Virus record (IMG/VR): IMGVR_UViG_2529292830_000009
DNA from: a virus
Taxonomy: Duplodnaviria; Heunggongvirae; Uroviricota; Caudoviricetes
Length of the DNA: 11,448 nucleotides
Direction: 5' to 3' (one strand)
Positions within the stretch are counted from its first letter, which is position 1, and the number at the start of each line of letters is the position of its first letter. Shown in pieces: positions 1 through 11,448 of the stretch. Position numbers and translations under genes: made by a program. Below the pieces are notes generated by a model, which did no database searches, was not told the origin of the DNA, and was given only the letters and a program-made list of their open reading frames with translations.

Positions 1-369
1 TATGACTGGATACAGCAACAGATGAAAACACTGTCGCGTCACTCAGATACGGCAAAAGCGTTCGCATACCTGCTGAAACAGTGGGATGCACTGAACGTGT
101 ACTGCAGTAATGGCTGGGTGGAAATCGACAACAACATCGCAGAGAACGCCTTACGGGGAGTGGCCGTAGGCCGGAAAAACTGGATGTTCGCGGGTTCCGA
201 CAGCGGTGGTGAACATGCGGCGGTGTTGTACTCGCTGATCGGCACATGCCGTCTGAACAATGTGGAGCCAGAAAAGTGGCTGCGTTACGTCATTGAACAT
301 ATCCAGGACTGGCCGGCAAACCGGGTACGCGATCTGTTGCCCTGGAAAGTTGATCTGAGCTCTCAGTAA
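1..369 (+). CDS. IS66-family transposase (TnpC-like), C-terminal fragment; 5' end lies outside the window
   Basis: Frame 1 is open from nt 1 (YDWIQQQ precedes the listed Met at 22) to TAA at 367..369. The translation (...[58 protein letters not shown]...LLPW...) matches the conserved C-terminal region of IS66-family transposases as I recall it. Confidence 0.85.
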
Positions 370-399
370 ATATCAATACGGTTCTGACGAGTCGCTTAC
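1..399 (+). mobile_element. Right-hand end of an IS66-family insertion sequence (partial; continues upstream of the window)
   Basis: Contains the C-terminal part of an IS66-type transposase (1..369) followed 30 nt later by ...GTCGCTTAC ending at 399. IS66-family termini characteristically read 5'-GTAAGCG- inward, and the reverse complement of 393..399 is GTAAGCG. The exact boundary is inferred from this motif; the left end and any target-site duplication lie outside the window. Confidence 0.7.
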
Positions 400-400
400 T

Positions 401-475
401 GTTAAAAAACAAAAACGGAAGAAAACAGTAACTGACGATGTTAACCCCTGGCTGACTTCCGGAGGATGGTTATGA
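401..475 (+). pseudogene. Probable 3' remnant of the upstream phage gene (likely terminase large subunit) cut off by the IS66 insertion
   Basis: Frame 2 is open from the IS end to TGA at 473..475 (VKKQKRKKTVTDDVNPWLTSGGWL*). That stop overlaps the W-like ATG at 472 in an ATGA arrangement, the same 4-nt overlap lambda uses between A (terminase large subunit) and W. The assignment is by position only; 24 residues are too few to recognise. Confidence 0.3.
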
Positions 476-684
476 ATCAGAATGATATTGAAGCCATGAT
501 TCAGCGTTATACGGAAGCTGAAATGGCGGTGCTGGACGGAAAATCCGTCACTTTTAATGGTCAGCAGATGACCATGGAAAACTTATCTGAGATCCGGCAG
601 GGGCGGCAGGAGTGGGAGCGCCGCCTTGCGGCTCTGATTACACGACGACGTGGGCATCCCGGGTACCGGCTGGCGAGGTTCTGA
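472..684 (+). CDS. W: Head-tail joining / head completion protein, lambda gpW-like
   Basis: Small ORF (about 70 aa) directly upstream of the portal gene, ending ...ITRRRGHPGYRLARF, which resembles the lambda gpW C-terminus ...QRRRGPAGFYV. GGAGG at 461..465 sits 6 nt before ATG 472. ATG 466 is an in-frame alternative but has no spacer after the SD. Stop TGA 682..684 overlaps the portal ATG. Confidence 0.65.
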   Translation: MNQNDIEAMIQRYTEAEMAVLDGKSVTFNGQQMTMENLSEIRQGRQEWERRLAALITRRRGHPGYRLARF

Positions 685-2159
685 TGGCAATTCTTGATGA
701 TGTGATTGGCGTTTTTTCACCAGGATGGAAAGCGGCAAGGCTGCGTTCCCGTGCGGTGATCCAGGCTTATGAGGCCGTAAAAACGACGCGGACACACAAA
801 GCCCGACGGGAGAACCGAACTGCCGACCAGTTAAGCCAGTACGGGGCCGTGTCGTTACGTGAGCAGGCCCGTTACCTTGATAACAACCACGATCTGGTTA
901 TTGGTGTATTTGACAAGCTGGAAGAACGGGTGGTGGGGAAAAACGGGATTATTGTCGAGCCACATCCGGTATTACGCAATGGGGCCATTGCCCGTGATCT
1001 GGCAGCGGAGATACGTACCCGATGGAGTGAATGGTCTGTCAGTCCGGAGGTCACCGGGCAGTTTACCCGTCCGATGCTGGAACGTCTGATGCTGCGTACC
1101 TGGCTGCGCGATGGTGAGGTGTTTGCCCAGATGGTTTCCGGGCGCATAAACAGCCTGACGCCTTCTGCCGGTGTTCATTTCTGGCTGGAGGCGCTCGAGC
1201 CGGACTTTATTCCCATGACCAGTGATGAGAGCAACAGGCTGAATCAGGGCGTGTTTGTTGATGACTGGGGGCGTCCCGAAAAATATCTGGTGTATAAAAG
1301 TCGTCCTGTATCCGGACGGCAGATGGAAACCAAAGAAGTGGATGCAGAGCGAATGCTGCATCTTAAATTTGTTCGCCGTCTGCACCAGATGCGCGGGACG
1401 TCTTTATTGTCCGGTGTGCTGATCCGCCTCAGCGCCCTGAAAGAGTATGAAGATTCTGAGCTGACTGCAGCAAGGGTCGCCGCTGCTCTGGGGATGTACA
1501 TCCGCAAAGGCGACGGACAGAGCTATGAAACGGATGGTAATTACAGCAAGGAGAATGAACGCGAGCTTACCATTCAGCCAGGCATTATTTACGACGATCT
1601 GAAACCCGGCGAAGAAATCGGAATGGTGAAGTCGGATCGCCCAAATCCTAACCTTGAAACTTTTCGTAATGCTCAGTTGCGTGCCGTGGCGGCGGGCAGT
1701 CGTCTGAGTTTTTCCAGTACAGCGCGCAACTATAACGGCACTTACAGCGCCCAGCGTCAGGAGCTGGTTGAATCCACTGATGGCTACCTGATCCTGCAGG
1801 ACTGGTTTATTGGTGCCGTCACCCGCCCGATGTATCGTGCCTGGCTGAAACAGGCTGTGGCATCCGGTGTTATCAGGCTACCCCGCGATCTTGACCGTTC
1901 TTCACTGTATACCGCGGTGTATTCCGGACCGGTGATGCCGTGGATTGATCCTGTTAAGGAGGCTGAGGCCTGGAAAATCCAGATTCGTGGTGGAGCGGCG
2001 ACAGAATCAGACTGGGTACGTGCAGGTGGTCGTAATCCGGATGATGTCAAACGTCGGCGCAAGGCCGAAATTGATGAAAACCGCAAGCTGGATCTGGTAT
2101 TTGATACCGATCCGGCCAGTGATAAAGGAGGCAGCAGTGCCGCAACGAAACGACAGTAG
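684..2159 (+). CDS. Phage portal protein
   Basis: A 491-aa ORF between the W-like gene and the prohead protease, the canonical portal position and size. ATG 684 is preceded by GAGG at 675..678 and overlaps the W stop (TGATG). The GTG at 612 in the ORF track would overlap W by 73 nt and is less plausible. Ends TAG 2157..2159. Confidence 0.8.
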   Translation: MAILDDVIGVFSPGWKAARLRSRAVIQAYEAVKTTRTHKARRENRTADQLSQYGAVSLREQARYLDNNHDLVIGVFDKLEERVVGKNGIIVEPHPVLRNGAIARDLAAEIRTRWSEWSVSPEVTGQFTRPMLERLMLRTWLRDGEVFAQMVSGRINSLTPSAGVHFWLEALEPDFIPMTSDESNRLNQGVFVDDWGRPEKYLVYKSRPVSGRQMETKEVDAERMLHLKFVRRLHQMRGTSLLSGVLIRLSALKEYEDSELTAARVAAALGMYIRKGDGQSYETDGNYSKENERELTIQPGIIYDDLKPGEEIGMVKSDRPNPNLETFRNAQLRAVAAGSRLSFSSTARNYNGTYSAQRQELVESTDGYLILQDWFIGAVTRPMYRAWLKQAVASGVIRLPRDLDRSSLYTAVYSGPVMPWIDPVKEAEAWKIQIRGGAATESDWVRAGGRNPDDVKRRRKAEIDENRKLDLVFDTDPASDKGGSSAATKRQ

Positions 2160-4164
2160 CCGCAGTACACCGACGACCAGTCCGAAGAATAATTCCTGGT
2201 TCAGGATGCAGGCTGGTCACCAGAGTGACGCGGATATTTATATTTATGACGAGATTGGTTTCTGGGGGGTTACAGCGAAGCAGTTTATCAGTGATCTGAA
2301 TGCACTGGGCGATATCACCCACATTAATCTCCATATCAATTCACCGGGTGGCGATGTCTTTGAAGGCATCGCCATTTTTAATGCGCTGAAAACACATGGT
2401 GCGTCCATTACCGTTTATGTCGACGGTGTGGCGGCATCAATGGCGTCGGTCATTGCGATGGTGGGAAACCCGGTCATTATGCCGGAAAACACCTTCATGA
2501 TGATTCATAAACCATTTGGCTTTACGGGCGGTGATGCGGAGGACATGCGCACCTATGCCGACCTGCTCGATAAAGTTGAGGCGGTTCTGTTACCCGCTTA
2601 TGCACAGAAAACCGGGAAAACCACCGATGAAATTGCTGCCATGCTGGCGGATGAGACCTGGATGTCCGGTGCCGAATGTCTGGCACATGGATTTGCTGAT
2701 CAGGTGACGCCAGCCGTTAAGGCAATGGCATGTATTCAGTCAAAACGTACAGAGGAATTTAAAAAGATGCCGGAATCCATTCGAAACATGATTACTCCGC
2801 CACGCAACAGTGCTCCACGCGTACAGGATAATGAACCTGCAGCTTCCCGGACGCCAGTGCAGGCAGCAGCACCCGTGGTGGATGAAAACAGTATCCGTGC
2901 GCAGGTACTGGCAGAGCAAAAAGCGCGTGTAAACGGTATTAATGATCTGTTTGCCATGTTTGGCGGGCGTTATCAGACGCTGCAGGCTCAGTGTCTTGCC
3001 GATCCTGAATGTTCGCTGGAGCAGGCCCGCGAAAAGCTGTTGAACGAGATGGGGCGCGAGTCCACGCCATCCAATAAAAATACCCCGGCTCATATTTATG
3101 CCGGTAACGGTAATTTTGTGGGGGACGGGATCCGCCAGGCGCTGATGGCGCGTGCCGGATTTGAAAAAACCGAACGTGATAATGTCTACAACGGGATGAC
3201 CCTGCGTGAATATGCCCGTATGTCACTGACTGAACGGGGTATTGGGGTTTCCAGTTATAACCCGATGCAGATGGTCGGTGCGGCGTTCACACACAGTACG
3301 TCTGACTTCGGTAATATTCTGCTGGATGTTGCGAACAAAGCCATTCTGCAGGGCTGGGAAGATGCCCCTGAAACCTATGAACAGTGGACGCGGAAAGGTC
3401 AGTTGTCTGATTTTAAAATTGCCCATCGTGTGGGTATGGGGGGCTTCAGTGCTCTGCGTCAGGTGCGTGAAGGGGCGGAATATAAATACGTCACCACCGG
3501 AGATAAACAGGCCACTATTGCACTGGCGACCTATGGCGAGCTGTTCAGTATCCCCCGTCAGGCCATTATCAATGATGATCTGAATATGCTGACCGATGTC
3601 CCGATGAAACTGGGCCGTGCGGCGAAATCCACTATTGCCGATCTGGTTTATGCCATTCTGACGTCTAACCCGAAAATCTCCACAGATAATGTAAGTCTGT
3701 TCGATAAAGCGAAACATGCAAACGTACTGGAGAGCGCTGCAATGGACGTGGCATCGCTGGATAAAGCCCGCCAGTTGATGCGCGTTCAGAAAGAGGGGGA
3801 GCGTCATCTGAATATTCGTCCTGCGTTCGTACTGGTACCGACGGCGATGGAGTCTGTTGCTAACCAGGTCATTCGCTCCTCAAGTGTCAAGGGGGCTGAC
3901 ATTAACGCCGGTATTATTAACCCGGTGAAAGATTTTGCGACCGTTATTGCAGAGCCTCGTCTTGATGATAACAGCCTGACCACCTTCTACCTGGCTGCGT
4001 CAAAAGGCTCCGATACGATTGAAGTGGCTTATCTCAACGGTGTGGATACGCCATATATTGATCAGATGGAGGGCTTCAGTGTGGATGGCGTGACAACGAA
4101 AGTGCGTATTGACGCCGGTGTCGCGCCAGTTGATCACCGCGGTCTGGTGAAATGTACGGCGTAA
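2137..4164 (+). CDS. Fused prohead protease (ClpP/S14-like) - scaffold-like linker - major capsid protein (HK97-type fold inferred)
   Basis: One uninterrupted frame. The N-terminal part (DADIYIYDEIGFWG...INSPGGDVFEGIAIFNALK...VDGVAASMASVIAMVGNPVIMPENTFMMIHKP) has the ClpP-like serine protease signature, including the likely nucleophile in AASMAS. The middle is a Q/A/E-rich helical stretch (SIRAQVLAEQKARVNGINDLF...LEQAREKLLNEMGRE). The C-terminal ~370 aa looks like a phage major capsid protein by size, composition and position. The start is taken as GTG 2137 because of a strong SD (AAAGGAGG at 2124..2131, 5-nt spacer); ATG 2206 (MQAGHQSDADIYIY...) is an alternative. The track's ATG 1945 start would overlap the portal by over 200 nt and is rejected. 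Confidence 0.75.
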   Translation: MPQRNDSSRSTPTTSPKNNSWFRMQAGHQSDADIYIYDEIGFWGVTAKQFISDLNALGDITHINLHINSPGGDVFEGIAIFNALKTHGASITVYVDGVAASMASVIAMVGNPVIMPENTFMMIHKPFGFTGGDAEDMRTYADLLDKVEAVLLPAYAQKTGKTTDEIAAMLADETWMSGAECLAHGFADQVTPAVKAMACIQSKRTEEFKKMPESIRNMITPPRNSAPRVQDNEPAASRTPVQAAAPVVDENSIRAQVLAEQKARVNGINDLFAMFGGRYQTLQAQCLADPECSLEQAREKLLNEMGRESTPSNKNTPAHIYAGNGNFVGDGIRQALMARAGFEKTERDNVYNGMTLREYARMSLTERGIGVSSYNPMQMVGAAFTHSTSDFGNILLDVANKAILQGWEDAPETYEQWTRKGQLSDFKIAHRVGMGGFSALRQVREGAEYKYVTTGDKQATIALATYGELFSIPRQAIINDDLNMLTDVPMKLGRAAKSTIADLVYAILTSNPKISTDNVSLFDKAKHANVLESAAMDVASLDKARQLMRVQKEGERHLNIRPAFVLVPTAMESVANQVIRSSSVKGADINAGIINPVKDFATVIAEPRLDDNSLTTFYLAASKGSDTIEVAYLNGVDTPYIDQMEGFSVDGVTTKVRIDAGVAPVDHRGLVKCTA

Positions 4165-4187
4165 ACGTCGCAGACAACAACTCTGAT

Positions 4188-4207
4188 GGCCCGTAAGGGC
4201 TTTTTTT
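4188..4207 (+). terminator. Putative rho-independent terminator or attenuator after the capsid gene
   Basis: GGCCC-GTAA-GGGC followed by seven Ts (4201..4207), 24 nt after the capsid stop. The stem is short (4 to 5 bp), so it is probably partial. Confidence 0.45.
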
Positions 4208-4250
4208 GTACCTGAAATCAGCCCCTGAACGGGGCTGTGCGGAGACAGTT

Positions 4251-4574
4251 ATGGCAAAGAATTTTGTAGAAGAAGGAAAAACGGTGGCGATTGTTGCCAG
4301 TGCAGCCATCAGCAGTGGAGATCTGGTGCAGGTGGGTGATGTTTTTGCGGTAGCGCTGACCGATATTCCACAGGGTGAAACAGGCGACGGCCTGACCGAA
4401 GGTGTGTTTATGCTGCCTAAGCTGAAAACGGATGACATGAAAACGGGTAAGAAGGTTTATCTGAAGTCCGGAAAAGTTCAGTTGACTAACAGCGGCTCTG
4501 ATCCGCTGGTCGGGGTTGTCTGGGCAGATGCCGGAACCAGTGCAGAAGAAGTGCCGGTAAAACTCAATGTCTGA
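4251..4574 (+). CDS. Small capsid-associated protein in the head-decoration position (resembles the DUF2190 family as I recall it)
   Basis: 107-aa ORF immediately after the capsid gene (MAKNFVEEGKTVAIVASAAISSGDLVQVGDVF...). GGAG at 4241..4244 sits 6 nt before ATG 4251. The track's earlier ATG 4206 lies inside the upstream terminator and hairpin region and is unlikely. Function is inferred from position only. Confidence 0.55.
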   Translation: MAKNFVEEGKTVAIVASAAISSGDLVQVGDVFAVALTDIPQGETGDGLTEGVFMLPKLKTDDMKTGKKVYLKSGKVQLTNSGSDPLVGVVWADAGTSAEEVPVKLNV

Positions 4575-4842
4575 TCCCTTTTCCCGGCTGGCAGCGCGTA
4601 TGGATGCGATCACGGTCAGAAAGATGGGAAAGACAGCCTCGATTAATGATGTCGATATGACTGTGATCCCGGGAGAAACACTGGCAGAGCTGAATGCTCT
4701 GTCCGGACCTGCGGTCTCTCTGGTGGTGTTTTCTTCGGGATACCGCCCACGGCGCGGGGATCGCGTTGTTTATGACGGACAACAATGGACGGTCACACGG
4801 CATGAACGCTTTAACGGTAAGCCAATGATCTTTATTGAGTAA
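4567..4842 (+). CDS. FII: Head-tail connector protein, lambda gpFII-like
   Basis: 91 aa. Similarity to lambda FII in two stretches: FSRLAARMDAITVRKMGKTASIND versus lambda DNLFDAAIARADETIRGYMGTSATI, and YRPRRGDRVVYDGQQWTV versus lambda VRQLRRGDTLTIGEENFWV. Lies directly upstream of the Z homolog; its start overlaps the previous stop (ATG 4567, TGA 4572..4574). Confidence 0.7.
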   Translation: MSDPFSRLAARMDAITVRKMGKTASINDVDMTVIPGETLAELNALSGPAVSLVVFSSGYRPRRGDRVVYDGQQWTVTRHERFNGKPMIFIE

Positions 4843-4853
4843 AGAGGTGTGGG

Positions 4854-5444
4854 ATGAAGGGGCTTGAGAATGCTATCCGCAATCTGAACAGCCTTGATAC
4901 CCGTATGGTGCCACAGGCCAGCGCATGGGCGATAAACCGTGTGGCACAGAAAGCGGTCTCGGTTGCCACCCGGCAGGTTGCCGGGAATACCGTTGCGGGA
5001 GATAACCAGGTGAAAGGGATCCCCCTGAAACTGGTACGTCAGCGTGTCCGGGTGTTTAAAGCCAGTCCGTCAGGAAAAATGACGGCCAGGATCCGCGTTA
5101 ACCGGGGCAATCTGCCCACCATCAAGCTGAACACAACACGGCGGCGTGCTGGTGAAGGATTGAGAGTGGGAAAATACTTTTTCCGGGGGGCATTTATTCA
5201 GCAACTGGCGAATGGCCGCTGGCATGTTCTGAGGCGTCTTCCTGAAGCGCGTTTTGCAACAGGGCATGACCATCAGGGCAGGCCAAGAAAAAATCGTCTT
5301 CCTGTGGAGGTAGTGAAAATCCCGCTGTCCGGACCGCTGACACAGGCATTTGAAGATGCCCGCGACCGCATCATTGCTGCGGAAATGCCGAAACAGCTGG
5401 GGTATGCACTGAAACAACAACTGAGGTTATGGCTGACCCGATGA
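4854..5444 (+). CDS. Z: Tail completion protein, lambda gpZ homolog
   Basis: 196 aa against lambda Z at 192 aa. Clear shared motifs: KGLE.A..NL, AINRVA, VNRG.LP.IKL, GAFIQQL.NGRWHV, VVKIP...PLT.AF, LGYAL..QLR. AAGAGG at 4842..4847 sits 6 nt before ATG 4854. Confidence 0.9.
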   Translation: MKGLENAIRNLNSLDTRMVPQASAWAINRVAQKAVSVATRQVAGNTVAGDNQVKGIPLKLVRQRVRVFKASPSGKMTARIRVNRGNLPTIKLNTTRRRAGEGLRVGKYFFRGAFIQQLANGRWHVLRRLPEARFATGHDHQGRPRKNRLPVEVVKIPLSGPLTQAFEDARDRIIAAEMPKQLGYALKQQLRLWLTR

Positions 5445-5842
5445 ACCGACATACACAAATCCGCCAGGTCGTACTGGCACGCCTTCGGAAACAGTGTGGA
5501 GACAGCGCCACGTTTTTTGACGGGCTTCCGGCATTTGTTGATGCGCAGGAACTGCCTGCCGTGGCGGTGTGGCTGAGTGATGCTCAGTACACCGGAAAAA
5601 TGACGGATGAAGATGACTGGCAGGCTGTTCTGCATATTGCTGTCTTCATCCGGGCACAGGCACCGGATTCAGAGCTGGATATGTGGATGGAGAGCACCAT
5701 TTTCCCGGCCCTGAATGATATACCGGCACTTTCCGGACTCATCGACACCCTGATCCCACTCGGTTTTAACTATCAACGTGATAATGAGATGGCCACCTGG
5801 GCGATGGCGGAAATCACGTACCAGATCACGTACACGAATTAA
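5441..5842 (+). CDS. U: Tail terminator protein, lambda gpU homolog
   Basis: MNRHTQIRQVVLARL...ATFFDG.PAFVD..ELPAVAVWLSDAQYTG...WQA.LHI.VF..AQ.PDSELD.WMES.IFPALNDIPALS...ITYQITY aligns along its whole length with lambda U (MKHTELRAAVLDAL...ATFFDGRPAVFDEADFPAVAVYL...). Start chosen at ATG 5441 (ATGA overlap with the Z stop) to match lambda's N-terminus; ATG 5429 is an in-frame alternative. Confidence 0.9.
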   Translation: MNRHTQIRQVVLARLRKQCGDSATFFDGLPAFVDAQELPAVAVWLSDAQYTGKMTDEDDWQAVLHIAVFIRAQAPDSELDMWMESTIFPALNDIPALSGLIDTLIPLGFNYQRDNEMATWAMAEITYQITYTN

Positions 5843-5852
5843 GGAGGTGGTA

Positions 5853-6596
5853 ATGACCACACCAAATCCACTGGCAAAAACGAAAGGTGCGGGAACGACG
5901 TTCTGGATGTATACCGGCAACGGCGATGCGTTTGCGAACCCTTTGTCGGACACTGACTGGTTGCGTCTTGCGATGGTGAAGGATCTGCAACCTGGCGAAA
6001 TGACCGCTGATGCAGAAGATGACACTTATCTCGATGATGAAGATGCAGACTGGAAAACGACAACCCAGGGGCAGAAATCCGTCGGTGATACTTCGGCGAC
6101 GCTGGCCTGGCGTCCGGGGGACAGCGGGCAGAAAAAACTGGTTCAGTTGTTCGACTCCGGTGAAGTCTGCGCGTTTCGTATCAAATATCCCAACGGTACT
6201 GTTGATGTTTTCCGTGGCTGGCTGAGTTCACTGGGTAAAACCATTGCCTCAAAAGACGTGATGACCCGCACCGTGAAAATCAGCGGTGTGGGGCGTCCGT
6301 ATCTGGCAGAGGAAGGCACTGAAACCGTGGGCGTTACCGGGCTGACGGTGGCACCGGCATCTGCCAGTGTAAAAGTGGGAGCAACCACCCCGCTGACCTT
6401 TACAGTAAAACCTGACGGAGCCAGTGACAAAGCGATCAGTGTGCATTCGACAGATCCACAGACTGCCACGGTGACCCTGAACGGGCTTGTGGCCACGGTG
6501 AAAGGCGTGAAGCAGGGCAGTGTCAGCATTGTGGGCATGACTTCTGACGGCGATTTTGTGGCAGTGGCTACGGTGGCTGTCAGCGCCGCAGGTTAA
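5853..6596 (+). CDS. V: Major tail protein, lambda gpV homolog with C-terminal Ig-like domain
   Basis: MTTPNPLAKTKGAGTTFWMYTGNGDAFANPLSDTDWLRLAMVKDL.PGE.TA...DDTYLDDEDADW.TT.QGQKS.GDTS.TLAW.PG...NGTVDVFRGW.SS.GK is near-collinear with lambda V. The C-terminal ~85 aa (GLTVAPASASVKVGATTPLTFTVKPDG...) correspond to the Ig-like (Big_2-type) domain of gpV. AAGGAGG at 5841..5847 sits 5 nt before ATG 5853. Confidence 0.92.
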   Translation: MTTPNPLAKTKGAGTTFWMYTGNGDAFANPLSDTDWLRLAMVKDLQPGEMTADAEDDTYLDDEDADWKTTTQGQKSVGDTSATLAWRPGDSGQKKLVQLFDSGEVCAFRIKYPNGTVDVFRGWLSSLGKTIASKDVMTRTVKISGVGRPYLAEEGTETVGVTGLTVAPASASVKVGATTPLTFTVKPDGASDKAISVHSTDPQTATVTLNGLVATVKGVKQGSVSIVGMTSDGDFVAVATVAVSAAG

Positions 6597-6616
6597 CAGG
6601 ACGATACTCATCATTT

Positions 6617-6640
6617 GCCCCGGTTATCCGGGGCTTTTTT
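6617..6640 (+). terminator. Rho-independent terminator or attenuator downstream of the major tail gene
   Basis: Perfect 7-bp GC-rich stem GCCCCGG / CCGGGGC (6617..6623 and 6628..6634) with loop TTAT, then TTTTTT at 6635..6640, 21 nt after the V stop. Confidence 0.6.
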
Positions 6641-6656
6641 GCAGGTGGAGAACATG

Positions 6657-7043
6657 ATGTTTCTGAAACAGGGCACGTTTAATTATGAAAAACAGTCCGT
6701 GGTGCTCAGTGAGCTGTCCGGGCTGCAGAGAATTGAATATCTGGCGTTTGTTCAGCAGCGAACGGCAAAGTTTGATGCCGGGGAGGGAGAACTGCCGGAG
6801 GCTGAACGACAGATTGCTTTTCTGCGGATGGGGATGGATATCAATGCCTGGCTGGTTTCCCGCTCACTGTGGAATGCGGATCAGTCTAAGGATGTAGAGA
6901 CGCTTTGCGCATCCGTTATTACAACATGGTCGTATGATGCCCTGGGTGCGGGGGCGGAGATGGTTCTGTCGCTGAGCGGTATGGGGGCCATTGATAATGC
7001 CGGGGATGATGAGCATGAGGCGCTGACGCCGGAAAAGTCCTGA
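6657..7043 (+). CDS. G: Tail assembly chaperone, lambda gpG homolog
   Basis: MFLKQGTFNYEKQSVVLSELSGLQRIEYLAF... against lambda G MFLKTESFEHNGVTVTLSELSALQRIEHLAL...; also LSLSGM against lambda YRLSGM near the C-terminus. GGAG at 6647..6650 sits 6 nt before ATG 6657; ATG 6654 is the adjacent in-frame alternative. Stop TGA 7041..7043. Confidence 0.85.
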   Translation: MFLKQGTFNYEKQSVVLSELSGLQRIEYLAFVQQRTAKFDAGEGELPEAERQIAFLRMGMDINAWLVSRSLWNADQSKDVETLCASVITTWSYDALGAGAEMVLSLSGMGAIDNAGDDEHEALTPEKS

Positions 7044-7381
7044 CGCGGGAAATGCAGTTTGTCATGCGGCTTGCCCGGGAGTTCCGGCGGGCAGACTGGC
7101 GGCGGATGCTGTCGGAAATGTCGGCCACTGAGCTTGGTGAGTGGGGCGATTATTTCCGGATGCAGAGCTTCAGTGATGTGTGGATGGATGCGCAGTTTGC
7201 CTCGCTGAAGGCATTGATCGTGAGAATGGTGTCCGGCAGCAGTGATGCTGCGGTGGCTGATTTCAGCCTTTTACCGGAAGAGAACGGGATACCGGAGCGA
7301 ACGGACGAAGAACTGATGCATCTTGGAGAAGGTATTTCCGGAGGTGTGCGTTATGGACCAGATAGCCAACCTGGTCATTGA
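7019..7381 (+). CDS. T: gpT-like -1 frame extension, expressed as a G-T fusion by programmed frameshift (full product about 6657..7381 with a shift near 7031..7037)
   Basis: The -1 frame relative to G opens at 7019, after in-frame stops at 6992, 6995, 7007, 7010 and 7016, and runs to TGA 7379..7381. It encodes ...REFRRADWRRMLSEMSATELGEWGDYF...GEGISGGVRYGPD, matching the lambda T segment (REFHRPDWRRMLAEMS...GGVRYGPDG) as I recall it. No convincing independent RBS precedes the internal ATG at 7052. Confidence 0.75.
   Translation, partial: GADAGKVLTREMQFVMRLAREFRRADWRRMLSEMSATELGEWGDYFRMQSFSDVWMDAQFASLKALIVRMVSGSSDAAVADFSLLPEENGIPERTDEELMHLGEGISGGVRYGPDSQPGH
7031..7037 (+). promoter_or_regulatory. 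Candidate -1 ribosomal slippery site for the G-T frameshift
   Basis: G GAA AAG in the G frame, the only A-rich slippery run in the 22-nt window (7019..7040) where both frames are open. It differs by one base from the lambda heptamer G GGA AAG. The A-site shift AAG to AAA is canonical; the P-site shift GAA to GGA is not a perfect re-pairing. Confidence 0.45.
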
Positions 7382-10300
7382 TTTGGGGATTGATGCGGCA
7401 GAGTTTAAAAATGAAATTCCCCGTATCAAAAACCTTCTGAATGGTGCCGCCAGCGATGCAGAACGGTCTTCTGCCCGTATGCAGCGTTTTATGGAGCGTC
7501 AGACTCAGGCCGCCCGGCAGACAACGCAGGCGGCTTCTTCGGCTGCAACAGCCGCCTCCGTCCATGCGCAGACGGTGGAGAAGAACGCACAGGCTCATGA
7601 ACGCATGGCCCGCGAGGTGGAGAAAACCCGCCAGCGCATGGAGGCGCTGAGCCAGAAAATGCGCGATGAACAGGCGCAGGCCATGGCTCTGGCGGAGGCT
7701 CAGGATAAAGCGGCTGCTGCGTTTTATCGTCAGATTGACAGTGTGAAACAGGCCAGTGCGGGGCTGCAGGAATTACAGCGTATTCAGCAGCAGATCCGAC
7801 AGGCCAGAAACAGTGGCGGGATTGGTCAGCAGGATTATCTGGCGCTGATTTCTGAGGTTACGGCGAAAACCCGTGTTCTTACACAGGCTGAGGAAGAGGC
7901 TACCCGACAGAAAGTGGCGTTTATCCGTCAGCTTAAAGAGCAGGCAACCCGCCAGAATCTTTCTTCTTCTGAGTTGCTTCGTGCTAAGGCTGCCCAGCTG
8001 GGGGTAAGCAGTGCTGCAGAAGTGTATATCCGCAAAATGGAGCAGGCAGGAAAAGCCACGCATTCGCAGGGTCTGAAAAGTGCAGCGGCCCGCCAGGAGA
8101 TAGGCGTTCTGATAGGTGAACTGGCTCGCGGCAATTTAGGTGCGCTGAGGGGATCCGGGATAACGCTGGCTAACCGTGCCGGATGGATAGACACACTGAT
8201 GTCACCGAAAGGCATGATGCTGGGCGGGGTTATTGGCGGTATTGCCGCGGCCGTCTATGGTCTGGGTAAAGCCTGGTATGACGGTCAGAAGGAGGGGGAA
8301 GAATTTAACCGCCAGTTGTCGCTGACGGGGCATTATGCCGGAGTCACTGCCGGGCAGCTGTGGACGCTCAGTCGTGCTATTTCCGGGAATGGTATCACGC
8401 AACATGCTGCAGCCGGTGCGCTGGCTCAGGTGGTGGGGAGGGGTGCATTTCGTGGAAACGATATCGGTATGGTGGCGAGAGCTGCCGCACAGATGGAGCG
8501 ATCGGTTGGCCAGTCGGTCAGCGATACCATAAGTCAGTTTAAGCGGCTGAAGGATGATCCTGTAAATGCCGCGAAGGCTCTGGACAATGAGCTGCATTTT
8601 CTTACTGCCACTCAGCTTGAGCAGATACGCGTCCTTGGGGAACAGGGGCGGTCCAGTGATGCGGCACGGATAGCCATGTCTGCACTGGCAGAGGAAACCG
8701 GTCGGCGTACTGCGGATATTGATAATAACCTCAATGCGCTGGGCAGTACGCTGAAGTATCTGTCTGATTTATGGAGTCGTTTCTGGGATGCGGCCATGAA
8801 TATTGGTCGTGAAGACTCGCTGGATGAACAGATTTCCGCTTTACAGGAGAAAGTGTCGCGGGCGAAAAGACTCCCCTGGACGGCATCATCTTCTCAGGTT
8901 GAGTACGATCAGCAGCGTCTTAACGAGCTTCAGGAGAAAAAACGCCAGAAGGATTTGCAGGATGCAAAAGAGCAGGCAGAGCGGAATTATCAGGAGCAAC
9001 AGAAACGCCGTAATGCTGAAAATGCTGCACTGAACCGGATGAATGAAACGGAAGCAGCACGACATCAGCGTGAAATTGCGCGTATTAATGCCATGCAGTA
9101 CGCCGATCAGGCTGTCAGGGATGCGGCGATACAACGTGAAAATGAACGTTACGAGAAAGCCCTGGCATCCGGTAAGAAAAAAACACGCGAAACCCGTAAT
9201 GATGAGGCCACCCGGTTATTGCTGCAGTACAGTCAGCAACAGGCACAGGTGGAAGGACAGATTGCTGCTGCAAGACAGTCAGCAGGCATTGCCACTGACA
9301 GGATGACAGAAGCGCATAAACAGCTTCTGGCTCTGCAGCAGCGCATCAGCGATCTGGACGGGAAAAAACTGACGGCAGATGAAAAGAGTGTGCTGGCCCG
9401 TAAAGATGAACTGATTCAGGCACTGACGCTGCTGGATGTAAAACAGCAGGAGCTTCAGAAACAGACGGCACTCAACGATCTGAAGAAAAAAACAATTCAG
9501 CTGACCAGTCAACTGGCTGAAGAAGAGCGCGCTCAGCGCCAGCAACATGACCTGGATATCGCCACGGTGGGTATGGGTGATCAGCAGCGGCAGCGATATC
9601 AGGTACAACTGAGTCTTCGCCAGAAATACCAGCAACAGCTGGAGCAGTTGAGGCGGGATAGTGAGCAGAAAGGAACATATAACACGGATGACTACAGAAA
9701 GGCCGAGCAGGCGCTGACGGAGAGCCTGAACCGACAACTGAATGAGAATCGCCGTTATTGGCAACAGCTTGAAATTGCTCAGGGTGACTGGAAAAACGGA
9801 GTCCTGCGTGCACTCCAGAATGTCACTGAGAAAGCGGATAACACAGCCGGGACAGTGGAACAGTTGTTCACGTCTGCGTTCAGTAGCATGAGTGACTGGC
9901 TGGCGACATTCTGTACTACAGGCAAACTCAATTTCAAATCCTTCACCTCTTCTGTGCTGTCAGATATGTCCAGAATCATGGCTCAGATAGCTTTAATGAA
10001 AGCGGTAAAAGGTATTGCTTCCGCGCTGCCTTTTGATTTTGTAGCCAATGCTGATGGCGGTGTTTATCAGTCGGCTGATTTGAGTCGCTACAGTGGCACG
10101 GTGGTTAACCGTCCGACGTTTTTTGCTTTTGCAAAAGGCGCGGGTGTGATGGGGGAAGCTGGACCTGAAGCCATTCTGCCACTGCGTCGTGGTGCTGACG
10201 GTAAGCTGGGGGTTGTGGCGGATATTGGTGGTTCAGGTATGGCGATGTTTGCCCCGCAGTACAACATCGAGATCAATAACGATGGCACGAACGGGCAGAT

Positions 10301-10409
10301 AGGTCCGGCTGCCCTGAAGGTGGTTTATGACCTTGGGAAAAAAGCGGCAGCGGACTTTATGCAACAGCAGGCCCGTGATGGTGGTCGGTTAAGTGGAGCA
10401 TATCGGTAA
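7353..10409 (+). CDS. H: Tail tape measure protein, lambda gpH homolog
   Basis: 1018 aa. N-terminus MDQIANLVIDLGIDAAEF against lambda MAEPVGDLVVDLSLDAARF; C-terminus NNDGTNGQIGPAALKVVYDLGKKAAADFMQQQARDGGRLSG against lambda NNDGTNGQIGPAALKAVYDMARKGARDEIQTQMRDGGLFSG. Long Q/E/R/K-rich coiled-coil core and a Gly-rich hydrophobic segment (GMMLGGVIGGIAAAVYGLG). GGAGG at 7341..7345 sits 7 nt before ATG 7353; the track's 7323 start is a TTG. Confidence 0.92.
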   Translation: MDQIANLVIDLGIDAAEFKNEIPRIKNLLNGAASDAERSSARMQRFMERQTQAARQTTQAASSAATAASVHAQTVEKNAQAHERMAREVEKTRQRMEALSQKMRDEQAQAMALAEAQDKAAAAFYRQIDSVKQASAGLQELQRIQQQIRQARNSGGIGQQDYLALISEVTAKTRVLTQAEEEATRQKVAFIRQLKEQATRQNLSSSELLRAKAAQLGVSSAAEVYIRKMEQAGKATHSQGLKSAAARQEIGVLIGELARGNLGALRGSGITLANRAGWIDTLMSPKGMMLGGVIGGIAAAVYGLGKAWYDGQKEGEEFNRQLSLTGHYAGVTAGQLWTLSRAISGNGITQHAAAGALAQVVGRGAFRGNDIGMVARAAAQMERSVGQSVSDTISQFKRLKDDPVNAAKALDNELHFLTATQLEQIRVLGEQGRSSDAARIAMSALAEETGRRTADIDNNLNALGSTLKYLSDLWSRFWDAAMNIGREDSLDEQISALQEKVSRAKRLPWTASSSQVEYDQQRLNELQEKKRQKDLQDAKEQAERNYQEQQKRRNAENAALNRMNETEAARHQREIARINAMQYADQAVRDAAIQRENERYEKALASGKKKTRETRNDEATRLLLQYSQQQAQVEGQIAAARQSAGIATDRMTEAHKQLLALQQRISDLDGKKLTADEKSVLARKDELIQALTLLDVKQQELQKQTALNDLKKKTIQLTSQLAEEERAQRQQHDLDIATVGMGDQQRQRYQVQLSLRQKYQQQLEQLRRDSEQKGTYNTDDYRKAEQALTESLNRQLNENRRYWQQLEIAQGDWKNGVLRALQNVTEKADNTAGTVEQLFTSAFSSMSDWLATFCTTGKLNFKSFTSSVLSDMSRIMAQIALMKAVKGIASALPFDFVANADGGVYQSADLSRYSGTVVNRPTFFAFAKGAGVMGEAGPEAILPLRRGADGKLGVVADIGGSGMAMFAPQYNIEINNDGTNGQIGPAALKVVYDLGKKAAADFMQQQARDGGRLSGAYR

Positions 10410-10738
10410 TGGAGACGTTTCACTGGAAAGTGCGCCCGGATATGAATGTGGTATCAGAGCCGAAAGTGGTGACAGTGAAGCTGGGCGATGGTTATGAACA
10501 GCGTCGTGCGGCGGGACTGAATAACCAGTTGTCGACTTACAGCGTGACGATACGTGTTCGTAAATGTGAACACCCATCTTTGAAAGCCTTTCTGGAACGG
10601 CACGGTGGCGTCCGCGCATTTCAGTGGACGCCACCTTATGACTGGAAGCCGATCAGGGTGGTTTGTCGTAAATGGTCGGCAAGCGTGGGGGCGCTGTGGG
10701 TAACCATAACGGCAGATTTTGAACAGGTCGTGGCATAG
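10409..10738 (+). CDS. M: Minor tail protein, lambda gpM homolog
   Basis: 109 aa, the same length as lambda M. METFHWKVRPDMNVVSEPKVVTVKLGDGYEQRRAAGLN..L.TYSVT...FLE.HGG...F.WTPPY.W..I.V.C.KWS...FEQVV is collinear with lambda M (MKTFRWKVKPGMDVASVP...FGDGYSQR...). The ATG overlaps the H stop (TAATG). Confidence 0.9.
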   Translation: METFHWKVRPDMNVVSEPKVVTVKLGDGYEQRRAAGLNNQLSTYSVTIRVRKCEHPSLKAFLERHGGVRAFQWTPPYDWKPIRVVCRKWSASVGALWVTITADFEQVVA

Positions 10739-10747
10739 GAGGCTCTG

Positions 10748-11446
10748 ATGCAGGATATTCCACAGGAAACACATCATGAGACGACACGCCTCACTCAGTC
10801 AGCCCAGGTGGTGCTCTGGGAAATCGATCTGACAGAGGTCGGTGGTGAACGTTATTTTTTCTGTAATGAGCAGAACGAAAAAGGTGAGCCGGTTACCTGG
10901 CAGGGGCGGCAGTATCAGGCATACCCCATTCAGGGGACAGGATTTGAACTGAACGGCAAGGGCAGTGCTGCCCGTCCGACACTGACGGTTTCTAACCTGC
11001 ACGGTATGGTCACCGGGATGGCGGAAGATCTGCAGAGTCTGGTCGGCGGAACGGTGGTCCGGCGTAAGGTTTACGCCCGTTTTCTGGATGCGGTGAACTT
11101 CGTCAACGGAAACAGCGACGCCGATCCGGAGCAGGAGGTGATTAGCCGCTGGCGCATCGAGCAGTGCAGCGAACTGAGCGCGGTCAGTGCCTCCTTTGTA
11201 CTGTCCACGCCGACTGAAACGGATGGTGCCGTTTTTCCGGGGCGCATCATGCTGGCTAATACCTGCACCTGGACCTATCGCGGTGATGAGTGCGGTTATA
11301 ACGGTCCGGCGGTCGCGGATGAATATGACCAGCCGACGTCCGATATCACGAAGGATAAATGCAGCAAATGCCTGAGTGGCTGTAAGTTTCGCAATAATGT
11401 CGGCAACTTTGGCGGCTTCCTTTCCATTAACAAACTTTCGCAGTAA
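10748..11446 (+). CDS. L: Minor tail protein, lambda gpL homolog
   Basis: 232 aa, the same length as lambda L. Carries the Cys-rich C-terminal region (CTWTYRGDECGY...CSKCLSGCKFRNN) typical of gpL-family proteins. AGGAGG at 10737..10742 sits 5 nt before ATG 10748; ends TAA 11444..11446, two bases before the window end. Confidence 0.88.
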   Translation: MQDIPQETHHETTRLTQSAQVVLWEIDLTEVGGERYFFCNEQNEKGEPVTWQGRQYQAYPIQGTGFELNGKGSAARPTLTVSNLHGMVTGMAEDLQSLVGGTVVRRKVYARFLDAVNFVNGNSDADPEQEVISRWRIEQCSELSAVSASFVLSTPTETDGAVFPGRIMLANTCTWTYRGDECGYNGPAVADEYDQPTSDITKDKCSKCLSGCKFRNNVGNFGGFLSINKLSQ

Positions 11447-11448
11447 AT

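Follow-up and report, generated by a model that had tools for sequence, protein, structure and literature searches.

Results

An ISCro1 copy lies within the terminase region of a lambdoid prophage

The window (the whole stretch of DNA analysed, 11,448 nt) comes from an E. coli prophage, lambdoid and of the mEp460/cdtI type, whose integration site is flanked by potB and potC; besides a complete lambda-like head/tail module, it has genes for integrase, excisionase, immunity, replication and lysis. Its first 399 nt are the right-hand end of an intact 2,699-bp ISCro1, an element of the IS66 family, and beyond this end lie a short remnant of the terminase large subunit gene (terL), a small gene in the position of lambda W, the portal gene and the other late genes (Table 1). 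As most of the insertion sequence (IS) lies upstream of the window, we used the same locus in the complete genome of strain NCCP 13717 (L001), in which position 1 of the window corresponds to position 9001 and the two are colinear onward. The uninterrupted prophage of strain 602354 (L002) provided the empty site, and the structural proteins of the window have the same RefSeq accessions as those of this prophage.

Table 1. Features of the interrupted terL locus in the window and in NCCP 13717 (L001)
Feature	Sequence	Position	Strand	Basis or remark
TerS-like DUF1441 protein	L001	4133-4660		annotation, NCCP 13717
Truncated TerL, "phage terminase large subunit family protein"	L001	4669-6717		annotation
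tnpA	L001	6754-7431		annotation, NCCP 13717
tnpB	L001	7431-7778		annotation, NCCP 13717
ISCro1-family transposase (tnpC)	L001	7798-9369		annotation, NCCP 13717
Pseudogene "terminase gpA endonuclease subunit" (84 nt)	L001	9392-9475		RefSeq; incomplete, missing N-terminus
DUF6148 protein, then portal and other late genes	L001	9472 onward		annotation
ISCro1, right part	window	1..399	+	IS positions 2301..2699; remainder upstream of the window
tnpC 3' end (DDE transposase)	window	1..369	+	codons 402..523 and TAA stop, by translation
Right terminal inverted repeat (IRR)	window	374..399	+	ends ...CGCTTAC
Right copy of the 8-bp target-site duplication, TGTTAAAA	window	400..407	+	left copy at L001 6693..6700
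terL 3' remnant	window	401..475	+	24 codons and TGA; no start of its own
GGAGGA Shine-Dalgarno of the W-like gene	window	461..466	+	within the last Gly-Gly codons of terL
W-position head-tail adaptor gene, 70 aa	window	472..684	+	phrog_118 "head-tail adaptor", E 8.5e-37
Lambda-family portal gene, intact	window	684..2159	+	Pfam Phage_portal_2, E 4.4e-82

Several other genes of this prophage deserve a mention. Three prophage-borne tRNA genes (Ile, Arg, Arg; L001 1064..1313) separate a DNA methyltransferase gene from the lysis cassette, an arrangement familiar from Stx-type lambdoid prophages. The head gene at window 2137..4164 is annotated as a 675-aa fusion of a ClpP-like prohead protease with the major capsid protein, and its first 23 nt are shared with the end of the portal gene. 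In the tail region (6657..7381), the ORF of the G-like tail chaperone ends at 7043 and a T-like ORF is annotated at 7052..7381; the latter is in the -1 frame, is open back across the G stop, and an A-rich stretch, CCGGAAAAGTCC, is found at 7029..7040. This arrangement agrees with the -1 frameshift (G/GT) that is conserved in lambda-like tails, with a putative slippery heptamer that is not the canonical GGGAAAG.

The element is a complete IS66-family insertion sequence

The first-pass annotation, made from the letters of the window, had read its beginning as an IS66-type transposase with an inverted-repeat terminus at 399, and profile searches agree with this reading. Frame 1 encodes the last 122 residues of TnpC and its TAA stop. 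The whole 523-aa protein matched Pfam DDE_Tnp_IS66 over positions 1-283 of 284 (E 3.9e-103), with further matches to zf-IS66, LZ_Tnp_IS66 and DDE_Tnp_IS66_C, and also the NCBIfam model transpos_IS66 (E 1e-143; 479 bits vs a cutoff of 180). The tnpA and tnpB products matched IS66_access_TnpA (295.8 bits vs a cutoff of 150) and IS66_TnpB (128.9 bits vs a cutoff of 50), respectively. The order is tnpA, tnpB, tnpC in one orientation, and all three genes are full-length and score above the NCBIfam equivalog cutoffs. The name ISCro1 is that of the RefSeq/PGAP annotation of this copy and of 100% identical copies in other E. coli genomes; 1,493 of 5,426 complete genomes have the element at full length, and 8 places match it in NCCP 13717.

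We set the ends of ISCro1 by comparing the filled with the empty site and with other copies. The left terminus, GTAACCGGCTC..., and the right one, ...GAGTCGCTTAC, at window 399, have the form GTAA...TTAC and are identical, down to the last base, in ISCro1 copies at other places, while the similarity of the window to uninterrupted prophages begins at 399/400. Elements of the IS66 family have imperfect terminal inverted repeats beginning 5'-GTAA. When the reverse complement of the right repeat of our copy, GTAAGCGACTCGTCAGAACCGTATTG, is set against its left end, GTAACCGGCTCATTTAAACCGTCTGG, 18 of 26 positions agree, and the repeats were missed by an automatic inverted-repeat search of ISCro1 with a 7-nt seed, being too imperfect for it. 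Duplications of 8 bp also flank other copies of the element (CGTAAAAA, GACTGATG and AAATAAGT); one further copy has flanks without a matching duplication, presumably after recombination between IS copies. No clear target consensus for ISCro1 emerged among these three duplications and the TGTTAAAA of our locus.

Removal of the element restores an intact terL

ISCro1 spans L001 6701..9399 and points in the direction of the late operon. Its left end was found 2,699 bp upstream of the right one, preceded by the same TGTTAAAA that follows the right end, as the first-pass annotation had predicted. With a slash marking the border of the element, the left junction reads ...CCACGCC TGTTAAAA / GTAACCGGCTCATTTAAACC... 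and the right junction ...GACGAGTCGCTTAC / TGTTAAAA AACAAAAACGG..., while the empty site of 602354 reads ...CCACGCC TGTTAAAA AACAAAAACGG..., with one copy of TGTTAAAA. When ISCro1 and one copy of TGTTAAAA were removed in silico, a continuous terL of 699 codons was obtained, which runs into window 401..475 and differs from the 602354 gene by 0 mismatches in 2,100 nt; over the whole IS-free locus there were 4 mismatches in 10,802 nt. The insertion point lies 66 bases before the end of terL.

The restored 699-aa protein is clearly a terminase large subunit. It matched GpA_ATPase (PF05876) at residues 40-303 (E 4.9e-81) and GpA_nuclease (PF20454) at residues 325-643 (E 1.8e-86), and in BLASTP residues 48-633 shared 24% identity with lambda gpA (E 8e-22). 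The gene order TerS, TerL, adaptor, portal is also present, the TerS-like gene upstream of terL belonging to DUF1441 and phrog_141. Results therefore showed that a complete ISCro1 transposed into the 3' end of a gpA-family terL of a lambdoid prophage. The earlier proposal that the IS sits inside the 3' end of the terminase gene thus holds, as in two complete E. coli genomes the left end adjoins a gpA-family terL, and the reading frame becomes continuous with 401..475 in a single 699-codon ORF. None of the contrary outcomes that it had named (a left flank of non-phage or intergenic DNA, the lack of a continuous frame, the absence of a terminal repeat or of a duplication) was found.

The part of terL left beyond the element is the tail of 24 codons that had been noticed in frame 2: window 401..472 translates as VKKQKRKKTVTDDVNPWLTSGGWL, followed by the TGA at 473..475. 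No ATG, GTG or TTG is present in this frame between the upstream stop (TGA 356..358) and position 401, so the remnant, without a start codon of its own, is not independently translatable and represents an orphaned gene end. The first-pass annotation was right on the 24-codon remnant; the number of residues actually lost from TerL is 22 and not 24, since the duplicated 8 bp cover the first two codons of the remnant.

The ATG of the W-like gene (472..474) overlaps the TGA of the remnant as ATGA, again as had been described, and the resemblance to the terminase/W junction of lambda was verified, since lambda A (711..2636) and W (2633..2839) overlap in the same way. The same 4-nt overlap between terL and the adaptor gene was found in six diverged relatives. 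The GGAGGA of the W-like gene sits 5 nt before its ATG, and a comparable purine-rich stretch is found in relatives. This gene is annotated as DUF6148 or as head-tail adaptor Ad1. Its product gave no BLASTP alignment with lambda gpW and no match to Pfam gpW, and its sole Pfam match, DUF6148, reached 19.3 bits, below the cutoff of 27. We therefore rejected an identification as gpW by sequence, and W-like is here a positional and functional label, given for the phrog_118 match and the W position. The portal protein and its counterpart in the uninterrupted 602354 prophage share one sequence (WP_001460789.1).

The truncated TerL keeps both enzymatic domains and loses a conserved tail

The interrupted terL runs 5 codons into the left inverted repeat before a stop. 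Whereas the intact protein of 699 aa ends ...EPVSTPVK-KQKRKKTVTDDVNPWLTSGGWL, the truncated one, of 682 aa, ends ...EPVSTPVK-SNRLI, thus losing the last 22 residues (KQKRKKTVTDDVNPWLTSGGWL) and gaining 5 (SNRLI). The break, at residue 677, lies beyond both Pfam domains, so that the ATPase and nuclease domains are kept and the lost portion, 3% of TerL, is wholly outside them.

We aligned the C-terminal ~100 residues with those of mEp043, VT1-Sakai, Gifsy-2, Chris1 (Citrobacter), Pmp14 (Pasteurella) and yong2 (Hafnia), with identities of 38-66% over this part. The layout consists of a conserved end of the nuclease domain, a hypervariable linker rich in prolines and charges, a conserved Trp and a terminal GGW(L/V). 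Relatives from Escherichia, Salmonella, Citrobacter, Pasteurella and Hafnia retain this W...GGW(L/V) pattern, and a Trp 7-12 residues upstream is present in all seven relatives. The lost tail begins, after the proline-rich linker, with a basic run, KKQKRKK. Part of the conservation of GGWL may be at the nucleotide level, as the last codons, GGA GGN TGG NTR TGA, include the Shine-Dalgarno and the ATG/GTG start of the next gene. The upstream Trp, together with the use of four codons for the terminal Leu among relatives (TTA, TTG, CTG and CTA), argues for a probable constraint at the protein level as well. No similarity was found between this tail and the last ~32 residues of lambda gpA, the BLASTP alignment ending at residue 633, and in a MAFFT alignment the lambda gpA tail had no counterpart to the GGWL terminus; with no alignable similarity, homology of the two tails is not claimed.

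The insertion is found in few genomes and the prophage is decaying

We searched window 1..1200 against 5,426 complete E. coli genomes by megablast. Only two records cover all 1,200 nt: NZ_CP115984.1 (strain NCCP 13717, human, Korea), with 100% identity, and NZ_LR883006.1 (isolate L5_E1779_ETEC, hereafter E1779), with 99.9%. Thousands of records match from 399 onward only, and their annotation reads "terminase large subunit", "hypothetical protein", "portal". Compared with NCCP 13717, the window has 3 substitutions in 10,200 nt, and compared with E1779 it has 35 differences over the full 11,448 nt; as it differs from both carriers, the window is a third, closely related sequence with the insertion. 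The comparison with uninterrupted relatives that had been suggested in the first-pass annotation could be made with 1,892 genomes and with free phages of the mEp460/cdtI group. The uninterrupted terL/adaptor junction is present in those 1,892 of the 5,426 genomes, and the insertion in 2 of 5,426, plus the source of the window. This TerL subfamily occurs in ~35% of complete E. coli genomes. From these counts, and from the 4 mismatches in 10,802 nt to 602354, the insertion is recent and confined to one lineage.

The view of a decaying element is in line with additional pseudogenes of the same prophage in both insertion-bearing genomes. In NCCP 13717, rusA is frameshifted, the tail-fibre gene is partial and the Q-family gene has 270 nt vs 516 nt in 602354. 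In E1779, the U-like minor tail gene (window 5441..5842, L005 17441..17842) has an internal stop; both the window and NCCP 13717 have an intact copy, and E1779 departs from the window at positions 5465, 5476 and 5566. For one of the carriers, the stop in the U-like gene is an additional decay event that arose independently. We did not retain a "frameshifted" cro-like gene as carrier-specific decay, as it is flagged in 602354 too.

E1779 carries ISCro1 at the same site and with the same duplication as NCCP 13717. The two copies (L001 6701..9399 and L005 9701..12399) differ at 23 positions, 19 of them within IS positions 1166-1719, and their flanks are nearly identical. Such clustering suggests that, once the shared insertion had taken place, gene conversion between IS copies may have followed. 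A second cluster concerns the far end of the window, where 30 of the 35 differences from E1779 are found from 10744 onward (10744..11448); 25 of these fall in the 232-codon ORF at 10748..11446, the gene of "minor tail protein L", for which NCCP 13717 and E1779 have different protein accessions. This points to a putative boundary of a recombination mosaic near 10.7 kb.

Polarity on the late operon would be modest or absent

We asked what the insertion would do to the genes behind it. The IS lies between terL and all the head and tail genes, in their orientation, and the ATGA coupling to terL is gone, as the remnant has no start codon; the main effect could then be polarity, with the W-like gene, the portal gene and the late operon blocked. 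Conversely, read-through from tnpC could drive them constitutively, considering that the stretch from the tnpC stop (369) to the W-like start (472) has no terminator except the weak hairpin of the inverted repeat. A consensus scan of L001 6500..9800 found 0 sigma-70-like promoters vs 1.9 expected from shuffles, and 6 terminator-like hairpins on both strands vs 3.4 expected; the hairpins on the + strand are weak, with 5-6 bp, and one is the right inverted repeat itself. Nothing in these scans is meaningfully above the shuffled expectation, and the sequence lends no support to the polar or promoter effects raised in the first-pass annotation. Moreover, loss of coupling need not silence the W-like gene, since the consensus GGAGGA ahead of its ATG is a strong Shine-Dalgarno of its own. 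In lambdoid phages late transcription is made resistant to terminators by the Q antiterminator, and in this prophage the place that is usual for Q, after rusA and ahead of the lysis genes, is occupied by a gene. We infer that polarity is modest or none: with no convincing + strand terminator in the IS and with Q-antiterminated late transcription, the downstream structural genes would probably still be expressed after induction. A main effect through polarity or read-through is thus unlikely.

Loss of the tail would probably prevent packaging

By analogy with better-known terminases, the lost tail is probably the portal-docking element of TerL, with the portal as its presumed partner. In the lambda mutant Aam42, removal of only the last 5 residues of gpA leaves cos nicking and the formation of Complex I intact, abolishes docking to the prohead portal and drastically reduces the phage yield (PMC4856287); the prohead-binding domain of gpA is attributed there to Sippy & Feiss 1992 and Yeo & Feiss 1995. 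Likewise, P22 TerL without residues 483-499, a basic, proline-rich tail, loses binding to the procapsid portal (PMC5290284), and similar findings for T3 and lambda are among those cited in that paper. The docking role of our tail rests on analogy, since it is not alignable with that of lambda gpA. Following this analogy, the truncated TerL would still recognize and cut cos and would fail to mount on proheads, and the induced prophage would yield proheads and tails and no filled heads, i.e., it would be packaging-dead. A loss of packaging is therefore likely on these grounds, and we give it the same weight as the docking role itself; the first-pass view that the prophage cannot package DNA is in this sense well founded.

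On the contrary, the insertion might be functionally near-neutral, with the 682-aa TerL still docking and packaging and the conservation of the tail explained by the ribosome binding site and start of the W-like gene. Both catalytic domains are in fact intact, with Pfam matches that end at 643 vs a break at 677, the Shine-Dalgarno and the start codon of the W-like gene do fall in the last five terL codons, and the tail has no sequence similarity to that of lambda. The conservation, however, reaches beyond the ribosome binding site, to the upstream Trp and to a terminal Leu maintained through four synonymous codons, and losing 5 to 17 C-terminal residues abolishes portal binding in lambda and P22. 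In addition, the insertion has not spread past one lineage, and in both carriers other genes of the prophage are becoming pseudogenes too, which is the expected course when selection for function is gone. A near-neutral insertion is thus unlikely.

A second, independent ISCro1 insertion lies close by

Another strain, 24AR0142 from New Zealand (NZ_CP195362.1), has an independent ISCro1 in a related prophage (L004 3693..6407). This copy interrupts the 5' part of the portal gene, at the equivalent of window 775..782 and with CGTAAAAA as duplication, 375 bp downstream of the insertion in terL and in the same orientation. Both targets, TGTTAAAA of terL and CGTAAAAA of the portal gene, are A-rich, and the insertions are in different prophage variants and strains. 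Two such nearby insertions could reflect a local hotspot or coincidence. That the terL-adaptor-portal junction is a preferred landing zone of ISCro1, or that packaging-dead variants are positively selected, seems to us quite improbable; if selection were true, a lysogen would keep the structural, lysis and cargo genes and shed the production of infectious particles. Finally, a repeat-induced misjoin of an ISCro1 copy and the prophage during assembly, conceivable for an element with so many copies in NCCP 13717 and because IS-mediated misassembly is common, can be practically dismissed, since three independent sequences (NCCP 13717, E1779 and the window, the last being distinct from the other two) carry both junctions or the right one, and since a perfect 8-bp duplication with exact restoration of the ORF is the signature of a genuine transposition.

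Discussion

Taken as a whole, the locus is best explained by transposition of ISCro1 truncating terL, with loss of a tail that likely docks the enzyme to the portal and with a prophage that would be packaging-dead as a consequence, an explanation in which we have high confidence. This is ordinary prophage decay: a known and abundant IS, a known gene and a known type of prophage, already annotated in RefSeq. Its value is that of a clean, fully reconstructible example of a prophage likely disabled by a single IS insertion. In RefSeq the 682-aa truncated TerL (WP_024169811.1, ending SNRLI) carries no pseudogene flag and only the 84-nt remnant is flagged; therefore, tools that evaluate prophage completeness probably score the element as intact. 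The insertion also provides a natural C-terminal truncation for asking whether the W...GGWL tail is the portal-docking element of a widespread TerL subfamily.

Compared with other members of the IS66 family (IS66, IS679, ISEc8), the ISCro1 described here is an ordinary copy, sharing with them the order tnpA-tnpB-tnpC, a length of ~2.7 kb, GTAA ends and an 8-bp duplication; we found no difference, and the location alone is specific. The closest phages, mEp460, cdtI, Tritos, Ayreon and HannyBb, have 97.7-99% nucleotide identity over window 400..1600 and the same gene order. Unlike this prophage, they are functional phages and their terL is uninterrupted.

The nearest functional parallel is lambda Aam42, in which, as in the truncated TerL, a protein of the gpA family has lost its extreme C-terminus alone and kept the nuclease and ATPase domains, so that the same phenotype, cos cutting without portal docking, would be expected here too. 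The two cases differ in that Aam42 is a nonsense codon, while here an IS insertion removed 22 residues and added 5 foreign ones, and in that our TerL ends with a basic run followed by W...GGWL and lambda gpA with an unrelated, acidic ...LSGEDE.

Lambdoid prophages disrupted by IS elements are familiar from pathogenic E. coli, the defective Sp prophages of O157:H7 Sakai being an example, and our prophage resembles them in its piecemeal inactivation by IS insertions, frameshifts and deletions. What distinguishes it from the Sakai Sp prophages is the specific gene, site and IS, in a prophage of the mEp460/cdtI type at potB/potC of ETEC-like strains.

Follow-up and report, generated by a model that had tools for sequence, protein, structure and literature searches.

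The open reading frame at positions 2137–4164 of an 11,448-nt stretch of viral DNA (IMG/VR record IMGVR_UViG_2529292830_000009; hereafter the window) is, with a probability that we place at about 0.93, the head-shell gene of a lambdoid Escherichia coli prophage of the Gifsy-2/mEp460/cdtI type. This reading includes a putative nested translation start inside the gene and a probably defective state of the present copy. The predicted product is a single polypeptide of 675 amino acids (73.5 kDa) in four parts: a ClpP-fold protease, a disordered linker, a three-helix scaffold with a probable distant relation to Nu3 and an HK97-fold capsid domain. All genes, domains and motifs of the window given with coordinates below lie on the + strand.

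The fusion as such is already described: it constitutes a named, curated family, and its orthologue is the “tripartite capsid gene” of Gifsy-2. The comparative evidence for an internal translation start, drawn from sequence, is the sole new observation.

Family assignment, start codon and domain layout

The protein matches the NCBIfam model NF045540 (scaf_prot_MCP1; ClpP-like prohead protease/major capsid protein fusion protein) with 981.6 bits, against a cut-off of 475. The alignment is full length, residues 32–674 covering profile positions 2–651 of 652. Both features of the family, a ClpP-fold protease with its catalytic residues and a C-terminal HK97-fold capsid domain, are present. PHROG 133 matches residues 15–675. 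In the E. coli chromosome NZ_CP115984.1, nearly identical to the window (3 differences in 11,448 bases), PGAP gives the NF045540 name to a gene at identical coordinates. The Gifsy-2 tripartite capsid gene (STM1034.3n) shows 70% identity over 669 amino acids, with the same three-part layout.

No stop codon interrupts the reading frame between 1945 and the TAA at 4162–4164, a run of 739 codons counted from TTG 1945. Translation from GTG 2137 yields 675 amino acids, and from ATG 2206, 652. The first-pass annotation had described a single frame of 676 to 739 residues; the single frame holds, while the figure of 676 counts the stop codon. It had also left the choice between the two starts open, and our data support GTG 2137 over ATG 2206. 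A Shine-Dalgarno (SD) sequence, AAGGAGG (2125–2131), lies 5 nt 5′ of GTG 2137, and its anti-SD duplex reaches −11.6 kcal/mol, versus −2.2 for ATG 2206. Homologues from Gifsy-2 and Pseudomonas retain the motif NSWFR, encoded 5′ of Met24; at residue 24, 48 of 122 aligned homologues have Ile, and residues 22–26 form a confident β-strand in the AlphaFold (AF2) model. The mEp460 record places the gene start at ATG 2206.

The protease domain spans residues 18–192 (2188–2712), with a Pfam CLP_protease match at residues 31–191 (E=2.8e-36). Its catalytic residues Ser101 (2437–2439), His124 (2506–2508) and Glu173 (2653–2655) are conserved in the homologue alignment. Pfam and NCBIfam both assign the domain to ClpP (S14) and not to S49, the match to SppA being weak (8.6e-5); the 60 matches listed in a sequence search of PDB chains were all ClpP.

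Next comes a hypervariable P/A/T/Q-rich linker, residues 224–247 (2806–2877), disordered in the model (pLDDT <50) and differing in sequence and length among close homologues. The scaffold-like domain, residues 250–307 (2884–3057), is defined by the AF2 model and by an hhalign alignment to the Nu3 part of lambda gpC. Its three helices (250–273, 280–288 and 294–307) are modelled with high confidence, and R264 is nearly invariant. A low-confidence segment, residues 308–326 (3058–3114), joins scaffold to capsid: the pLDDT falls to 55 and 72 in two blocks spanning residues 311–330, and 105 of 122 homologues retain P311. This segment is likely the maturation cleavage region, within which the cleavage site itself is predicted.

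The remainder, residues 327–675 (3115–4161), is the major capsid domain, modelled in the HK97 fold with a long spine helix at 483–510. Pfam matches it to Phage_capsid_4 at residues 375–672 (E=4.6e-53) and also assigns Mu-like_gpT. The complete model, built on a 122-sequence alignment, has an overall pLDDT of 88.5 and displays the ClpP fold, the disordered linker, the three scaffold helices and the HK97-fold domain. A first model based on 17 sequences of 75–96% identity (pLDDT 34.8) was discarded, the larger alignment being needed. Profile matches and predicted folds thus bear out the combination of ClpP-like protease, scaffold-like region and capsid domain in one gene that had been read from the letters of the sequence.

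Neighbouring genes and the state of this copy

The fused gene is preceded by a gene for a lambda B-type portal protein (681–2159; PGAP; Pfam Phage_portal_2, E=4.5e-82), whose last 23 nt overlap its start. Directly 3′ of the capsid gene, a consensus scan detects a terminator-like hairpin, GGCCC-GTAA-GGGCT, with a T run (4188–4207); the mEp460 record has a rho-independent terminator annotated at the same site. The two genes that the first-pass annotation placed after the fusion, one of 107 residues and then “FII”, are present at 4251–4574 and 4567–4842. By its sequence, the 107-residue product is a head decoration (cement) protein (Pfam Phage_cement_2, E=2.3e-20; PHROG 122 “head decoration”, 4.9e-47), 61% identical to its counterpart in Gifsy-2. 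The second gene encodes a head-tail joining protein of 91 amino acids that matches a Gifsy-2 family of Pfam (E=1.8e-17) and gives a weak match, below the cut-off, to the lambda FII family Phage_attach (E=0.0018). Some phage records call it the Hc1 head closure protein.

The gene order is that of Gifsy-2: portal, fused gene, 107-residue decoration gene, head-tail joining gene and lambda-type tail genes, of which Z, U, V, G, T, H, M and L are shared downstream. Gifsy-2 differs by its host, Salmonella instead of E. coli, and by the length and sequence of the linker; as far as sequence data can show, its mechanism does not differ.

The prophage holding this copy is probably defective. Just upstream, the terminase large-subunit gene is split by an IS66-family element, and a private A-to-C change at 3553 produces T473P in the most conserved motif of the capsid domain. 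Among 240 related ORFs and 122 aligned homologues, no other has proline at position 473, and the exact 71-mer around the change occurs in 0 of 2,019 matching E. coli genomes. Because a nearly invariant capsid position is altered and the terminase gene is disrupted, the fused gene is possibly no longer in use. We regard it as a serious possibility, although not the one that we favour, that the copy is a decaying remnant which no longer makes working capsids, the description of the family remaining right. Against this stand an uninterrupted ORF, 99% identical to those of phages that form plaques, and the possibility that the one altered base is a sequencing error within a run of C.

A putative nested start at ATG 2767

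Inside the fused gene, an SD core AGGA (2753–2756; GAGG at 2752–2755) lies 10 nt 5′ of ATG 2767. Initiation there, at Met211, would give a nested in-frame product (2767–4164) of 465 amino acids and 50.7 kDa that contains scaffold and capsid without the protease. Of 91 non-redundant family genes, 87 have an ATG in the linker whose SD duplex is at least as strong as −5.4 kcal/mol; among other in-frame ATGs, 9.6% carry such a duplex (background ~10%).

In the position weights of the family, AGGAG appears at −14 to −10. Across the clade of the window, the motif is kept while the residues that it encodes vary (EE, ED, QE, GD, KD). Residue −5 is E, K or Q, yet its codon is of the form NAG, and Glu at this position is GAG in 27 of 29 cases versus 46% gene-wide; in 10 genes the motif lies in a different codon phase. 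These are signatures of selection on the nucleotide sequence. Because the residues at −5 share only NAG, with this preference for GAG and these shifts of phase, we rejected a peptide motif, [E/K/Q]-[E/D]-x-x-x-M-P (for example a cleavage site), as the main explanation.

The mRNA is also open at this site. In the window, the minimum free energy near ATG 2767 is −1.4, versus −10.6 ± 3.8 elsewhere in the gene; across the family, folding at the internal site is −6.4 versus −12.4 kcal/mol (Wilcoxon 4e-15, a P value that overstates independence, as the 91 genes share kinship). The low structure and low GC content may in part be a consequence of the amino acids that the linker contains.

Two proteins outside the standard layout bear on the same position. 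One of 443 residues, P0166, starts at a Met-Pro homologous to Met211-Pro212; together with P0232 (468 residues), it is possibly a split form of the fusion. The other, L193, belongs to NF045541 (scaf_prot_MCP2), fusions with a different protease whose scaffold and capsid parts are homologous to those of the window protein (397 bits over residues 222–672, below the cut-off of 525). It also has an internal start, at K-E-N-I-M. Its N-terminal region shows no alignment to the protease domain of the ClpP type; from reading the sequence we take this region to be an HK97/S78-type protease. L193 had been considered as a separate scaffold-capsid gene, as had L157; both candidates were rejected, the former being a fusion with a different N-terminal region and the latter a ClpP-type fusion cut by the edge of its locus.

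A simpler account is that only the full-length polypeptide is made, so that all ~415 subunits of the shell bear protease and scaffold, and that the internal SD and ATG are either a relic of a capsid gene that was once separate or a chance product of the composition of the linker. The upstream SD is indeed far stronger (−11.6 versus −6.0 kcal/mol at the internal site, where the window has only the 4-nt core at a spacing of 10–11 nt), gene callers and PGAP annotate one product, and by our own estimate ~415 copies of the 35-kDa internal part fit a T=7 procapsid. A relic should nonetheless decay in a hypervariable linker, yet SD, ATG and open mRNA are kept in 87 of the 91 genes, down to 35% identity, and the start signals occur also in the family with the different protease, in L193. 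We consider this account unlikely. Moderately favoured by the comparative data is an arrangement of nested genes, in which an internal ribosome-binding site and ATG would direct synthesis of a protease-free scaffold-capsid protein and so set the dose of protease per procapsid.

The literature that we searched holds no mention of the internal start; a structural study of Gifsy-2, which carries the orthologue of the window gene, reportedly by Effantin et al. 2010 (Virology 402:355), was outside that search and may already note it.

Spread of the fusion and relation to other phage heads

With a query coverage of at least 80% demanded, 2,014 of 5,426 complete E. coli genomes (~37%) carry the fused gene. 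Homologues in Shigella, Salmonella, Citrobacter and Kosakonia have 75–96% identity and the same length (668–690 residues), and among the 150 best 50%-identity cluster representatives 129 are full-length fusions (35–60% identity, median 676 residues). The phages mEp460, cdtI, phi458, Ayreon and Tritos are 99% identical to the gene at the DNA level, 16 phage records at 98% identity or more hold the same uninterrupted ORF, and mEp213 is listed alongside the phages of NF045540 and PHROG 133. Deposited phage records disagree on the start of the gene and on its name, which may be protease, Nu3, major head protein, scaffold or protease/scaffold.

The first-pass annotation had kept open a sequencing or assembly frameshift by which a gene for protease and scaffold was joined to a capsid gene of its own. 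We found no support for such an artefact. Where phage records contain a related ClpP-type protease, mostly the protease region alone matches the query, the fused form occurring in 80 of 1,643. The artefact is refuted by this conservation in genomes, phage records and cluster representatives, by the same ORF in NZ_CP115984.1 and by the existence of a curated full-length HMM. Neither of the two outcomes that the annotation had named as refuting its reading, a C-terminal domain outside all capsid families and folds or homologous loci with two separate genes, was seen.

With lambda the likeness is partial. The protease and scaffold parts align with lambda gpC, including its Nu3 part (hhalign probability 86.7%, E=4.4e-6, 263 columns), which suggests a distant relation to gpC/Nu3; the portal and terminase belong to lambda families, and lambda likewise adds a decoration protein. 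The capsid domain has no detectable sequence relation to lambda gpE (hhalign probability 0.2%), which is moreover encoded by a separate gene, and the decoration protein is of the Phage_cement_2 family, different from gpD. The earlier view of a head that is not lambda-like is thus right for capsid and decoration, but probably not for protease and scaffold. Nor are C and Nu3 encoded separately in lambda, as had been stated: Nu3 is nested in C, its in-frame start giving a protease-free assembly protein. The putative start at ATG 2767 would be its counterpart, and Mu I/Z are assembly genes nested by an internal start in the same manner. A homology between the Nu3 start and Met211 was rejected, as the start of Nu3 lies within the protease fold, at residue 239 of gpC.

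HK97 gp4/gp5 offers the other parallel, a scaffold fused N-terminally to an HK97-fold capsid protein and removed by the phage protease in the procapsid. The first-pass reading of this strategy, extended by a protease in cis, is supported in its centre. The HK97 protease is encoded by a separate gene and is of the S78 type with a herpesvirus-like fold, whereas that of the window is ClpP-like and fused; HK97 has covalent chainmail and no decoration protein, while here a decoration gene follows the fusion. Because the 107-residue gene encodes a decoration protein, the assembly scheme is a hybrid of HK97 and lambda and not purely HK97-like.

The same architecture is described further afield. In Pseudomonas phage MD8, the product of one gene, gp5, has a ClpP-like protease at its N-terminus, joined to a scaffold and to an HK97-fold capsid domain like that of Mu gpT (PMC8508860), and Paracoccus prophage proteins of ~700 residues are built alike (PMC6536676). 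These come from distant hosts and are likened to the window protein by their described architecture, not by sequence. Relatives of the fusion were found at 35–57% identity to the window protein. A CBASS preprint deals with a protease-scaffold fusion in T1-like phages, which has no bearing on this gene.

For Gifsy-2, published work reports a fusion of the genes for prohead protease and coat (PMC12315714), a T=7 capsid (PMC8814770) and a trimeric protein on every threefold axis (PMC8538268). By analogy with the family and with this work, the capsid domains would assemble on the portal into a T=7 procapsid that encloses the scaffold and protease parts. Concentrated within the shell, the protease would remove everything upstream of about residues 308–326; DNA packaging would then expand the shell, and trimers of the 107-residue decoration protein would cement the threefold sites. 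From the comparative data, a second initiation at ATG 2767 may add the protease-free protein, so that shells would be a mix of protease-bearing and protease-free subunits, a counterpart of the lambda C/Nu3 nesting.

As a discovery the fusion itself means little, being a named family carried by more than a third of complete E. coli genomes, with a structurally studied orthologue. The practical value lies in annotation: the start at GTG 2137 is supported, the 107-residue neighbour is named as a decoration protein, and the names in the records prove inconsistent. If the internal start is confirmed, it would explain how a phage with protease and shell in one gene avoids placing a protease on every subunit, and the principle known from lambda C/Nu3 would then hold for an entire family of head genes.

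A single gene for protease, scaffold and capsid protein

The frame of the fused gene is open from 1945 to a TAA stop at 4162-4164, with the motif AAGGAGG lying 5 nt ahead of GTG 2137. Translated from this codon, the product has 675 residues; the first-pass annotation placed the ORF correctly, and its length of 676 residues had counted the stop codon. It had also proposed an N-terminal protease and a C-terminal capsid domain, and profile searches returned both: Pfam CLP_protease at residues 31-191 (E=2.8e-36) and Phage_capsid_4 at residues 375-672 (E=4.6e-53), with Mu-like_gpT as a weak match. The protein scores 981.6 bits over positions 2-651 of 652 of NF045540, a curated full-length NCBIfam model of the same architecture with a cut-off of 475 bits. 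A match to PHROG 133 spans residues 15-675. The fused gene is already known, named and widespread.

We built an AlphaFold model on 122 diverse homologues, with a pLDDT of 88.5. A compact N-terminal domain (residues 18 to ~192) is followed by two short helices, a disordered segment (224-247) and three helices (250-307); beyond a drop in confidence at ~311-330 lies the large C-terminal domain, whose long helix spans 483-510. Of the 122 homologues, 120 retain Ser101 and 120 retain His124, and residue 173, which aligns with the catalytic Asp of ClpP, is acidic (Glu or Asp) in 116. We regard the domain content, the folds and the catalytic residues as shown. Together with the full-length NF045540 match, the model bears out in essence the initial reading of one protease, scaffold and capsid gene. 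At the end of the protease part, Pro212 and an F-x-x-x-P motif (2761-2772; homologue alignment A4) are conserved in 118/122 homologues and could be a docking or cleavage element.

The start codon had been left ambiguous between GTG 2137 and ATG 2206. GTG 2137 is favoured because its Shine-Dalgarno duplex is far stronger (-11.6 vs -2.2 kcal/mol), the residues NSWFR ahead of Met24 are kept in Gifsy-2 and in Pseudomonas phage homologues at 56% identity, 48 of 122 homologues have Ile instead of Met at position 24, and residues 22-26 form a confident β-strand in the model. A circulating allele carries a 1-nt deletion (window 2142; viral locus L243, 1700-1850) in the 23-nt overlap between the portal and fused genes. 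The portal ORF and the protease-scaffold-capsid ORF then share one frame, so that gene calls run to 1159 residues (for example database proteins P0006-P0008 and P0010), and GTG 2137 falls out of frame with the capsid ORF.

Conservation of the fusion and comparison with lambda

The E. coli NCCP 13717 chromosome differs from the window at 3 of 11,448 bases, and its PGAP annotation at 2137-4164 carries the NF045540 name. Phages mEp460, cdtI, phi458, Ayreon, Tritos and others are 98-99% identical to this region. At least 80% of a 2.8-kb query is matched in 2,014 of 5,426 complete E. coli genomes, and homologues from Shigella, Salmonella, Citrobacter and Kosakonia are colinear (75-96% identity, 668-690 residues). 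A search of 1.84 billion cluster representatives, the best 150 of which were examined, gave 129 full-length fusions with 35-60% identity and a median length of 676 residues. The fusion is thus conserved, and the suspicion that a frameshift artefact had joined two genes is refuted by its uninterrupted form in these genomes and representatives. Among 1,643 phage GenBank records with a related ClpP-type protease, 80 have the fused form; in most of the remainder the query match is limited to the protease region. The arrangement is therefore a minority one, yet old and stable.

The fused gene is orthologous to that of Salmonella phage Gifsy-2. Both phages share the order terminase, small adaptor gene, portal, fused gene, 107-aa gene and 91-100-aa gene, and lambda-type Z, U, V, G, T, H, M and L genes then come downstream. 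Effantin et al. reportedly described the Gifsy-2 protein as ClpP-like at its N-terminus and a capsid protein at its C-terminus, with a central domain of ~200 residues that is said to have a possible scaffolding role. For Gifsy-2, papers that cite Effantin et al. give a fusion of the coat gene with the prohead protease gene (PMC12315714), a T=7 capsid (PMC8814770) and, at every threefold axis, a trimeric protein (PMC8538268). The same protease-scaffold-capsid architecture occurs in gp5 of Pseudomonas phage MD8 (PMC8508860) and in one third of Paracoccus siphovirus prophages (PMC6536676).

Aligned with lambda gpC, the family profile covers 263 columns, including the Nu3 part (hhalign E=4.4e-6, probability 86.7%); with lambda gpE it shows no relation. 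As in lambda, the portal belongs to the lambda B family and the upstream terminase carries a gpA-type annotation. The 107-aa product is a decoration (cement) protein from a family distinct from that of gpD. From these assignments, the module is lambda-like in order and probably distantly related in its protease and scaffold part, but its capsid and decoration proteins come from other families and its capsid coding sequence is fused to that of protease and scaffold. Directly behind the capsid gene and ahead of the decoration gene, a terminator-like hairpin with a T run lies at 4188-4207, where mEp460 has an annotated rho-independent terminator at the matching site; it may set the ratio of capsid to downstream transcripts.

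State of this copy

The window begins inside the transposase gene of an IS66-family element (ISCro1); ORF 22-369 encodes the C-terminus of the transposase. The element interrupts the terminase large-subunit gene immediately upstream, of which the final 84 nt remain at ~392-475, and DNA packaging by this prophage is probably blocked. Compared with NCCP 13717, an A-to-C change at 3553 produces T473P in the most conserved capsid motif, F-S-I-T-R-Q-A-I-I-N-D-D. Proline at 473 is absent from 240 related ORFs and 122 aligned homologues, and the exact 71-mer with the change from all 2,019 matching E. coli genomes. Its cause may be the decay of a defective prophage, or else a miscalled base within a run of C.

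The remaining two differences, at 6390 and 8441, fall in the tail tube and tape measure genes. The lambda-type tail tube protein (5853-6596) ends in a Big_2 Ig-like domain (residues 161-241, E=6.5e-12). The G and T tail assembly chaperone genes (6657-7381) are annotated separately. Relative to G, the T ORF occupies the -1 frame, which fits a lambda-type G/GT frameshift; the end of G lacks lambda's slippery heptamer GGGAAAG and reads CCGGAAAAGTCCTGA instead.

A candidate internal start and the probable working of the head gene

In an alignment of distant homologues, the hypervariable linker nearly always contains a Met after E/K/Q and E/D residues. We collected relatives' DNA from IMG/VR and reduced it to 91 genes below 90% identity; these are kin, and the statistics overstate their independence. 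An in-frame linker ATG with upstream anti-SD pairing of -5.4 kcal/mol or better occurs in 87 of the 91, a level reached by 9.6% of the remaining in-frame ATGs and, out of frame, by 10.9% of linker ATGs. Position weights give AGGAG at -14 to -10, then ATG-CCN for Met-Pro. The residue at -5 may be E, K, Q or others, yet its codon is NAG; Glu there is encoded by GAG in 27 of 29 cases, against 46% gene-wide, and 10 genes have the motif shifted to a different codon phase. Such a pattern suggests that the RNA sequence, and not a peptide motif, is under selection. Over the 50 nt spanning the site, mean MFE is -6.4 kcal/mol, compared with -12.4 for the remainder of these genes (Wilcoxon 4e-15), and 96% of control windows are more structured than the site. 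Linker composition contributes to this low structure.

The window's clade takes in Gifsy-2 and Pseudomonas phages; its site corresponds to ATG 2767 (Met211), where the MFE is -1.4 vs -10.6 ± 3.8 kcal/mol elsewhere in the gene. Its core AGGA (2753-2756) persists while the encoded residues vary among EE, ED, QE, GD and KD. The N-terminus of P0166, a database protein of 443 residues, is the homologous Met-Pro. Judged from sequence, initiation at ATG 2767 would yield a product of 465 residues and 50.7 kDa, with scaffold and capsid domain but no protease; in function it would probably correspond to Nu3 of lambda, which is nested in C. The two start positions are not homologous, since Nu3 begins at gpC residue 239, inside the protease fold.

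In the scheme that we propose, a T=7 procapsid would form on the portal from the capsid domains and enclose the scaffold and protease parts, and the high concentration within it would activate the protease. It would then cut the low-confidence segment at ~308-326 and degrade the internal parts; the shell would expand upon packaging, and the 107-aa protein would bind as trimers. Two co-terminal products are probably made, so that only some subunits would carry the protease.

The candidate internal start is the sole element of the fused gene that may be new. Its sequence feature recurs, as an internal K-E-N-I-M context, in a fusion on a viral contig (L193, 58-1971). The scaffold and capsid part of L193 is homologous, while its N-terminal region does not align to the ClpP-type protease domain; its sequence reads as a putative prohead protease of the HK97/S78 type, and we would provisionally assign the gene to NF045541 (scaf_prot_MCP2). 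If this reading is true, the protease module has been exchanged and the fusion kept.

What the first reader, a model, noticed from the sequence alone, without database searches (positions are those of the whole stretch)
7019..7052. G-T programmed frameshift conserved, but with a non-canonical slippery heptamer
The gpT-like frame is only reachable by a -1 shift within 7019..7040, since upstream stops close that frame and the G frame stops at 7041. The only slippery sequence in this window is G GAA AAG (7031..7037), one base different from lambda's G GGA AAG. The A-site tRNA-Lys shift from AAG to AAA is retained, but the P-site codon is GAA rather than GGA, so re-pairing after slippage is imperfect. 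This may tune the G to G-T ratio differently from lambda, or the shift may rely on single-tRNA slippage at A AAG.
Basis: partly seen in the sequence, partly recalled or inferred. Interest (0 to 1): 0.4.

Follow-up and report, generated by a model that had tools for sequence, protein, structure and literature searches.

The report
Tail-chaperone G-T frameshift site, common variant
This is the usual phage "G-T" tail-chaperone frameshift site; its slippery sequence G GAA AAG differs from lambda's textbook G GGA AAG by one base, but it is the commonest version in this gene family and is already annotated as the frameshift site in phage N15, so the finding is real but ordinary.

Summary
The window is a mEp460/cdtI-like E. 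coli lambdoid phage. G runs 6654/6657..7043 (Pfam PF06894). The T frame (PF06223) is the -1 frame, open only from 7019. The 22-nt overlap holds a single shift-prone motif in the right phase: G GAA AAG at 7031..7037.

It is not a degenerate copy. In 240 related G/T loci, 217 carry G GAA AAG at the homologous position, 19 carry G GGA AAG, 2 A AAA AAG, 1 G GGA AAA and 1 G GCA AAG. It occurs in 26 of 31 clusters at 80% identity, on both deep branches of the family tree. Lambda's heptamer is the minority, derived form.

T-frame homology begins at the first codon after the heptamer. The ATG at 7052 is unique to this clade.

Heptamer base 1 is a synonymous third-codon position, yet it is G in all 30 clusters whose base 2 is G. 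This favours two-tRNA slippage: tRNA-Glu re-pairs on GGA through a central G.U pair, and tRNA-Lys moves from AAG to AAA.

No conserved stimulatory RNA element was found for this clade.

The N15 GenBank record already labels GGAAAAG as the "slippery sequence for -1 translational frameshift". Verdict: already known, low interest.

The parts
5853..6596 (+). Major tail protein gene (lambda V homologue), immediately upstream of G
   Evidence: Coordinates mapped from the mEp460 annotation (mEp460_010). The G/T stretch 6600-7400 is 99.5-99.8% identical to mEp460-type phages.
6617..6640 (+). Terminator-like hairpin plus T-run between V and G
   Evidence: 7 G-C pairs followed by TTTTTT. The mEp460 record annotates a rho-independent terminator here.
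6654..7043 (+). Gene G, tail assembly chaperone. Tandem ATGs at 6654 and 6657; 129 or 128 aa; stop TGA at 7041..7043.
   Evidence: Pfam PF06894 Phage_TAC_2, E = 1.8e-39. Translation. Relatives begin MFLK. PGAP starts the gene at 6657.
7017..7020 (+). GAGG, a possible weak internal Shine-Dalgarno-like element 10 nt 5' of the heptamer. It is not conserved family-wide.
   Evidence: GAGG occurs at the same offset in 6 of 31 clusters. Any core SD tetramer occurs in 8 of 31, against a 13.5% background.
7016..7018 (+). TGA that closes the -1 (T) frame upstream. The T frame is open from 7019.
7031..7037 (+). Slippery heptamer G GAA AAG. P-site codon GAA (tRNA-Glu) moves to GGA; A-site codon AAG (tRNA-Lys) moves to AAA.
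   Evidence: It is the only in-phase motif in the overlap. The identical heptamer sits at the homologous site in 217 of 240 loci. It is annotated as the slippery sequence in N15. It has 1.45-2.0 bits per position amid saturated synonymous sites.
7037..7381 (+). T-frame part of the G-T fusion (-1 frame). The first codon decoded after the shift is GTC at 7037..7039, and the stop is at 7379..7381. Predicted fusion = join(6654..7037, 7037..7381), 242 aa.
   Evidence: Pfam PF06223 Phage_tail_T, E = 5.1e-15. The alignment with 30 other clusters is gapless from the first post-slip codon. The 242-aa fusion matches Tritos and mEp460 at 100% in two pieces.
7052..7054 (+). ATG used by database annotation as the start of a separate T gene. 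It is probably not the functional entry into T.
   Evidence: It is annotated as the T start in mEp460 and RefSeq. In other clusters this position is L, R, H or V, and their first T-frame ATG falls at codon 9, 15, 23 or 51, mostly inside or just before the conserved LAREFxRPDWR motif. The only SD-like run (GGG at 7047..7049) is 2 nt from the ATG.
7353..10409 (+). Tape measure gene (lambda H homologue), immediately downstream and overlapping the end of T
   Evidence: Coordinates mapped from the mEp460 annotation. ORF list.

Best explanation
Positions 7031..7037 are the recoding site of a lambda-type tail assembly chaperone gene pair. Most ribosomes translating G read CCG GAA AAG TCC and stop at TGA 7041, making G. 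A small fraction slip back one base while tRNA-Glu and tRNA-Lys occupy GAA and AAG. They then continue in the -1 frame from GTC 7037 to 7381 and make a 242-aa G-T fusion.

The inferred roles are as in lambda. G and the G part of G-T coat the tape measure protein. The T part recruits the major tail protein. The fixed low slip rate sets the G:G-T ratio needed for tail assembly.

The slip is most likely a two-tRNA (tandem) event. tRNA-Lys (anticodon mnm5s2UUU) moves from AAG to its better-matched AAA. tRNA-Glu (anticodon mnm5s2UUC) re-pairs on GGA with G:C, a central G.U, and A:U.

Shown here: gene identities, frame geometry, the uniqueness of the motif, and its family-wide conservation including base 1. 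Inferred: that the fusion is made, its frequency, and the pairing details.
For: Gene identities and order V-G-T-H.

Frame geometry and the single in-phase motif.

The same heptamer sits at the homologous position in Gifsy-2, phi80, N15-like HK225, mEp213, Providencia, Proteus, Klebsiella, Kosakonia, Kluyvera and other prophages that are only 30-60% identical in protein.

The heptamer is an island of conservation. Positions 4-6 are invariant. Position 7 is G in 30 of 31 clusters, although AAA outnumbers AAG 2:1 in the same genes. Position 1 is G in all 30 clusters where position 2 is G, and A in the one A AAA AAG cluster. The codon that contains position 1 varies (CCG, GCG, CTG, GTG, ACG, TTG), and the other upstream third positions carry only 0.04-0.67 bits.

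T-frame protein homology starts at the first codon after the heptamer, while the number of zero-frame codons after it varies (0, 1 or 5).

On the tree, G GAA AAG and G GGA AAG (or G GGA AAA) have replaced each other in at least three places, so they behave as functional equivalents.

N15's record labels GGAAAAG as the 'slippery sequence for -1 translational frameshift', and Gifsy-2's T is annotated as part of a frameshift hybrid.

The same sequence is carried by viable phages (mEp460, cdtI, Tritos, HannyBb) and by 1846 of 5426 complete E. coli genomes.

Literature: A_AAG is the most shift-prone tetramer in E. coli (PMC4066793). Lambda needs only about 4% frameshifting, a G:GT ratio of about 30:1 (PMC3296357; PMC5009743). 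G_GA-type P-site parts are known in other -1 sites (PMC5009743).
Against: No experiment on this phage, or on any G GAA AAG phage, was found in the papers I could read.

In a reconstituted E. coli system, AUG GAA AAG gave mainly zero-frame product and was used as the 'only one tRNA can slip' control (PMC6924986).

A_AAG alone was barely above background without a stimulator in reporter assays (PMC4066793).

I found no significant or conserved downstream structure for the window's clade (z = -1.09). The only upstream candidate is a weak, non-conserved GAGG.

One N15-like contig has G GCA AAG, which cannot re-pair well in the P site. This is a hint that A AAG alone may suffice.
Confidence: 0.85

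Rival explanations
1. The same -1 frameshift occurs, but by single-tRNA slippage. Only tRNA-Lys re-pairs (A AAG to AAA). The P-site tRNA-Glu contributes nothing specific, as in the NNA AAG hexanucleotide sites of B. subtilis cdd and IS1222.
For: [quoted passage not shown] A_AAG tetramers are used by IS elements (PMC4066793). CGA AAG sites are documented (PMC5009743). One natural variant has G GCA AAG.
Against: Heptamer base 1 is not decoded after the shift and is a synonymous position in G. Yet it always matches base 2 (30 G-G, 1 A-A) while the encoded residue varies among P, A, L, V, T, M and S. The P-site codon is almost always GAA or GGA, not a random NNA.
Confidence: 0.25
2. T is made as a separate 109-aa protein from ATG 7052, as GenBank and RefSeq annotate it. 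This would be by independent initiation or by termination-reinitiation after the G stop 8 nt upstream. No fusion would be needed.
For: The ATG exists in frame, 8 nt after TGA 7041..7043. It is annotated as the T start in mEp460 and by PGAP.
Against: The ATG is unique to this cluster. Even Gifsy-2 has Leu at that position. Other clusters have their first T-frame ATG at codon 9, 15, 23 or 51, mostly inside or just before the conserved core. T-frame conservation extends upstream of the ATG to the heptamer. There is no properly spaced Shine-Dalgarno sequence. Published reviews describe the lambda T domain only as part of gpGT, where the G part tethers it to the tape measure protein (PMC5009743).
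Confidence: 0.07
3. The heptamer is a decayed lambda-type site in a defective prophage, and no functional fusion is made.
For: It differs from the canonical X XXY YYZ rule by one base. Many prophages are defective.
Against: It is the majority state of the family, on both deep branches. It is perfectly conserved in about 90 close relatives whose neighbouring codons vary: GCG/GTG two codons upstream and TCC/TCA downstream. It is present in plaque-forming phages.
Confidence: 0.03

Closest known systems
Phage lambda G / G-T -1 programmed frameshift (G GGA AAG; Levin, Hendrix and Casjens 1993, cited in PMC5009743)
   Same: Homologous G (PF06894) and T (PF06223) genes lie between the major tail and tape measure genes. 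T is in the -1 frame with a short overlap. The slip site is near the end of G at the same aligned position. The A-site shift AAG to AAA is the same.
   Different: The P-site codon is GAA (tRNA-Glu) rather than GGA (tRNA-Gly). After the slip, the G.U pair falls at the middle rather than the third codon position. Here both slipping tRNAs carry mnm5s2U34. G stops 1 codon after the heptamer instead of 5. T is shorter (114 against about 144 residues). The proteins are about 35% identical.
Phage N15 genes 14/15 (and N15-like HK225, phi80, mEp213, Gifsy-2)
   Same: They carry the identical heptamer G GAA AAG at the homologous position. It is explicitly annotated in NC_001901 as the 'slippery sequence for -1 translational frameshift'. 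Gifsy-2's T is annotated as part of a frameshift hybrid.
   Different: The proteins are only 34-59% identical. The N15/phi80 group has 5 codons (a few members 1) after the heptamer. It also has a candidate 8-10 bp stem starting 5 nt downstream, which the window's clade lacks.
Hexanucleotide or tetranucleotide A_AAG -1 sites (B. subtilis cdd CGA AAG, IS1222, IS3-family A_AAG)
   Same: They rely on E. coli-type tRNA-Lys moving from AAG to AAA. The P-site codon cannot re-pair perfectly (PMC5009743; PMC4066793).
   Different: Here the base 5' of the P-site codon is conserved so that two of three P-site pairs are Watson-Crick and the third is G.U. The IS sites usually have strong 3' stimulators, and none is evident here.
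G_GAU_UUY-type heptamers of insect-specific flaviviruses, umbraviruses, dianthoviruses and mesoniviruses
   Same: The X_XX part is G_GA, with the same second-position irregularity in the P site. They are listed as intermediates between hexa- and heptanucleotide sites (PMC5009743).
   Different: These are eukaryotic ribosomes, with a different A-site codon, strong RNA stimulators and unrelated genes.

Membership tests
Lambda-type tail assembly chaperone pair expressed by -1 programmed frameshift (G / G-T) | Two ORFs located between the major tail protein gene and the tape measure gene | tested here: met
   The order V, G, T, H comes from the mEp460 annotation of near-identical sequence (99.5-99.8% over the G/T stretch) and from the ORF list.
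Lambda-type tail assembly chaperone pair expressed by -1 programmed frameshift (G / G-T) | The upstream ORF is a gpG homologue and the downstream ORF is a gpT homologue | tested here: met
   PF06894, E = 1.8e-39, and PF06223, E = 5.1e-15. tblastn of the fusion hits lambda G and T.
Lambda-type tail assembly chaperone pair expressed by -1 programmed frameshift (G / G-T) | The downstream ORF is in the -1 frame and overlaps the end of the upstream ORF | tested here: met
   The -1 frame is open over 7019..7381 and the G stop is at 7041..7043, giving a 22-nt overlap.
Lambda-type tail assembly chaperone pair expressed by -1 programmed frameshift (G / G-T) | A slippery sequence of the strict form X XXY YYZ lies within the overlap | tested here: not met
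   G GAA AAG has XXY = GAA, so XXX is not three identical bases. It is a near-canonical variant: G.U at the second P-site position. It is shared by most family members and annotated as the slip site in N15. The strict rule is therefore not a true requirement of this family.
Lambda-type tail assembly chaperone pair expressed by -1 programmed frameshift (G / G-T) | The downstream ORF has no conserved start of its own, and its homology begins at the slip site | tested here: met
   The T alignment is gapless from the first post-slip codon. ATG 7052 is unique to this cluster. The first ATG elsewhere is at codon 9 to 51.
Lambda-type tail assembly chaperone pair expressed by -1 programmed frameshift (G / G-T) | A fusion protein is made at a few per cent of G and is required for tail assembly | not testable with these tools
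   This needs a reporter assay, western blot or mass spectrometry, and genetics.
Single-tRNA A_AAG (hexanucleotide) -1 frameshift sites | There is no selective constraint on P-site re-pairing, so the base 5' of the P-site codon is free | tested here: not met
   Base 1 of the heptamer matches base 2 in 31 of 31 clusters, although it is a synonymous site in a variable codon.

The most novel reading that the evidence does not exclude
G GAA AAG, which biochemists have used as a 'poorly slippery, one-tRNA' control, would be the selected and ancestral slip site of the lambda-type G/T family. In it, P-site tRNA-Glu would really re-pair on GGA through a central G.U pair. Both slipping tRNAs (Glu and Lys) carry mnm5s2U34. 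The G:G-T ratio of these very common E. coli and Salmonella prophages would therefore depend on the host MnmA/Tus thiolation pathway through both tRNAs rather than one, as in lambda. That would make it a sharper host-physiology sensor or vulnerability.
Probability: 0.35. Interest if true: 0.35.

Novelty: already known. Interest (0 to 1): 0.15.

Why it matters
For genome annotation, GenBank and RefSeq call T in this very common prophage module as an independent gene from a clade-specific ATG. The module is in about a third of complete E. coli genomes. The likely real product, a 242-aa G-T fusion, is therefore missing from protein databases.

For frameshift biology, the comparative data give a natural example in which a second-position G.U pair in the P site is tolerated and apparently selected. 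They also show that lambda's textbook heptamer is the exception in its own family. Neither point opens a new question, because the site type has been annotated in N15's GenBank record.

Tried and rejected
- **Chance occurrence.** The 7-mer is not enriched in the window, so the argument rests on phase and conservation.
- **Other shift sites.** There is no other N NNY YYZ motif in the overlap. The +1 frame is open for only 34 codons, 7027..7131; the T homology lies in the -1 frame.
- **Transcriptional slippage.** I rejected this from general knowledge: a run of four A is far shorter than known RNA polymerase slippage tracts. It was not tested.
- **Downstream stimulatory RNA in the window.**
  - The 7038..7127 fold has z = -1.09.
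  - RNAalifold on 31 clusters, and on the 9-cluster window clade, finds nothing.
  - The stem seen in the N15/phi80/lambda clade forms only 4 of 10 pairs in the window.
- **Known RNA families.** Rfam gave no hit anywhere in the window.
- **Upstream Shine-Dalgarno stimulator.** Only a GAGG 10 nt upstream, which is not conserved across the family.
- **Literature.**
  - Open-access text searches for GGAAAAG or 'G GAA AAG' together with frameshift or phage terms returned only Peng et al. 2019.
  - Xu/Hendrix/Duda 2004 and 2013 and Licznar et al. 2003 are not held. What they say about this heptamer could not be checked.
- **Thermodynamic model.** Bock et al. 2019 does not cover second-position changes.

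Full report
**What the window is.** The stretch 6600..7400 is 97.9-99.8% identical to 17 records of E. coli lambdoid phages, including mEp460, cdtI, Tritos, HannyBb and phi458. In the mEp460 record the local gene order is major tail protein, 'minor tail protein' (G), 'tail assembly protein' (T), then tape measure protein. In the window, G runs from the tandem ATGs at 6654/6657 to TGA at 7041..7043. It matches Pfam PF06894, the lambda tail assembly chaperone G family, at E = 1.8e-39. The -1 frame from 7019 to 7381 matches PF06223, minor tail protein T, at E = 5.1e-15.

**Check of the observation.** The zero frame reads GAG GCG CTG ACG CCG GAA AAG TCC TGA.
- The -1 frame has TGA at 7016..7018 and is open from 7019. 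The overlap in which a -1 shift can join G to T is therefore 7019..7040, 22 nt.
- A scan of every zero-frame position in the overlap finds one motif with a YYYZ core: G GAA AAG at 7031..7037.
- Lambda's own site, read from NC_001416, is G GGA AAG followed by five codons and TGA.
- The heptamer string itself is not rare in the window: 4 copies against 1.97 expected. The case has to rest on phase and conservation.

**Is it a mutated lambda site or a conserved variant?**
- I collected homologous G/T junctions from several sources: annotated phages, one genome per species of GTDB and IMG/VR viral contigs.
- For each locus I located the G stop, the -1 frame and the in-phase motif with a script.
- Of 240 loci with complete G and T, 217 have G GAA AAG, 19 G GGA AAG, 2 A AAA AAG, 1 G GGA AAA and 1 G GCA AAG.
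- After clustering the predicted G-T fusions at 80% identity, 26 of 31 clusters have G GAA AAG.
- These clusters include Gifsy-2, phi80, mEp213 and N15-like HK225, plus prophages of Proteus, Providencia, Xenorhabdus, Klebsiella, Enterobacter, Kosakonia, Phytobacter, Buttiauxella, Kluyvera, Trabulsiella, Atlantibacter, Erwinia and Pluralibacter. Their proteins are only about 30-60% identical to the window's.
- On a neighbour-joining tree of the fusions, G GAA AAG lies on both deep branches. The canonical heptamers appear in three separate derived places: the lambda/Stx clade, a Symbiopectobacterium/Serratia cluster, and Providencia rustigianii.
- Lambda is thus the exception.

**Evidence that the site is used.**
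- Anchored on the heptamer, the -1 frame peptides of all 31 clusters align without gaps from the very first codon after it: V/A-L/F-x-x-E-L/R-x-F-x-x-x-L-A-R-E-F-x-R-P-D-W-R.
- The zero-frame tail after the heptamer is 0, 1 or 5 codons long.
- Upstream of the heptamer, zero-frame third codon positions are essentially saturated (0.04-0.67 bits). The seven heptamer positions carry 1.45-2.0 bits.
- Position 7 is G in 30 of 31 clusters, although AAA outnumbers AAG 137 to 68 in the same genes.
- The ATG at 7052, which the databases use as the T start, is specific to the window's cluster. Its closest outgroup, Gifsy-2, has Leu there. In other clusters the first T-frame ATG lies at codon 9, 15, 23 or 51, mostly inside or just before the conserved motif.
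- The only G-rich run before ATG 7052 ends 2 nt from it.
- Independent initiation of T is therefore not a conserved property of the family. Some reinitiation 8 nt after the G stop cannot be excluded for this clade.

**Mechanism.**
- The A-site half, A AAG, is the classical E. coli shift-prone tetramer (PMC4066793).
- The question is what the P-site tRNA does.
- Base 1 of the heptamer is the third base of the preceding zero-frame codon, and it is not decoded after the slip.
- That codon encodes P, A, L, V or T (and M or S in the clusters with other heptamers), through CCG, GCG, CTG, GTG, ACG or TTG. Yet base 1 is G in all 30 clusters whose base 2 is G, and A in the single A AAA AAG cluster.
- In the same genes only 26-53% of these amino acids' codons end in G. 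Counting even one event per distinct codon among the cluster representatives gives p of about 0.02.
- This is what tandem slippage predicts: tRNA-Glu (anticodon mnm5s2U-U-C) re-pairs on G-G-A with G:C, G.U and A:U.
- Lambda's tRNA-Gly on GGG also ends with one G.U pair, at the third position. This pairing argument is my inference.
- PRFect's authors proposed the same G.U logic for tRNA-Glu on GGA in mycobacteriophage sites, and their 'twofour' motif class would appear to cover GGAAAA (PMC10885494).
- The Atkins et al. review lists G_GA as a recognised intermediate P-site type (PMC5009743).
- Against a strong P-site contribution there are two points. Peng et al. found mainly zero-frame product on AUG GAA AAG in vitro and treated it as a one-tRNA site (PMC6924986). 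One natural N15-like contig has G GCA AAG.
- Lambda needs only about 4% shifting, a G:GT ratio of about 30:1 (PMC3296357; PMC5009743). A weak site is therefore compatible with function.

**Stimulatory elements.**
- For the window I found none that is convincing.
- The 90 nt after the heptamer fold no better than shuffles (z = -1.09).
- RNAalifold finds no consensus structure, and Rfam has no match.
- A GAGG at 7017..7020 sits 10 nt before the heptamer, within the 6-17 nt range in which SD-like stimulators were searched for in PMC4066793. It occurs at that offset in only 6 of 31 clusters.

**A clade-specific downstream stem seen in passing.**
- In the other deep branch (N15, phi80, lambda and relatives), an 8-10 bp stem starting 5 nt after the heptamer pairs GCCRGYGAGC with GCTYGCYGGC about 55 nt downstream.
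- It is 85.5% paired against 29-45% in slid controls.
- One pair switches cleanly between A-U (11 clusters) and G-C (10 clusters), through a Ser/Gly change matched by a synonymous Ala change.
- The structure was derived from one member's minimum-free-energy fold, and the number of independent events is small. It is a lead, not a finding.
- It does not form in the window (4 of 10 pairs).

**Comparison with what is known, and novelty.**
- The gene pair is a member of the lambda G/G-T system by every sequence-testable criterion except the strict X XXY YYZ rule, which most of the family does not obey either.
- The variant heptamer is not new. The N15 record NC_001901 carries a misc_feature 'slippery sequence for -1 translational frameshift' at 10027..10033, and I read those bases as GGAAAAG.
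- Gifsy-2's T is annotated as part of a frameshift hybrid.
- From memory, Xu, Hendrix and Duda (Mol Cell 2004) catalogued such sites across tailed phages. I could not open that paper.
- What the present work adds is quantitative. G GAA AAG is the dominant and probably ancestral form. Base 1 is under selection. Both slipping tRNAs are mnm5s2U34 species whose thiolation is known to tune lambda's G:GT ratio (PMC3296357).
- It also flags an annotation gap. This module is in 1846 of 5426 complete E. coli genomes, and T is annotated as a stand-alone gene.

**Verdict.** The feature is an ordinary, already described kind of recoding site, and interest is low.

Noticed in passing
L007:696-798, L053:1896-1998 and 20 other loci (alignment A3, columns 16-25 with 81-90); not in the window: In the N15/phi80/lambda branch of the family, an 8-10 bp long-range stem begins 5 nt after the slippery heptamer. 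It is 85.5% paired against 29-45% for slid controls. One pair covaries cleanly (A-U in 11 clusters, G-C in 10), through a Ser/Gly change matched by a synonymous Ala change. It may be a frameshift stimulator in those phages, including lambda.
   Followed up: partly
window 6617-6640: A strong terminator-like hairpin (7 G-C pairs plus a T-run) lies between the major tail gene and G. It is annotated as rho-independent in mEp460. It would lower G/T/H transcription relative to the major tail protein.
   Followed up: no
window 7052-7381; L169:599-928: GenBank and RefSeq (PGAP) annotate T as an independent CDS from a clade-specific ATG, with no ribosomal-slippage join. This G/T module occurs in 1846 of 5426 complete E. 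coli genomes, so the predicted 242-aa G-T fusion is systematically missing from protein sets.
   Followed up: partly
L061-L073, L086: G/T loci identical to lambda appear on contigs, several of them short or low-coverage, in genome assemblies of unrelated organisms (Pseudomonas, Kitasatospora, Shewanella, Paenibacillus, Oceanobacillus, Leeuwenhoekiella and others). This is most likely lambda DNA contamination of sequencing libraries.
   Followed up: no
L232 (IMGVR_UViG_3300048929_000058), heptamer near 1600: A single N15-like viral contig has G GCA AAG (Glu to Ala) at the slip site. It is the only one of 144 distinct G-T fusions whose P-site codon is neither GAA, GGA nor AAA. It could be a sequencing variant or evidence that A AAG alone suffices.
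   Followed up: partly
L185, L186, L187 (about 1201-1650): Three related Proteus-type viral contigs have a 1-nt indel that splits G into two frames after about 72 codons. This is either a pseudogenised chaperone or a shared assembly error.
   Followed up: no
L022, L005, L031, L035 and relatives (Proteus and Providencia prophages): In these clusters the G stop codon TAG follows the heptamer directly (G GAA AAG TAG, and G GGA AAA TAG in P. rustigianii). Slow termination could therefore favour a post-translocation slip, a context different from the window's (1 codon) and lambda's (5 codons).
   Followed up: no
window 6654-6659: G begins with tandem ATG ATG. All relatives start MFLK, and PGAP uses the second ATG (6657), which also has the better spacing from the GGAG at 6647-6650.
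   Followed up: no
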